Source: Planctomycetota bacterium
Lineage (GTDB): Bacteria > Planctomycetota > Planctomycetia > JALXBF01
Direction: 5' to 3'
Length of the DNA: 64,000 bases
Assembly: GCA_026991575.1 (NCBI GenBank)
Contig: JALXBF010000049.1
Span: 1 to 64,000 of the forward strand
The position numbers were made by a program, and so were the translations under genes. This document shows positions 1 through 64,000 of the stretch, in pieces; position 1 is the stretch's first letter, and each line of letters opens with the position of its first letter. The notes under the pieces were generated by a model, which did not search any database, had not been told where the DNA came from, and saw nothing but the letters and a program-made list of their open reading frames with translations.

Positions 1-84
1 GACTACCACCCCCCCTAACACAGCCCTACCCCTTTGAGCAATCAGCATCAGCAACACGGCAGTCGCAGGAGCCGGGATGACCGG

Positions 85-1332
85 TTATCTCGGGCGTCCC
101 TTGTTGCTGCGGCGATCGAATGGCAGGGTCTGAAGCCAGACTGCTGTCAGCCGAACCCCCTTACCGGGATCAATGGTCAGCGAATCGGCTTCGGGTACCG
201 CTACGGGGACTGCTCCGAGCGGGTAGCCATCCAGGGCCAGTCGCACGGCACCGTCCTCGTAGCGTAAGGTCAGTCGCCAGGTGGTCGTAGCCTTGTGCCA
301 CGCAATCCACCGGGTCTCCTGCGAATAGTCCCGCAGTAGCTGCCCATCTGCAGCCACGAGCTTCAGCGACGGCGGCCTCAGCTCAACAGTCCAGGCGGCC
401 TTCTCACCGGCAAGACCAACGCAACGCAGCGTCCCGGGCCCCGGTAGGGCGGCTAACAGTTCTAGCTCGATCCGCATGTACCCGACACACCGGACCGGTT
501 CCCCCACCGGATGCGCCGCGAAGCCAGCAGCCCGCCACGAGGCGGCGTTGGCCGTTTGGCTAACTGGTAGGTACACAACGGGGAAACGCTCGGGATCGTG
601 CCCGGTGTTCTTACGGAAAACGATCAGGTGTTGCCGGGGCAGGAACTCGTGGAGCTCGCTGAGGCGGAACCCGAAATCTTCCAGTTCGTAGCGGACCTGG
701 CGCAGCGTCATCTTGTGATCGGGCAGGATCGGAACAGTGGGGTCCTCGGCGCGGTACTCGATAAGCGCCAGCCTTCCGGTTGGGCGCAGCGCCTTGGCTA
801 GCCGGGGCATGAAGACATCGGGGTCCTGGATCTCGTGGTAGACGTCGACCATCAGCGCAAGATCGATCGACGATGGCGGAAGTTTCGGGTCGTCCGGTTC
901 GGAGAGTACCGGGACGACGTTCGTGACGCCGAATTCGGTCAGCCGCTGCTGGAGCATGCGGATCATTTCTGGCTGGATGTCCACGGCAAATACCTTGCCC
1001 GTTGGGCCGACCCGCTGGGCCATTCGCACGGCGAAGTAGCCAACGCCGGTACCGATGTCGGCCACGATCTGCCCGGGCCGGATGCGCAGTGCGTCCAGCA
1101 CGCGCTCGGGCTGCTCCCAGAGGTCGCGATCCGGGCGCAGCAACCAGCGCCAGCCGCGCCAGCTCATCACGCGCGCGATCGGGCGGCCCTTGTAGGTCCG
1201 GGCTGCGGGGAGCGAACGCGGCGCGCGATTCTGCTGAGCGGGCAGCGACGTGGCCAGTGCTGGCAACAGCAGCACGATGGCAAGGATCAGCGTGCAGCGA
1301 CAAAGCGTGCGTCGTGGGACCAAGCGGCTCAT
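85..1332 (-). CDS. Class I SAM-dependent methyltransferase with N-terminal signal peptide/TM segment and an extra C-terminal beta-rich domain
   Basis: VADIGTGVG SAM motif, AVDIQPEM, DVYHE; hydrophobic N-terminus; start moved to ATG 1332 (ORF track begins 1362). Confidence 0.8.
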   Translation of the reverse strand: MSRLVPRRTLCRCTLILAIVLLLPALATSLPAQQNRAPRSLPAARTYKGRPIARVMSWRGWRWLLRPDRDLWEQPERVLDALRIRPGQIVADIGTGVGYFAVRMAQRVGPTGKVFAVDIQPEMIRMLQQRLTEFGVTNVVPVLSEPDDPKLPPSSIDLALMVDVYHEIQDPDVFMPRLAKALRPTGRLALIEYRAEDPTVPILPDHKMTLRQVRYELEDFGFRLSELHEFLPRQHLIVFRKNTGHDPERFPVVYLPVSQTANAASWRAAGFAAHPVGEPVRCVGYMRIELELLAALPGPGTLRCVGLAGEKAAWTVELRPPSLKLVAADGQLLRDYSQETRWIAWHKATTTWRLTLRYEDGAVRLALDGYPLGAVPVAVPEADSLTIDPGKGVRLTAVWLQTLPFDRRSNKGRPR

Positions 1333-1473
1333 AGGGACTCCGTCTCGTGCGTCGCGCCACAACTGGCAAAATCGCTACAGCCGGACCGCGCTGCAGCCGA
1401 TCTTGAACACTGGAGCGCTACGATTTCGCATGTCGGCATGCTGGCATCGGGCGCGGGCTGTACGACAACTCCG

Positions 1474-3693
1474 ATGGTACGACACCGGCAACGTGAGCTC
1501 AACTCGTCGATCCGTGCAGCGGCCTGCCTTCGGCTGATTCTGGCCGTGCTCATAGCTGCCGGCGGCTGCATACCGGCCGTGCCCGCGCACCGGCCATTGG
1601 TGTTGTCGCCCCCTGTGGCCCGGCCCGATGTGGCCATCCCGTTGGAACACTATGCGGTCGGCCTGGCTCGCTCGGGGGCTGACGTTGTACCCGGTAGCTA
1701 CAGCGACCCCGTCGACGTGCCGCCTGAACCGCTGTTGCCGAGCCGCCCCGAAGCGGCACGGCTACGCCCCATCCGGCTGCACGAAGCGATCCGTATGGCG
1801 TTGGAAAACAACGAGGTTCTGGTCCGCGCAGGCGGAGGGGTCGCCGCGGTCGAGAACGGCCCGAACCTCGGTTTCGGAACACTCGGTCGGACCATTTACG
1901 ATCCGGCCTTGTTCGAGACCGAGATCGAACGACAACTGGCCCGGTTCGACGCTCGCTGGGAAACTAGTCTCTTCTGGGACAGCATCGACGTGCCGTTTGG
2001 TTCGGTGGCGTCGCAGTTTCAGGGATTTCGCCGGGACATCTTCCAAGGGCAAACCATCCTGCGTAAGCCACTGATCACCGGCGGCGAGGTGTCCATCGGG
2101 TTCAACACAAGCTATCAGTTCCGCCGGGTGATTACGCCCCTACTGCAGGGTCTGATCAATCCCGAATACGAAACCCAGCTGGTCTTCGCGATCCGGCATC
2201 CACTGGGCGGTCCGGACGCCGGCGGCCGCTTCGGCGGTGCCGGCGTGGCCTACAACCGGGTGCCGATCATGATTGCTCGGATCAACGCGGACCAGGAGCT
2301 GTGGCAGTTCAAGGAGAACTTGATGATCATGGTCCGCGACGTGGAGGAAGCGTACTGGAACCTGTATGGGTCGCAGGTTCAGTATCAGGCTCTGCTGCGC
2401 GCGGTGGAGCAGAGCTGGCGCTACGTGCGCGACCTGGAGGAAGCCAACAGAGTGGGCAAGGCGGATCCGGCGGAACTCCTCGAAGCACGGGCTCAACTGG
2501 ACAGCCTGCGTGAGGCGCTGTTGCAGGCCAAGGCCGGGCAACGTGGCGCGGCCGGTCTGCCGTTCGACGGCCTGCTCGTGGCCGAAGCACGCTTGCGGGC
2601 GCTCATCGGCTTGCCCCCCTACGACGGAACCCGCCTCGTCGCCGTCGACGAACCGACGCTGGCCCCGGTCGAACTGGACTGGGAATCGGTGATCCGGGAG
2701 GCCTACCGTTATCGACCGCAGCTTGCCCTGCACCGCTTGAACGTGCTCGAGCAGCGTCAGCGCTGGATTCGAGCCCGCGGCCAGCTCAGGCCCCAGATCG
2801 ACGTGGGTGCCCAATTCCAGATCAACGGCCTGGACAGCACGTTCGACGGCTCCCTGGATGTTCTGACCGACGGCAACTTCAACGATTACCAGTTCGATAT
2901 CCAGGTGACCGTGCCGCTCGGTTACCGGCGAGAGTTGGCCGACGCGCAGACAGCGCTGCTGCAGATTGCCGCTGCCAAGGCGCGACTGTACCAGGCGATG
3001 CGGGAAACGGACCACACGATCGCCCAGCTGTATCGAGAAGTAGATCTGGCCCGGGAACGATTCCTCATCGCACGCGATCAACTGCGTACCGCGCAGCAGA
3101 GACTGGAAGTGAACATCGCGCAGTGGGAAGCGGGGCAGCAGGATCGCAGCGTCGTGAACCTGAGGCTGGTCCAGGCCATCGAGGGCTTGCGCCGCGCGCA
3201 ACTGGCCGAAGTCGAAGCACGGGTCAACTACAACATTGCCCTTATCCGCCTCGAGCACGCCAAAGGCACGCTGCTGTCCTACGACAATATCCATTTCCAT
3301 CCCGGCCCGTGGGCCGTGCGCGTCGAGATGGCGGTGCCTGAGGAGCCTGCCGAGCAGCGCTCCGGCGACGAGCCGGCTCGTTCGGAGACAGCACCCGACG
3401 GCAAGTCCCAGCAAGTCGACGCTGCGACAGTACAGCCCGTACCGATCGCACAAGCGTCCGCCCCCGGGACGGCGGTCCCCGGCACCGAAGCGCGCAACCC
3501 GGACGGGCAACCCCCGAGCACCGGCAAGCAGCCCTCGGCACCGCGTGCTGCGGCGAAACGAGATGGCTGGCGTGCCGCGGCGTCACCCCCACCGGCACAC
3601 GGTCCGACGCCACACTCCCATTCGAGCCAGCCTGCGCAGAGGCCCCCCGTGGCCCCGGAACCGCTGGATCTACCGGCAGCCACCGGCGATTGA
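1474..3693 (+). CDS. TolC-family outer membrane efflux (lipo)protein with Pro/Ala-rich C-terminal tail
   Basis: LHEAIRMALENN, DVEEAYWNL, RPQIDV, YNIALIRLEHAKGTLL patterns; lipobox-like IAAGGC; ORF track start 835 overlaps the opposite gene, so ATG 1474 preferred. Confidence 0.8.
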   Translation: MVRHRQRELNSSIRAAACLRLILAVLIAAGGCIPAVPAHRPLVLSPPVARPDVAIPLEHYAVGLARSGADVVPGSYSDPVDVPPEPLLPSRPEAARLRPIRLHEAIRMALENNEVLVRAGGGVAAVENGPNLGFGTLGRTIYDPALFETEIERQLARFDARWETSLFWDSIDVPFGSVASQFQGFRRDIFQGQTILRKPLITGGEVSIGFNTSYQFRRVITPLLQGLINPEYETQLVFAIRHPLGGPDAGGRFGGAGVAYNRVPIMIARINADQELWQFKENLMIMVRDVEEAYWNLYGSQVQYQALLRAVEQSWRYVRDLEEANRVGKADPAELLEARAQLDSLREALLQAKAGQRGAAGLPFDGLLVAEARLRALIGLPPYDGTRLVAVDEPTLAPVELDWESVIREAYRYRPQLALHRLNVLEQRQRWIRARGQLRPQIDVGAQFQINGLDSTFDGSLDVLTDGNFNDYQFDIQVTVPLGYRRELADAQTALLQIAAAKARLYQAMRETDHTIAQLYREVDLARERFLIARDQLRTAQQRLEVNIAQWEAGQQDRSVVNLRLVQAIEGLRRAQLAEVEARVNYNIALIRLEHAKGTLLSYDNIHFHPGPWAVRVEMAVPEEPAEQRSGDEPARSETAPDGKSQQVDAATVQPVPIAQASAPGTAVPGTEARNPDGQPPSTGKQPSAPRAAAKRDGWRAAASPPPAHGPTPHSHSSQPAQRPPVAPEPLDLPAATGD

Positions 3694-3708
3694 CCAGGGC
3701 GAGTGGTC

Positions 3709-3737
3709 TTGAAACCCGGCAGCCATGGTGCTATAGA
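3709..3737 (+). promoter_or_regulatory. Putative sigma70 promoter for tRNA-Gly
   Basis: TTGAAA-17 nt-TATAGA with TG extension, ~30 nt upstream of the tRNA. Confidence 0.45.
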
Positions 3738-3768
3738 TGGAAATGAGCGGCAATGGGGTCCGCGGTGT

Positions 3769-3840
<72 letters not shown>

Positions 3841-3865
3841 CCTTGGAGGATACGCGCACCGTTGT

Positions 3866-3894
3866 CGGCGGGCTGTCGTGCCCGCCGCTTTTTT
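3866..3894 (+). terminator. Rho-independent terminator after tRNA-Gly
   Basis: CGGCGGGC-tgtcgt-GCCCGCCG hairpin followed by cTTTTTT. Confidence 0.8.
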
Positions 3895-4134
3895 GCGCGC
3901 GCTTGCCCACGCCGCATGCCATGCCAACTACGCACTGGGCCTGCCAGAAAGAGGGGCTGACGCGCCAGTGCGTGACAGGAGGCCCACCACTTCTCTCACC
4001 TGTGCCCGAACACGTCGACGACGGGAAGCTCGGCCCGGCAAGTACCCGCCGCGAGGTGCGGTGGCTGCCTGGTTGCAGTCTAGCGCAGCGCAGCCACTTC
4101 TGCTGGCATCAGCTAGGGCAGCTTCGCTGCTGAG

Positions 4135-5307
4135 CTACGCAGCTGCCACCCCCTGGCGCGCCCGGAGCCGACGAGCCAGCAGGAGCAGTTCGAGGCCGCA
4201 CCAGGCTGACAGTGCCGGCAGGACGAGCCAGAGATAAGGATAGGCCAGGCCTCGAAGCACGCGGTCGGCAAGCTCCGGCACATTACCCTTCCAGACGCCT
4301 TTCAGCAGACCGAGCACCGGGTGCGGTCGGGCAAGTCTGCGCCAGGCACCGGCACGCAGCCAGGCCCGGCCGTACTTGCCCTTGCGTGCGGCCAGCCGCA
4401 CGGCCGTCTCTGCCGCTTCGTCCCCGCTGCGCAGGAGTCGGATCGCGTCGCGCCGGAGCGAGTGCACGACGATGCTCGCTTCCGAACCATACTTCTCGGC
4501 ATAGCGTGCCATGCGGGCCACGTCGGCAGGGTCATCGGCATACCGCAGCACGCGCAGCACGGTGGTACCGCTGCCGGATCGTTTGGTAAGCACAGCCACG
4601 TCGCCGGCGAACCGCGCCAACGGTCTTCCGTTACCCCGTCTGGCTAGCCGGGCAAGTTCCACGAGCTTGTCCAACAGGCGGCGGCTCAAGTTACCCGTCT
4701 TCACGGCCACCTTTGTCACAGCGGCTCCCAGGTCAACCATTGGCGCAACCGTCGTTGCAATGCCCAGGGCGGACAATCCGGTGATGACCCAGTCGACCTT
4801 CTGTCCTTCGACTCCATGCGAAACTTGGATGGCCAGGTCACGGATGTCTCCGACGACAAACAGATCGGTGACCACGGCACCGATCAGCCCTTCCGTGGAA
4901 GTGCCGTAACCGGAGACCGCACCGGCCGCGAACTTCTTGGCACGCCTCAGCAAACTCTTCCGCTCAGCCTCCAGCTGGGCACGTTTCGCGAGCAATGCGT
5001 CGCGATAGTTGGCAGCGTAAGCTTCGTCCTTCAGGCCGGCGTCGATGTAGGCAAGGGCATCCTCGTACAGCTCCCCCTCCGCTAACCTGTCCGCCTCGGC
5101 CAGGTAATCCACCGTCGGGAGCCGCTGGTACTGGATCCAAGCGATCGCGCGCGGCACGTCGGCGGCCAGGATAACCAGCAGCCCCAGGGCACACAGCAGC
5201 CGGAGGACGTTCCAGCGGCAGCGCCAACACGCGGCAAGCAGCGAACCTGTGGCCGCACCATGTGGTTGGACACCAGTCGATGGAGCTGCCATGATCGGTA
5301 CCCTCAC
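4135..5307 (-). CDS. Hypothetical membrane protein with N- and C-terminal TM segments
   Basis: 390-aa ORF, hydrophobic ends, core TDLFVVGDIRDL; start overlaps the upstream stop (GTGA). Confidence 0.7.
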   Translation of the reverse strand: MRVPIMAAPSTGVQPHGAATGSLLAACWRCRWNVLRLLCALGLLVILAADVPRAIAWIQYQRLPTVDYLAEADRLAEGELYEDALAYIDAGLKDEAYAANYRDALLAKRAQLEAERKSLLRRAKKFAAGAVSGYGTSTEGLIGAVVTDLFVVGDIRDLAIQVSHGVEGQKVDWVITGLSALGIATTVAPMVDLGAAVTKVAVKTGNLSRRLLDKLVELARLARRGNGRPLARFAGDVAVLTKRSGSGTTVLRVLRYADDPADVARMARYAEKYGSEASIVVHSLRRDAIRLLRSGDEAAETAVRLAARKGKYGRAWLRAGAWRRLARPHPVLGLLKGVWKGNVPELADRVLRGLAYPYLWLVLPALSAWCGLELLLLARRLRARQGVAAA

Positions 5308-5987
5308 GCTTCAGGTTGCCGAGCGGCACCGGCCCTGATCGCCTCTTCGCCCTTGAACCGGATCTCGACCCACGTATCCTCCGGCAGCACCGCCTGGAAA
5401 AGCTCTCTGAGCTGAGCCCGCGACTGTTCGCGGACCTGTTCGAGCAGTTTGCGTGAGCTGGCCACCTTGCGGATCTCGCGCGGCAGGTCCTCGTAGATGC
5501 ACAGCGTCAGCTGCGTCTGGCCGGCACCGGTGCGTGTGCGCATCCCGCTGATGTGCATGCGCTTCTCGACAATCCGGCTCGGGTCGAAATCGTGATACAG
5601 CAGCCTCGGCTCAGGTACCACCACCCGGACGTAGCCCGGTGTGCGTGTCTCGACTTGGACGGCATCGCTGGTGAGGTCAACCCCGTAAAGCAGTTTGACC
5701 GGAGCTTCGATTTCAACTTCCACCCGACCGCGCCAGTTCTCGTGGTGCCGCTGGGCGGAGACCCGCGTCTCGACCTCCTGCGTCACCACCTTCAGCACGT
5801 CCAGCACTCGGGTCACACGGAACGTTGCGTCCTCGGACTCATCCAGCGTCGCCGGCAGCGGCGCTGCGTACATCGCGTGGTACAACCACCACCCCATGGC
5901 GGTCGCCAGGACACAGATCACCACCATGGGCAGGGTCAGGTCCCAGCCAACCCGCTCAGCACGTTTGGCAATCGACTGAACGCTCAT
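5304..5987 (-). CDS. DUF4230-like single-TM protein
   Basis: N-terminal TM, then YGVDL...VVVPEPRL and C-terminal LLEQVREQSRAQLRELF...VEIRF, the layout of DUF4230. Confidence 0.65.
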   Translation of the reverse strand: MSVQSIAKRAERVGWDLTLPMVVICVLATAMGWWLYHAMYAAPLPATLDESEDATFRVTRVLDVLKVVTQEVETRVSAQRHHENWRGRVEVEIEAPVKLLYGVDLTSDAVQVETRTPGYVRVVVPEPRLLYHDFDPSRIVEKRMHISGMRTRTGAGQTQLTLCIYEDLPREIRKVASSRKLLEQVREQSRAQLRELFQAVLPEDTWVEIRFKGEEAIRAGAARQPEA

Positions 5988-6435
5988 CTGTTCGCCCCCA
6001 GCGATGCCTGGGACGGGTTCTCTGCCAGAGCCGCGATTGATGACAGTATGTTCGCCTTATCAGCCGCTATCTTAGCATACCCCTTGCCCCGCGCCGCCCG
6101 GTCGGTTCCTGCATCACGCTCGCGGACGGTAGCCGCCCGTCTGCACGCGGAACGTGCCGGAACGAGTGCAGGACGCGAATGTCGGAAGTCTCGCCGCAGA
6201 GTGGCTAAGTCATCGTATGGCATCGCCGCCGATCGGCGCTCGCGTTTGTCGCGAAGGTGGCGATCGGTTGGGGGCGTGCCGATCGTAGTGACCCTGTCGC
6301 TGCTTCGGATGCACGGACCGGCAACGGCCGCACCGAGCGGTTGGTTGAGGCCGCGGGCCGAGGCGGACGGCTGCGAATATGATTTAGTGTTTCCGCTTTG
6401 TCGGACTCGTTCGATCCACGGGGGAAACGAGTGTG

Positions 6436-6936
6436 ATGGATGTCCTATGGGCACCGTGGCGGCTTCAGTACATCGTCCAGGCGCGCGATCAGGCGGATGA
6501 TACCTGTTTCATCTGCAGCGCAGTGTCCAGTTCGGACGATCGCGCCAACCTGGTGGTGCACCGCACGGCGCTGAGTGTGGTGATCCTGAACAAGTTTCCT
6601 TACAACAATGGACACTTGTTGATTGCCCCCAAGACGCACAAGGCTGAGCCGGGCGAGCTGGACGACGCGGAACTCCTGGATCTGATGCACACGATGCAGC
6701 GGATGCTGACCGTGCTGCGGAAGGTGCTCACGCCGGACGGCTTTAACGTGGGGCTGAATCTGGGCCGGGTTGCCGGGGCGGGTCTGCCCGGCCATCTGCA
6801 CTGGCACGTGGTGCCCCGGTGGCAAGGGGACACGAACTTCATGCCGGTGGTCGCCGACACGAAGGTCATCAGTCAGTCGCTGGAAGCTCTCTACGGACTG
6901 CTGGCCGACGCACTTTCCGACCAGCAGTGCGCCTAG
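6436..6936 (+). CDS. HIT-family hydrolase (Ap4A phosphorylase/Fhit-like)
   Basis: LWAPWR, CFIC, NKFPYNNGH, histidine triad HLHWHVVPRW. Confidence 0.92.
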   Translation: MDVLWAPWRLQYIVQARDQADDTCFICSAVSSSDDRANLVVHRTALSVVILNKFPYNNGHLLIAPKTHKAEPGELDDAELLDLMHTMQRMLTVLRKVLTPDGFNVGLNLGRVAGAGLPGHLHWHVVPRWQGDTNFMPVVADTKVISQSLEALYGLLADALSDQQCA

Positions 6937-7023
6937 CGGCGGTCGCCGCAGGCGATAAACTGAAGAAGGGGATGGGGCAGTGCTGCCTGCCACCACACGG
7001 CTTATTCGAGGAAGACCGTACCA

Positions 7024-8088
7024 ATGGCGCTTTGGGTCATTCGCACGCTGTTCCTGCTGATCTGGACCGGACTTGGCTCCTACTTGGCATGGCGCCTGGA
7101 GCTGGGCGCATGGCAGACGGTCGGTGTCGTCTTGCTGGCGATCATCATCGGTGTGACGGTGATCGCCATTGACGTGCTGGTGCCGCGGAAGAAGATTGGC
7201 ATTTTGTCGGCGATCTTCTTCGGGCTGTTGCTGGGCACGATCATGGGCCAGCTGATCTGGTCGGCAATCCGCCCGGCTCTGTGGTACGTGGAGCAGACGC
7301 TGGAGCTGCAAGCGCGTGCACAGTTTGAAACGGTAGTCGAGCCGCTGGTTAACCTGCTGCTCAGCTCGCTGCTCTGCTATCTGGCGATCAGCTTCATCTT
7401 ACAGACGCAGGATGACTTTCGTTTCGTGATCCCGTATGTCGAATTCAGTCGGGAGCTGCGCAGCAGCCGGCCACTGGTGGTTGACACCAGCGCATTGCTG
7501 GACGGGCGGATTGTGCGGCTGGTGCAGGCGGGCCTGTTTGACACGACGATCATTGCGCCGGCGTTCGTCTTGGGTGAGTTGCAGCGGTTGGCCGAGAGCC
7601 CGGACCGTGCCGAGCGGGTGCGCGGCCGTCGCGCGCTGGAGCTGGTCACCGAGCTGCGCAACGATCCTCATGTGTCGATTGAGACGCCGGACGTGGAGCC
7701 GCCCGAGTTGCGGCACGTGTTGGACCCGGCGCAGAAGCTGGTCCGGTGGACAAGGATCGTTCACGGCAAGCTGGTCACCGTGGACGCCAACCTGGCAAAG
7801 CTGGCGCGGGCCGAAGGCATCGATGCGCTGAACCTGAATGATGTCTCCGATTCGCTCCGGCCGCAGGTGCTGCCGGGCGATCGGGTCCGTGTCCGGTTGG
7901 TCCGTTCCGGCGACCAGCCCGGTCAGGGCGTCGGCTACCTGGATGACGGTACGATGGTAGTGATCGAAGACGGCCGGGCACACATCGGCAAAGAGGTGGA
8001 AGCGACGGTCACCAGTGTGATCAATACGCATGCTGGAAGGATGGTTTTCGGCCGTATCGAACCCACTCGCGCAACCCAACGGGCATGA
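7024..8088 (+). CDS. Membrane-anchored PIN/TRAM domain protein (YacL-like)
   Basis: Four N-terminal TMs, VDTSALLDGR PIN start, QGVGYLDDGTMVVIE and GRMVF TRAM motifs. Confidence 0.9.
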   Translation: MALWVIRTLFLLIWTGLGSYLAWRLELGAWQTVGVVLLAIIIGVTVIAIDVLVPRKKIGILSAIFFGLLLGTIMGQLIWSAIRPALWYVEQTLELQARAQFETVVEPLVNLLLSSLLCYLAISFILQTQDDFRFVIPYVEFSRELRSSRPLVVDTSALLDGRIVRLVQAGLFDTTIIAPAFVLGELQRLAESPDRAERVRGRRALELVTELRNDPHVSIETPDVEPPELRHVLDPAQKLVRWTRIVHGKLVTVDANLAKLARAEGIDALNLNDVSDSLRPQVLPGDRVRVRLVRSGDQPGQGVGYLDDGTMVVIEDGRAHIGKEVEATVTSVINTHAGRMVFGRIEPTRATQRA

Positions 8089-8144
8089 GGATTGCTTCGC
8101 CTGCGTACTGCGGGAACGCGGGCTGCGGCTGACGGGTCGAAGTT

Positions 8145-8804
8145 ATGGAGCTCGTTCGCGTGGCAAAGCGACGGCCTGCCAACCGGGAGCGTAACAGGGC
8201 CAGCGATAGGGAACTGGTCCAGCGAGCGATCGAGGAGCGGCGGCAGGGCAAGAGCCCGGCGGCCTATGGTGAGCTGGCTCTTCGATACATGCAACGGCTG
8301 TACAACTTCCTGCTGCGTCAGACCGGTGATCCGACTGAGGCAGAGGATATTGTGCAGCAGGCCCTGTGCAAGGGATTCGAGAATCTGGAGCAGTTCGAGC
8401 AGCGCTCGAGCTTGTATACGTGGTTGTGCCGCATCGCGCTGAATGAGCTTCACAATCGGCGCCGCCGTCAGAAGCCGATCTCGGGGCTGCTGACCAGCGG
8501 CGATGGTGGCGGCGGCGAAGGAACCGCGGCCGTGCTGGAGCCGACCACGGACGAGACTCCCGAGACGATCGCGGCCAGCCGTGAAATGCAGGCACGCGTG
8601 CGCGACGCGCTGCTGGAGCTGCCCGAGGAGTTCCGCACGGCGGTGAACCTGGTCGACTTGGAGGGATTGAGCTACAAGGAGGCGGCTGAGGTGATGGGCG
8701 TGCCCGAGGGAACGGTCAAGAGCCGCCTGAACCGAGGACGACGCATGCTGGCAAGGCGCCTGCTGGGCAGGCGGACCGAGCAACCGCAGGGCGGCCAACG
8801 ATGA
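8145..8804 (+). CDS. ECF RNA polymerase sigma-70 factor
   Basis: AEDIVQ, YTWLCRIALN (region 2); GLSYKEAAEVMGVPEGTVKSRLNRGR (region 4.2). Confidence 0.93.
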   Translation: MELVRVAKRRPANRERNRASDRELVQRAIEERRQGKSPAAYGELALRYMQRLYNFLLRQTGDPTEAEDIVQQALCKGFENLEQFEQRSSLYTWLCRIALNELHNRRRRQKPISGLLTSGDGGGGEGTAAVLEPTTDETPETIAASREMQARVRDALLELPEEFRTAVNLVDLEGLSYKEAAEVMGVPEGTVKSRLNRGRRMLARRLLGRRTEQPQGGQR

Positions 8805-8883
8805 GGCGGACTTGGGCCGCTGGACGCGTGCTGACGATGTGTTGGATAAGTGATCGGTCAGGCATCGCGAGGAATACGCTGCG

Positions 8884-10737
8884 ATGAGCCAGCGTCGGAA
8901 CGCGCAAGACGGGGTTGCCAAGGAGCAGCTCATCGTCGAGTACGTCGATGGCACGCTGTCTCCGGAACTGGCCGCGCAGGTGCGCCGCCATATGGAAAGC
9001 GACGCAACGTTCCGCGAAGAAGTGTTGATCCAGCAGCGTGTGAAAGAACTGCTGGCCCAATACCGGCCCCAGGCCCAGCTGCCCCGCTCTGCCGAACGGC
9101 GCATCCTTGGTCGCCTCCAACTCATCGGACGCAGCTACCACCTCTGGCACGAAGTGCTCCGCGCCGCCGCAGAGGACACCGCTGGTGATAGCACCGCTCA
9201 GCACATCGAAGTCACCGCCCTCAGCGTGCTCGTCGACTACTACCTGGATGGCGATTTGCCGGAGGAGCTCCGCGAGCAGTTTGAGCAGCAACTTGCCATT
9301 GACGAGGCACTCCGACGAGAAGTCGAGCAGATGCGCTGGCTCCAGGAAGTGGCGCTGCCCGCCTGCGTCCAGCAGAACTATGAGCCCGCCGGACATGCGC
9401 TGCGCGAGCGGGTGCTGCGCCAGCTGGATAGCGTCGCCCTCCGCAGCAGCAACCGGTCCGAGCAGACGTCATCGTGGTGGCGCCGGGCCGCCGCGGCCGC
9501 AATCTTGCCGTTGCGGCGCTACCGGCCCCAAATGGCGATCGCAGCCGCGGCATCAGTGCTGATTGCTTCGGCTGCTTTCTTCATGCTCCGCTCTTCCCCG
9601 CAAGCCCCCGAAACGCACTCGGTCGACAGGCCACCCGGTACAGCACACACTGTGCCTCCACAGACCGGCGCCGATGCCCCGTTTTTCGAGGGTTTCGTGT
9701 CATCTGGTCCGGAAACCATCCCCGAAGGGGAGCTCGAGTTCCTTCAGCTTAAGGAGACCGGCCAGCTCTGGAACGGCTTCGGCCCGATCCGCGAGCAGCT
9801 GGCTCAGATGGGCCACGGTGCGCTTAGCCGCGTGACCGAGATTGCTGCCAGCCTGCCCTGGCCTCGGTTTGGCACGCGCCGTGAAGCCGCCGGAGCGGGT
9901 TCCGCCGAGAGCGCGCGAGCGCCCGCTTCCGTCGGCAGATACCGGCTCCGGAACCTCTCGACGCTGCTCAACAGACACTCTGCCTCACCGCGCCCGGCGA
10001 AGGAACGGTCCGAGAAGAACGTGGAGGAAGAACTTCTAGCAGCTGCGAAGCACGTCGGACGAACGATCGCATGGGAGGACGACAGCGGCGACCTTCACTG
10101 TGCCGTCGTCGTCGACGCGGTGCAGGCCGACGAAACAATCTCTTTGCTGTGCCGACGCTATGACCTGCAGCTCACCGAAATGGACGACACCGATGCTGAC
10201 AGCGCCGGTAGACTGATGGTGCTGGAGCTGCCCGCAGAGAAAGCCGAAGAGTTGATCAACGAGATGCAGGAGCGGTTCCAGCGGCTACTAACGCAACGGA
10301 CCGCAAAGAACTCGGCGCCCGGCAGTGCAGAAAGCAAGCGAACGAAGGCACCTCAGCCAGAAGTCGTCGAACATCGCGCCCGGAAACGGCCAGCCGATGT
10401 CGATATCGCCCCCACAGCTCTCAACGGCGTGCACGCCGTTACGTTGCCAATCCGATCCGACGAACGGAACGCATTGCTGCGACTGCTAGCCGTCCTTGAC
10501 CAACACGTGACACGAAGTGCGCGCCGTGCCCTCCGTCGGCTGCCCTTCGGTCGTCCAGCGCCCACGCGTCGCCGACCGCCAGAGGAGCACTCCGGAACAG
10601 GTAAGCCCAGCGAGGAACAGCAGAAGAAAGGCAGCAGACGCAAGAGCGACCGAGTCGTTGTTTACCTGTACTTCGTGTTCGAGCAACCTCGCGACACGAA
10701 CGACGAGAGGAAAACCACCCCGCAGCCCAAACGTTAG
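8884..10737 (+). CDS. Putative transmembrane anti-sigma factor with two tandem anti-sigma-like domains
   Basis: Follows the ECF gene; YVDGTLS and YLDGDLP repeats; one TM (AAAASVLIASAAFF); long C-terminal region. Confidence 0.7.
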   Translation: MSQRRNAQDGVAKEQLIVEYVDGTLSPELAAQVRRHMESDATFREEVLIQQRVKELLAQYRPQAQLPRSAERRILGRLQLIGRSYHLWHEVLRAAAEDTAGDSTAQHIEVTALSVLVDYYLDGDLPEELREQFEQQLAIDEALRREVEQMRWLQEVALPACVQQNYEPAGHALRERVLRQLDSVALRSSNRSEQTSSWWRRAAAAAILPLRRYRPQMAIAAAASVLIASAAFFMLRSSPQAPETHSVDRPPGTAHTVPPQTGADAPFFEGFVSSGPETIPEGELEFLQLKETGQLWNGFGPIREQLAQMGHGALSRVTEIAASLPWPRFGTRREAAGAGSAESARAPASVGRYRLRNLSTLLNRHSASPRPAKERSEKNVEEELLAAAKHVGRTIAWEDDSGDLHCAVVVDAVQADETISLLCRRYDLQLTEMDDTDADSAGRLMVLELPAEKAEELINEMQERFQRLLTQRTAKNSAPGSAESKRTKAPQPEVVEHRARKRPADVDIAPTALNGVHAVTLPIRSDERNALLRLLAVLDQHVTRSARRALRRLPFGRPAPTRRRPPEEHSGTGKPSEEQQKKGSRRKSDRVVVYLYFVFEQPRDTNDERKTTPQPKR

Positions 10738-10929
10738 CCCCCTGACGCTTTCCCGCCACCGGCAAGAACACACGTGTGGCCTGCCCCCGACCCTCGACGA
10801 ACGGCGTCATCTCGCTCTGACATTTGAAAGCCAGCTCTTCTGTACTGCCCGGTCTTAGCGTGCGGCAGGCCAGTGCCTTGGGAACCGACGCAACGTGTCC
10901 GTGACCCGCGTCTGCGCGGGGAGCCTCGC

Positions 10930-11961
10930 TCAGGGGCGCAGCAGCAGTTCGGGAGCAAAGTATCCGTACACGTAGTGGAAGCGCGGGCTGAAAAGACTGG
11001 TTCGCTCTGCACCGTGCCAAGGCTGGCGTCGCATCAACAGGGTGGATAACTGGAGCTGAAACAGGTCGGTCAGTCGCCAGCCGCGGCGCAGCTCGACGAC
11101 ACGTAGCCGCTCCAGCCCGGTCAGCTCGCGGACACGCTCGATCGCATCGTCCAGGTACCCGATGCGGTCGATGAGCCCGTGCTGGAGCGCTTCGTCTGCA
11201 ACGTATACGTCGCCGTTGGCTATGTGCGGCAGCTGCTCTTCCACAATCCGATCCCTTCTGCCCTCACGCACCACATCCAGGAACGTCTGGTAATAGTGCC
11301 GTATCAACTGCATGAACCGCTTTCGCTCCTCGTCCGTTAGCGGTCTGAACGGTGATCCGGCATCCTTCAACGGGCCGCTCTTGAACGTTTCCACTTGCAC
11401 CTGCCACTCGGACAACAGCCCGGAGACGTTGAAGAAGGTCATGCGGACACCGATTGATCCGACCAAAGCGGTCGGTTCGGCGATCACTTCATCCGTGGCA
11501 CATGCCAGGTAGTAGGCGCCCGATGCACCGAGGCCTTGGATAAACGTCACGACTGGAAACGCCGTGTTCGATGTGTCCTGCCGCTGGCGTTTGTACTCCA
11601 ACAGTTCGTGGTACATGCGGTCCGTGGCAGTGACCGTCCCGCCAGGGCTGTCCACTCTAAGGAGCACGCCTCGTACGCGCTGGTCCTTTTCCAGCCGGCG
11701 TAGTGTGCTGCGGAGCGCGGAAGCGGAAGAGGCAGTCAGCAGGCCGTTGATCGGTATGATGACGAGTTTGTCCTCCGCGTCTCGCTCACCGCTGACGAAA
11801 ACCTCACGGTACGGTCTGCCTGTTCGTTCCTGAACGAGGTTGAACAGAACGGCGTTGGTGAGCAAGGAGACAATCAGCAGCAACGCCAGCAGGCGTCGTC
11901 GCCACCTGCCGCGAGGTCTGCCCGCCTTTCCGCCTTCACGGTCGCTGGCCAACTCACTCAT
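10930..11961 (-). CDS. sppA: Signal peptide peptidase SppA (S49, 36K type)
   Basis: RVDSPGG, ASGAYYLA (catalytic Ser), VGSIGV, KSGPLKD (Lys), GLIDRIG; N-terminal TM. Confidence 0.92.
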   Translation of the reverse strand: MSELASDREGGKAGRPRGRWRRRLLALLLIVSLLTNAVLFNLVQERTGRPYREVFVSGERDAEDKLVIIPINGLLTASSASALRSTLRRLEKDQRVRGVLLRVDSPGGTVTATDRMYHELLEYKRQRQDTSNTAFPVVTFIQGLGASGAYYLACATDEVIAEPTALVGSIGVRMTFFNVSGLLSEWQVQVETFKSGPLKDAGSPFRPLTDEERKRFMQLIRHYYQTFLDVVREGRRDRIVEEQLPHIANGDVYVADEALQHGLIDRIGYLDDAIERVRELTGLERLRVVELRRGWRLTDLFQLQLSTLLMRRQPWHGAERTSLFSPRFHYVYGYFAPELLLRP

Positions 11962-12521
11962 TGCTGTTCCGGTCTGCCTTCTCCGCCGTTCTGATCTTCG
12001 TTGCGGGTCTGCTGGATCTGCGGCGGTGCCGCGTCCGGGAACGCCGGCGTACCGTACGGCACAGGAGGTTCGAACACGTCAGCCGGTTCGATGTGGTAGA
12101 CGCGCCAGGTGTCGTTCTCTTGTTGCAATCGGTAGGCCTGCCGTTCCCACGGCCTACCTTTGTATACCCGTTCTACGACGATGCGGATTCGGCCGTTGTC
12201 TAGTGTCTCTGTGAGATCGTGGCGGATGGCACGCCCCACGACGCCTTCAAGGCTTTGCTTCAGGTAACTGCGGAACGCCTCCTCACCGCGCTCACGCAGC
12301 TCATTGGCAAGCCTCTGGCGCAGGGTTCCGGTGAAGCAGTCCAGATACTCGGTCACGTCGCCGCGTGCTGCCGCTTCATAGAGTAGGTCGATGCGTTCCT
12401 CCGGCGTGCGGGGCGTAGCTCGGCCCAGGCCACGCCCGGCCATCACGGCGGCCACCGCCAGTACCGCCACCGTCAGCGCGGCAGCAATCGCCTTATGCGA
12501 CCGGTTCGCACCCCGACTCAC
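11958..12521 (-). CDS. Hypothetical single-TM protein, possible NTF2-like fold
   Basis: N-terminal TM, LYEAAARGDVTEYLDCF helix pair then beta strands ending WRVYHI; start and stop overlap both neighbours. Confidence 0.65.
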   Translation of the reverse strand: MSRGANRSHKAIAAALTVAVLAVAAVMAGRGLGRATPRTPEERIDLLYEAAARGDVTEYLDCFTGTLRQRLANELRERGEEAFRSYLKQSLEGVVGRAIRHDLTETLDNGRIRIVVERVYKGRPWERQAYRLQQENDTWRVYHIEPADVFEPPVPYGTPAFPDAAPPQIQQTRNEDQNGGEGRPEQQ

Positions 12522-13489
12522 CGGATAGCCTCTTGCTGCTGAAGCTCTTGCTGGTCACGTCGTTCTGGTTGTTCCCTGTTCTCGATCGGTCTCAGCACCC
12601 CGATATCGACTGGCTTGTGCCGGTCGTCGACCACGATGGTTCGCCGCACGTTGGCCAGCGCGCGGCCCAGGGTGTCGAAGAATAGACGGGCGGTGACCAA
12701 CGACGGCTGTTGGCGGTACTCGTAGAGCAGCTTTCGAAACCGATCCGCTTCTGCCAGCGCGCGGTTGCGCAACTCGGCCGCTTCGGCTCGGGCGCGCTGC
12801 CGGAGAGCATTGGCCTGGGCTCGTGCGGTGAGCCGCTGCTGGTCGGCATAACGGCGCGCCTGCACAACCATCGTTTCCGCCTCTGCGCGGGCTGCGTTCA
12901 CATCGTCGAATGCGTCCTTCACCTCCGCAGGCGCCTCCACTACAGGCAGCGCGATGTCCCGGACCGCGATCCCTAACCCTTGCCGTGCCACCCGCCGCTG
13001 CAACAGCGCCAGTGCCGCAGCGGCAATCTCGGCCTTGCCCGTGGTCAACACGTAGTCGATCTGCCGCGTCGCCAGAACCTCGGACAAAACGCTTACGGTC
13101 AAGCTCGCAAGCACCTTCTCCGGCTGGCTGGTGGCAAACAGGTACGCCACCGGGTCGGAGACCGAGTACTGCACCACGGCCTGCACGACAACCAGGTTTT
13201 GATCGCCGGTCAGGAACAGAGCCAGCGGTGAGGTGGCCGGCATCCCGAGCAGTCGGTCTGCCGCCCCCCTCATGCCCACCGTTAGCCGCTTCACTTCACG
13301 CGGTTTGATGCGATCCACTCGATCCAATCCCCATGGCAGGCCGAAATGTAACCCCGGCTCGCGCAGCGGTGGGTCAAAGCGGCCGAAGCGGCGTACCACG
13401 CCGACTTCGTTCTCAGCCACCGTATAGATGCCCGTTGCGAGGTAGGCAGCCAGTGCGACGATCGCCAGAGCCAGCATCCAACGACTCAT
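12518..13489 (-). CDS. hflK: HflK-like SPFH/band 7 protein
   Basis: GVVRRFG, PGLHFGLPW, LTGDQNLV, VKDAFDDVNAA, EADRF. Confidence 0.85.
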   Translation of the reverse strand: MSRWMLALAIVALAAYLATGIYTVAENEVGVVRRFGRFDPPLREPGLHFGLPWGLDRVDRIKPREVKRLTVGMRGAADRLLGMPATSPLALFLTGDQNLVVVQAVVQYSVSDPVAYLFATSQPEKVLASLTVSVLSEVLATRQIDYVLTTGKAEIAAAALALLQRRVARQGLGIAVRDIALPVVEAPAEVKDAFDDVNAARAEAETMVVQARRYADQQRLTARAQANALRQRARAEAAELRNRALAEADRFRKLLYEYRQQPSLVTARLFFDTLGRALANVRRTIVVDDRHKPVDIGVLRPIENREQPERRDQQELQQQEAIR

Positions 13490-14910
13490 GGCTTCCCTCC
13501 GTCACCGCCAGCGGCAGCCTGACCGTCGGCTGCTACCGCCGGCACTTCGGGTTTGGACCCCGCCGGCTCCCCGTTTCCGACGCCGGCCGTAGCCTGCCGC
13601 TCGGTTCGACTCCCGATGGTCGCACCCGATGCGAGTTCGTGGACGGTAGTCAGCAGTCGCATGAGGGGACTTTCTGAGGAAAGCACCAGGACAGCCTTCT
13701 CGTTGAGCATCTTCTGGTACGTTTCCAGCGTCACCAGGAACTCGTAGAAGGTGGGATCTTCCGCGTGCGCTTCATTGGCCACCTTCATTGCTTCTGCTTC
13801 CGCGCGCGCTCGGATCTCGGCAGCATCACGCTCAGCACGCGCCAGCAGCTCGCGCACCTCCTTGTCCGCCTGACTGCGAATCGTCTCGGCGATGCTCCGG
13901 CCTTCGGCCCGCGTCCGGTCTGCCACCGCCTGCCGTTCTGTGCGGATCATGTCATAGATGGCGGAACGGACGGCGGTCGGATGATTGAATCGCTTGATCC
14001 GAACGTCAACGACCTCAATGCCATATTGCTCGTACGCGCTCTTGCGGACCGCATCAACGAGCTTCTGTGCCAACTCATCCAGGAGCACGTCCTCAGGGTT
14101 CAGGCTCACGAACTGCTGCAGCTTCATCTGGCCCACTTCCGCCCGGACCAACGACCAGATGCGGTCTTCGAGTCGGGCCTCAGCCGCTTCGATCGTACCG
14201 ATCGCACGCAGGTAGCGGAGGATAGCGGCTTCGTGTGCCTGGCGCGCCTGGTCCGAGCCCACTGCCACGCCGCTCATCCGTGCCGCAAACTCCGGCGTAG
14301 GCAGCCGCCAGCACGCGAACCACTCGACATTCAGGTTCTGCCCTACCTCCAGACGCTCACTCTGCTGTCCCGCGCCCGGCTCCGCCTCGGGCCGGCTGAG
14401 TCCGATCTGGAACACCCGTCTGGCACCACCCTGGGTAAGCATTTCGCGTCCGGGCGGATTCAGCAATTGCAACCGGCGATCCAGGCGGCGCACCGTCTCA
14501 AACGGCCACTTGAAAGCCAGCCCAGGCTCCACTAGCAGCCGCACCGGCTTGCCGAAAAGCGTAACGTACACGTATTCGGTCTCGTCCACGAAAACGACCG
14601 AGCGAACGAGCAGCACGGCCACGAGTGCCAGGGCAAATAGGCTCAGCGCCACGCGCCGCAGCCGTGTGAGGTTCAGCCGATACGGCCCGGCACTCTGCCA
14701 GTCCTCCCACCAATCCTCGTGATCGTGATCATGGTCATGATGGTGGTGCTCGTGATGCCCATGGTGGTGATGGCCTGGGTCGTGCCGGTGGCCTTCAGGA
14801 CCGTGGGCATGATGGTGCCCGTGGTCACGAGTGTGCGAGCCGCTGGCGATGTCGTCGCGATGCATCTGGGTTTGCTCCGCTAGTGCGTTCAGCACACGAC
14901 CAAGCCGCAC
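13486..14910 (-). CDS. hflC: HflC-like SPFH protein with His-rich N-terminal extension
   Basis: FGKPV, PGLAFKWPF, YGIEVVDVRIKR, MIRTER, DPTFYEFLVTLETY; alternative start ATG 14865 has a GGAG upstream. Confidence 0.85.
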   Translation of the reverse strand: MRLGRVLNALAEQTQMHRDDIASGSHTRDHGHHHAHGPEGHRHDPGHHHHGHHEHHHHDHDHDHEDWWEDWQSAGPYRLNLTRLRRVALSLFALALVAVLLVRSVVFVDETEYVYVTLFGKPVRLLVEPGLAFKWPFETVRRLDRRLQLLNPPGREMLTQGGARRVFQIGLSRPEAEPGAGQQSERLEVGQNLNVEWFACWRLPTPEFAARMSGVAVGSDQARQAHEAAILRYLRAIGTIEAAEARLEDRIWSLVRAEVGQMKLQQFVSLNPEDVLLDELAQKLVDAVRKSAYEQYGIEVVDVRIKRFNHPTAVRSAIYDMIRTERQAVADRTRAEGRSIAETIRSQADKEVRELLARAERDAAEIRARAEAEAMKVANEAHAEDPTFYEFLVTLETYQKMLNEKAVLVLSSESPLMRLLTTVHELASGATIGSRTERQATAGVGNGEPAGSKPEVPAVAADGQAAAGGDGGKP

Positions 14911-14922
14911 GCGCGCGATGGA

Positions 14923-17900
14923 TCACTCTTCCGGAGGCGGTGGCGGCGGCACGGCCAGCCGCTCGATCGTCTCCTGCAAGAGCCGGCCGAGTCGGGCGAC
15001 GGTGTCCGTGTCGGCCAGCCAGAGCAGCCGCCGACCGGTGCCTGATTGATCAACGATGACCATCTCGCGGTCAGCTACCGCCTGTGCGAGCGTGCGGTGG
15101 TAGAGCCTCAAGGCGGACACGTGCGGCGCGACGCGGTGGCCCGTTAACCTGGCCCGAAACAGCGTCGCTTCCACTTGAGCGCGGGTGACCGTGATGACAG
15201 CCTCCGCCTCGGCCTCGTTCAGGATCCGCCGCGCCGTGCCTTGCAACTGCTGGCGGAGAATGCCCCACAGCGCCTCAACCGGATCACCCGCCACGTTGGC
15301 AGCCACAAGGCGTTCGCTGGCCTGTTGTCCTGCCGAACGAATCAGGCGCTGGACGCGGTATGCTTCCGCTTCGATTTCCAGCCGCTCCCTTTCCTTGTAC
15401 GCCCGGGCAAGTTCACGGAACGCATCGACAACTTCCAGCGGAGGGTGCACGTCCTGCAGTGTCACGGCAACGACCTCTAACGGCAACCCGTAGCCCTCTA
15501 GCCGCTGCTGGATTCGCTCTGCCGCGGCCAGCTCGATCGCGTGCCGGCCGCGGGTCAAGACCGCATTGAAAGACTGGGTCGCCGTCAGTTCCCGGAGCAC
15601 CTCCTCGGCCACCACCCGCACGGTGTCCTCCACGTAGCGGACACGATACAGGTAGCGGAGCACGACGTCCTTGAGCCGATCGGGAGCGATGTGCACCGGG
15701 TCACCGACTGCGACGCGGTACTGGACGGTGGCGTTCAGTTCAAGCAGCCGGTTATCACCGGAAAAGACCAGCGACTCGTCCTCCACCCGCTCCAGCATCC
15801 CATCCCGGTGCGGGCTGTCCCATTCGATTGGCAGCATGCTCTGTTGCAGCGGTCCGGACCGTCGGCGGAACCCGATTTCGACGGCGCGCACTCTAGCGAC
15901 TGGCACCCGGTCGACCAGTTCCAGTGGTTGGGGGAGTCGCCAGTGCAGACCGGGCTGCAAGACGGCGTGGAACTTGCCGAAACGGCGTACGGCACCGATC
16001 TCATCCGGTCCGATCACGGTCAGCCCGCTGGCCAGGTACGCGGCGGCAGCCGCCGCCAGCGTCGCGGCGGCGAGCCGACGACGGCGGTACCAGCCCCAGG
16101 CGACAGCCGGGGTGAAAAAGTCTGCCACGCGCATCACCCAGCGGGCGGCTGCCCGTTCCATCCGTCCCAGTGCCGACCGCTCCCACTTCTCAAACCAGAG
16201 CAGTCGGACAGCGTTGCAGAGCACCAGGAACGAGCCGATCTGATGCGTGATCGCAGCTCCGATTGGGCCAAGCACTTCTTCGGCCGAGAGGAGGATGGCG
16301 CCGGTGTTCAGGCCGAAGGCAAACACAAGGATGTTCTGCCGGATCACGCGCATCACGGCGCGGCTAAAGCGGATCAGTTCGGGCAACGGCTTCAGTGGCT
16401 CACCCATCAGCACCAGGTCGCCGGCCTCCGCGGCGATGTCTGTGCCGACGCCACCGAGTGCCAGACCCGCGTCGGCCACGGCCAGGGCGGGGGCATCGTT
16501 GATGCCGTCGCCAACCATGCCCACTCCGGGCAAGGTGCGTCGGATCCTCCGTTCGCGCAGCCGTCGCCGGTCTCTGTCCCGCACTTCCATGCGCCACTGT
16601 TCGATCCAGCGTGCCTTGTCCGCCGGAAGCATTTCCGCCTCGAACCGGTCAACCCCAACCTGCTCTGCGATGCGGGCCGCCACAGGCCGGCGGTCGCCAG
16701 TCAATAACACGATTTCGCGGATGCCCAGGTGTCGCAGCTCGTGGATGACGTCGGCGGCTTCGGGCCGCACGCGATCTTCAACCCCCAGGGCCCCGACAAC
16801 CTCGCCCTCCACGGCCACCAGCAGCGGACTCATGCCATGCGCTTCCAGCTCCTCCAGCGTGGCTATGGCTGCCTCGACGCCGCGCACGCCAAGCTCCTGC
16901 ATCAAGCGTCGGTTTCCGATGACAACTCGGCCGACGCCGGGCACGGTTCCTTCGATGCCTGCACCGGGATGGACCTTGAAGTCGACAACTTCCGCCAACG
17001 TCAGGCCTCGTCGCTGGGCTTCGGAAACGATCAGCTTCGCGATGTGGTGCTCACTGAGCGACTCGACGGCCGCTGCCCACGCCAGGAGCTGGTCCTCGGT
17101 CACGTCGCCCAGTGGCACGACGCGGCCCAGGTGAAGCTTGGCCTGGGTAAGCGTGCCGGTCTTGTCGAACGCCAGGTAGCGGACGGTGGCCAGCCGCTCC
17201 AGCGCTTCGCTGGCCTTCATGATCACCCCCCGGCGCGCCATCCAGGCCATGGCCGCCATTGCGGCTGCCGGTGTTGCGAGGATGAGGCCACATGGGCAGG
17301 CGACGACCAGAACGGCAAGAGTGGGCATCCAGTTCAGGTTTCTCCAGGAGGGAGCCCCCCAGTTCGTGTAGATCAACGTCAGGACCGCGGCGGTCAGCAC
17401 GGCGGGCAGGAACATTCGGGCATAGCGATCGGCCAGGCGTTCGATCGGTGCCTTGCGTGTCTGGGCCTGCGCCACGAGCTTGATGACCTGGCCCAACGTC
17501 GTTTCTTCGCGCACCCGCTCGGTACGGATCCGAACGGCTCCGTACTGGTTTAGTGCTCCGGCGTAGATCTTGTCCCCCTCCCCTACGTCCACCGGCAGGC
17601 TCTCGCCAGTCAGCGCGCTCTGATCCACCGTGGTGCGGCCTTCGATGACGACGCCGTCGACCGGCACGCGCTCCCCGGGACGAACGATGACGACGTCTCC
17701 GGGTTCGACCTGCTCGATGGGCACTTCGACTTCCGCCCCGTCCCGCAGAACGCGGGCGGTTCGCGGAGCAAGTTCAAGGATCTTGCGCAACTCCCGGTGG
17801 GCACGCTTGAACGCTACCGCCTCCAAGGATTCGCCCACCATCGCGATGAATGCCACCTCGGCCGCCACCCAGTATTCGCGCAGCAGCAACGCAGCGAGCA

Positions 17901-18165
17901 TGGCGATGGCCAGCGCGATGTCGGCACCGATGTTGCCTTCCAGGATGCCGACCAACGCCGCATAGACGATGCGAGCCCCCCCGATCAAGGCGGCAATCAG
18001 CGCAAGGTCGTAACCGAACGGTTGTTGCAGCGTGGTCCAACCAAGCCAGCGGAACAGTAGGTCTGCAGCGATGAGCACGCCGAGCGTGGCAGTGAGCAGA
18101 TAGAGCGAGCGGAAGGATGGAAGCTCCAGCGCTTCCCGCGGATCCACGCTATGCTGCATGTGCAT
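14923..18165 (-). CDS. Heavy-metal P1B-type ATPase fused to a C-terminal HflK-like SPFH domain
   Basis: TGES, VVACPC, DKTGT, SEHH/HP, TGD, GDGINDAP; then TM, GAVRRFG, PGLHWRLP, QDVHPP, VVDAF. Confidence 0.92.
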   Translation of the reverse strand: MHMQHSVDPREALELPSFRSLYLLTATLGVLIAADLLFRWLGWTTLQQPFGYDLALIAALIGGARIVYAALVGILEGNIGADIALAIAMLAALLLREYWVAAEVAFIAMVGESLEAVAFKRAHRELRKILELAPRTARVLRDGAEVEVPIEQVEPGDVVIVRPGERVPVDGVVIEGRTTVDQSALTGESLPVDVGEGDKIYAGALNQYGAVRIRTERVREETTLGQVIKLVAQAQTRKAPIERLADRYARMFLPAVLTAAVLTLIYTNWGAPSWRNLNWMPTLAVLVVACPCGLILATPAAAMAAMAWMARRGVIMKASEALERLATVRYLAFDKTGTLTQAKLHLGRVVPLGDVTEDQLLAWAAAVESLSEHHIAKLIVSEAQRRGLTLAEVVDFKVHPGAGIEGTVPGVGRVVIGNRRLMQELGVRGVEAAIATLEELEAHGMSPLLVAVEGEVVGALGVEDRVRPEAADVIHELRHLGIREIVLLTGDRRPVAARIAEQVGVDRFEAEMLPADKARWIEQWRMEVRDRDRRRLRERRIRRTLPGVGMVGDGINDAPALAVADAGLALGGVGTDIAAEAGDLVLMGEPLKPLPELIRFSRAVMRVIRQNILVFAFGLNTGAILLSAEEVLGPIGAAITHQIGSFLVLCNAVRLLWFEKWERSALGRMERAAARWVMRVADFFTPAVAWGWYRRRRLAAATLAAAAAAYLASGLTVIGPDEIGAVRRFGKFHAVLQPGLHWRLPQPLELVDRVPVARVRAVEIGFRRRSGPLQQSMLPIEWDSPHRDGMLERVEDESLVFSGDNRLLELNATVQYRVAVGDPVHIAPDRLKDVVLRYLYRVRYVEDTVRVVAEEVLRELTATQSFNAVLTRGRHAIELAAAERIQQRLEGYGLPLEVVAVTLQDVHPPLEVVDAFRELARAYKERERLEIEAEAYRVQRLIRSAGQQASERLVAANVAGDPVEALWGILRQQLQGTARRILNEAEAEAVITVTRAQVEATLFRARLTGHRVAPHVSALRLYHRTLAQAVADREMVIVDQSGTGRRLLWLADTDTVARLGRLLQETIERLAVPPPPPPEE

Positions 18166-18329
18166 GGGCAGTGGACTCCCAGAGACCGCACCGGCTTGAC
18201 CGCCACACAGGACCGTGGCGCACGCTCTCGTCCGTTGCCCGCCAGCTCTGCACGTCGGCTCCGCGAGCGCAGCGGAGCGTGCCGTTCCGGCAGCCGGCGG
18301 TGCTGGTTGCCAAGGGCAGGCGTCGGCTT

Positions 18330-18358
18330 AGCGTACGGATGCGCCGAATGCCGTGCAA
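18330..18358 (-). promoter_or_regulatory. Putative sigma70 promoter of the ATPase-SPFH operon
   Basis: Minus strand TTGCAC-17 nt-TACGCT, ~165 nt upstream of the start codon. Confidence 0.4.
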
Positions 18359-18373
18359 CGCGCAGAGCGAAGC

Positions 18374-19189
18374 TCAGGGAAAGTAGCGACGACTCTGGTA
18401 GACCAGCCGGCCATAGGCCTCGATGCGCGCCCGCTCCTGGTAGGTCACCGGCCGCCAATCGTCCAGAAGCGTGAGGTTCTCCATCAGCTCCCTGCGGTTC
18501 CCCGGCGCCATGAGGACCACGGCCACGTCCGGGTGGGACAGAGCGTAACGATAACATTCTACCGCACTCAACGGTCGATCCCGGCCGTTGCCCGGCAGTG
18601 GCCGGATCAAGTGGCCCCAGCGCAACGCGGTGAACACGACGACGGGTAACCCCATCGCCCGCGTCACTGGGAAAACGTCTCGCTCCGCACCCCGGTGCGC
18701 CGCGTTGTACCGCACCATCAGCAGATCCAGGGCACCGCCGCGAGCAAGCTCCGCAGCAAGCCGGCGGTTATGCGTCGTCAGGCCAATCATCCGCACCGCT
18801 CCGGCCCGCTTCAGCTCCGTTAGCAGTCGGTGGGCCCCTCGGCGCGGCTCCATGATCTGCTGCCACTCTTCCATGCGTTGAACGTAGTAGTACGTGACGA
18901 CGTCCACATAGTCGGTACCCAGCTTCGTGCAGATCGTGTCAAACTCGCGAGCGGCCTCATCGTACGCACGGGCCTCAAACTGAACCGCCACGCAAACGTC
19001 ACGCCTTCTGCTGCCAAGGTTGCGCACAGCGCGCTGCAGACCGTCCTCATGACCACACCAGTTCCAGTAGTTCACCCCACGCTCCAACGCCAACCACACC
19101 CCCGCCTCATCCACGGCCGCATTGCCGCGCGTGGCCAGACCAAGCCGGCAGACTGTCCCGCATTGTCCCAGTGCTACGACGCGTTCCAT
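18374..19189 (-). CDS. Aldo/keto reductase family protein
   Basis: LGTDYVD, GAVRMIGLTTH, MVRYNAAH, ELMENL. Confidence 0.8.
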   Translation of the reverse strand: MERVVALGQCGTVCRLGLATRGNAAVDEAGVWLALERGVNYWNWCGHEDGLQRAVRNLGSRRRDVCVAVQFEARAYDEAAREFDTICTKLGTDYVDVVTYYYVQRMEEWQQIMEPRRGAHRLLTELKRAGAVRMIGLTTHNRRLAAELARGGALDLLMVRYNAAHRGAERDVFPVTRAMGLPVVVFTALRWGHLIRPLPGNGRDRPLSAVECYRYALSHPDVAVVLMAPGNRRELMENLTLLDDWRPVTYQERARIEAYGRLVYQSRRYFP

Positions 19190-19374
19190 GGTGCCTCCGC
19201 TCAGCCAACCAGGCGCGCATCGTACGGCAGCCAGGCACCACTTGCCTGCACCGAAGAAGGCACGTTAATTCTGGTATGCTGCAGTACGTATCCGCTGTTC
19301 GGTGCAAACTCGACGTTCCTATGCGAACGCGGACCCCGCCACGGCCAGACTCTCATCGGTTTGCGGAACTGAAG

Positions 19375-22300
19375 ATGAACCGGCATACCATGCTGTTTCT
19401 TTCCTGCCTCACGCTGCTGCCCCTTACGCCACTTGCTGCCCACGGTTCGGAGAGGTCGACGGCAGCGGGAGCCGTCGCCAAAGCACCACGGCCACCCCTT
19501 TCGCCCACCGCCGCGACTGCGGCGTTTCAGATTCAGGATGGCTACCGTGTCGAGCTGGCGGCCTGTGAACCGGACGTCGTGGACCCAACGTTTGTGGCGT
19601 TTGATGAAGCCGGACGGATGTGGGTCGTGGAGATGCCGGGATATCCGACTGGCGGCCCGGACGGCAAAGGACCGAAGGGACGCATCAAGATCCTGACCGA
19701 TCCCGACGGCGATGGCCGCTACACACTTGCCAGTGTCTTCGCCGACAATCTCAGCTACGTGCACGGCGTCCAACCGTGGCGTGGCGGCGTGATCGCGGCT
19801 ATGGCACCGCACATCGTTTACCTGGCCGACAACGATGGCGACGGTCGCATGGACAGCAGCGAAGTCTGGTACACTGGGTTCTCGACAACCAATCCTCAGC
19901 TCTACGTCAACACGCCCACATTCGCCTACGACAACTGGATCTATGTGGCCAACGGCCTACGCGGCGGGAACGTCCGGGACGCTCGTAAGCCGTCGGCGGT
20001 ACTGCTGTCGATCCGGGACAGGGACTTTCGCTTCCAGCCACAGACCGGCGAATATGAGGCTGTGGCCGGTGGTGCCCAGTACGGCCTGAGCTTCGATTCC
20101 TGGGGCAATCGCTTCATCTGCTCCAATCGAAACCACATTCGGCACGTTGTCATGGAGCTGCATTACCTGGAGCGAGTCCCCTACTTGCCGGTGACGCGGC
20201 CAGTGCTGGACATCCCAGACCACGGAGCCGCGGCCAGGCTGTTCACCATCAGCAGCAACTGGACCACGTCCAACCTGCACCGCGGCACGTTCACGGCAGC
20301 GTGTGGGTTGTCGATCTACGTGGGCGACTTGATGCCCGAACTGGCGGGCAATGCCTTCGTCTGTGATCCGACGGCCAATGTCGTGCACCGCGACCTGTTG
20401 ACCCCCGCCGGTGTCACGTTCGTCGCCACCCGTGTCCCGACGGATCGCGAATTCCTCGCCTCACGCGACGATTGGTTTCGACCGGTGCACACCACTACCG
20501 GGCCTGACGGGGCGCTGTACATCGTTGACATGTACCGGGCCGTCATCGAGCACCCGGACTTCATGCCCCCCGAACTGAAGAACCGGCCGGACCTGTACTC
20601 TGGCAACCGCCTGGGACGCATCTGGCGAATCGTGCCGGAGAACCGGCCGGGCAAGCCGGTGCGCCCGTTGCCGCACGATCCAGACCGGCTCATTGAACTG
20701 CTCGGCCACCCGAACGGGTGGGTTCGGCGTACGGCGCACCGGCTGCTTCTGCAACTCGGCCCCCGCGACAGCGAACAGCTCCTTCGCCGGGTTGCTCGTC
20801 AGGCCCGGCCACCGGCGCGCATGCACGCGCTCTGGGTACTGGAAGGGACGGACCTGCTGACCGAAGAAGACGTCCTCGCGGCCCTCGACGCGAAGGATCC
20901 CCATCTGGTGGAGCACGCCATCAAGCTGGTCGAGCGTCGGTGCAGGCCCGTTACCAACAAGACCGGAGTTCGGCTGCCGGAACCCGTGTGGTCGCAGGCA
21001 CGGGCTCGGATCGTGCAGCTTCTTGATCACCGCTCCGTACGCGTCCGCTACCAGGCACTGCTTACGCTCGGCTACTTCCCGGAACACGTCCATATCAAAC
21101 GATTCGCGGCGGCGCTTGCGCGTGACGGTGCCGATCCGTGGCTGCGGCTGGCCGTCGCCTCAGCAGCCGGCAAGCAGGCCTGGCGGCTCTTGAGGGCGTT
21201 GTCTGTGCTCAAGAGGTGGCACTCCGCCGACCCGGACACGCGTCTGGCGATACTTGAGCTGCTTGGCACGTTGATCGGCGGTGCCGGTGACGAGGCGCCG
21301 GTGAGGGAAGCGTTGACGGCAGCGGTACGCGGCGAGTTGGGCATAGAACGACAGGAGCTGATCGTCTTCACCGCAGGCATCGCCAGCGGGCTAGCACGAC
21401 GCAGACGCTCGCCCAGAACCATGCTCGGGGCGCCGTGGGCAGCACCGCTTGCCGCTATTCTGCTGAGCTACGCCCACGACGTCGATCCGAAGCAGCCGCC
21501 GAGTAAGGTCACCACCGAGTTGATCCGGCTGCTCGGCTGGCTGCCGGACGAACAAGCGGCAAGACGGCTCGCTTCATGGATCGAAATGACCGACGCGAAC
21601 ACCCAGTTCCGTGCCGCCGCGATTCAGGCGATTGGGCTGCACCGGGACGAGCAAGCGGTGAGCGTCTTGCTGGGGCGTTGGAAAGCGCTTTTGCCGGCCG
21701 AACGACGCGCGGCTGCCGCGGTCCTGCTGCGGAACCGGAACCGCGCCATGAGACTGCTGGAAGCAATCAAACGGGGGCAGGTGGCTGCCACGGAACTGGA
21801 CAAGGCGCGGCTCCAGCAGCTTCGCAACTACCCGGACCCCACGGTGCGGGCCGAGGCCCGTCGCGTCCTCGCACAGCTTCGCCCGGCCGATCGTCAGAAG
21901 GTGATCGAGCAGTACCGGGTTGCCCTGAAGCTTGAGGGTAACTTCCAGCGCGGAAAGGAGATCTTTCGCCACAAGTGCGCGAGCTGTCACCGAGTGGCCG
22001 GAATGGGTGCGGACGTCGGCCCGGATATCTCCGACACCAGGATCCGCTCGGCTGAGTCGTTGCTGACGGACATTCTGGATCCGAACCGCGCCATTGATGC
22101 CAACTATGTCAACTACGTCGTGCTCACCAGAGACGGCCAGGTCTATACCGGAATCATCGCGGGCGAAACCGCAACCGCCATCACGCTGGTGCGGGGGGCC
22201 AACGAGAAGAGCACGATCCTCAAGGAGCAGATCGAATCGATCCGGTCCACGGGCCAGTCGCTGATGCCGGAAGGTTTCGAACAGGAGTTGACGCCGCAGG

Positions 22301-22395
22301 ATCTGGCGGACTTGATTTTCTTCTTGAAGAACTGGCGTTATCTGGAATCGTCCAAAGAACCCGGCGCGCCGCCGGTACCGGGCGTGAATCGCTAG
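19375..22395 (+). CDS. PVC-type heme-binding CxxCH protein (membrane-bound dehydrogenase-like beta-propeller, HEAT-like repeats, cytochrome c)
   Basis: Signal peptide, FDEAGRMWVVEM, DTDGDG-like repeats, FRPV...GPDGALYIVDMYR, CASCH, SLMPEG; start set to ATG 19375. Confidence 0.9.
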   Translation: MNRHTMLFLSCLTLLPLTPLAAHGSERSTAAGAVAKAPRPPLSPTAATAAFQIQDGYRVELAACEPDVVDPTFVAFDEAGRMWVVEMPGYPTGGPDGKGPKGRIKILTDPDGDGRYTLASVFADNLSYVHGVQPWRGGVIAAMAPHIVYLADNDGDGRMDSSEVWYTGFSTTNPQLYVNTPTFAYDNWIYVANGLRGGNVRDARKPSAVLLSIRDRDFRFQPQTGEYEAVAGGAQYGLSFDSWGNRFICSNRNHIRHVVMELHYLERVPYLPVTRPVLDIPDHGAAARLFTISSNWTTSNLHRGTFTAACGLSIYVGDLMPELAGNAFVCDPTANVVHRDLLTPAGVTFVATRVPTDREFLASRDDWFRPVHTTTGPDGALYIVDMYRAVIEHPDFMPPELKNRPDLYSGNRLGRIWRIVPENRPGKPVRPLPHDPDRLIELLGHPNGWVRRTAHRLLLQLGPRDSEQLLRRVARQARPPARMHALWVLEGTDLLTEEDVLAALDAKDPHLVEHAIKLVERRCRPVTNKTGVRLPEPVWSQARARIVQLLDHRSVRVRYQALLTLGYFPEHVHIKRFAAALARDGADPWLRLAVASAAGKQAWRLLRALSVLKRWHSADPDTRLAILELLGTLIGGAGDEAPVREALTAAVRGELGIERQELIVFTAGIASGLARRRRSPRTMLGAPWAAPLAAILLSYAHDVDPKQPPSKVTTELIRLLGWLPDEQAARRLASWIEMTDANTQFRAAAIQAIGLHRDEQAVSVLLGRWKALLPAERRAAAAVLLRNRNRAMRLLEAIKRGQVAATELDKARLQQLRNYPDPTVRAEARRVLAQLRPADRQKVIEQYRVALKLEGNFQRGKEIFRHKCASCHRVAGMGADVGPDISDTRIRSAESLLTDILDPNRAIDANYVNYVVLTRDGQVYTGIIAGETATAITLVRGANEKSTILKEQIESIRSTGQSLMPEGFEQELTPQDLADLIFFLKNWRYLESSKEPGAPPVPGVNR

Positions 22396-22408
22396 GGGAG
22401 CAAGCGTC

Positions 22409-23206
22409 ATGCAGCTTGGCATCGTCACCTACATGATCGCTGCCCGCTGGCCGCTGGAAAAGATCATCCGCGTGCTAGTGGATGTTGGGTTGCGCGGCGT
22501 CGAGTTGCGCACGACCCATCGGCACGGAGTCGAGGACAGGCTGGATGCGGCCGAGCGCGCGCGCGTGCGCCGGTTGTTTGAACGATCGGGTGTCCAGCTC
22601 GTCGGACTGGGTACTGCCTTCGAATTCGACTCCCCGGACCCGGCCGTTGTGCGCAGGAACATCGACGGTGCGAAGCGGTACATTGAGCTGGCTCACGACG
22701 TTGGCGGCTACGGGATCAAAGTCCGGCCCAACCGGCTGCACACGGACCGGGGCATCCCCGCGGAGCAAACCATACGCCAGATTGCCGCAGCGCTCCGCGA
22801 GCTCGGTGACTATGGCGCCGGCTTCGGCATCCGTATCCGCGTCGAGGTACACGGCCGTGGGACGTCGCGGATCGACGTGATGCAGGCAATCATGCGTCAG
22901 ACCAATCATCCGAATGTCTACGTTTGCTGGAACTGTAACCAGACCGATCTGGACGACCCGAAAGCTCCTGCAGGTCGTCGTTCGATCCGCCGCAGCTTCG
23001 GTCTGCTCCGCCGCTGGATTGAAATCGTCCACATCCACGAGCTGTACGATGACGGCTACCCGTATGGGGAGCTGTTCCAGTTGCTGCGTGCTGCGGGCTT
23101 TGATGGGTACACGCTGGCGGAGATCCCGGCATGTCGCTGCGACGACGATGCCGTGCGGCTGCTGCGGTACTACAAGGCCCTCTGGCAGCGGCTGCAGGCC
23201 GGCTAG
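22409..23206 (+). CDS. Sugar phosphate isomerase/epimerase (xylose isomerase-like TIM barrel)
   Basis: GVELRTTHRHGVE, IRVEVHG, VHIHEL, TLAE. Confidence 0.85.
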   Translation: MQLGIVTYMIAARWPLEKIIRVLVDVGLRGVELRTTHRHGVEDRLDAAERARVRRLFERSGVQLVGLGTAFEFDSPDPAVVRRNIDGAKRYIELAHDVGGYGIKVRPNRLHTDRGIPAEQTIRQIAAALRELGDYGAGFGIRIRVEVHGRGTSRIDVMQAIMRQTNHPNVYVCWNCNQTDLDDPKAPAGRRSIRRSFGLLRRWIEIVHIHELYDDGYPYGELFQLLRAAGFDGYTLAEIPACRCDDDAVRLLRYYKALWQRLQAG

Positions 23207-23799
23207 TCGGTGCCGGCAATACCCAGTGACTCACGCAGCCGTCGGATCTGCTCGTGCATCGGTCCCGGATGGATCACGTGCAACGAGCCGCTGGGAGTCG
23301 GTCGCACGACCCATTCGGCAAACGCAGGCCCTGGGCACTCCATAAACCAACGGGCGTCGTTACGCCAGTCCGTCACGTCTTCGTAGCGGCGGGCAACAGC
23401 AAAGCCGGCCGCTCGCGCTAGCGCTGCGTAGTCGACCCGCCCGGCTCCGGCCGTCGGCTGTTTGCCGGTGACCTCATAGACCCCGTTGTTGACAACGATG
23501 AGCCGGTAGTTGCGGGGGCCTGCATCGGCGATGGTCACCAGAGAGCCGAGGTTCATGAGCATGCAGCCGTCACCGTTGATCACGACGACGTTCACCTCAG
23601 GCCGGGCCAGTGCGAGCCCCAGGCCCAGCGCCGGCGCCTGCCCCATGCTGGAGGGCATGTAGAAGAAATCGCGTGCATGGCGCGACATCTTCAGCCATTC
23701 GCGCTCGGCCGCCATCGTGGTCACAACGACCGCATCGCCCCTGACTTCTCGGAGCGCGGCCAGCATTTCTTTCAGGTCTGCCGTGGCTGCTGCTGTCAT
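23203..23799 (-). CDS. Thiamine diphosphate-dependent decarboxylase beta subunit (ComE/phosphonopyruvate decarboxylase-like)
   Basis: SSMGQA, ThDP motif GDGCMLMNLG...NNGVY, TGKQPT. Confidence 0.85.
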   Translation of the reverse strand: MTAAATADLKEMLAALREVRGDAVVVTTMAAEREWLKMSRHARDFFYMPSSMGQAPALGLGLALARPEVNVVVINGDGCMLMNLGSLVTIADAGPRNYRLIVVNNGVYEVTGKQPTAGAGRVDYAALARAAGFAVARRYEDVTDWRNDARWFMECPGPAFAEWVVRPTPSGSLHVIHPGPMHEQIRRLRESLGIAGTD

Positions 23800-23814
23800 C
23801 GTCGCGCCGCCCTC

Positions 23815-24303
23815 CTAGAGCCGCCTTTCGGCCAGGGCTGCCACCCCGGCCTGATTCTGCGCCCTGAGCTGTTCGTAGAACGCCGCGATCGCTTCGATAC
23901 CGTCGTCAGGCTCGATGACGCGGTATGGCAACTTCCAGGCCTTCAGAATCGGCTCAAAGAACCGCGGCGCGCTGTCACCCGTGGCCCGATCCCGCGCGTC
24001 GTAGTTCCGATAGCCGACCAGCATGAACAGCGGCACGCCCAGGTCGTAGACGACGTTTCGAATCGCATCGCCGGCCTCAAAGAAGCCGGTACACTGGATG
24101 GCCACGACCGGATGAGCGCCCCCCAGCCATAATCCGGCTGCAATCGCGATCGCCTCCCCCTCGCGGCACGCCCGGATCAACCGGACCTGATCGGAACCAA
24201 CCAGCGCGCCTTCCCATTGGCCGAGCTCGCTGTCGGGCAGCCAAACAAGGTGCGTGACGCCGCAGCGTTCCAACCAGCCAACGAGTTCCTCACCGCCAAT
24301 CAC
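23815..24303 (-). CDS. Thiamine diphosphate-dependent decarboxylase alpha subunit (ComD-like)
   Basis: WLPDSEL, REGEAIAIAAG, QCTG, LVGYR; GTG 24303 overlaps the upstream TGA. Confidence 0.8.
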   Translation of the reverse strand: MIGGEELVGWLERCGVTHLVWLPDSELGQWEGALVGSDQVRLIRACREGEAIAIAAGLWLGGAHPVVAIQCTGFFEAGDAIRNVVYDLGVPLFMLVGYRNYDARDRATGDSAPRFFEPILKAWKLPYRVIEPDDGIEAIAAFYEQLRAQNQAGVAALAERRL

Positions 24304-25412
24304 CGTGATGCACTCCCGCGTGCGTCGCGTGGGAAGGTTTGCAATCGGATAAGCGGCTCGATGACAACCAGCGGCTTGCCCGCTTCGTCCACCTTGACCC
24401 TGTAGGTCAGCGAGGCCGGACGGAGCGCGTCCTTGAAGCACAGCGCCAGCGCACGGTTGCGACAGCCAACGTCCACCACCACCTCGCCAATGTCGATCTT
24501 CTGCTTGGCCAGCGCCAGGTGGTCGACCAGGAACGGAACACGACAGTGTACCGCCAGCGAGGCAATGAGCTGCATCGCGGGCAGGCGGCGCGGTGGGATC
24601 GTAACTCGTTCGAAGAGCCGGGGCACCAACTGGCCGGGCGGCTCAGCGGCCTTCCAACCAACAGGCCACGGCCGTTGCAGCGCACTGGCAGCGTCGATCA
24701 TCAGCGTCACCGAGCTCGGACCGGTGCGGCGCGGTGCGAACCCGAGACCGGCCGAACCGAGCACGTGCGCCAGAGCCGTGCCGAGGCTGACGCTCTTCAG
24801 CTCAACAGCCACCCGACGTTCTGCTACCGTCTTCTTCGCCCCCTCGGCAACACGAATCGGCAGTTCGATGCGCGCGCGCACGTCGTCCACCAGCTCGCTT
24901 AACGGTACCGCTTCATACTGAAATTGGGCCGGCCCAGCCAGGGCGCGGAACACGTGTACGAACATCGGCTCGGGTAAGTCCCAGTGTTCGGTCTTGGGAG
25001 CGAAGGCCAGCGGTCCCTCGGCACGAATCCGGCTCAGTAATTGCTCCAGCCCGCGACGGTCGCCGGGACGGATCACACTGTTACCGATGCGAAGTGAGCC
25101 GGAGCGAAGCAGCATGGCGCGGACCAGCAAGCGGTCCTTGCCAAGCGGCTCGACCGCAGCGGCATCCGCGGGTACTCGGCCGACCTGCCGCACACTGGCA
25201 GCCCCGGCGCGCCGCAGGAGCCGAGTCCAGTTCAAGACCACCGCCTTAGGCACAACCGGATCAGCGATTAGCTCAACGTCGATGGCGAACCCGGCGGCCG
25301 TTTGCGCCGCGGGTGCGACGGGTGACTGGGACCAGCATGTGGCAAGGACGAGCACGAGCGCGGCGGCAATCGATCGGTGCACGTCCGGAAGCCATCGAGC
25401 GGGTGCGGACAT
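24300..25412 (-). CDS. Hypothetical exported protein with two STN/secretin-N0-like repeats
   Basis: Signal peptide; YEAVPLSELV...SLGTALAHVL..AGL and LPAMQLI...LALCFKDAL..ASLTY repeats; start ATG 25412 avoids overlap with the neighbour. Confidence 0.6.
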   Translation of the reverse strand: MSAPARWLPDVHRSIAAALVLVLATCWSQSPVAPAAQTAAGFAIDVELIADPVVPKAVVLNWTRLLRRAGAASVRQVGRVPADAAAVEPLGKDRLLVRAMLLRSGSLRIGNSVIRPGDRRGLEQLLSRIRAEGPLAFAPKTEHWDLPEPMFVHVFRALAGPAQFQYEAVPLSELVDDVRARIELPIRVAEGAKKTVAERRVAVELKSVSLGTALAHVLGSAGLGFAPRRTGPSSVTLMIDAASALQRPWPVGWKAAEPPGQLVPRLFERVTIPPRRLPAMQLIASLAVHCRVPFLVDHLALAKQKIDIGEVVVDVGCRNRALALCFKDALRPASLTYRVKVDEAGKPLVVIEPLIRLQTFPRDARGSASR

Positions 25413-25449
25413 CGGGCTGTGTTGGTCCTGTGTTGCAAGGTCCTGCGGC

Positions 25450-26250
25450 TCAGCGGTTGCCGGCGTCTCCTGCGCCGCCGGGCTTGCGGAAAACACATTG
25501 CCCCCACCGGTCCAACGGGTTCGATTTTACGTGCGCCTCGAACGTCAACCCGGCGGCTTCGGCCAACCGCACAAGCAGTTTGGCCGGGACCGCGGGGCCT
25601 GGGTCCACGGCGGCAATGCCGCCGGGTTGCAACGCACACACAGCGTGCGCCAGAACCCGTGCGGCATCGTCGGGGCGCAGGTGATGTCCGATCACGCCGG
25701 TGGCGTTGACCAGATCAACCGAACCGGGCGCGACCGGCGCCCCGTCGGGCCAGCGCCAGTCGTCGACGATGTTCTGGCAGCGGAACAGTACCCGTGCCGG
25801 GCGCCCGCCGCCGAAGGCATGGTGCCGGTACTGCCTGCGCCGCGCTGCGCGGACGAGCGGCTCAGCCCCTTCCAGGGCAAGGATCGTGGAGCCGGGTGGC
25901 AAGAAGCAGGCTAGCACCTCGGTGGACTGCCCCGTTCCTGCACCGAGGTCGATGGCCACCAGGGGTCTGAGCGGCAGGCGGCCCGAAATGGCCCGGGGGA
26001 TAGTCCGCCAGCTGGCCCACCGCTGGCGCGCGTTGATGGCGTCGAACTCCTCGGGGCTCATTCGCGCGTAGACGCTCAGGGCCCGTTCCGGATCGGCAAT
26101 GCGAAAGCTTGGCGCGCGCCGCTGCCACCGGCGTTCTGCAATGAACTGCTTCGTGACCGCCTCCAGCGGTGACAGAGGCGTGTAGCGTGCGACCAGCCGC
26201 TCAGGAATTTCCAGCACGGGTTCAGCGGTGGCGCTCGGTTGGCCCGGCAT
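25450..26250 (-). CDS. Class I SAM-dependent methyltransferase
   Basis: IDLGAGTG, SVDLV, LQPGG; starts 3 nt after the rtcB stop. Confidence 0.8.
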   Translation of the reverse strand: MPGQPSATAEPVLEIPERLVARYTPLSPLEAVTKQFIAERRWQRRAPSFRIADPERALSVYARMSPEEFDAINARQRWASWRTIPRAISGRLPLRPLVAIDLGAGTGQSTEVLACFLPPGSTILALEGAEPLVRAARRRQYRHHAFGGGRPARVLFRCQNIVDDWRWPDGAPVAPGSVDLVNATGVIGHHLRPDDAARVLAHAVCALQPGGIAAVDPGPAVPAKLLVRLAEAAGLTFEAHVKSNPLDRWGQCVFRKPGGAGDAGNR

Positions 26251-26253
26251 GTC

Positions 26254-27717
26254 CTAGCCCTTGATGACACCGATCGGCCGCATTTTGGCCACTTTCTTGG
26301 ACAGCCCTGCGTTGTGGACGACTTCGACAACCAGGTCCACGTCCTTGTATGCCTTCGGCTGCTCCTCGGGCAGCTCGCGCCGACTCCGTGCTCGGGCAAT
26401 AACGCCAATCCGCTCCAGCTCCTGGTCGATTCTCCGGCCGCGTGCGTCGCGCACGGCCGCAGCCCGACTCATCCGGCGGCCGGCACCATGGCAACTCGTG
26501 CCGAACGTCTGTTCCAACGCCCCCGGCTGGCCAACGAGCACCCAGCTTGCCGTGCCCATGGAGCCGGGAATCAGCACCGGCTGACCGATCGAGCGATACG
26601 CCTCAGGAATCTCTGGATGGCCCGGCGGGAACGCTCGGGTTGCCCCCTTTCGGTGGACCCAGACCCACTTCTCCTCGCCGTCGATCCGGTGCTTCTCCAG
26701 TTTCGCGATGTTGTGGGCCACGTCATAGACAACGTGCACACCAAGCTCTTCCCAAGGACGCCCGAAGAACTCCTGCAGCACCTCCCGCGTCTGCTGCAGG
26801 AGCAGCTGGCGGTTGGACCAGGCAAAGTTGGCTGCTGCCCGCATGGCGCCGATGTACTGGCGTCCCTCCGGGCTGTTGACCGGAGCACAGACGAGCTGCC
26901 GATCGGGCAGCTTGATGCCGTACCGCTCGGGCACTCCGCGGAGCTTTTGCAAGTAGTCATCGCAGACCTGGTAGCCAAAGCCCCGCGAGCCGCTATGGAT
27001 CATGATGCAGAGCTGGCCCTCGAACAGCCCCATCACGCGGGCAGCCTCCTCGTCGCAGATCTCGCTGCAAATCTGCAGCTCCAAGAAGTGATTGCCGGAA
27101 CCGAGCGTACCGCACTGCTCTTCGCCCCGCTCGTATGCCCGGTCCGACACGAAATCTGGCTCGGCGCCTTCGAGGCGTCCATGTGCTTCGGTAAATTCCA
27201 GGTCACGCGGAATGCCCAACCCCTTCTGCTCGACCAGGTAGCGGGGCCCTTCGGTCACGAGCTTGCGAAGTTCTTTCTTCGGAAACGAGTACTTTCCGGT
27301 GCGGCCCACTCCGGTAGGAATCCTGCGGAACAGCAGGTCCACCAGTTCGCGCACACGGTCACGCACGTCCTCGACCGTTAGGTCGGTGCGTACCAAGCGA
27401 ACGCCGCAGTTGATGTCATAGCCGACACCGCCGGGCGAGATCACACCGCCTTCGTCTGGGTCCATCGCCGCAACGCCGCCGATGGCGAAGCCGTAGCCCC
27501 AGTGGATGTCGGGCATCGCCAGGCTGTATTTCTGGATGCCGGGCAGCGTAGCAACGTTGGCCACCTGTTCGGGCGCCTGGTCGCGGCGGATCTGCTCGAT
27601 CAGCTCCTCGCTGGCGTAGATCAGGCCGGGCACACGCATGCCCGGTTTGTAGTCCTGCGGAATTAGCCACTGATAGGGACCGACTCGCTCCAACGGTCCA
27701 CGGTAACCCTCTGCCAT
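26254..27717 (-). CDS. rtcB: RtcB RNA 3'-phosphate/5'-OH ligase, archaeal/eukaryotic-like type
   Basis: MPDIHWGYGF, GYDINCG, GSGNHFLE, IHSGSRG, HNIAK, HRKGAT, PGSMG, HGAGR, AYKDV. Confidence 0.97.
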   Translation of the reverse strand: MAEGYRGPLERVGPYQWLIPQDYKPGMRVPGLIYASEELIEQIRRDQAPEQVANVATLPGIQKYSLAMPDIHWGYGFAIGGVAAMDPDEGGVISPGGVGYDINCGVRLVRTDLTVEDVRDRVRELVDLLFRRIPTGVGRTGKYSFPKKELRKLVTEGPRYLVEQKGLGIPRDLEFTEAHGRLEGAEPDFVSDRAYERGEEQCGTLGSGNHFLELQICSEICDEEAARVMGLFEGQLCIMIHSGSRGFGYQVCDDYLQKLRGVPERYGIKLPDRQLVCAPVNSPEGRQYIGAMRAAANFAWSNRQLLLQQTREVLQEFFGRPWEELGVHVVYDVAHNIAKLEKHRIDGEEKWVWVHRKGATRAFPPGHPEIPEAYRSIGQPVLIPGSMGTASWVLVGQPGALEQTFGTSCHGAGRRMSRAAAVRDARGRRIDQELERIGVIARARSRRELPEEQPKAYKDVDLVVEVVHNAGLSKKVAKMRPIGVIKG

Positions 27718-27792
27718 CCCGTACCTCCCGCGTCTGACGACGCCTGCCGCGCTACCGATTGAGGCTCAACGGAAGGATATCGTTGCAGGGGT

Positions 27793-28215
27793 TCAGATGT
27801 CCAAGATCACTTCGGCCAGCCACTCCTCGCCGTGCTTTTCGACGCGTAGGCCGTGGTAGGTCACGGCCTTCACTTCGGTGCCGGGCCGGTGTCTGGACCA
27901 GTCCAGCGGCTCGCCGCTGCAGAGGGCGCTGAGCGTGTAGCGGCGTTCGTTAACCTTGACCTGAAACTCGCTGAAGACGAGGTGTTGGGTGTCGAAGATA
28001 TAGAGGAGTTCGCGGAGCCAGTCGGCCAGCAGGTAGGCGAGATCCTCGGCATGCAACTGCAGCTCGACCATCTCGTGCCGCTCAACCGCCTCGGGGTTCT
28101 CCAGCAGCACGCTGAACAGCCCGCGGGCAGCCTCGGCAAACAACTCATCGAGCGTTTCGGCTCGAACTCTCAGGCCCACATCGGCGGTGTGGTCGAAGGT
28201 TTCGAAGGGGCACAT
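27793..28215 (-). CDS. Archease (RtcB activator)
   Basis: DHTADV at the N-terminus, EVKAVTYH and ILDI at the C-terminus; start ATG 28215. Confidence 0.95.
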   Translation of the reverse strand: MCPFETFDHTADVGLRVRAETLDELFAEAARGLFSVLLENPEAVERHEMVELQLHAEDLAYLLADWLRELLYIFDTQHLVFSEFQVKVNERRYTLSALCSGEPLDWSRHRPGTEVKAVTYHGLRVEKHGEEWLAEVILDI

Positions 28216-28228
28216 CGTACTGGTTGTC

Positions 28229-29122
28229 CTAGCCGAAGACTTCGATCGGCTGCCGGAACTTGGCCACCAGCAATTCGGGCTGTTCGATAAGCAACCAGAA
28301 CACGGCAGCGGCCACAAGATCGGCTGTCGTGCCGGGGTTCAGCGGGGGGTCATGCTTGCGGAGCCAGCTATCAAACGCACAGAAATGCTCGATGCCCAGG
28401 GCGGTGTCGGGCCAGTGATGACGGAGCACGTCACTGGCCCGGCGCGAGACCTGTTCGGCCACGCGTGCCCCGTATTTGCGCTGGATCAGGCTGTCGCGGC
28501 ACTGGCTGAGCATGTACAGCCAGCACGAGATGATTGCCTGCTCCCACGTGCGCCGCTCCTTTTGGAGCTGTTCGGCGAGCCGCTGGCGCAGCAGGCAGAC
28601 GTCTTCATAGTCGTTAGCGTACTGCCAGGCGATCGTGTCGCGGTCCGAAGCCGAGAGCATGATGTCGCGGAGCCGGCGCGTGGGACGATCGCGCACGTCG
28701 TCGGCATCGACCTGTCCGAGCCCCCCTGGGTCGGCCAGTCGGATGGCTTCGTAGACATACTCCGAGTCGCGCACGGTCGTTTCGCGCAACACGCCCTTGA
28801 GCACCTCTGCCACCGGGCGCTCACCGCGCAAGCTCGCGGCCATCGCAATGGGACAGAAAAGCAGGACGATGCCGAGGTTGGTGTTGGTGTCGACCACGCG
28901 ACGAGTGGCTCGGATGCACTCCAGGACAGCCTGGCCGACACCTAACTCGGCAACCCGGTCGAGCGGCTCGACGATCGCCTGGGCGGACATTAAGAAATCC
29001 AGAAAAGAAGCGTCGCTACCGGGTGCCCACGGATGCACGTTTCCCGGTTTGCGTGCCGTGACCTCCAGCACACAGGCAAGGAACGCCTTCTGACCGATGC
29101 TCCATGTTTCTGAGTTCGCCAT
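28229..29122 (-). CDS. CitG-family triphosphoribosyl-dephospho-CoA synthase-like protein (archaeal/methylotroph type)
   Basis: LEVTARKPGNVH, NTNLG, NPGTTADL. Confidence 0.85.
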   Translation of the reverse strand: MANSETWSIGQKAFLACVLEVTARKPGNVHPWAPGSDASFLDFLMSAQAIVEPLDRVAELGVGQAVLECIRATRRVVDTNTNLGIVLLFCPIAMAASLRGERPVAEVLKGVLRETTVRDSEYVYEAIRLADPGGLGQVDADDVRDRPTRRLRDIMLSASDRDTIAWQYANDYEDVCLLRQRLAEQLQKERRTWEQAIISCWLYMLSQCRDSLIQRKYGARVAEQVSRRASDVLRHHWPDTALGIEHFCAFDSWLRKHDPPLNPGTTADLVAAAVFWLLIEQPELLVAKFRQPIEVFG

Positions 29123-29182
29123 TGTGCGTGCTTCCCACCGGTCCAGTCGCCGCGCCTCGTGCTCGTAGCCGCCTCGCTACTC

Positions 29183-29551
29183 CTAGCACCGCGGCGAGCG
29201 CGTTCGGCTGATCGCTGCGGTCGGGGTCGTTGGCGAGATCGTCTCGACACGGGCCTGACCATCGAGCCCGGCCGATCGGAGAAACGCCTGCATCAGGGGA
29301 TGGCTTGCCAGATCGGAACAGGCGGGACAGACGTCGAACCACCGGATCGTAACGCTTGTCCCCCTCACGCGCCGCCGCACCCAAAACCATTTCCCGCAGA
29401 AGAGGCAAAGCCGCTCATGACCGACTCGTCCATGCCATGCCGCCTTCTGCTCACCAGCCTTCCGGCGCGCCTCTTCGTGCCGGTTCTTCGCCTTTCGTTT
29501 CCGTACCGACCACAACCAAGCGTTCAGCCGTTGCGAACCAAACGAACGCAC
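29183..29551 (-). CDS. Possible small basic Zn-ribbon protein
   Basis: CLFC...CPAC pair, GGAGG 10 nt before the GTG, promoter-like element upstream, fills an otherwise empty gap. Confidence 0.4.
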   Translation of the reverse strand: MRSFGSQRLNAWLWSVRKRKAKNRHEEARRKAGEQKAAWHGRVGHERLCLFCGKWFWVRRRVRGTSVTIRWFDVCPACSDLASHPLMQAFLRSAGLDGQARVETISPTTPTAAISRTRSPRC

Positions 29552-29594
29552 TCGCCGTCATCCTCCGCTCCGAAGACCATACGTCACTCAAAGA

Positions 29595-29624
29595 AACCTA
29601 GTCGCTCAACAACTTAGTCGTCAA
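29595..29624 (-). promoter_or_regulatory. Putative sigma70 promoter overlapped by an imperfect direct repeat
   Basis: Minus strand TTGACG-18 nt-TAGGTT; TTGACGACTA / TTGAGCGACTA repeat in an AT-richer patch. Confidence 0.4.
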
Positions 29625-29770
29625 GCGCGGTTTGTGCCGCCGTGGCGATCGCCGGGACCACGCTCCAGGGCGGTGCAACCGGCCAAGGCAGCTCGCGGGC
29701 GCAGCGGGCCGACGCAAAGCACACGGGCACCGAAGAAGCGCTGGCCCGTCGGCCGGTGGGCAGCACCTGC

Positions 29771-29798
29771 TTGACTTTCCCGGCACGGCTGGCATAAT
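29771..29798 (+). promoter_or_regulatory. Putative sigma70 promoter
   Basis: TTGACT-16 nt-CATAAT upstream of the isomerase gene. Confidence 0.5.
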
Positions 29799-29877
29799 GT
29801 GCGGTTACTTACGCTGGTGCCAGATGGAAGCCCCGACCGAACCGTGCAGTGACAGCACAGGGGGAGGACACGGAACG

Positions 29878-30894
29878 ATGGCACGACCGGTAACGCTCTT
29901 CACCGGCCAGTGGGCGGACCTGCCGTTCGAGACCATGTGCGAAAAGGCATCCCAGTGGGGATACGACGGCCTGGAACTGGCCTGCTGGGGCGATCACTTC
30001 GAAGTTGGGCGGGCCCTGCAGGAATCGGACTACTGTAAGAGGAAGGTGGAAACCCTGGCCAAGTACGGCCTGAAAGTCTGGGCGATCTCCAACCACCTGG
30101 TCGGCCAGGCCGTTTGTGATGCGATCATCGATGACCGCCATCGCCGGATCCTGCCTGCGCACGTCTGGGGCGACGGCGACCCGGAGGGAGTTCGGCAACG
30201 GGCTGCCGAGGAGATGAAGGACACGGCTCGAGCTGCGCGGCTGCTGGCCGAGGCGGCCGGCCATGAGATCGTCGTCAACGGGTTCACCGGATCCCCGATC
30301 TGGCACCTCGTCTACGACTTCCCCCCGACCGACCCGGCCGAGATCGACGCAGGCTACAAGGAATTCGCCGACCGGTGGCATCCGATCATGGACGTGTTCA
30401 AGGAACAGGGCATCCGCTTCGGCCTGGAAGTCCACCCGGGTGAAATCGCGTTCGATTTCTACACGGCCGAGCGGACGTTAGAGGCCATTGGGCGACGTCC
30501 CGAGTTCGGCTTCAACTTCGACCCGAGTCATCTGGTCTGGCAGGGAGTCGACCCGGTGCAGTTCATCCGGGCGTTCGCGGACCGCATCTACCATGTGCAC
30601 GTCAAGGATGCCGCCGTAACGCTTGATGGCAAGAGCGGCATCCTGGCTTCACACCTGCGCTTCGGAGACTACCGCCGCGGTTGGGACTTCCGCTCGCCCG
30701 GTCACGGCGATGTCGATTTCGAGGCGATCGTGCGGGCACTGAACCAGATCGGCTACCAAGGACCGCTTTCGGTCGAATGGGAGGATTCAGGCATGGATCG
30801 CGAACACGGTGCTGCGGAAGCCTGCCGCTTCCTGCGGGAGACGGATTTCAAGCCGTCCGAGCAGATCTTCGATGCCGCGTTCGCACAAGAATAG
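29878..30894 (+). CDS. Sugar phosphate isomerase/epimerase (AP endonuclease 2/IolE-like)
   Basis: [49 protein letters not shown] before ATG 29878. Confidence 0.92.
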
Positions 30895-31086
30895 AGGTGA
30901 GCAGAGCAAGAAGACGTGTGGTGATGGACAGGCCGCAGGTGGTGCACTGCTACACCGCTTGCGGCCCTTCTTTGGCTGTCGTTTCGTGCTGCTGAAACTT
31001 AGGCCGTCCTGAGCGGGTCTAGACGTAGCGCACCACCGCGCGCGACGGCAGTCAGAACGAATCCAAGCGGACTCTCGGAGGATGCG

Positions 31087-32685
31087 ATGATGTTGCTGAA
31101 CAGAACGGCCAAGTACGTAAGCTGCCTGGCGGCCATCGCCGCACTGCTGGTAGCAACTGCCCTGCCCGCATGGGCCCAGAAGCCCAAGGTGCCGGCGATC
31201 GTGCTGCAGGTCAAGAGTGCAGGCGAGGTGCTGGACGACGTCCAATACCTCGCCAACGTTGTGGCCGGACCGGTCGGCGCTGCTCAAATCCAGGCCATGC
31301 TTCAGATGGTGCCGCTTGGCGGCGTAGACCAAGACAAACCGGCCGGCATGTTCGTGCAGTTCGGTGAATTTGGCGAACTGCAAATGCCTGTCTTCTACGT
31401 GCCCCTGAGCGACGAGAACGAGTTTCGCCAAACGTTGCGCACGATGTTCGCCCGGGAACAGGAACTGGGCAATGGTATCGTGCTGTACCAAAACGAAGGA
31501 CAGGCCATCTACTATAAGCCCGCCAAAGGGTACGGGTTCCTTGCCATCTTGCCGGTCTCGCTAGAGAACCTGCCTGACGTTACCGCTATTCCACAGCCTG
31601 AGCATGACATCGAACTCGTAATCGACTTCTCGCAAATCCCGCCCGAAATCCTCACCGCAATCGACGCTCAAATGCAGATCGCGCTGGCCCAGCAGCAGCT
31701 ACAGCAGGGCGAAGGGGCGGACGCTCAGGCCGAGCAGCTCGCCGTGCAGCTGGTGCAGCAGCTGTTTCGACTCCTGTTCAAGGAAACCGACCGTCTGCTG
31801 CTCGCTATCGACGTGGACCGCGGTCGTGGCCTTGCCCGCCTGGTGTTTCGGCTCCGGCCCAAAGAGAACTCCAGCTGGGCCGAGATGGCCCAGGCCATGG
31901 CCGCCACCCGTAGCCAGTTCGGAGCAATGATCGAAGAAGGAGATCTCTTCGCTATCGCCTACGCCTCGCCCATCAGTAAGGAAACCAAACAAACCCTCCT
32001 CCAGCTGTTCGACATGGTCGAACAAAGCGTTGCCCAGAGTGACGACGCTGCAGCGCAAGACGCGGTCGCTATCCTATTGCCGGCGGCACGGAAATGCATC
32101 GAGGCGGCCGACAGGTTCGACTGGGTCGTGCGTCTGGTCAGTCTCGACGGAAACCCGGTGCTCATCGGGGTCGCGGCCGTCCCCAACAGCAAAGAGCTGG
32201 AAAAGGCCGTGCTCGAGCTGGCGCGGGCTCGCGCAACCGTCGCCGAGAACATCGCCGAGTTCCGCGGGGGCGCGGTGCATCAGATCGACGTGCCGCAGAT
32301 GGACTTCCCCGTGTTCATCGCGGCACCGGAGGGAGAATTCTGGTTTGCCATCGGCAACCAGGATGACGTGAATTTCGTGGCTCAAACGCTTGACATTGCC
32401 CCCGACCCAGACATCCCGCCGGTGTACTACGCGATCAACATCAAGGCCGTGCTCGAGGTGCTAAAGAAGCACGCACCGAATCCGGCAGAAGTCGACGAAG
32501 TGGCCCGCGTGCTGGGTGACCGGCCAGGTCTGGTGCGTGTGATCGGCCGTTCCGACGGAAAAGAATTCGAGACGGCACTCGAGGTTGATGAAGGCGCGCT
32601 GCGGGTACTGGGGGCTATCGTGGCACGCGCCGCTGCCGAAATGCAGGAGCAAGCGCAGGAGGAACAGGAGCAACTCGTCGAGTAA
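31087..32685 (+). CDS. Hypothetical exported protein
   Basis: 532-aa ORF, GGAGG RBS, signal peptide ending AWA, acidic mature region. Confidence 0.75.
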   Translation: MMLLNRTAKYVSCLAAIAALLVATALPAWAQKPKVPAIVLQVKSAGEVLDDVQYLANVVAGPVGAAQIQAMLQMVPLGGVDQDKPAGMFVQFGEFGELQMPVFYVPLSDENEFRQTLRTMFAREQELGNGIVLYQNEGQAIYYKPAKGYGFLAILPVSLENLPDVTAIPQPEHDIELVIDFSQIPPEILTAIDAQMQIALAQQQLQQGEGADAQAEQLAVQLVQQLFRLLFKETDRLLLAIDVDRGRGLARLVFRLRPKENSSWAEMAQAMAATRSQFGAMIEEGDLFAIAYASPISKETKQTLLQLFDMVEQSVAQSDDAAAQDAVAILLPAARKCIEAADRFDWVVRLVSLDGNPVLIGVAAVPNSKELEKAVLELARARATVAENIAEFRGGAVHQIDVPQMDFPVFIAAPEGEFWFAIGNQDDVNFVAQTLDIAPDPDIPPVYYAINIKAVLEVLKKHAPNPAEVDEVARVLGDRPGLVRVIGRSDGKEFETALEVDEGALRVLGAIVARAAAEMQEQAQEEQEQLVE

Positions 32686-32718
32686 CGCAGCCCGACGCGA
32701 AATCCAATAGTGAGCACC

Positions 32719-32764
32719 AGCCCCTGCGTTAGCCCGGCCTGGACAAACGCAGGGGCTTCTTCTT
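32719..32764 (+). terminator. Probable intrinsic terminator
   Basis: 12-bp perfect stem AGCCCCTGCGTT/AACGCAGGGGCT followed by TCTTCTT. Confidence 0.55.
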
Positions 32765-32796
32765 CGAAGAAAGAAAGACACGACCGGACTGCACCC

Positions 32797-34014
32797 GTGC
32801 CGTTCGACCTGGTCGTTCAAGCTGGCGGTCTCGTTCTCCCCGGCCGTGTGCTCGAAGAAGGCTGGCTGGCCGTCCGGCGTGCTAGGATCGCCGCAATCGG
32901 CCGTGGCAAGCCCCCTCCGGCGTTCCGCCAGGTGATTGCCGAGAACCGCCTACTGGTTCCCGGCCTGGTTGACATCCACGTCCACGGTGGCGCCGGACAC
33001 GACTTCATGGACGGTACGCTGGAAGCCATCGTAGCAGCCGGACGAGCGCATCTGCGGCATGGCACAACGTCACTGGTCATTACCACGACAACGGCACCGC
33101 GGTCGCGCCTTGTCCGCGTGCTGGAGGTGGCACAAGCGGCTGTGTCACGCTCTCCCGACACCGGTCCCCCCACCCCTCGGTTCCTGGGCGTCCACCTGTA
33201 CGGTCCGTTTTTCGGACCGGAAGCGGTGGGCTGTCATGCACCGGACTACCTGGACACCCCGGATGAGGAGGTGCTGGCCAGGTATGAGGCCTATGCCGAT
33301 GTTCTGCTCGGTGTAACCGTGGCCCCGGAGGTCGATGGCTGGCGATTGGTGGTTGAGTGGGCCAAGCGGCTGGGCTTGCGGGTGCATGTGGGCCACTCGA
33401 ACGCAACGTTTGAGCAGTTTGCCCAGGCGGTTGCGGCCGGTGCCTGCCATGTGGATCATCTCTTCTGCGCAATGTCGGACAAGACGAAGTTGCGCCGTGG
33501 GCGCCCCTACCCGATGCAGGGAGGCGTGCTTGAGGGTGCGCTCCTGTTCGAAGACCTGACCACGGAAGTCATCGCCGACGGCAAACACCTTGCGCCCGAG
33601 CTCTTGCAACTGGCGTTCCAGATCAAGGGCCCAGACCGGCTCGCACTGGTGACCGACTGTAATCGGGCTCTCGATCAGCCCGACGGTCCGTACGTGTTCG
33701 GGCCGGCCGACTGCGGACGCCCGTTTGTGAAGCGAGACGGGGTTGGCCAGATGCCGGACGGTTCCGGACTGGCTTCCTCGTGTGTACCGCTGCTACATTG
33801 TGTGCGTGTCTTCGGCGAGGCGGTCCGCTGCGACCTGCCCGAGCTGTTCCGCATGGCTTCGCTGACGCCGGCTCGGATCGTCGGCTGGGATCATCTGGTG
33901 GGGAGTCTTGAGCCGGGGAAAGCGGCGGACTTTCTGCTGGTAACGCCAACGCTGGAGCTGTCGGCCGTCTACGTGGCAGGCCGGCAGGTCTGGCCGGAAG
34001 CCGGCACAGGGTGA
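32797..34014 (+). CDS. nagA: N-acetylglucosamine-6-phosphate deacetylase-like amidohydrolase
   Basis: PGLVDIHVHGG, HGTTS, HLYGPF, TVAPE, GHSNA, IADGKH, LVTD, LTPAR, GSLEPGKAAD; start uncertain (32710 or 32797). Confidence 0.8.
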   Translation: MPFDLVVQAGGLVLPGRVLEEGWLAVRRARIAAIGRGKPPPAFRQVIAENRLLVPGLVDIHVHGGAGHDFMDGTLEAIVAAGRAHLRHGTTSLVITTTTAPRSRLVRVLEVAQAAVSRSPDTGPPTPRFLGVHLYGPFFGPEAVGCHAPDYLDTPDEEVLARYEAYADVLLGVTVAPEVDGWRLVVEWAKRLGLRVHVGHSNATFEQFAQAVAAGACHVDHLFCAMSDKTKLRRGRPYPMQGGVLEGALLFEDLTTEVIADGKHLAPELLQLAFQIKGPDRLALVTDCNRALDQPDGPYVFGPADCGRPFVKRDGVGQMPDGSGLASSCVPLLHCVRVFGEAVRCDLPELFRMASLTPARIVGWDHLVGSLEPGKAADFLLVTPTLELSAVYVAGRQVWPEAGTG

Positions 34015-34059
34015 GCATGATAGATCGGTCCGGTAGTCAATCCGCGGCGGAGGTTCCCA

Positions 34060-34542
34060 ATGGATCCGGCCATTCGCCCCTGGGTCGAAGCGTGGGATGA
34101 TCTGGACGAGCGGTTCTGGAGCTTCGTCACGTGGGCCCGCAGTCACCTGAGCCCCGAGGAACTTTGCTGGCAGCCCTGTCCGGACGTAGCGTCCATTGGA
34201 TTCAATCTAATCCATCTTGCCGAGATGCTCGACTACTACCTGCACAAGGTGTTCCAGCCGGATAGCACCCCCGTGCGGTGGCCGCTGCCGACGATGGCCC
34301 GAGCTGCCGTCGATCCAGGCACCTACTCAGAACTGGACGACATCGTTGCGTATCACCGCATCGTGCGACCTCGATACCGAGCGTTCCTCACCACGCTGAC
34401 GCTGGCGGACTTTGCCAGGCCGCTGTTCGGCGGTCGGCGCAGCGTAGGCTGGGCAATCGCCCACATCCACGAGCATGAAAGCTACCACCTGGGCAAGTGC
34501 ATGCTGCTGCGGACACTTATTCGCGCCTGCTGCCAGGAGTGA
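34060..34542 (+). CDS. DinB-family protein
   Basis: SIGFNLIHLA and HIHEHESYHLG metal-binding His pattern; GGAGG RBS. Confidence 0.8.
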   Translation: MDPAIRPWVEAWDDLDERFWSFVTWARSHLSPEELCWQPCPDVASIGFNLIHLAEMLDYYLHKVFQPDSTPVRWPLPTMARAAVDPGTYSELDDIVAYHRIVRPRYRAFLTTLTLADFARPLFGGRRSVGWAIAHIHEHESYHLGKCMLLRTLIRACCQE

Positions 34543-35905
34543 GCCGGTCAAGCCTGCGCACCGTAGCACCGACGTTGTCCTCGACGACAACATCCTCAAC
34601 GCCCTGATCGCGACCGCCCACAAGGATCAGACGGGTCGGGCCGAGGAAGACATTGCCGCGGATGACAATGCGGCGCGATCGGTTGCGGACGCGGATCGTC
34701 GCGTCCTGTCCGGCGCCTGTGATGAAGAGGTTATTGGCAATCAGATAATCCTCTGCCCGTGGTGTCTTCGACGGATCGAATGCGGACTTGTCGATCATGA
34801 TTTCGCCATCAAGGATTCCGTGATCCTTGCGGCCGTTGCGCCGGAAGATATTGCCGACGATGACTAGGCCACTGGACTCTGGCGCCCACAGCCCTTCGCG
34901 GCCGCTGTCCTCAATCACGTTGCCGGTCAGCGTGCAGAAACGAGACCCGCGTTCGATGGTGACTCCCCGGGAGCCGTTCCCGCGGATGATGTTGTTGCTG
35001 GCAACAATGTAGCTGCTCGTCTCGACAAAGTACCCGCCCATCTTGCTTTCCAGGACCCGGTTCGCAACGAAGCGGCCGTCCACACAGCGATAGAAGTGGG
35101 TGCCATCCGAGCGGGAGCGCTCCAGCGTGCAACCGCGCACGAGGAAGTTGCGCACGAAGTAGAACGCCAAGATCCCCTGATCCTCTCGCTTGCTGCCTTC
35201 GACCGGCCCCGCGCCCGGTTGCAGGTAGTCGATGTAGACGTTGCAGCAGTCGCGGCCCACGACGTTCTCGACCCAGACATCCTCAATCATCGCCTGTGGA
35301 CCAGCTCCAAAGAGCCCGATGGCATTCCTCGACAGGGCCTCGAACACCATGTCCCGGAACCTAAGCTGTCGGCACCGACCATAGAACCGCACCCCCGCGA
35401 CGTTGACGCTATCAGGCCAGTGATCTCGTCGGCCGATGATGCGACCGCCAACGAACGTGACGTCACGGACGTCCCTCCCCACGAAGACCTGGCCATCCCG
35501 GCGAACGGTCTCGGCAACGACGAACGTGACTCCGTGGAGAAGCAGGGTCGTGTGGGAGTGGACGCGAAGCCCGGCAGGGTCGGTGATGCGGAACACGGCC
35601 TGTGGAAAGCGCAGGACAACAGGTCCGCTCTTGGCCTCATCCAGTGCCCGTTGCAGCTCCTCCTGGTATGAGACGGACCCGTCGGTCTTGAAATCCGCGG
35701 GCAGGAACGCGCGCACGTCGACCACGCGTCCCCCTGGTCGTGGGCCAGCCACAAGCGGTCTTTCCCGGCCGAGCGTTACGGCGATGGCGACCGCAAGTCC
35801 AACGGCGGTTGCGGTAGCCGTTCGCAGTGTCCTGTTGTGGATCGGTTCCGGCGCCTCGCACCGGCCACGGTCACGCTGAAGCCCGCGATCGCTTCGGTCA
35901 GCCAT
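34517..35905 (-). CDS. Right-handed parallel beta-helix repeat protein (pectin lyase-like), exported
   Basis: TDGSVSYQEELQRALD start, repeated NxIxxNG beta-helix units, N-terminal hydrophobic segment; start estimated. Confidence 0.8.
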   Translation of the reverse strand: MADRSDRGLQRDRGRCEAPEPIHNRTLRTATATAVGLAVAIAVTLGRERPLVAGPRPGGRVVDVRAFLPADFKTDGSVSYQEELQRALDEAKSGPVVLRFPQAVFRITDPAGLRVHSHTTLLLHGVTFVVAETVRRDGQVFVGRDVRDVTFVGGRIIGRRDHWPDSVNVAGVRFYGRCRQLRFRDMVFEALSRNAIGLFGAGPQAMIEDVWVENVVGRDCCNVYIDYLQPGAGPVEGSKREDQGILAFYFVRNFLVRGCTLERSRSDGTHFYRCVDGRFVANRVLESKMGGYFVETSSYIVASNNIIRGNGSRGVTIERGSRFCTLTGNVIEDSGREGLWAPESSGLVIVGNIFRRNGRKDHGILDGEIMIDKSAFDPSKTPRAEDYLIANNLFITGAGQDATIRVRNRSRRIVIRGNVFLGPTRLILVGGRDQGVEDVVVEDNVGATVRRLDRLTPGSRRE

Positions 35906-36143
35906 CCTCCGCTCCGAGTCACCCAACGCGTTACTTGCAGTCGATAGCATTCTTTGGCCCCGCACGGCGGAAACGACGGATCTTGCTGTCCAGGCGGCAA
36001 CCCTCGGAGGCCCATGGGAGCTCTCAGGGTAGTATCCCCAGTGTTCACCCACGTGTGCCCTGCCTGCTACGGTTTAGCTACCCTGTAGCTTGTGGTCCGC
36101 CGCCCGTGGGCGAGTTCCCCGCCTTGACCGGGGGTAGAAAACG

Positions 36144-37100
36144 ATGGTACCCGACGAGTACTTGTACCGAGGACTGTGTGCGCTGGCCCGTGCGCACCGG
36201 GCCGGCACGATGGCAGGCCATCTCGGGGCTGCAGTCGTTGCCGGCTACTTCTTGGCCCGCGAGTGGCTGGGCCACGATGCGGCGGTGGCTGAGGCAATCA
36301 GGCATGAGCTAGATCGGATCCGGGCCGGAGAAGAGCGGCTCTGGTTTGATCCGGCACGGACGGGCATCACGGTGGAAGAGTTGTTTGAACCGTTCGAGAA
36401 CGCCGAGATTGTCCGTAACGGCATCGCCCGCCTGACGAAGGCACTCTGGGCCAGCGTTGATCGGTTGCGTCAGTCGGGCCACAATGTGATCTTTGCCAGC
36501 CTGGCGCTGAAGGCTATCGCGCTGCGTCCTCAATTCGCGCAGGAACCTGTAGTTGCAGGTCTGGAGCGGCTGCTCGGTTTGTTTGCGTCCGCGGGTCCGG
36601 GCCGGGGCTACTACGGTCGGGAGCGCGGCTGGCAGTGGCCCCCGCGGGCCCCCCTTGCCGACGATCGCCTGGTACCGGTGTACCGGTCGCCGCGCGCCGC
36701 TGCCCGGGTCGTGCTTTCCGTGTTGGCGAATCATGCAGGTGAGCGGCGTCGGGGCTATGGCGGGCTGTTTCACTTGATCACGCATGCGCGGGCACTCCTC
36801 GATCTGGAGGAGCTAGGCGCACGGGAGCTGGCCCGTGCGGCGCTGGCCGCCCACCGTCAGCACGTCCGAGCATGGCTGGGCCTGCCGAGAGTGGACCAGG
36901 AGTTAGGTACCCTGAAACGAGCTATTGAGCTGCCCGACTCGCCAGAGTACTGGCGCAGACATCGTCAGTCGGTGCAATGGTCGGGCTGGCTAACGCATCG
37001 CCTTAAGGTGCTGTATGCCTTCCACGCTCTGTTGCCGTTAGCCCCGACCGAGCAAGCTCGCAACCGCGCCCTACAGGCGCTTGGGTACCTGCTGGCCTGA
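36144..37100 (+). CDS. Hypothetical helical protein with repeated His motifs
   Basis: 318-aa ORF; AGHLGA, SGHNVIF, FHLITHA, LTHRLK. Confidence 0.7.
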   Translation: MVPDEYLYRGLCALARAHRAGTMAGHLGAAVVAGYFLAREWLGHDAAVAEAIRHELDRIRAGEERLWFDPARTGITVEELFEPFENAEIVRNGIARLTKALWASVDRLRQSGHNVIFASLALKAIALRPQFAQEPVVAGLERLLGLFASAGPGRGYYGRERGWQWPPRAPLADDRLVPVYRSPRAAARVVLSVLANHAGERRRGYGGLFHLITHARALLDLEELGARELARAALAAHRQHVRAWLGLPRVDQELGTLKRAIELPDSPEYWRRHRQSVQWSGWLTHRLKVLYAFHALLPLAPTEQARNRALQALGYLLA

Positions 37101-37362
37101 GTGCCCACCGTGCACCGACTCCGGCCCCGCTGTGGGCACCCCTGAACTGTTCTCGGAGGGCGGAAGCCGAGACCGGTACGCCGCTGCGGCTGAGCCCGGC
37201 GATTCTGCGTCTGTCGCTTCGCAGTGGCTTATCTGTGCTTACCAAAGGGCATGCTGCCCAAGAGGCTGGTAGCTGATACAGTGGACATAATGGGCGTATC
37301 CACGTCGTGCACCGGTGGCCGCTGCGGCAGCGGTTGGGCATTTGGCGTCGGAGAGCTGGGTA

Positions 37363-37632
37363 ATGATTGCGGAGAAGGCAACCAGAGCGAGTATTGGCGT
37401 AGGCATCGGGGTGGTTCTGAACGTGATCGGTTTCCTGCTTTTGAGCGCCGCAGACCCCGTTCGTCTCCTTGGGCCCATCGTGATCGTGCTTAGCATCGTG
37501 GCTCTCGTCTGGGGCTGCGCGAACTATGCCGAAGCAAAGGGATATACCAAGTGGCTTGGCGCACTTGGAGTGGCAGGCCTGCTCGGTCTTGTGGTTCTTG
37601 CCCTTTTGCCCGACCGCCACAGCCAGGCCTAG
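37363..37632 (+). CDS. Small integral membrane protein
   Basis: About three TM segments, AEAKGY...GLLGLVVLALLPD; GGAGAG upstream of ATG 37363. Confidence 0.65.
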   Translation: MIAEKATRASIGVGIGVVLNVIGFLLLSAADPVRLLGPIVIVLSIVALVWGCANYAEAKGYTKWLGALGVAGLLGLVVLALLPDRHSQA

Positions 37633-37969
37633 CATACGGTTTCAGGACCGAGACGGCAGGCAACGGCGAGCCAGCAGGTGCCAAACGGCCCGCCGGGAAG
37701 CATAACCTCCGGCTTCAACCTTCACCTGCGTCGCGGCCTTGAGGATCACGGGGTAGCGGGATGCAGCCAAGCTGGCGGAACTCGCCGGGGGACGTGAAGC
37801 TGCCGCGGCTGGCAGGACGTCCACATCCGCGACGGGTAGCGAGGTGCGGTCGCGGCCCCGTTGTGCGCGCGAGATGGGCCCTGCGGGGCCAGGTAGGCAG
37901 TTGGCACCGTTGCCCAAGCCGCTGGAGTGGGTCTGGTCTGCGGCGCCCGGCGGCGAAACGGCTAGCCAG

Positions 37970-38042
37970 TGGGGGCGCAGGGAGTCGAACCCTGGACCCT
38001 CGCATTAAAAGTGCGATGCTCTACCAGCTGAGCTACACCCCC
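37970..38042 (-). tRNA. tRNA-Lys(TTT)
   Basis: Reverse complement GGGGGTG TAGCTCAGCTGGTAGAGC A TCGCA-CTTTTAA-TGCGA ... GGTTCGACTCC ... CGCCCCC A; CCA not encoded. Confidence 0.97.
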
Positions 38043-38069
38043 AGACGGGCCGGTAGCCCGAGTCGCCGA

Positions 38070-38098
38070 ATTTTAGCCACGCCACCAATGCCGGGCAA
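38070..38098 (-). promoter_or_regulatory. Sigma70 promoter for tRNA-Lys
   Basis: Minus strand TTGCCC-17 nt-TAAAAT, ~28 nt upstream of the tRNA. Confidence 0.6.
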
Positions 38099-38302
38099 TC
38101 TCACCAACCGCCCCGCGCCCGCTGCAGGCTCGCTCCCCTGGCCTGACGGCCCGCAGGCGAGGGCGGACGTTGCGGCCGTCCCAGCGGGATGTTGATCCCA
38201 AGGGGGCCGGCCCGGCGGGGGATGGAAACATGGACCCATGCAGCCGCTTGCACGGCCAGTGCGCGAACCGGTCCATTCCTGGCAGCTTATCGGCTGGATG
38301 TG

Positions 38303-39565
38303 CTACGGGGTGGACCGCTGCGCAGCGGTCGTGGCTGGGGCTCCCGCTGGCTTGTCGTCGCCACGCTCCTGAGCCACCTTCCGAGCACACAACGGGCAGT
38401 AGAGCTCCACGCGATTCCGGCCTTTCCGCTTGGCGCGATACAGTGCCTCGTCGGCCTTGGCCAGCAGTTCGCTGGGTGTGCTGGCGTCTTGCGGGAAAGT
38501 GGCAATGCCGCAGCTGACGGTCACGCGGCCATCCTCGCCGAACAGCGCATGCAGCGAGTACTCTTCAATCGCCCCTCGCAGTCGCTCGGCAAATGCGTAC
38601 GTTTCCAGCTCGGCGTCGACGACATGCTCATCGGCCTGTCCCGAGCGCTTCCGGCGCGGCATGATCACGGCAAACTCCTCTCCACCCAGGCGACAGAGAA
38701 TGTCTTCGGCACGGAAGTGCTGCCGCATCAGCTCAGCCAACAGTTTGAGCACATCGTCGCCAGTGGGATGTCCGTAGCGATCGTTGATCCGCTTGAAGTG
38801 ATCCACGTCGACCAGCAGCAGACTCACGGGGAACCGTTCCGCTCGGGCGAGGACCAAGTAGTAGTTTAGCGCCTGTTGCAGGAATCTGCGGTTGAAGAAC
38901 CCGGTTAGCGGATCGGTGTATGAGAGACGCAGCAAGTTGTAGGAACGCCACGCCTCAGCCAGAATCGGCTCGGTTTCGGCCAGCGCACGCTGGGCTCTGC
39001 GGATATCGTCCGCACTCAGCGTGCGGCCCTGGTCGACGTCTGTGATATTGATCACCCCGATTGCCTTCCGGTCCGGACCACGGACCGGCAGGCTGATGAA
39101 CCCTTTGCTGCGGTACCGGTTCGGTCGCGCAACCGGCAAACGGACACGCGACACGTCGGGCACCAGCAGCGGTACGCCCCGACTGTAAACCCAGCCCACG
39201 ACACCCTCACGCGCGTCAACCCGCCGGGCCCGCCGGGCGATCTCCTCGGGCAATCCGGCGTAGGCAACCAGCGCCAGTCCGCGGTCAGCGTCGGCAACGA
39301 ACAACGAGCAGCGACCGGCGTGAACCTCATCCAGGATGTGCTCCACCATGAAATGTGACGCGGCTTCGATGTCGTGACTGAGTTGTGCAACGAGTTGGCC
39401 GAACTGAAGTAGTGGTCGGTTGTCGGAGCGTAGCATGGCCAGCGCGCGGCGCACGGCCTCGGTGGTGTGAGCGGACGGGCACCCCAACAGTTGGCGGAGC
39501 GGATCCGGCACAGAGGTCATCACAAGCCCTGCTCGGGCTGCCCCGTCTAGCGTTGTACCGTCCAT
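38303..39565 (-). CDS. GAF-domain diguanylate cyclase
   Basis: GAF (GVVGWV, FISLPV, IGVIN); TDPLTG, DVDHFKRINDRYGH, RAED I-site, GGEEF, ADEALYRAK. Confidence 0.92.
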   Translation of the reverse strand: MDGTTLDGAARAGLVMTSVPDPLRQLLGCPSAHTTEAVRRALAMLRSDNRPLLQFGQLVAQLSHDIEAASHFMVEHILDEVHAGRCSLFVADADRGLALVAYAGLPEEIARRARRVDAREGVVGWVYSRGVPLLVPDVSRVRLPVARPNRYRSKGFISLPVRGPDRKAIGVINITDVDQGRTLSADDIRRAQRALAETEPILAEAWRSYNLLRLSYTDPLTGFFNRRFLQQALNYYLVLARAERFPVSLLLVDVDHFKRINDRYGHPTGDDVLKLLAELMRQHFRAEDILCRLGGEEFAVIMPRRKRSGQADEHVVDAELETYAFAERLRGAIEEYSLHALFGEDGRVTVSCGIATFPQDASTPSELLAKADEALYRAKRKGRNRVELYCPLCARKVAQERGDDKPAGAPATTAAQRSTP

Positions 39566-39844
39566 CGTCGGTGATACCCCCGCTGTGTCGTTCGGACTTG
39601 ACCGCCAGAACGGCGACCGATGGGACCAGTTCCGTATGCGGCGGCCCGGCTTGCTCTAGCCCCGGTCGCGGGGCAACCATAGCCCGCCGCCACTGGGTAC
39701 CATGTGAGCCGAGCAAGACACTCGGGAACAGCCGCCGCCGACCCCGCCCCGGCAAGCGGCCGCGACGACAACCGCAACAACCTTGATGGGTTCGGTCAAA
39801 TATAGCTTGCGCACCGGCGTGCACCGGCTCCAGGGGGGTTAACG

Positions 39845-41080
39845 ATGACATCAGGATCGGCATATACGGAACAGGTAGAGCTGCACGGCCACATTATCGA
39901 TTCGCTTCTGCTGCCCAAGGTGCTCGACATCGTGCTGGAACAGGGCGGCGACTTCGAGCTGCTGGAGGTACGCATTGGTCGCCGGCGGCAGGACCCGAGC
40001 TATGCCCGCATCGAAATCCGGGCCGATTCGGCGGATCGGCTGCGGGCGATCCTGCAGCAGATTAGCCTCCACGGCGCGGTCCCGATCGAGCAACACGACT
40101 GCACCGTGGTGGCTGCTGACCAGGACGGCGTCTATCCGGATGGGTTCTACAGCACGACGAACCAGCCGACGGAGGTGCGGATCGATGGTGAGTGGATTCG
40201 CGTCGCCGATCAGGAGATGGACTGCGGCATTGCTGTCGACCCGGTTCGACGTACGGCCCGCTGCGTGCCCATGGCTCACGTGCGCCGCGGTCAACTGTTC
40301 GTGGTCGGCCACCGTGGTGTCCGGGTGGTTCCCGTGGCGCGCGACCGCCAGGTGGGCCATGGTGAGTTCCGGTTCATGGCAAGCGATGTATCGATCGAAA
40401 AGCCGAAACGCAGCCTGATCGAGCGCATTGCTCACGCAATCCGCGCCGCGCGCGCCTCTGGCAAGAAGATCGTCCTCGTCGGCGGCCCGGCCATCGTGCA
40501 CACCGGCTCGGTCGGACATGTCTGCCGGCTGATTCGCGCCGGCTGGGTGGACGTGCTCTTTGCGGGCAACGCTTTGGCGGCCCATGACATCGAGTACGCC
40601 CTGTACGGCACCAGTCTGGGCGTTTACCTGGACCGTGGCGAGCCGGCTCACCATGGCCACGAGCATCACCTGCGTGCGATCAACACCATACGCCGCTGCG
40701 GCAGTATTCGCGCTGCCGTGGAACAGGGGGTGCTGTCTGCCGGCATCTTCTACGAATGTGTGCGGCACGATGTGCCGTTTGTACTGGCTGGTTCGATTCG
40801 CGACGACGGCCCCCTGCCCGATGTCATCACGGACGCCCTGGTAGCGCAGGACCGCATGCGGGAGCACCTGCGCGGCGCAGGCGTCGCACTCATGATTGCG
40901 ACCGTGCTCCACGCAATCGCCACGGGCAACCTCCTGCCTGCCTGGGTCACGACCGTCTATGTCGACATCAACCCGGCTGCCGTCACGAAACTCATCGATC
41001 GGGGCACGGTCCAGGGAATCGGGATTGTGACCGACGTGGAGGCATTCCTGCGGCAGCTGTGTGATCTGTTGCCGGCATGA
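39845..41080 (+). CDS. TIGR00300/LOR-SDH family protein, putative ornithine cyclodeaminase (AgrE C-terminal-like)
   Basis: GHIIDS, FYSTTN, QEMD, FMASDVSIEK, GPAIVHTG, GNALAAHDIE, GSIRDDGPLP, VDINP. Confidence 0.88.
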   Translation: MTSGSAYTEQVELHGHIIDSLLLPKVLDIVLEQGGDFELLEVRIGRRRQDPSYARIEIRADSADRLRAILQQISLHGAVPIEQHDCTVVAADQDGVYPDGFYSTTNQPTEVRIDGEWIRVADQEMDCGIAVDPVRRTARCVPMAHVRRGQLFVVGHRGVRVVPVARDRQVGHGEFRFMASDVSIEKPKRSLIERIAHAIRAARASGKKIVLVGGPAIVHTGSVGHVCRLIRAGWVDVLFAGNALAAHDIEYALYGTSLGVYLDRGEPAHHGHEHHLRAINTIRRCGSIRAAVEQGVLSAGIFYECVRHDVPFVLAGSIRDDGPLPDVITDALVAQDRMREHLRGAGVALMIATVLHAIATGNLLPAWVTTVYVDINPAAVTKLIDRGTVQGIGIVTDVEAFLRQLCDLLPA

Positions 41081-41301
41081 GCCCTGGCCGGCGGGCCCGT
41101 CCGCGGGAAGCAACGGCCAGCCGTGATCAAAGCGGTCACGCTCCAGGACAACAACGACGTCGGCCAAGCGCCGCGGCTGCAGGCCGTCTCCGCCGGCGGT
41201 CCTTCAGCATGCGCTGCGGTTTCCTGCATACGATGCCGGTGCACCGTCTCCGGCCAGCCTGACTCGATCGCTCACCACTCGGTGGCAGCGGACGCGGTGC
41301 G

Positions 41302-41331
41302 TTGACACGCTGCGCAGCGGGCCGTTAGAAT
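41302..41331 (+). promoter_or_regulatory. Sigma70 promoter of the GNAT-M16 operon
   Basis: TTGACA-18 nt-TAGAAT. Confidence 0.6.
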
Positions 41332-41380
41332 CTGCCGCGAAGCCGAGCTAGTTTGCCGCAACAGCCATTGTCGGATCACG

Positions 41381-41935
41381 ATGGTGACCGCGACCTTCCG
41401 ACGCTATCGCATGGCGCGCGCGCTGGAGCCCTTGCCCCACTTCCCGCTTCCAGCCGGCTTCCTATGGGTCGCCTGGGAACCCGATCTGCTCGCCGTACAC
41501 GCCGACACACTCTATCGCTGTTTTGCCGGCGAGCTCGACTCGCTTGTGTTCCCGTCGTTGGGGACTCCGGAAGGTTGCCGCCGTATCATGCATGACATCG
41601 TGGGCCGATCGGGATTCTTGCCGCAGGCCACCTGGCTGGTCGTCACGGCCGACAGCCAGGAGCCATGCGGCACGATCCAGGGCGTGCGCGTGGGGGACAC
41701 GCTGGGCGCGGTCCAGAACCTAGGCGTCGTGCCCGCGTATCGCCGTCGCGGCCTTGGCAAGGCACTGCTGGCACGGGCCATGGAAGGTTTCCGGGACGCC
41801 GGGCTTAGCGAGGTCTACCTGGAGGTGACCGCTGACAACACGCCCGCTATTCGGCTCTACGAGCAGCTCGGCTTCAGTGTCGTCAGGATCCTACAAACCA
41901 TCCGCCGAACCCTGGACGTGGAACCGGAACGCTAA
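41381..41935 (+). CDS. GNAT N-acetyltransferase
   Basis: VVPAYRRRGLGKALL, LEVTADNTPAIRLYEQLGF. Confidence 0.9.
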   Translation: MVTATFRRYRMARALEPLPHFPLPAGFLWVAWEPDLLAVHADTLYRCFAGELDSLVFPSLGTPEGCRRIMHDIVGRSGFLPQATWLVVTADSQEPCGTIQGVRVGDTLGAVQNLGVVPAYRRRGLGKALLARAMEGFRDAGLSEVYLEVTADNTPAIRLYEQLGFSVVRILQTIRRTLDVEPER

Positions 41936-41966
41936 CCACACTCCGCTCGTTTCGGGAGCCGAAAGG

Positions 41967-43238
41967 GTGGCAACGGAAACGCGACCGCTCTTGATCCACC
42001 ATCTGGACAACGGTCTGACGCTGGTTGCCGAGCCGATGCCGGCAGTCCGGTCTGCCGCGTTCTGGCTGCTGCTGCCCGCTGGCAGCGGCTACGATCCGGA
42101 GGGCCGTTATGGCGCGGCGCACATGACTGCGGACCTGATTTTCCGCGGTGCCGGGGCACGCGATACACGCCAGATCGTTGCCGACCTGGACCGTCTCGGC
42201 GTAGCGCGGAGCACGGCCGTTGACACAGAGTTCACCAGCCTGGCGGCAGCCACGTTAGCAACGAATCTGCCGGAGACGTTGTCCATCTATGCGGACATCG
42301 TGCAACGACCCCATCTGCCGGAGAACGAGGTCGAAGCCGTCCGGCAGGCCTTGCTCCAGGAGCTACAGGCGCAGGAAGAAGACCCCCGCAGTAAGCTCTT
42401 CAACGAGCTGCGGCTGCGTCACTGGCCCAAGCCCTACGCGTTTCCCCCTACAGGCACCTTGCAGACCGTGCCCGAGATCTCCTACCGGGACCTGCGCTCC
42501 CACTGGGAACGACGGTACACACCTGCGGGGGGAGTATTGGCCGTGGCCGGCCAGTTCGATTGGGACCGGCTGCGCCGCGTGGTCGAGGAACTCTTCGGTT
42601 CATGGCGCGGCCCTGAGCCCGCCCCACTGCCGATCCAGGCACGCGGCGACCGCGTAGCCCACATCGAGCTCCAGACGGCGCAGACGCACATCGGCCTCGG
42701 CTGCGATTCGGTCCCGTATCGCGATCCCGAGTTCCTGACGCTACGAGCCGTGCTCTCGGTGCTGTCGGACGGCAGCAGCAGTCGGCTGTTCACCGAGCTG
42801 CGTGAGAAGCGCGGGCTCTGTTACGCCGTGTCAGCCACGTACGTCGGCTTCCGTGACATGGGTGGTATCGTCTGCTACGTGGGCACGACGCCCGAGCAAG
42901 CGGACGTGGCGCTGGAATTGCTACTCAGTGAGCTGGAACGTGTCGGCAGAGAGATCGAACCGCGGGAGCTGGAACGCGCCAAGATCGGCCTACGCTCCGG
43001 GTTGATCATAAGCTTGGAGTCGACGAGGGGGCGGGCAAGCTTCCTGGCGCGGGACTGGTTCTACATGGGTCGAGTGCGTAGCGTTGAGGAAATCCTAACG
43101 ACAACCGAACAGCTAACCGTTGACGACCTGCTCGACTTCCTTAAGCGGCATCCGTTCACGAACCACACCGTTGTGACGATCGGCCCGAAACAGCCCAGGC
43201 TGCCCGCCGCTCTGGCATCCCCGCCACCGGACGGCTAG
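41967..43238 (+). CDS. M16 (pitrilysin/MPP-like) peptidase, non-catalytic subunit
   Basis: LDNGLTLV, SSRLFTELREKRGLCY; HxxEH replaced by HMTAD; start GTG 41967. Confidence 0.88.
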   Translation: MATETRPLLIHHLDNGLTLVAEPMPAVRSAAFWLLLPAGSGYDPEGRYGAAHMTADLIFRGAGARDTRQIVADLDRLGVARSTAVDTEFTSLAAATLATNLPETLSIYADIVQRPHLPENEVEAVRQALLQELQAQEEDPRSKLFNELRLRHWPKPYAFPPTGTLQTVPEISYRDLRSHWERRYTPAGGVLAVAGQFDWDRLRRVVEELFGSWRGPEPAPLPIQARGDRVAHIELQTAQTHIGLGCDSVPYRDPEFLTLRAVLSVLSDGSSSRLFTELREKRGLCYAVSATYVGFRDMGGIVCYVGTTPEQADVALELLLSELERVGREIEPRELERAKIGLRSGLIISLESTRGRASFLARDWFYMGRVRSVEEILTTTEQLTVDDLLDFLKRHPFTNHTVVTIGPKQPRLPAALASPPPDG

Positions 43239-43314
43239 CCGATTGTAGCTCAGGGGCCGTGCATTCCAAGAGACCCGACTCCGCGACTCACAGCAGCACG
43301 AAGCGAGGACCACG

Positions 43315-44598
43315 ATGTCCGTCTCCTTCCACCATACGACGTTAGACAACGGCCTGCAGGTTGTCGCCGAGGTGAATCCGCACGTGTACTCGGTGGCCGT
43401 GTCGTTCGTGGTCCGGACGGGCGCGCGTGACGAGCGACCTGAAGAATACGGCCTGGCCCACTTCCTGGAACACATGGCCTTCAAGGGCACCGAGCGCCGC
43501 TCGGCGGAGGACATCAACCGCGAATTCGACGAGATTGGTGCCCACTACAACGCAGCGACTTCCGAGGAACTGACCTCCTTCTACGCGGTCGTGCTGCCGG
43601 AGTTCCTGGCACGGGCCGTAGACCTGCTGGCCGACATCCTGCAACCGGCACTGCGGCCCGAAGATTTCGAGCTGGAAAAGCAGGTTATTCTCGAAGAGAT
43701 ACGCATGTACCAGGATCAACCCACCTGGACGCTCTACGACCGCGCGATCGAGACCTACTTCGCCGGTCACGATCTGGGGCACAGCGTCTTGGGTACGACA
43801 GCAACGGTCAGCAGCCTGACGGTTGAGCAGATGCGAGCCTACCACGCGGAACGCTACCGTGCCGGCAACATTGTTGTCTTCGCCACCGGCAACTTTGACT
43901 GGCCCGAGCTGCTCCAGCTCCTGGCGCAGCACTGCGGCCACTGGCCGGGCGGCAGGCCCAGGCGGAAGCTTACCGGCCATGCCCCCCAGCCGTTGGTGCG
44001 GGTGTTCCGCGACGACAAAGTCGAGCACGCCTATCTGGTTGGCATGTCGCCGGCTCCCCGAGCGGGAGACCCCCAGGCTCTGGCTGCTTCTTCGCTGGCG
44101 GCCGCCATCGGCGACAGCACTGGCAGCCGCCTGTTCTGGGAACTAATCGACCCCGGTCGGGCCGATTCTGCCGACTACGAACGCCATGCGTTCACCGACA
44201 CGGGTGCGTACATGGCGTACCTGAGCTGTGCGCCGGAACGGCTCCAGGAAAACGTCGAGACGCTGTTGAGAGTCTGCCGCGAGGTAGAAGAAAACGGCAT
44301 CGAAGAGGAGGAGCTCGACCGCGTGCGCAAGAAGTTTTCCTCGCAACTCGTTCGCTCCGCTGAACGCCCAATGGGACGCCTGCACCAGATCGCTTCCGAT
44401 TGGCTATACCGCGGGCTGTATCAACCAGTGGATGCGGCGTTGGAAGAGTACGACAGGATCGCCCTGGAACACGTCCGCATGTTGCTGCCGCATTATCGCC
44501 TGGTACCGGCCGCGTTCATCGGGCTGGGCCCGATCGATGAGACCGCCCTTCAACAACAGCTTGCGGGATACCGCACCGCGACGGCACCTGCCGGTTGA
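43315..44598 (+). CDS. M16 peptidase, catalytic subunit
   Basis: AHFLEHMAFKGT zinc motif, NAATS, EKQVILEE. Confidence 0.92.
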   Translation: MSVSFHHTTLDNGLQVVAEVNPHVYSVAVSFVVRTGARDERPEEYGLAHFLEHMAFKGTERRSAEDINREFDEIGAHYNAATSEELTSFYAVVLPEFLARAVDLLADILQPALRPEDFELEKQVILEEIRMYQDQPTWTLYDRAIETYFAGHDLGHSVLGTTATVSSLTVEQMRAYHAERYRAGNIVVFATGNFDWPELLQLLAQHCGHWPGGRPRRKLTGHAPQPLVRVFRDDKVEHAYLVGMSPAPRAGDPQALAASSLAAAIGDSTGSRLFWELIDPGRADSADYERHAFTDTGAYMAYLSCAPERLQENVETLLRVCREVEENGIEEEELDRVRKKFSSQLVRSAERPMGRLHQIASDWLYRGLYQPVDAALEEYDRIALEHVRMLLPHYRLVPAAFIGLGPIDETALQQQLAGYRTATAPAG

Positions 44599-44763
44599 CC
44601 GACTCGATCGCCCTCAGTGGCGTCAACCCGTCAGCCGCCCTTCTTCGGGCGGTGCGGCGCAGCCGCCGGCTGCGGTCTCCGCTGCATGCCCTCCGTGCTA
44701 CCATTGCCATGGAGGAAGCGGTAGGTCACGGTTCGCCACACGCCGACGGTGGTTCCAAGCACC

Positions 44764-45768
44764 ATGCCAGCGAACCTGACGCCTCAGTACCACAAAGCGG
44801 AAGAAGCGTACAAGCGGGCTCAGACCACGGAAGAGAAGCTGGCAGCTCTCCGCCAGATGCTGGCCACGATCCCGAAGCACAAGGGTACCGAGAAGCTCCA
44901 GGCCGATATCAAGAGCCGCATCCGGAAGCTCAAGGAAGAGCTGCAGCAAGAGCGCAAGAAGGGCAAACGGGGGGTAAGCTATCGCGTGCCCCGGGAGGGA
45001 GCGGGCCAGGTGGTGCTGATCGGGCCGCCGAACGTGGGCAAGAGCCGGCTGCTGGCTGCTTTGACGAGTGCCCACCCGGAAGTTGCCCCGTACCCGTTCA
45101 CCACACAGCGGCCTCAGCCGGGCATGATGCCCTGGCAGAACGTCGCGGTTCAGCTCGTTGACCTGCCGCCGGTTACGGACTCGTACCTGGAAGGCTGGAT
45201 CCCCGGCCTTATCCATGCAGCCGACGCTGCTGTGCTGGTGGCCGACCTGAGCAGCGATGACATGCTTGATGCCCTAGAGTCGTGTCTTGGCCGGCTGGAG
45301 CGGGCACGTATCTACTTGTGCACGGAGCCGGATCGCTTCCAGCAGCTGGCTGCCGGCAGCGACGGCACAATGTTTCTGAAGAAGAGCTTGTTGGCTGCCA
45401 ACAAGTTGGACGCTGCCGACGCCGGTGAGCGGTTGGAGTTGCTCAGGGAGGCCTACGGTGACCGGTTCGAGATCTTGCCGGTGTCGGCCGAGACGGCCGA
45501 AGGGTTGGGCACGCTGCGCGATCGGATCTATCAGTTTCTCAACGTCATCCGCGTCTACTCGAAGCCGCCCGGCAAGCCGGTCGATCGCGAGAAGCCGTTC
45601 ACCCTTCCGGCCGGCAGCACTGTCATGGACCTGGCCGAACACATCCACCGGGAGTTAGCCGCGAAGCTCAAGAGCGCGCGCGTCTGGGGGGAGGGCGTCT
45701 ACCCGGGTCAGCCGGTGAAACGGTCGCACGTGCTGCACGACGGGGACATCGTCGAGTTACATTTCTGA
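44764..45768 (+). CDS. DRG/OBG-family GTP-binding protein with C-terminal TGS domain
   Basis: PKHKGTE N-terminal helical region, GPPNVGKS, YPFTT, DLPP, NKLD, VSA; TGS IRVYSK...HVLHDGDIVELH. Confidence 0.9.
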   Translation: MPANLTPQYHKAEEAYKRAQTTEEKLAALRQMLATIPKHKGTEKLQADIKSRIRKLKEELQQERKKGKRGVSYRVPREGAGQVVLIGPPNVGKSRLLAALTSAHPEVAPYPFTTQRPQPGMMPWQNVAVQLVDLPPVTDSYLEGWIPGLIHAADAAVLVADLSSDDMLDALESCLGRLERARIYLCTEPDRFQQLAAGSDGTMFLKKSLLAANKLDAADAGERLELLREAYGDRFEILPVSAETAEGLGTLRDRIYQFLNVIRVYSKPPGKPVDREKPFTLPAGSTVMDLAEHIHRELAAKLKSARVWGEGVYPGQPVKRSHVLHDGDIVELHF

Positions 45769-45912
45769 ACGCTTCGCAACGAAGCTCCGGGGAGATGGTC
45801 GGCAGAGTAGCGGCAAGAGGGGACAAGCCGCGAGACGCTGTCGCTGCGACCGATCGCCCTGGTGGCTTGAGACCGGCGAGCCCCTAGTGCTACGGGATCT
45901 GAGGAAGTGCCG

Positions 45913-46737
45913 ATGGCTGCACGAATCTTGATGTGTCGACCAGATCACTTTGGCATCGAGTACGAGATCAACCCCTGGATGAGTCGCCGTCGCGCAGCGG
46001 ACCGGCGGCGGGCCATGCAGCAGTGGCAAAGGCTGGTTGAATTGCTCGGCAGCCTCGGCGCGAGCATCGAGCTGATTGAACCGGTAGCCGGCCTGCCCGA
46101 CATGGTGTTCACGGCCAATGCAGGGCTCGTCTACAAGGACAGAGTGCTGTTATCCCGATTTCGGTACGACGTGAGGCAGCCGGAAGCGGAGCAGTTCGCG
46201 CGTTGGTTTCGCGAGCATGGCTTTCAGGTGGTCGAACTGCCTGAAGGGCACTACTTCGAAGGCGCTGGCGACGCCCTGTTCTGTGGGGAAACGCTGATCG
46301 GGGGCTACCTCTTCCGAAGCGACGTGCGCAGCCATCACTGGGTGGCCGAACAGCTTGGCTGCCCGCTGGTGGTTGCCGAGCTGATCAACCCGTACTTCTA
46401 CCACCTGGACACCTGCTTCTGCCCCCTGCGCCCCGGCTGCGCAGTCTGGTACCCGGAAGCGTTCGATCGTTACGGCAGGCTAGCGATCGAGCAGGCCGTA
46501 CCGGAACTGATCGAGGTGAACCAAGAGGAAGCCTATCGTTTCGCTTGCAACTCGGTTGTCGTCGGAGAGCACGTCATCACTCCGACCGGCTGCCCGCGCC
46601 TGCACCGTACGCTGCGGCTGTATGGGTTCGAGCCGCACGAGGTCGAGCTGACGGAGTTTCAGAAAGCCGGCGGCAGTGCAAAGTGCTTGACGCTCCGCCT
46701 GGACGGCGAGGACGCGGCAGCGTGGCGTACCGCTTAG
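45913..46737 (+). CDS. Amidinotransferase/pentein-fold protein, arginine dihydrolase (ArgZ N-terminal)-like
   Basis: ILMC, YEINPWM, PDMVFTANAG, FEGAGD, YHLDTCF, FACN, AGGSAKCLT. Confidence 0.9.
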   Translation: MAARILMCRPDHFGIEYEINPWMSRRRAADRRRAMQQWQRLVELLGSLGASIELIEPVAGLPDMVFTANAGLVYKDRVLLSRFRYDVRQPEAEQFARWFREHGFQVVELPEGHYFEGAGDALFCGETLIGGYLFRSDVRSHHWVAEQLGCPLVVAELINPYFYHLDTCFCPLRPGCAVWYPEAFDRYGRLAIEQAVPELIEVNQEEAYRFACNSVVVGEHVITPTGCPRLHRTLRLYGFEPHEVELTEFQKAGGSAKCLTLRLDGEDAAAWRTA

Positions 46738-46983
46738 TGCGGCGTGGGCGGGGAGAGCCTGGGCGCGCCGGTCCACGGCTGTACCGCGTGCCCCAGGGCA
46801 ATGCCGCCCCGCTGCCTCGCGGTCCGTCGCACCAGTGGCGGGCCGCCCGGTCGGCGCAGCAGGCGCTTGCCCGCTGATCGGCCCGTCGCGATCGGTACCT
46901 ACCGTCGCGGGCCGGCTACCGCTCCGCTCCTGCTGGCCGAACGGCACCGAGCGGTTCCAGACCGCATCGGCTGCCATCCGACC

Positions 46984-47012
46984 TTCACCGCGGCAAGAGC
47001 GGCTCCTACAAT
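46984..47012 (+). promoter_or_regulatory. Putative promoter of the glycogen/trehalose cluster
   Basis: TTCACC-17 nt-TACAAT, followed by GGAGG and the glgX ATG. Confidence 0.45.
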
Positions 47013-47045
47013 CAGCGGTCGTGCACCACGGAGGACAACATCCGG

Positions 47046-49229
47046 ATGCGTGTCTGGCCAGGGAGACCATACCCGCTGGGGGCAACTTGGGACGGTTCGG
47101 GCGTTAACTTCGCCCTGTTTTCCGAGCACGCCGAAGCGGTCGAACTATGCCTGTTTGATTCGCCCCGGGCGCAGCGCGAGTCGGTGCGGATCCGCATGCC
47201 TGAACGCACCCACATGGTCTTCCACTGCTACCTGCCCGATTGCCGCCCGGGTCAGCTGTACGGTTACCGCGTGTACGGTCCGTACGATCCGGCTAACGGG
47301 CACCGCTTCAATCCGAACAAGGTCGTGCTCGACCCGTACGCGAAAGCGATCGGTCGTGACTTGAAATGGTGTGATGAGCTGTTTGGCTACCGGGTGGGTC
47401 ACCCGGATGCGGACCTATCCTTCGATGACCGTGACAATGCCGCCTGGGCCCCGCTTGCGATGGTGATCGACGACTACTTCCCGTGGGGCTCGGACCGGCA
47501 CCCGCAGCGGCCATGGCACGAGACGGTAATCTACGAGCTGCACGTCAAGGGATTCACGAAGCTGATGCCGGGCATCCCAAAGAAGCTGCGCGGCACCTAC
47601 GCTGCGCTGGCTACCGAGACGGTAATCCGTTACTTGAAGGACCTGGGCGTTACGGCGGTGGAACTGATGCCGGTGCACCATCACGTCGATGACCGTCATC
47701 TGGTGGAACGTGGGCTGGTGAACTACTGGGGGTACAACACGCTGGCGTACTTCGCGCCCGACATGCGCTACTCGTCGTCCCGGTCACCGCGTGAGGCGGT
47801 GCGTCAGTTCAAGAACATGGTCAAGGCGCTGCATGCGGCGGGCATCGAGGTCATCCTGGACGTGGTTTACAACCACACGGCCGAAGGCAACGAGTTAGGG
47901 CCAACGTTATCGTTTCGTGGTATCGACAACGCAGCGTACTACCGGCTTGTGCCGGACAACAAGCGGTACTACATGGATTTCACCGGCTGCGGCAATACGC
48001 TAAACATGCAGCATCCCCGCGTCCTGCAACTCATCATGGACTCACTGCGCTATTGGGTCCTTGAGATGCATGTGGACGGGTTCCGCTTCGATCTGGCCAG
48101 TGCCCTTGCCCGCGAGCTATACGAGGTTGACAAGCTCGGTTCGTTCTTCGACATCATTCACCAAGACCCGGTGCTTTCGCAGGTGAAGTTGATCGCTGAG
48201 CCGTGGGACCTGGGCGAAGGGGGGTACCAGGTCGGCAATTTCCCGGTGCTCTGGACCGAGTGGAACGGCAAGTACCGCGACTGTGTCCGCCGCTACTGGC
48301 GTTGTGACCAGGGGGTGATGCCCGAGTTTGCCACGCGGCTGGCCGGTAGCAGCGACCTGTACGCCACTTCCGGTCGCCGGCCGTACGCCAGCATCAATTT
48401 CGTTACCTGCCACGACGGCTTCACGCTGGAAGATCTGGTCAGCTACAACCACAAGCATAACGAAGCCAACGGCGAACACAACCAGGATGGTGCCTGGGAC
48501 AACCTCAGCTGGAACTGCGGCGTGGAAGGCCCCACCGACGACCCGGAAATCCTTGCCCTGCGGGAGAAGCAGAAGCGGAACTTCATCCTCACACTCCTCT
48601 GTTCCCAGGGGGTGCCGATGCTGCGGGCCGGGGACGAGCTGAGCCACACGCAGCATGGCAACAACAACGCGTACTGCCAGGACAACGAAATCAGTTGGCT
48701 GAACTGGGAACTCGACGACCGTAAGCAACGGTTCTTCGAATTCGTACGCGAGGCGATCCGGTTACGCTGGGAGCAGCCGGTCCTGCGGAGACGCAAGTTT
48801 CTGAAAGGCGAAGTCGTGCCGCTGATCGGCCGCCGAGACGTCACGTGGCTTCATCCCAGTGGTGAGCCCATGGCGGACCAGCACTGGCACGACCCCCACC
48901 TGAAAGCACTCGGCATGCTCCTGGACGGCGAAGCGATCAACGACACCGACGAGCGCGGCATGCCGATCGTGGGCGACACGCTGCTGTTACTGTTCAACGG
49001 AGGCTCCGATCCCGTACGTTTTGTGCTCCCCAGAATGCACGAGCCGGGCCAGTGGTACTGGCGGTTGGCCAGCGTGCCGCGCCCACGGGCCCGTGCCCAC
49101 TGGCGGCCGGGTGAGCCGTTCCCGCTGGAGGCCCGCGCCGCGGTCGTCTTCCGCTGGGTACCCAAGCAGCCGGGCCGGTTCAAGTCCGACGAACACGGAC
49201 ATCAGGACGAGCCTTCGCAGGCGCCGTAG
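47046..49229 (+). CDS. glgX: Glycogen debranching enzyme
   Basis: [46 protein letters not shown]. Confidence 0.97.
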
Positions 49230-49252
49230 CGGGGGTGCGGAGGAGAGAGAAC

Positions 49253-51304
49253 GTGAGCGGAATCGTCTGGCAACAACACAAACGACAGCCAGCCGCTGAG
49301 CGGCTTGTCGAACGGAACACTCAGGCCCCGCCGGCACGGGTCGTCATCGAAGCAGTTAGCCCCAGCGTCAACCACGGCCGCTTCCCGATCAAGCGGGTCG
49401 TGGGCGAATCGGTCACCGTTGAGGCAGACGTGTTCGCCGATGGCCACGACCGGCTGCGGGCTGTGTTGCAGTACCGCGCGGTTGGCGAACCGGTGTGGCA
49501 TGAAATCGAGATGGTTCCGCTGGGCAACGACCGCTGGCGAGCCGAGTTCACGGTCACCGAACTCGGCCAGTACGAGTACACGGTCGAAGGCTGGGTCGAT
49601 CGCTTCGGCTCGTGGCGCGATGCACTGAAGAAAAAGCTCGACGCCGGCCAGGACATTCGCTCTGAGTTGCTCGAAGGCGCGGCGCTAGTGCGCTCGGTCG
49701 CTACCGCTGCAGCCAGCACGGAAGACCGCACCTGGCTTCAGCAGCAGGCGACGCTCCTGGCCGACGAACAACTCTCCCCGACCAGCCGCGCCGATGCGGC
49801 GCTGAACCCGTTGCTTGAAGAGCGCATGCGGGCCAATGACCCACGCCCAGGGGCAGTCCGCTACGAACCGGTGCACCGCGTGCTGGTGGAACGCGTGCGG
49901 GCCCGTTACGGGGCGTGGTATGAGATGTTTCCCCGCTCAGCTGCGAACGAACCGGGGCGCCACGGTACATTCCGCGACGTCATCCGCCGCTTGCCGTACA
50001 TTCGCTACATGGGCTTCAACGTGCTGTACCTGCCGCCCATCCATCCGATCGGACGCACCAAGCGCAAGGGCAGGAACAACTCGCTGGTGGCCGGCCCGGA
50101 CGATCCGGGTAGCCCCTGGGCGATCGGGTCCGATGAGGGGGGACATACCGAGATCCATCCGCAACTGGGCACGCTGGACGACTTCCGCGCGCTGGTCGCT
50201 GCCGCTGCCGAACATGGTATCGAGATCGCCCTGGACCTCGCGTTTCAGTGCTCGCCCGATCATCCGTACGTTCGGGAACACCCCGAGTGGTTCCGCAAGC
50301 GACCGGACGGGTCGATCAAGTACGCCGAGAACCCGCCCAAGAAGTATGAGGACATCTATCCGTTGGACTTCGAATCCCCCGCCTGGCAGCAACTATGGCA
50401 GGAACTGAAGCGAGTTGTCCTGTTCTGGTGCAGCCAGGGGGTGCGAATCTTCCGCGTCGATAACCCGCACACAAAGCCGTTCGCCTTCTGGGAATGGCTG
50501 CTTTCCGAGGTGCGCCGGAGCTATCCGGACGTGATCTTCCTGTCGGAAGCGTTTACCCGCCCCAAGATCATGAAGTACCTGGCCAAGTGCGGCTTCTCTC
50601 AGTCGTACACCTACTTCACCTGGCGAAACACGAAGCAAGAACTGATCGAATACCTCACGGAGCTGACCCAAACTGAGATGCGCGAGTACTTCCGTCCCAA
50701 CCTCTTCGCCAACACGCCCGACATCCTGCACGCCTACCTTCAGCACGGCGGTCGACCGGCGTTCCAGGTGCGGGCAACGCTGGCAGCAACGCTGGCAGCG
50801 ACCTGGGGCATCTACGGCCCACCGTTTGAGCTTTGCGTCGCAGAGGCCGTTCCCGGCACGGAGGAGTACGTCAACTCCGAAAAGTACGAGATCCGCCACT
50901 GGGACCTGGACCGACCGGGCAACATCCGCGACTACATCGCTGTTCTCAATCAGATCCGCGACCAGAACCCCGCCCTGCAGTACAACTGGAACCTGCAGTT
51001 CCTGACCATCGACAACGAGCAGATGATCGCCTACGCGAAGGCCCTGCCGGACCGGTCCAACATCCTGGTCATGATCGTGAACCTGGATCCGTTTCACCGT
51101 CAGGGCGGCTGGCTTGAGTTGCCGTTGGAGCAGCTCGGCATCGCGGCGAACGCGCCCTTTGAGGTGCACGAGCTCATCGGCGACAGCCGCTTCTTCTGGC
51201 AGGGTGCACGACACTACTACGAACTGGACCCACATGTCTGCCCCGCTGCGATCTTGCGGATCCGTCCCACCGTGCGTACGGAACGGGATTACGAGTACTT
51301 CTGA
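49253..51304 (+). CDS. glgE: Alpha-1,4-glucan:maltose-1-phosphate maltosyltransferase
   Basis: DVFADGHD, WYEMFPRS, YAENPPKKYEDIYP, FRVDNPHTKP, SEAFT, SEKYE; start estimated. Confidence 0.96.
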   Translation: MSGIVWQQHKRQPAAERLVERNTQAPPARVVIEAVSPSVNHGRFPIKRVVGESVTVEADVFADGHDRLRAVLQYRAVGEPVWHEIEMVPLGNDRWRAEFTVTELGQYEYTVEGWVDRFGSWRDALKKKLDAGQDIRSELLEGAALVRSVATAAASTEDRTWLQQQATLLADEQLSPTSRADAALNPLLEERMRANDPRPGAVRYEPVHRVLVERVRARYGAWYEMFPRSAANEPGRHGTFRDVIRRLPYIRYMGFNVLYLPPIHPIGRTKRKGRNNSLVAGPDDPGSPWAIGSDEGGHTEIHPQLGTLDDFRALVAAAAEHGIEIALDLAFQCSPDHPYVREHPEWFRKRPDGSIKYAENPPKKYEDIYPLDFESPAWQQLWQELKRVVLFWCSQGVRIFRVDNPHTKPFAFWEWLLSEVRRSYPDVIFLSEAFTRPKIMKYLAKCGFSQSYTYFTWRNTKQELIEYLTELTQTEMREYFRPNLFANTPDILHAYLQHGGRPAFQVRATLAATLAATWGIYGPPFELCVAEAVPGTEEYVNSEKYEIRHWDLDRPGNIRDYIAVLNQIRDQNPALQYNWNLQFLTIDNEQMIAYAKALPDRSNILVMIVNLDPFHRQGGWLELPLEQLGIAANAPFEVHELIGDSRFFWQGARHYYELDPHVCPAAILRIRPTVRTERDYEYF

Positions 51305-52857
51305 TGGCCGACCGCGTCGCTAACCTGACAGAAGCCGTCCACCAGCGCACTGGACTGACGGCGGCGGACATCACGGAGCTGGCGACCGCTGAGCTGCCCA
51401 GTTTCCTGGAGCGGCAACGGTGGTTCGGAGGCAAGGCTCGGCGCATACGCAGCCTGAGCCCGGTAACCATCGTGCCACTGGCGGTCGAGCCGATCCCGAC
51501 CGTGCTCTGTGTGGTGCTGGTCCGCTACGAAACAGGCGCGCCGGATCACTACGCAGTGCCGCTGGCCCTTGCGCAGCCCGAACGGCTGCAAGTCGCGGTC
51601 GAAGACGCCCTGGCTTCGGTCCAGACCGCCCACGGCGAACTGCTGGTCTGCGACGGGCTGCCCGTGCCGGAAAGCCGAGCGGCACTCGTGGAAGCAATTC
51701 GCACTGGCGTGTTGTTCCGGGGAGAGGGCGGGGCCGTCCGTGGCTTCGTGACCGGGCCGGGCCGGCTAGTCCTGAACCGGGTGGATCCTACCGACTCGTT
51801 CGTCCCGTCACTGGAGCAAAGCAACAGCGCTGTCCTCTATGGCCGCGACGTGTTCCTGAAGCTGTTCCGCCGGCTAGTGCCCGGGCCCAACCCGGACGTT
51901 GAGGTGGGCCGGTTCCTGACGGAGGTTGCCGGCTTCAAGCAGGCGCCGGCCGTCTACGGGGGGCTGGAACTGTGCGTCGAAGGCTACGACGAACCGTGGA
52001 GCCTCGCTCTGGCACAGCAGGCCCTGAACAACGTGCGAGGCGATGCCTGGCAAGTGCTGGGCGAGCTCCTTCGCGATCGAGCCCGCCAGGACAGCCGCAT
52101 GGCCACGTGGCAGGAAACCTACCAGTTCGTCGAGGCGGTGGCTGACTGCACGGCAGCATTACACCGGGCGCTGGCATCAGGCACCCATGATCCGGCGTTT
52201 CGCCCGGTGGCCGCTGACGCGAGCTTCCTGGGCGAGTTGATTGGCCGCGTCGAGCGCGAATGCCGTGCGACTCTGGAGCTTCTGCGGGCAAGCCTTGGCG
52301 AACTGGGCAAATCCGAAGCGGCGTTAGCCAGGAGGCTGCTGGAACGAGCACCGCGGTTGCTCGCCGCCCTGGATCGTGCGCGGACCGCGCCCCTGCAAAC
52401 ACCCCCGCGGCGGATCCGGGTTCATGGAGACTACCACCTGGGCCAGCTCCTCGTGGACGAGCAGGGCAAGTTCTATGTCATCGACTTTGAAGGCGAACCG
52501 GCCCGGCCGCTTGCCGAGCGGCGCCGCAAGGAACTCGTCCTGAAGGACGTTGCGGGTCTTCTCCGATCCATTGACTATGCGGCGAATGCAGTGGCGTTCG
52601 ACTTGCCTGAGGCCGGCTCCGAGCTGACCGCGTGGGCGGACCGAGCAACGGCTCTGTTCTGGCAACGGTATCTGGCTGCGGTGAAGCGGCTGAGCCTGGT
52701 GCCACCGCAGCCACAGCAACAGGCGACGCTTCGCGCCGTGTACCTTATCGAGAAGGCTTGCTACGAACTGGTCTATGAGCTAAACAACCGTCCTGACTGG
52801 GTCCGGATCCCGTTGGCGGGTCTGAATAGAATCACGGAGATGCTGGACCCCAGTTGA
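51304..52857 (+). CDS. mak: Maltokinase (Pep2/Mak)
   Basis: QRWFGGK, EQSNS, HGDYHLGQ, IDFEGEP, DVAGLLRS, YELNNRPDW. Confidence 0.9.
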   Translation: MADRVANLTEAVHQRTGLTAADITELATAELPSFLERQRWFGGKARRIRSLSPVTIVPLAVEPIPTVLCVVLVRYETGAPDHYAVPLALAQPERLQVAVEDALASVQTAHGELLVCDGLPVPESRAALVEAIRTGVLFRGEGGAVRGFVTGPGRLVLNRVDPTDSFVPSLEQSNSAVLYGRDVFLKLFRRLVPGPNPDVEVGRFLTEVAGFKQAPAVYGGLELCVEGYDEPWSLALAQQALNNVRGDAWQVLGELLRDRARQDSRMATWQETYQFVEAVADCTAALHRALASGTHDPAFRPVAADASFLGELIGRVERECRATLELLRASLGELGKSEAALARRLLERAPRLLAALDRARTAPLQTPPRRIRVHGDYHLGQLLVDEQGKFYVIDFEGEPARPLAERRRKELVLKDVAGLLRSIDYAANAVAFDLPEAGSELTAWADRATALFWQRYLAAVKRLSLVPPQPQQQATLRAVYLIEKACYELVYELNNRPDWVRIPLAGLNRITEMLDPS

Positions 52858-53050
52858 CGGACGGCCGCCTCACCGGGCTGCGCACCATGTCCGGGATGGC
52901 TGCCGAGACCGAACCGATCGGGTTTGACTCCTCTTCAGCCGCGGAGGGATTGTCCTGCGACCGGGCCGCAGGTCGACAGGCCAAGGGCGTTCCGATGAGA
53001 CAGCCGCAGGAGGATGGCGGCACGCTGGCCTTGGAGCATTGAGAGACGCT

Positions 53051-55024
53051 ATGGACACGCTGGAAGTACAACGGGTCAACACGGTGACGCGCGCAACGGA
53101 CGGGTGCGGACCCGTCTGCTATGACGTGAGCCTGCTGACGGACGACGATCTGTACCTCTTCAACGAAGGCACGCACTGCAAGCTCTACCTGAAGCTCGGT
53201 GCCCATCTGCTGAAGGATCCGCCCGGCGTCTACTTTGCGGTCTGGGCACCGAACGCGGAGTACGTTTCGGTCATCGGTGATTTCAACGGTTGGAACCGGG
53301 ACGCTCACCCGCTGCGGCCACGCGGCTCGTCGGGAATCTGGGAGGGGTTCGTGCCCAACGTAGCCCAGGGGACACTGTACAAGTATTTCATCCGCTCGCG
53401 TTTCCACGGCTACTGTGTGGAGAAGGCCGATCCGTTCGGCTTCTTGCACGAGACGCCCCCGAAGACAGCATCGATCGTCTGGTCGCTCGACTATGAGTGG
53501 TCCGACGGCCAGTGGTTGCAGGAGCGGGCCGAACGGCAGAAGCTGACCGCACCGTTGGCAATCTACGAGCTACACCTGGGCTCGTGGCGGCGCGTGGTGG
53601 AGGAGGGAGCTCGCTGGCTGAGCTACCGGGAGATCGCGCCGTTGTTGGCCGACTATGTGCGCGAGATGGGCTACACGCACGTGGAGTTCCTGCCCGTTAT
53701 GGAGCACCCGTTCTACGGGTCCTGGGGTTATCAGACCACGGGCTATTTCGCTCCGACCAGCCGCTATGGCTCACCACAGGACTTCATGTACCTGATCGAC
53801 TACCTGCACCGGCAAGGCATCGGCGTCATCCTGGACTGGGTACCGTCGCACTTTCCCACGGACCCCCACGGCCTGGCCTACTTTGACGGAACGTATCTGT
53901 TCGAGCACGCTGACTGGCGGAAAGGGTGGCATCCGGACTGGAAGAGCGCCGTGTTCAACTATGGCCGCCACGAGGTGCGCAGCTTCCTGCTAAGTAGCGC
54001 CTTCTTCTGGCTGGATCGCTACCACGTCGACGGGTTGCGTGTGGACGCGGTGGCAAGCATGCTGTATCTGGACTACTCCCGCAAGGAAGGCGAATGGATC
54101 CCGAATGAGTTCGGCGGGCGGGAGAATCTGGAAGCCATCCGGTTCCTGCGTCAGATGAATGAGCAGATCTACGCCGCATTTCCCGACGTGATCACCGTGG
54201 CGGAGGAATCTACTGCGTGGCCGATGGTTTCGCGGCCCACGTACCTCGGCGGGTTGGGTTTCATGTACAAGTGGGACATGGGCTGGATGCACGATACGCT
54301 GCAGTACTTCAGCCATGACCCGATCTATCGCAAGTACCACCAGAACGAGCTCACGTTCCGGATGCTGTACGCGTTCCATGAGAACTTCATCCTGCCGCTG
54401 TCGCACGATGAGGTGGTGCATGGCAAGGGTAGTCTGATTGGCAAGATGCCGGGCGATGAATGGCAGAAGTTTGCGAACCTGCGGCTACTGTACGGCTACA
54501 TGTACACCCAACCGGGCAAGAAGCTGTTGTTCATGGGTGGTGAGTTCGGGCAATGGCGTGAGTGGGACCATGAGACCAGCATTGACTGGCACCTGCTCGA
54601 TGCCCCCCTGCACCGCGGCCTGCAGCGGTGGGTGCGAGACCTGAACACGACGTACCGGGGCGTGCCAGCGTTGCATGAGCGAGACTGCGAACCGGATGGC
54701 TTTGAGTGGATCGATTGCTCGGACACGGAAAACAGCGTGCTTTGCTACCTGCGGCGGGGCCACGATCCGGACGAAGCGGTGCTGGTGGTCTGCAACTTCA
54801 CGCCGGTGCCCCGTCACAATTACCGAGTGGGTGTTCCCTGGGGAGGCTACTGGCAGGAAATCCTCAACAGCGACGCCACGCTCTACGGCGGCAGCGGCGT
54901 GGGCAACCTCGGTGGCGTGCGTGCTACGCCCGTTCGGTGGCACGGCCGCGACTATTCGGTCAACTTGACGTTGCCGCCGCTTGCTATCGTAGTGTTCCGC
55001 AGCCGGCGGCCTCGACTGTTCTGA
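53051..55024 (+). CDS. glgB: 1,4-alpha-glucan branching enzyme
   Basis: [54 protein letters not shown]. Confidence 0.97.
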
Positions 55025-55060
55025 CCGCTGATTGGCAAAACCCTGGGATCCGGAGCAGAC

Positions 55061-55738
55061 ATGGCCGACAACCGGGTCGAGCCCTTCGAAGTCAAGGACT
55101 GCAGTTTGGCCCGTTTCGCGGTCGGCCGCTCCTGTTCCAGTCTGCGCGAACTGCTCGATGCAATCCGGACCGTACCGGAAGCCGTGATCGAGCACCACAT
55201 GATGCGCTGCGCGCTGGAGGACCATTTCGAGCTCTATGAGTTTCCCAACGACTTTGCCCGCTGGTGCTGGGGCCCGCTTGGTGAGCATGTGCTGGGTGAG
55301 CGGCTGGCGCTGATCGACCCGTACCGCCATCGAGACATCGCCGGGCTGCGGACCGAGCTGGCTAACGTGGTTGAGGACCACCTCTGGCACCTGGATCGGG
55401 TGCCCTACTGCCGCCCCGGCCTTGAGCTCCATCTGGTCGGCTCGCGGCTCGTGTCCTACGACACGGGCGAGCGGATCACGACCCCGGTCGCGCTGGCCGA
55501 AGCCATCCCCCGGCTGTCCCGCCGGAGCCTCTTCTACCACGTGCACGAAGCCTGGCGGCGCAGCGGCCGATCCGACGACTTCTCCGCCTGGCTGGAGAAA
55601 CACCCCGGGCACGAACAGCTTGCCCAGAGGATCCGCTCCATCGACTTCCACTTCCTAAACCTCTCGCAACTGCGCCGCGAACTGATCGAAGTGTTTCGTG
55701 AGTACCTACCGGAGAAGGGAGTGGTACCGCCGGCATGA
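55061..55738 (+). CDS. DUF5752-like protein (TreT-associated), internally duplicated
   Basis: Two repeats H-x(~14)-ND/DDFxxW-x-LxxRxxxID; stop overlaps the treT start (ATGA). Confidence 0.75.
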   Translation: MADNRVEPFEVKDCSLARFAVGRSCSSLRELLDAIRTVPEAVIEHHMMRCALEDHFELYEFPNDFARWCWGPLGEHVLGERLALIDPYRHRDIAGLRTELANVVEDHLWHLDRVPYCRPGLELHLVGSRLVSYDTGERITTPVALAEAIPRLSRRSLFYHVHEAWRRSGRSDDFSAWLEKHPGHEQLAQRIRSIDFHFLNLSQLRRELIEVFREYLPEKGVVPPA

Positions 55739-56976
55739 ACCGCCTCGAAACGTACGAACAGGTCGTCGGCCATCAGGAAATCACCCGGCTCCGCTACCTG
55801 GCACAAGGGCTTCGCGGAGCACGCGTCGTGCACGTCAACTCCACCCGTACCGGAGGCGGTGTGGCCGAGATTCTCTCCTGGATGGTGCCACTGATGCGGG
55901 AACTGGGCATCGATGCCCACTGGGAAGTCATCACCGGCCCCCCTGACTTTTACCGCGTCACCAAAGCAATCCACAACAACCTCCAGGGCCTTCCCGTTCC
56001 CCTCAAAGACGAAGACCTCCAGCTGCACCGCGACGTCAACCGCGACAACGCCGAGAAACTCGCGCTGGAAGCCGACATCGTCATCGTGCACGATCCCCAG
56101 CCGATCTTCCTGCCGGAATTCACGCCGAAGAATCGGGTGAAGCGCTGGGTGTGGCGGTGCCACGTCGACGCCTCCCGGCCCACACGGCGGGTCTGGAAAC
56201 ACCTGGAGTCCGCCATCAACCGGTACGACGCAGCCATCTTTCACATGGCTGCCTTCACCAGACCACTGCCCTGCCCAATGTTCCTGATCCCACCATCCAT
56301 CGACCCGCTGTCCGACAAGAACTGCCCGCTCCCCGAAGACGAACGGATCGAAACACTGCGGCGGTTGAACGTCGACCCGGACCGCCCGCTGCTACTACAG
56401 GTCTCGCGGTTCGACCGCTTCAAGGACCCGATCGGTGTGATCCAGGCCTACCGGCTCGTGAAGCCCTACTACCCTGACCTGCAGCTCTGCCTGGCCGGCG
56501 GGCCGGCGGACGACGATCCGGAGGGGCCGGAGGTGCTACGCGAAGTGATGGAACATGCCGGCAGCGATCGGGACCTGATCGTGTTGATGTTGCCACCCAA
56601 CTCGCACCGTGAAATCAACGCACTGCAGCGCTCGGCCACGATCGTGCTGCAGAAATCGTTGCGCGAAGGTTTCGGGCTAACCGTCACGGAAGCCCTCTGG
56701 AAAGGCAAACCCGTCATCGGCGGCGCCTGCGGCGGGATCACGCTGCAGGTTCACGACTACCACACCGGGTTCCTGGTCTACTCACCCGAAGGGGCCGCCT
56801 ACCGGATTCGCTACCTGCTTCGCTATGCCGAAAAGCGGCAACGCATGGGGCGGACCGGGCATGAATTCGTGCGGGAGCATTTTCTGCTCACCCGCCATCT
56901 GCGTGACTACATGATCATGCTGATGTGCGTGACCCAGAAGGACAAAGCCAGAATCCCAACACCGTTCGCCGCCTGA
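55735..56976 (+). CDS. treT: Trehalose synthase TreT-like GT4 glycosyltransferase
   Basis: HVNSTRTGGGVAEIL, HDPQP, WRCHVD, SRFDRFKDP, QKSLREGFGLTVTEALWK. Confidence 0.9.
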   Translation: MNRLETYEQVVGHQEITRLRYLAQGLRGARVVHVNSTRTGGGVAEILSWMVPLMRELGIDAHWEVITGPPDFYRVTKAIHNNLQGLPVPLKDEDLQLHRDVNRDNAEKLALEADIVIVHDPQPIFLPEFTPKNRVKRWVWRCHVDASRPTRRVWKHLESAINRYDAAIFHMAAFTRPLPCPMFLIPPSIDPLSDKNCPLPEDERIETLRRLNVDPDRPLLLQVSRFDRFKDPIGVIQAYRLVKPYYPDLQLCLAGGPADDDPEGPEVLREVMEHAGSDRDLIVLMLPPNSHREINALQRSATIVLQKSLREGFGLTVTEALWKGKPVIGGACGGITLQVHDYHTGFLVYSPEGAAYRIRYLLRYAEKRQRMGRTGHEFVREHFLLTRHLRDYMIMLMCVTQKDKARIPTPFAA

Positions 56977-57049
56977 AAGGACCCCGCGGCCATCAACCCG
57001 GCCGCCTGCAGCCACCGGCCGGTATGCCACGCATCCGCGCACCACTGCG

Positions 57050-58990
57050 ATGACCGACCAAGACATCGCCAGCCTCAACCAGCCGCCGCTCTACTGGCCA
57101 CAGGTCGGTGCCTTCCTGGAACCGTCCAACGGGTTCGTTTTCCGGGTGTGGGCCCCGAAGGCCAGGCGCGTCGACCTGATCTTCGACCACCGTCCGGATC
57201 GACCGTTACGCCTCGAACCACGCCCGGGCGGCTACTACGAGCTGATGGTCGATGAGCCACCCGAGGAAGGCACCCGCTACCGATACCGGCTCGACGGTGA
57301 AGGCTTGCACTCAGACCCTGCGTCACGCTGGCAGCCGGAGGGCGTCTTTGGCAGTTCGGCCGTGCTGCACCCGGATCGATTCCGGTGGCACGACGCCGAG
57401 TGGCAGGGTCCGGCGTTGGATGAACTGGTGCTTTATGAGCTACACGTCGGGACGTTCACGCCCGAAGGCACGTTTGATGCCGCAATCGAGCGGTTGGAAA
57501 CATTGCGCAAGCTAGGCGTAACCGCCATCCAGCTCATGCCCGTCGCGCAGTTCTCCGGACAGCGGAACTGGGGATACGACGGTGTGTTCCCGTTCGCCGT
57601 GCAGAACAGCTATGGCGGACCACACGGGCTGCAGCGCTTCGTCGATGCGTGTCACCAGGTCGGGCTGGCGGTCTTCGTTGACGTGGTCTACAACCACCTC
57701 GGCCCCGAAGGAAACTACTTCTGGGCCTTCGGGCACTACTTCAGCTCCCGGTACCGAACCCCCTGGGGCGATGCGCTCAACTTCGACGGTCCCCACTGCG
57801 ATGCCGTTCGAGCATTCGTGCTGCAGAATGCCCGGTACTGGATTCGCTATTTCCACATCGACGGTCTCCGGGTGGACGCCATCCACGCGATTATGGACAC
57901 GAGCGTCCAGCACATCTTGGCGGAACTGGCCACGGCCGTCCGGCTGGAAGCGCGGGCGGTGGGGCGAAACGTGCTGCTGATTTCGGAAAGCCACCTCAAC
58001 GACCCGCGCGTGCTCGACGACCAACAGCGACGCGGCTACGGGCACGATGCCCAGTGGGCAGACGACTTCCACCACGCGGTGCACGCGCTGTTGACCGGTG
58101 AACGGACCGGCTACTACGCGGACTACGGACGGCCCGAACAGCTCGTGAAGTGCCTGAACCAGAACTTCATCTTCGACGGCATCTACAGCCGCTTTCGCAG
58201 ACGACGTCACGGTGCCCCGGCAGGTTCGCACCCGGCACAGCGATTCGTCGTCTACATCCAGAACCATGACCAGGTAGGCAACCGGCCGCGGGGCGATCGG
58301 ATCGGACGGTTGCTATCGCCGCCGGCCTACCGCCTGGCAGCGTCACTCCTGCTGCTCAGCCCGTTCACGCCGCTGCTTTTCATGGGCGAGGAGTACGGTG
58401 AGACCAACCCGTTCCCTTTCTTTTGCGACTTCCGCGACGACCGACTACGGGCCGCCGTGCGGCGCGGCCGTCGTCAAGAAGCAGCTGCTTTCGGTTGGGA
58501 GGCAGAACCACTGGACCCGACGCGCGAAGAAACCTTCCGTGCCGCCGTCCTAAGCTGGCGGTGGGATGAGCCGAACCGCCGTGGCCTGCGTGCCCTGTAC
58601 GCTGATCTGCTCCGTGCCCGGCGGCAGTGGCCGGCCTTGCGTGACCGCCTTCACCGCCATGCCAACTTGATGGCGCACCCCGACCGAGAAGCGGTCGTGT
58701 TACGCCTTATCCGCGGTGACCGGCTCCCCGGCCCCGGGACCGCACTGTGCTACTTCAACTTGTCTCCTGTCGAGGTCCCGCTGCGCGACGAACGGTCACG
58801 CCGCGGCACGCGGGTGTTGTTCTCCAGCGAGCACCGCCGTTACGGCGGCCAGCTGCAGGCAATCCCCACGGAACGATTGCTACCGTATGAGTGCCGGGTT
58901 TACGGTAGCCCTGCCTGGTGGAGCCCGCTGACCGCGGACTCGGCCGCTTCGGCGGACAACGGCCCAGAAGAGCCCCGCGGAGTCCGATGA
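57050..58990 (+). CDS. treZ: Malto-oligosyltrehalose trehalohydrolase
   Basis: DPASRWQPEGV, YELHVGTFT, RNWGYDGV, DVVYNHLGPEGNY, RVDAIHAI, QNHDQVGNR. Confidence 0.95.
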   Translation: MTDQDIASLNQPPLYWPQVGAFLEPSNGFVFRVWAPKARRVDLIFDHRPDRPLRLEPRPGGYYELMVDEPPEEGTRYRYRLDGEGLHSDPASRWQPEGVFGSSAVLHPDRFRWHDAEWQGPALDELVLYELHVGTFTPEGTFDAAIERLETLRKLGVTAIQLMPVAQFSGQRNWGYDGVFPFAVQNSYGGPHGLQRFVDACHQVGLAVFVDVVYNHLGPEGNYFWAFGHYFSSRYRTPWGDALNFDGPHCDAVRAFVLQNARYWIRYFHIDGLRVDAIHAIMDTSVQHILAELATAVRLEARAVGRNVLLISESHLNDPRVLDDQQRRGYGHDAQWADDFHHAVHALLTGERTGYYADYGRPEQLVKCLNQNFIFDGIYSRFRRRRHGAPAGSHPAQRFVVYIQNHDQVGNRPRGDRIGRLLSPPAYRLAASLLLLSPFTPLLFMGEEYGETNPFPFFCDFRDDRLRAAVRRGRRQEAAAFGWEAEPLDPTREETFRAAVLSWRWDEPNRRGLRALYADLLRARRQWPALRDRLHRHANLMAHPDREAVVLRLIRGDRLPGPGTALCYFNLSPVEVPLRDERSRRGTRVLFSSEHRRYGGQLQAIPTERLLPYECRVYGSPAWWSPLTADSAASADNGPEEPRGVR

Positions 58991-59661
58991 AGATGGTGCC
59001 GGTGGCTGAGCTGCTTGTCCGCGTCCCGCACCATGACCAGTTGGCAGAGGCCTACGCGCAGTGCCGTGACGCGACCGAGCGGCTGGTCTTCGCAACCCTG
59101 CTGGGGATCGTCTCGCCCGGTCGGCTACCGGGCGTCGTTCACCGTGTGGCAGCAATGCTGGCGAAAGGATCGCCTACTGCCACATCGAGCCGAGGGTGGT
59201 TGGAACGGATCGTCTTTGGCCGTCCCAGCCGCACGGCCACCCTGGCGCCGGCACGTCGTCTGCTTGCGTGGTGGCAGGCCCAGGATCAGGATCGGATAGG
59301 TACCCCTCAGGCTGACACGATCACAGCTTGGATCGACGACCTGGTCCACGCCGGTGGCACGCCCGCTTACCTGGCGGCACGCGTTGCGCTACTGGTCTAC
59401 GGATGCCCGGTTCTGCCGCTGGACCGCCCGCTGTATCGTGTCTTCGTGCGGCATGGCTGGGCCGATCTGCCCGGTGACGCCGATGAGTCGGTGCCAGGAT
59501 ACCTGGTGTGCGCGGAGGTTTCGCACGAGCAGCTCCGTGCCCTGTACTTCGGTCTGCGACTGATTGCAGAGCGGCACTGCCGGACAAAGGCACCGAACTG
59601 CGAGCGTTGTGCCCTGCGCGAGCTGTTGCCGGAGGCCGGACCGCTGGAGCCAGAGTGGTAG
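58987..59661 (+). CDS. Divergent endonuclease III/HhH-GPD-like protein
   Basis: PVLPLDRPLYRVFVRHG and C-terminal HCRTKAPNCERC; ATG overlaps the treZ stop. Confidence 0.65.
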   Translation: MKMVPVAELLVRVPHHDQLAEAYAQCRDATERLVFATLLGIVSPGRLPGVVHRVAAMLAKGSPTATSSRGWLERIVFGRPSRTATLAPARRLLAWWQAQDQDRIGTPQADTITAWIDDLVHAGGTPAYLAARVALLVYGCPVLPLDRPLYRVFVRHGWADLPGDADESVPGYLVCAEVSHEQLRALYFGLRLIAERHCRTKAPNCERCALRELLPEAGPLEPEW

Positions 59662-59722
59662 TGTCAGCAAATCTATCGGCTTCTCCGGCGCGTCGGAGCA
59701 GTTGAGGTCGCCGGGCATGAGG

Positions 59723-60466
59723 TCACGACAGCACGTGGAGGCCTACGACGGCGACCAGAATGTCGTAGGCGGCATGAGCCCCCACCGCCAGGCCGAAACC
59801 TCGCAGGACGAAAATCGTCGAGAAGAAAACGCCCGCCACCAACCGGAAACTAAACGTGAAGCCGTCGAACGGTTCGGCACCCGGGCCCAGGTAGTGAGCC
59901 CCGGCGAAGGCGACCGAGGAGACGGCAATGGCAATGGCCGTGGCAAAGCGTGGCGAAGGCTGTACCTTGGACGCGATCCAGAGTACGGCCGGCAGCAGCA
60001 TCAGTCGGAAGATCGCCTCCTCGTAGATGCCGGCCCCCAGGTATCCGACCGACTGAACGAACCACGGTTTCAAGGCGAGCTCGTCCAGGATCGAGGCGGC
60101 CGGGGGAGCGGTCATCTTGACGTACAGCTGGTATTGGAGTTCGCCGACGAGAACCAGTGCGGCACCGAGCCCGATGCTTTCGCCGATCATCCCGAGAAAC
60201 ACTGGCAGTTCCAGCACCCAGGGATCTTTCTCGTAGATCTGCCAGCCAACCAGGATGGCGACGATCAGGCCGGGTACGATCCACGTCGACTCGATTCCGA
60301 TGTTGGCGAGCGTCCAGCGGAGCCAGGAATCGGCCGCACTGCGCACGCTGAATCCGTTGGTCTCGCCTATCAGCAGGACTCCGACCTCGTAAGCAATCAG
60401 CAACGGGAGCACGAAGAACAGGTTCGGCAGCGGACGCTTGGTCTTGTCCCAGTACTTCTCAGGCAT
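59723..60466 (-). CDS. CPBP (CAAX protease/Abi) intramembrane glutamic endopeptidase
   Basis: Multi-TM; YEEAIFR, FAGAHY, AHAAYD motifs. Confidence 0.85.
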   Translation of the reverse strand: MPEKYWDKTKRPLPNLFFVLPLLIAYEVGVLLIGETNGFSVRSAADSWLRWTLANIGIESTWIVPGLIVAILVGWQIYEKDPWVLELPVFLGMIGESIGLGAALVLVGELQYQLYVKMTAPPAASILDELALKPWFVQSVGYLGAGIYEEAIFRLMLLPAVLWIASKVQPSPRFATAIAIAVSSVAFAGAHYLGPGAEPFDGFTFSFRLVAGVFFSTIFVLRGFGLAVGAHAAYDILVAVVGLHVLS

Positions 60467-60947
60467 GGCACGTGTCCGAACGGGTCGCGTGCGGCAGGTT
60501 CGCTAGTGGGGGCGGAAGTCCGACAATTGCTGCACTCGCGTACACCAGCAGCAGACGGTTGAACCCAGTTCATAGGAATCGGCCTAACAACACGCGCCGG
60601 CCACGCGCTGAGCTGGATCGCAGGGTCGACGGTGCCAGCCCGAGCGGTTGTAACGAGCTGTGTCCTGCGGAGAGGCCCGCCGCGTCGTGGGCCACCTGGT
60701 TGTCTCCAAGTGCCGGGTCATCCCGCGGCCCGGTTAAGTTGGCTCCGTCTTCAGCGTCGCGCGCTACTGCCGCGTGGATTCCTGGCACGATGGGCAGAGC
60801 CCCGTGGGCGAGGCGCTCTGGGAAGTGTTGCCGGCCGAGCCCGCTAACCGTGCCGCCACTTACGGCGATCTGTCAGGAGGACCTCCGTCATGGACCGCCC
60901 CCCGCGCCAGGCCGGCCGTTCGGCCCAGACCATGGCCGCGGATGCCT

Positions 60948-61406
60948 CTAGCCGGGCACGCAGACGACGGGGATCATGGCAGCCCGCAACACTTTCTCCG
61001 CCGTGGAACCAAACAGCCACGCTTCGATGTCCTCGCGTTTGCGGCTGCCGCTGCCCATGACGATCATCCGGAAGTCGAGGTCGTGGGCGATGCGGAGGAT
61101 TTCGGCAAACGGCTTGCCGACGACGATCATTGGTTCGAACTCCACATCGTCCCGTTGCTGGCGCACGTCGGTCAGCAGCACATCGAGCTGCCGCTCTGCC
61201 TGGCTGCGAAGCTGGTCGATTGCCTGCTCGCGTGATGCAAAGCCGCTGTGCACGACCCGCTCCACGAAGTCGATGTCCACCACGTGCAGCACCAGCACCT
61301 CACTGCGCGGACCGACCAGTGACAGGGCAAAACGAAGTGCTCGCTCTGACGTGGGTGTGAAGTCGACGGGGACGAGCACGTCGCGAAACCGTTCGTCTGC
61401 AGCCAT
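60948..61406 (-). CDS. Universal stress protein
   Basis: VLVPVDFT, VLHVV, GKPFAEI, IVMGS, FGSTAEKVLR; start ATG 61406. Confidence 0.92.
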   Translation of the reverse strand: MAADERFRDVLVPVDFTPTSERALRFALSLVGPRSEVLVLHVVDIDFVERVVHSGFASREQAIDQLRSQAERQLDVLLTDVRQQRDDVEFEPMIVVGKPFAEILRIAHDLDFRMIVMGSGSRKREDIEAWLFGSTAEKVLRAAMIPVVCVPG

Positions 61407-61429
61407 CGCAACTTGCTCCTGAGTGCGGG

Positions 61430-62257
61430 TCACACGGATGTTCTTTCCGTCTTCGCTGCGGGCTCCTTGTTCACTGTAGCATAGCCTGACCGGTCCTGGT
61501 TTCCGTCGCTGGCCAGGTTTGCTTCTGCACGGTGCCGGGGCAACACCACGTGGCGATACGCTCGGGCTGAGCCGAATGCAGATCGGATCCGTTGCCACGC
61601 GTAGCGGGGGAATCGCTTGAGGTGGAAGTAGACGTAGCTCCAGGCGGCGACGGTGAGCATGGCGATCTTTCCAAGCAGGCCGAGCAACGGTCCACGCTTG
61701 CGTTCCTTGACGACGTGGAACATGCCGTCGAGCACGAAGTAGCGTACCGGAAAGCGGTTCAGGCGGCACAGGGAGTTCAGCGCTGCTTCGACCTTGTAGC
61801 CGTGCAGCTCGTCTGGCTCCAGCGCGTCGAACAGCTCGCGCCGCAGGGCACGTTCGCCGGTGAGCACGGGAAAGACGTGCAAGAACCACCAGTTGAGCCA
61901 CGGACCGCGATCAAACAGGCCACAGGCCATGACCGCCTCGCCGCGCCGCACTGGCTCGATCAAGCGTTCGACATGCTCGGGTTTCAAGCCGGTCAGGTCG
62001 GCATCCAGGAAGACGAGGATCTCTGCGTCGGCAGCGGCGGCGGCCCCCGCGCGCATCGCCTCACCCTTGCCCTGGTTCCGCTCCAGCCGGATCACCTGGA
62101 CGCCGGGCACGGACGCAGCTGCCTCCGCGGTCCGGTCCGCTGAACCGTCGTCCACGACGATGACACGGTCGACACCGCGTGCCTGGCGGGCAACGGCCGC
62201 GACCTGGGCCACCGTAGCTGCCTCGTTGTACGCCGGGATAATCACCGCAACGGCCAT
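61430..62257 (-). CDS. Glycosyltransferase family 2
   Basis: IIPAYNE, VVDDGSADRT, NQGKG, FLDAD; start ATG 62257. Confidence 0.9.
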   Translation of the reverse strand: MAVAVIIPAYNEAATVAQVAAVARQARGVDRVIVVDDGSADRTAEAAASVPGVQVIRLERNQGKGEAMRAGAAAAADAEILVFLDADLTGLKPEHVERLIEPVRRGEAVMACGLFDRGPWLNWWFLHVFPVLTGERALRRELFDALEPDELHGYKVEAALNSLCRLNRFPVRYFVLDGMFHVVKERKRGPLLGLLGKIAMLTVAAWSYVYFHLKRFPRYAWQRIRSAFGSARAYRHVVLPRHRAEANLASDGNQDRSGYATVNKEPAAKTERTSV

Positions 62258-62338
62258 GATCGCCTCCAGGCGGCGGTCGTAGCAACCGGCGTGCCGCACC
62301 GATACGATGAAAGAAGCACGCCGAGCGAGGCCTACGGA

Positions 62339-63196
62339 ATGCTACGTTTCGCGCTAGCTCAGATCGCGCCACGACTGGCACGCCTCCAGGAGAACCTGGC
62401 CCTGCACGTAGAGCTCGTGCAGCAGGCATTCGCCGCCGGGGCCGAAGTTGTCGTGTTCCCGGAACTGTCGCTTACAGGCTATTTCCTGCGGGATCTGGTT
62501 CCGGAGGTGGCGCTGCGGCGCGATGCGGCCCAGTTGGCAAAACTGGCCAGCCTGACCCGCGAAAAGGGGATGCTCGCCTTTGGGTTCGTGGAGGAAACCC
62601 CCGATTACCGCTACTTCAACGCGGTGGCAGTCTGCTGGCAAGGTTGCTTGCAGGGCGTTCATCGTAAGATCTACCTGCCCACCTACGGTATGTTCGACGA
62701 ACAGCGTTACTGGGCGGCTGGCCGATGCCTGCGCACTTTTGACTCCCCCTACGGCAAGATTGGCGTACTGATCTGTGAGGATGTCTGGCACCTGAGCCTT
62801 GTCGTATTGCTGGCGGCCCATGAGGTTGACTATGCCTTCTTCGTGGCCAACTCGCCGTTTCGTGGCCCGAGCAGCCCGGAGCCAGACCCGCAGCGTACCT
62901 GGCACGTGCTGAACGCGTGCGCGGCCATGCACCTGGCTGCGCCGGTGGCGTTCGTCAACCGAGCAGGCTGCGAGGAAGGGGTGATTTTTTGGGGCGGAAG
63001 CGAGTTTCTTAACCCGGACGGCACACTCCGTGCTCGGGCCGATCTGATCGATGAACAGCTGCTGATTGTGGAATACGATCCGCGGCAGACACGGCAGTAC
63101 CGGATCAGCACGCCGCTACGCCGGGACGAAAACCTGTTATTGACGTACCACGAACTTCAGAACCTGCTGGAACGACGGCACAGTGGCATCCGATGA
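62339..63196 (+). CDS. Carbon-nitrogen hydrolase, probable glutaminase partner of NAD synthetase
   Basis: FPELSLTGY, RKIYLPTYGMFDEQRY, ICEDVW (E-K-C triad); stop overlaps the nadE start. Confidence 0.88.
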   Translation: MLRFALAQIAPRLARLQENLALHVELVQQAFAAGAEVVVFPELSLTGYFLRDLVPEVALRRDAAQLAKLASLTREKGMLAFGFVEETPDYRYFNAVAVCWQGCLQGVHRKIYLPTYGMFDEQRYWAAGRCLRTFDSPYGKIGVLICEDVWHLSLVVLLAAHEVDYAFFVANSPFRGPSSPEPDPQRTWHVLNACAAMHLAAPVAFVNRAGCEEGVIFWGGSEFLNPDGTLRARADLIDEQLLIVEYDPRQTRQYRISTPLRRDENLLLTYHELQNLLERRHSGIR

Positions 63197-64000
63197 GCAC
63201 GACGCCGGCACAGACAAGAACGAAGGACCGTTTTCCGGTCCGCTTGATCACGGCCGATGCGCGAGCCGCAGCGGAGAAGCTGTTGCAGATCGACTGTCCG
63301 CTGGTCGCTCGCGTGCTCGAGCGATTCGTGCGTGACGAGGTGCTTCGCGCCGGGTTTCACCGTGTGATCGTTGGGCTGTCGGGCGGGGTCGATTCGTCGC
63401 TGTCGGCGTACGTGGCTGTCCGGGCCCTTGGTCGGGAGAACGTCATCGGTGTGCGGATGCCATACCGGACCTCCAGTGTCGAATCGCTCGCTCATGCCCA
63501 GCTTGTGGCCGACGACCTCGGGATCCGGCTCTTGACGGTACCGATCACCGCCCAGATCGATGCCTACTTTGCCCAGTTTCCCGACGCCGATCGCCTCCGC
63601 CGCGCCAACAAGATGGCGCGCGAACGCATGACCATCCTTTACGACCTGTCCATGGCCCACCACGCACTGGTGCTGGGCACGTCCAACAAGACGGAGCTGC
63701 TGCTGGGTTACGGTACGCAGTACGGCGACATGGCTTGCGCGCTCAACCCGCTGGGCGACCTGTATAAGTCGCAGGTCTGGCTGCTGGCCCGCTGGATTGG
63801 GGTCCCGGAGGTCATCGTACACAAGCCGCCAACGGCGGACCTGTGGATCGGTCAGACCGACGAAGCGGAACTTGGCCTGCGTTACCGCGACGTAGACCGG
63901 CTGCTGGTGCTGATGATCGACGCCCGCTGGACCAAGTCGATGCTGATTGAGGGGGGCTTCGCGCCAGAGTTCATCGAGGATGTGGCCGAACGGGTGCGAC
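63193..64000 (+). CDS. nadE: NAD+ synthase, 3' end cut by the window (absent from the ORF track)
   Basis: Read by hand: VGLSGGVDSS, ANKMARERM, GTSNKTELLLGYGTQYGD, PLGDLYKSQV, KPPTADLWIGQTDE. Confidence 0.93.
   Translation, partial: MSTTPAQTRTKDRFPVRLITADARAAAEKLLQIDCPLVARVLERFVRDEVLRAGFHRVIVGLSGGVDSSLSAYVAVRALGRENVIGVRMPYRTSSVESLAHAQLVADDLGIRLLTVPITAQIDAYFAQFPDADRLRRANKMARERMTILYDLSMAHHALVLGTSNKTELLLGYGTQYGDMACALNPLGDLYKSQVWLLARWIGVPEVIVHKPPTADLWIGQTDEAELGLRYRDVDRLLVLMIDARWTKSMLIEGGFAPEFIEDVAERVR

Follow-up and report, generated by a model that had tools for sequence, protein, structure and literature searches.

What SPFH rings, such as those of HflK/C, prohibitins, stomatins and flotillins, do to the membrane proteins that they surround is debated, and their clients are usually hard to define. 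The E. coli HflK/HflC-FtsH system pairs a K-type with a C-type SPFH protein, each with an N-terminal TM helix and a periplasmic SPFH domain and coiled coil. Stomatin-NfeD operons, such as Pyrococcus PH1511/PH1510 and E. coli QmcA-YbbJ, combine an SPFH gene with a gene for a membrane-anchored ClpP-fold serine protease. A different form of scaffolding is described in a review on effluxosomes (PMC13460109), according to which co-encoded single-TM scaffolds in the PacL-Ctp effluxosomes of Mycobacterium tuberculosis cluster and stabilise P1B-ATPases. These PacL scaffolds belong to the DUF1490 family, have their domains in the cytoplasm and are made separately from the pump; PacL1 carries the His-rich metal-binding motif DLHDHDH.

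The locus examined here lies at positions 10930 to 18165 of a 64,000-nucleotide window from contig JALXBF010000049.1 (C49) of Planctomycetota bacterium GCA_026991575.1 (genome G000). The pairing of K-type and C-type SPFH proteins, and the domains of each, are those of the E. coli HflK/HflC system. However, the locus includes three SPFH paralogues (K', C2 and K2) rather than two, one K-type protein is fused to a transporter, and the order of the free genes is C then K. K' further has a W-x3-H insertion of its own and scores under the hflK cut-off, and a canonical pair coexists in the genome. Like the stomatin-NfeD operons, the locus has an SPFH gene and a gene for a ClpP-fold membrane serine protease in one operon, but the protease is an S49 SppA found in only three of the cassettes examined, and HflK/C-type SPFH proteins take the place of stomatins. 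The HDHDHDHED-type tail of C2 resembles the PacL1 motif; this is a functional analogy only, with no homology between PacL and SPFH proteins, and none of the five proteins of the locus had a Pfam match to DUF1490. No description of an ATPase-SPFH or CDF-SPFH fusion was found in the literature searched.

Gene content of the locus

An ORF check of the window confirmed five ORFs, all on the minus strand. The first in the direction of transcription (14923..18165) encodes the 1080-aa ATPase::K' fusion, recognised by Pfam, NCBIfam and AF2, in which an ATPase core (residues 1 to ~663) is followed by a cytoplasmic linker helix (~665-693), a TM helix designated TM9 (~695-718), and an HflK-like SPFH domain with its coiled coil (717 to ~1040). 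The K' tail corresponds to 14926..16017, with the Band_7 match at C49:15361-16017. Next is the gene for C2 (13486..14910), an HflC-like SPFH protein of 474 aa when read from a GTG start and identified by TIGR01932 (NCBIfam) and helix prediction. It is followed by that for K2 (12518..13489), a free HflK-like SPFH protein of 323 aa that starts with a TM helix (residues 6-24), identified by TIGR01933 and by its position in the tree. The p187 gene (11958..12521) encodes a 187-aa protein, which is predicted from its one TM helix, AF2 model and homologues to be TM-anchored, NTF2-like and periplasmic. The last gene (10930..11961) encodes a 343-aa SppA of the S49 family and 36K type with an N-terminal TM helix and a periplasmic protease domain, as judged by Pfam, NCBIfam and alignment.

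Start and stop codons overlap by 4 nt at 13486-13489 (C2/K2), 12518-12521 (K2/p187) and 11958-11961 (p187/SppA). The gap between the ATPase stop and C2 is 12 nt with the GTG start and 57 nt with an ATG at 14865, and the latter is the more likely start because the homologues open with MHR. The first-pass annotation, which had described five co-oriented, tightly coupled genes with these identities, is thus borne out by the coordinates, the three overlaps and short gap, and the Pfam and NCBIfam matches. It had also placed a TM segment and an HflK-like SPFH domain in the last ~370 aa of the ATPase; a predicted hydrophobic helix at 700-718 (695-712 in the AF2 model) indeed directly precedes the SPFH domain, in a C-terminal part of ~385 aa.

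An intergenic region of ~208 bp (18166..18373, minus strand), between the stop of an aldo/keto-reductase-like ORF and the ATPase start, presumably holds the promoter. A promoter/terminator scan with the sigma-70 consensus found no site in this region; it returned one promoter-like site, located inside the C2 gene, against 0.9 expected, and is uninformative. As noted in the first-pass annotation, the window holds no ftsH, hflX or hfq. The genome carries two ftsH genes, on contigs C33 and C110, and hflX on C118, and no hfq was found in a genome-wide search. The canonical hflK-hflC pair is at C64:14419-16513 (248.3 and 184.1 bits).

The pump module and its predicted substrate

The Pfam matches in ATPase::K' are E1-E2_ATPase (131-312), Hydrolase (330-565) and Band_7 (717-935), and no HMA domain was matched. 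The protein is a P1B-type heavy-metal ATPase as judged by TIGR01525 (553.3 bits, cut-off 346.25). The copper-specific model TIGR01511 is barely exceeded (400.1 against 397), and the ZntA-specific models are far under their cut-offs (NF033775, 349.6 against 1240). In a 66-sequence alignment, DKTGT (334-338) and CPC (290-292) are invariant and the linker and TM9 are conserved; most full-length fusions examined have CPC. The pump of the window has FGLN in TM5 and THQIGS in TM6, where the family consensus is HQxxS. In the AF2 model of the full-length fusion (mean pLDDT 82.7), the pump part matches ZntA (PDB 4umv/4umw; TMt 0.89), sCoaT (a P1B-4 ATPase, PDB 7qbz; 0.86) and CopA (0.76), ZntA and sCoaT being the best structural matches. 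For the TM5-6 segment the best sequence match is sCoaT, and the His of HQxxS aligns with that of HEGST.

The ligands of CopA-type Cu(I) pumps (P1B-1) are YN in TM5 and MxxSS in TM6, those of ZntA-type Zn/Cd/Pb pumps (P1B-2) are a Lys in TM5 and DxG in TM6, and CoaT/CzcP-type Co/Zn pumps (P1B-4) have SPC in TM4, HEGxT in TM6 and only six TM helices. P1B-1 was rejected on FGLN and THQIGS, found in place of the CopA motifs, and P1B-2 on the Asn and His at the positions of the ZntA Lys and Asp. The likeness to P1B-4 is partial, as TM4 has CPC and not SPC, only the His of TM6 is aligned, and two extra N-terminal helices in the AF2 model bring the core to eight. As judged by these motifs, the CPC/N/HQxxS set fits none of the three characterised subgroups compared. 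The CPC of TM4, the HQxxS of TM6 and the His-rich tails described below make a divalent metal, for example Zn, Co, Ni or Cd, a likelier substrate than Cu(I). Counter to this assignment, relatives are annotated in their source records as Cu+-exporting ATPases, and the copper model TIGR01511 is just passed.

Recurrence of the fusion with its SPFH partners

P1B-ATPase and Band_7 architectures, a search for which was proposed in the first-pass annotation, were found well beyond the window. When the tail was used as a query, 59 of the 61 other proteins found among database clusters had ATPase domains together with Band_7, and the ORF is uninterrupted in 55 full-length clusters with both ATPase domains. 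The fusion is present in 16 of 40 genomes of relatives, which are related to one another and so are not independent. Among 80 acidobacterial loci, found with a single acidobacterial tail as the query, a fused ORF of >900 aa is present in 68, while 8 are cut by the end of a contig and the gene is split in 4. These four split genes are what could be cited for an assembly, frameshift or gene-calling artefact. However, the single ORF recurs in many independent assemblies (the 55 clusters, 16 relatives and 68 acidobacterial genomes) with a conserved linker and TM9, so this explanation is already refuted and has practically no probability left.

The two SPFH neighbours accompany the fusion. C2 and K2 lie downstream of it in 70 of the 70 acidobacterial loci with room for both (at least 2.2 kb downstream). 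No conserved flanking genes were found around the 80 acidobacterial cassettes, the largest flank cluster being present at 19 of 80, and the Pfam matches of the flank clusters were unrelated or absent. C2 adjoins the fusion in 11 of the 16 fusion-bearing relatives, and nine of them also have K2 alongside; the exceptions are G003, where the contig ends, and G033, where K2 is not next to C2 and the fusion. In the remaining five, the C2/K2-type pair is encoded elsewhere in the genome. C2-type HflC was defined by a higher relative bit score with the C2 of the window than with the canonical HflC of the genome, a margin that is small in family f7 (e.g. 76.4 against 65.3 bits in G008). By this measure all 19 relatives that carry K' have one, and none of the 21 that lack K'.

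The layout also recurs with a second exporter family. Among 48 mid-length K' representatives, 19 combine Cation_efflux with Band_7, and all nine CDF-fusion loci with room read CDF::K-like, then C2, then K2. About 68 of 80 metagenome loci were plain K-then-C pairs with no fused exporter and a match to SPFH only, and these were set aside as uninformative. The K'-type proteins of the unfused cassettes L024-L026 are ~600 aa long and have an N-terminal region of ~270 aa with 4-6 predicted helices. This region matched no Pfam family at E <= 0.01 and is not a CDF domain.

All 15 fused tails in a 59-row tree form one clade (SH-aLRT 94), the sister of which is the SPFH domain of the three ~600-aa proteins from unfused cassettes (support 89). 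Of the 18 C2-type rows, 15 group in a further clade (91), distinct from that of canonical HflC (100); the three C2 and three K2 proteins encoded by the unfused cassettes are not in the main C2 and K2 clades. Family groupings are parallel across the K', C2 and K2 subtrees. Since the main C2 and K' clades are separate from canonical HflC and HflK, the cassette genes were not assigned as orthologues of the canonical hflK-hflC pair. K2 passes the HflK model TIGR01933 (187.6 bits, cut-off 159.4) and C2 passes the HflC model TIGR01932 (142.7 bits, cut-off 134.4); the K' tail scores 148.0 bits with TIGR01933 on residues 716-948, under the cut-off of 159.4. K' has an insertion of ~20 aa with the W-x3-H motif (IEWDSPH, residues ~780-786). 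Most fused tails and the ~600-aa proteins (N600) share this insertion, which K2, canonical HflK and the unlinked K proteins of family f7 lack.

A complex model of C2 with the K' tail gave an ipSAE of 0.68, with 0.00 for the best of three controls; the mark used is attained by 116 of 157 solved complexes and by 2 of 215 mismatched pairs. Contacts agreed between runs to at least 96%, partner pLDDT was at least 76, and in the model the K' tail and C2 lie next to each other over the length of the coiled coil. Multimer modelling, proposed in the first-pass annotation, thus places the tail against C2, but this result may reflect memory of the HflK/C complexes already solved, and shows likeness and not binding. 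Taken with the single tail clade, the layout of the acidobacterial and CDF-fusion loci and the co-occurrence in relatives, the model supports the earlier view that the fused HflK-like domain is part of one system with the HflC-like and HflK-like genes beside it.

The SPFH tail might instead act in cis only, for example in microdomain targeting or autoregulation, with the HflC-like and HflK-like neighbours as a separate HflK/C complex of general function. Such a role would suit five relatives of family f7, where the fusion is alone in its neighbourhood. However, these same genomes encode a C2/K2-type pair elsewhere, none of the 40 relatives has a C2-type HflC without K', the layout is unbroken in the 70 and nine loci with room, and the K', C2 and K2 subtrees share their family groupings, which together make a role in cis alone very improbable.

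A role together with FtsH is also unlikely, though it has more in its favour. K', C2 and K2 could still work with FtsH like canonical HflK/C, in which case the system would not be FtsH-independent; the fusion would hand the pump to FtsH, or protect it from FtsH, as a means of quality control or of regulating its turnover. FtsH is the sole partner named for HflK/C in the abstracts of the literature searched, and the genome has its two ftsH genes. In G018, which has no Band_7 genes beyond the fusion and a single C2/K2-type pair, this pair is the only one of the HflK/C type and would have to serve any HflK/C role. Bacterial metal transporters are moreover known to be stabilised against degradation, according to the effluxosome review (PMC13460109). 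Against this, a separate canonical hflK-hflC pair is kept in G000, G001, G002 and G004, and C2-type HflC follows K' strictly. Furthermore, 17 of the 40 relatives have no HflC match with either query, and HflK/C is therefore dispensable in much of this class, and no ftsH lies near any of the cassettes annotated.

Accessory genes and the proposed assembly

The synteny of neighbours raised in the first-pass annotation thus held for hflC and hflK, and it extends in part to the 187-aa gene and not to sppA. Homologues of p187 are present in 56 of 67 acidobacterial cassettes with room, and p187 is a conserved fourth component in Acidobacteriota; these loci overturned the alternative that it is lineage-specific like SppA. 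Only two relatives, G001 and G002, have p187, and it was not detected in other Planctomycetia cassettes, even in a profile search. The protein matched no Pfam family at E <= 0.01, and its score with SnoaL_2 (16.6 bits) is below the cut-off. With the AF2 model (pLDDT 84.3), Foldseek gave only weak matches in the PDB (best E 2.9e-4, TMt 0.56), every one of them NTF2-like, and the ESM Atlas returned unnamed clusters only, plus DUF4864 and DUF4878 as leads. A conserved VPYGTP motif is followed by a C-terminal extension, which comprises 8-28 residues in the three Planctomycetia p187 proteins and 1-3 residues in 28 acidobacterial ones.

The cassette SppA scores 178.6 bits with TIGR00706 (cut-off 155.45), which defines the 36K type, and 137 bits with Peptidase_S49 (Pfam). 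The Ser of GASGAYY and the Lys of GPLKD, which we take to be the Ser/Lys active-site dyad, align with B. subtilis SppA. As a separate 67K-type SppA is encoded on C130, the cassette SppA is an extra copy. It adjoins the cassette only in G000, G001 and G002; the other fetched Planctomycetia cassettes are without it, as are all 80 acidobacterial loci and every CDF-fusion locus. SppA is hence a lineage-specific addition to the cassette, and the earlier proposal that it is the system's own protease was not supported. It is accordingly quite unlikely that SppA is the resident protease of an SPFH cage, as NfeD is beside stomatins, or, in a variant, that it processes a component such as the p187 C-terminal extension. 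The overlap of the sppA start with the p187 stop, the retention of sppA in all three Planctomycetia cassettes that have p187, the aligned active-site residues, the status of an extra copy and the longer extension in Planctomycetia p187 would all suit such a role. Its distribution speaks against it, as does its identity as an S49 SppA and not an NfeD: its NfeD1b_N score of 23.9 bits is short of the cut-off (40), and Pfam gave no match to an NfeD C-terminal domain.

The explanation that we favour, and consider probable, is that three specialised paralogues, K', C2 and K2, make up a dedicated SPFH assembly of the HflK/C type, and that the metal-efflux P1B-ATPase of the locus, fused to K', is one of its subunits. 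This view draws on what was observed: a gene architecture that is conserved in different phyla, paralogues that strictly accompany one another, and a repeat of the layout in CDF, a second exporter family. The eight-helix pump would end in the cytoplasm, and the linker helix and TM9 would place the SPFH domain in the periplasm, with the topology of HflK, as inferred from helix counting and analogy with HflK. K' would alternate with C2, as HflK does with HflC, with K2 in the pump-free K positions, and the ring may hold or cluster the pump in a defined membrane patch, with effects on stability, local lipid environment or quality control.

The N-terminal tail of C2, rich in His and Asp and predicted to be cytoplasmic, has 22 His among the 90 residues before the TM helix (90-108), and might supply in trans the metal-binding domain that is absent from the ATPase. 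His-rich segments are found on C2 in G000, G001, G002 and G004 and on the ATPase N-terminus in G004, G035, G039 and G011; in Acidobacteriota they are on K2 in 6 of 78, on C2 in 5 of 77 and on the pump-to-TM9 linker in 8 of 75, and only 16 of 80 loci have such tails. As judged from these sequences, His-rich segments of predicted cytoplasmic location shift between cassette components. In the same assembly, p187 would be a fourth, periplasmic component and SppA an accessory gained in this lineage.

A broader reading, which we regard as doubtful, is a self-contained, FtsH-independent SPFH nanocompartment with the client as part of its wall. K' and K2 would alternate with C2 in a closed periplasmic dome over the membrane patch and several pumps would discharge there; the W-x3-H loops and p187 would receive or hold metal in the lumen, the His-rich tails would feed the pumps, and SppA, in this lineage, would mature p187 through removal of its C-terminal extension. 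If true, this would be the first case of an SPFH cage that serves a defined transport function and has its client fused to it genetically.

In this cassette, the client, a metal pump, has been fused by evolution to a cage subunit at least twice, in two unrelated exporter families, and two dedicated partner subunits are kept in strict co-occurrence with the fusion, which provides a natural test of the effect of a scaffold on a membrane protein. The system is compact, with three or four genes, and suited to co-purification, cryo-EM and genetics. The system also suggests that metal-efflux platforms with a scaffold are more widespread than known, the unrelated mycobacterial PacL proteins being the only case described so far.

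Composition of the operon and its genomic setting

The five ORFs reported at 10930..18165 in the first-pass annotation, all on the minus strand, were borne out by their positions and translations, and the junction coordinates agree with the tight coupling it described (three 4-nt overlaps and one short gap). The first gene (14923..18165, minus strand) encodes a 1080-aa P1B-ATPase fused to an SPFH domain, with E1-E2_ATPase at residues 131-312, Hydrolase at 330-565 and Band_7 at 717-935 (Pfam), and scores 553.3 bits against TIGR01525 (NCBIfam cut-off 346.25). Its SPFH tail, here K', is preceded by a hydrophobic helix at 700-718 and gives 148.0 bits with the NCBIfam hflK model over residues 716-948, slightly below the cut-off of 159.4. 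The following genes encode an HflC-like protein, C2 (TIGR01932, 142.7 bits, cut-off 134.4), a free HflK-like protein, K2 (TIGR01933, 187.6 bits, cut-off 159.4), a 187-aa protein with one TM, p187, that matches no Pfam family, and an SppA of the 36K type (TIGR00706, 178.6 bits, cut-off 155.45; all NCBIfam). The gap between the ATPase and C2 is 12 nt if C2 starts at the GTG at 14910 and 57 nt if it starts at the ATG at 14865; comparison with homologues suggests that the latter is the true start.

The ATPase (18151..18165) and C2 (14851..14865), both on the minus strand, begin with a similar motif, also seen in the cassette loci L011-L027 (MHMQH, MHREI and MHREH in pumps; MHRDD, MHRGD, MHRET and MHNES in C2), which may be metal-binding or regulatory. 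On the plus strand, a 617-aa ORF (8884..10737) runs towards the operon at its sppA end and has at its N-terminus a zf-HC2 domain, a putative zinc finger of the anti-sigma-factor kind. Also on that strand, a 354-aa ORF (7024..8088) has PIN and TRAM domains, and upstream of the operon 19171..22395 encodes a 1074-aa protein that combines DUF7133 and HEAT repeats with a cytochrome c domain at its C-terminus.

As first noted, the window lacks ftsH, hflX and hfq; the two ftsH copies of the genome lie on contigs C33 and C110 and hflX on C118, and hfq was not found anywhere in the genome. On contig C64, canonical hflK (248.3 bits) and its partner hflC (184.1 bits) lie beside rho; a second SppA, of the 67K type, is encoded on C130, and there are two P1B ATPases besides the fusion. 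The operon is thus an extra system.

Distribution of the fusion and its partner genes

That the fusion recurs in other genomes was confirmed by several searches. When the K' tail was searched against proteins of comparable total length, 61 others matched, from sources whose names include Pirellulales and Bryobacteraceae; 59 have ATPase domains with Band_7 (both ATPase families in 55, partial in four) and one has Cation_efflux with Band_7. A junction-spanning query matched across the junction in 16 of 40 relatives, and in seven of 401 genomes, the own genome included, that sample the phylum evenly. With an acidobacterial tail as query, 184 relatives were found among 185,579 species genomes, and among the best 80 loci, mostly from Acidobacteriota MAGs, 68 have a fused ORF of >900 aa and eight are cut by a contig end. 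In the other four (L059, L064, L074 and L109) the gene is broken up into at least two ORFs, perhaps by frameshifts or sequencing errors. Loci L066, L082, L093 and L098, 64-67% identical to the acidobacterial tail, come from records titled Nevskia soli, Verrucomicrobiia, Acidimicrobiia and Gammaproteobacteria MAG, a placement that could be due to gene transfer or mis-binning.

Of hflC, hflK, the 187-aa gene and sppA, whose synteny the first-pass annotation proposed to test, the first three stay with the fusion in Acidobacteriota. All 70 acidobacterial loci whose sequence continues for at least 2.2 kb past the fusion carry C2 and K2 there, and p187 homologues, mostly directly after K2, occur in 56 of the 67 that leave 3 kb or more; sppA is missing from all 80. 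Of the 16 fusion-bearing relatives, 11 have C2 next to the fusion and nine of these have K2 there too, the contig of G003 ending and K2 of G033 not being adjacent. In the remaining five, all of family f7, the fusion stands alone and a C-then-K pair lies elsewhere in the genome.

An unfused variant of the cassette was found in three further relatives (L024, L025 and L026, from G015, G009 and G017), where co-oriented genes encode, in order, an ArsP_1-like permease, a ~600-aa protein, C2, K2 and a 646-651-aa P-type ATPase. The ~600-aa protein combines 4-6 helices matching no Pfam family with a K'-type SPFH domain. L024 is flanked by a MoxR-type AAA gene on its upstream side and by a gene for a NicO/DsbD_2-like membrane protein downstream.

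In a quick IQ-TREE analysis of 59 SPFH sequences (LG+G4; SH-aLRT support), all 15 fused tails fall on one side of a branch (94), with the three ~600-aa proteins as sister group (89). One group (81) unites ten adjacent K2 proteins with the four unlinked f7 K proteins; another (91), distinct from canonical HflC (100), unites eleven adjacent C2 proteins with their four unlinked f7 counterparts. C2 and K2 of the unfused cassettes form separate clades of their own, outside the main C2 and K2 groups of this tree. When the HflC-type gene of each relative was classed by the higher-scoring query, either the C2 of the window or the canonical HflC from the window's own genome, a C2-type gene was present in all 19 genomes with K' (16 fused, three of the ~600-aa type) and in none of the 21 without, though related genomes do not count as independent cases and in family f7 the two scores lie close together. 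Of those 21, four have only canonical-type HflC and 17 (G005, G010 and G012 among them) gave no HflC-type match to either query at E <= 1e-8, so HflK/C seems to be dispensable in much of the class.

The same arrangement extends to a second exporter family, Cation_efflux (CDF). When the K' tail profile was searched against 1.84 billion representatives, the best 150 matches included 45 proteins of 987-1152 aa, matched from residues 630-740 onward, and 48 of 547-873 aa; a Pfam scan of the latter found Cation_efflux with Band_7 in 19, N-terminally incomplete ATPase with Band_7 in 27 and Band_7 only in two. On metagenome contigs, a CDF::K-like fusion is followed by C2 and then K2 in nine of nine CDF-fusion loci with room, two of which also have an ATPase upstream; all other loci of that scan, with a plain K-then-C pair and no fused exporter, were left out.

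Topology and metal of the pump

An AF2 model of the full-length fusion (66-sequence alignment; mean pLDDT 82.7, pTM 0.63) contains eight P1B core helices, followed in turn by helices 665-693 and 695-712, the strands of the SPFH domain and the long helices of its coiled coil. Since eight helices would leave the end of the pump in the cytoplasm and the ninth would cross the membrane, the SPFH domain is predicted to be periplasmic, as in HflK. Where this domain lies close to the membrane, the K' clade carries a ~20-aa insertion, containing a W-x3-H motif, that K2 and canonical HflK lack. Modelled together, C2 and the K' tail reached an ipSAE of 0.68 versus 0.00 for the best control; as HflK/C complex structures have already been solved, this score may echo them, and it shows likeness, not binding.

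The pump was compared with the motifs of P1B subgroups 1, 2 and 4. Save for three regex mis-matches, the listed full-length fusions have CPC in TM4; TM6 has HQxxS (HEFAS in a few) and TM5 has Asn; Pfam found no HMA domain in the pump. Whole-protein sequence scores are alike (CopA 328, sCoaT 313 and ZntA 300 bits), and by structure the pump part gives TMt values of 0.89 for ZntA, 0.86 for sCoaT and 0.76 for CopA. The TM5-6 segment is closest to sCoaT, His aligning on His.

His/Asp-rich cytoplasmic segments are found on different components in different genomes: on C2 in the own genome G000 (22 His in 90 residues) and relatives G001, G002 and G004, and on the ATPase N-terminus in G004, G035, G039 and G011. 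In Acidobacteriota they occur on K2 (6/78), C2 (5/77) or the linker before TM9 (8/75), and on any component in 16 of 80 loci. A metal-binding tail able to sit on any subunit would fit subunits that come together on the cytoplasmic side of a single complex, and may also point to a divalent metal.

p187, SppA and relation to known systems

A p187 profile built from 31 members matched only G000, G001 and G002 among the Planctomycetia loci collected and the whole own genome. The AF2 model of p187 (pLDDT 84.3) combines a TM helix with an alpha+beta cone plus a flexible tail, and its Foldseek matches are all NTF2-like and weak (best E 2.9e-4). The family conserves a VPYGTP motif at its C-terminal end, followed by 1-3 residues in 28 acidobacterial members and by 8-28 in the three from Planctomycetia (11958..12040 in the window). 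SppA adjoins in all three of the latter and in none of the 28.

SppA, whose active-site Ser and Lys positions align with those of B. subtilis SppA, had been cast as the protease belonging to the system. This was not upheld, as SppA adjoins the operon genes only in G000, G001 and G002 and is also missing from the CDF-fusion loci; judged from gene neighbourhoods, it is a lineage-specific addition. Because it is always found with an extended p187, trimming of the extension by SppA is a putative role. Stomatin-NfeD operons are a known parallel for SPFH-protease pairing, with only a loose likeness to this link.

Among known systems, the HflK/HflC-FtsH complex comes closest by homology, and the PacL-Ctp effluxosome of M. 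tuberculosis is the closest analogue in function. No paper on these exporter-SPFH fusions was found in the literature searched. In the M. tuberculosis system, P1B pumps require co-encoded single-TM scaffolds, one with a His-rich metal-binding motif (PMC13460109); PacL is unrelated to SPFH. The interpretation originally proposed, in which the system may act independently of FtsH and may form a closed metal-capturing cage, is partly supported: the 'own protease' part is not conserved; on comparative sequence grounds, the pump-scaffold unit is real and conserved.
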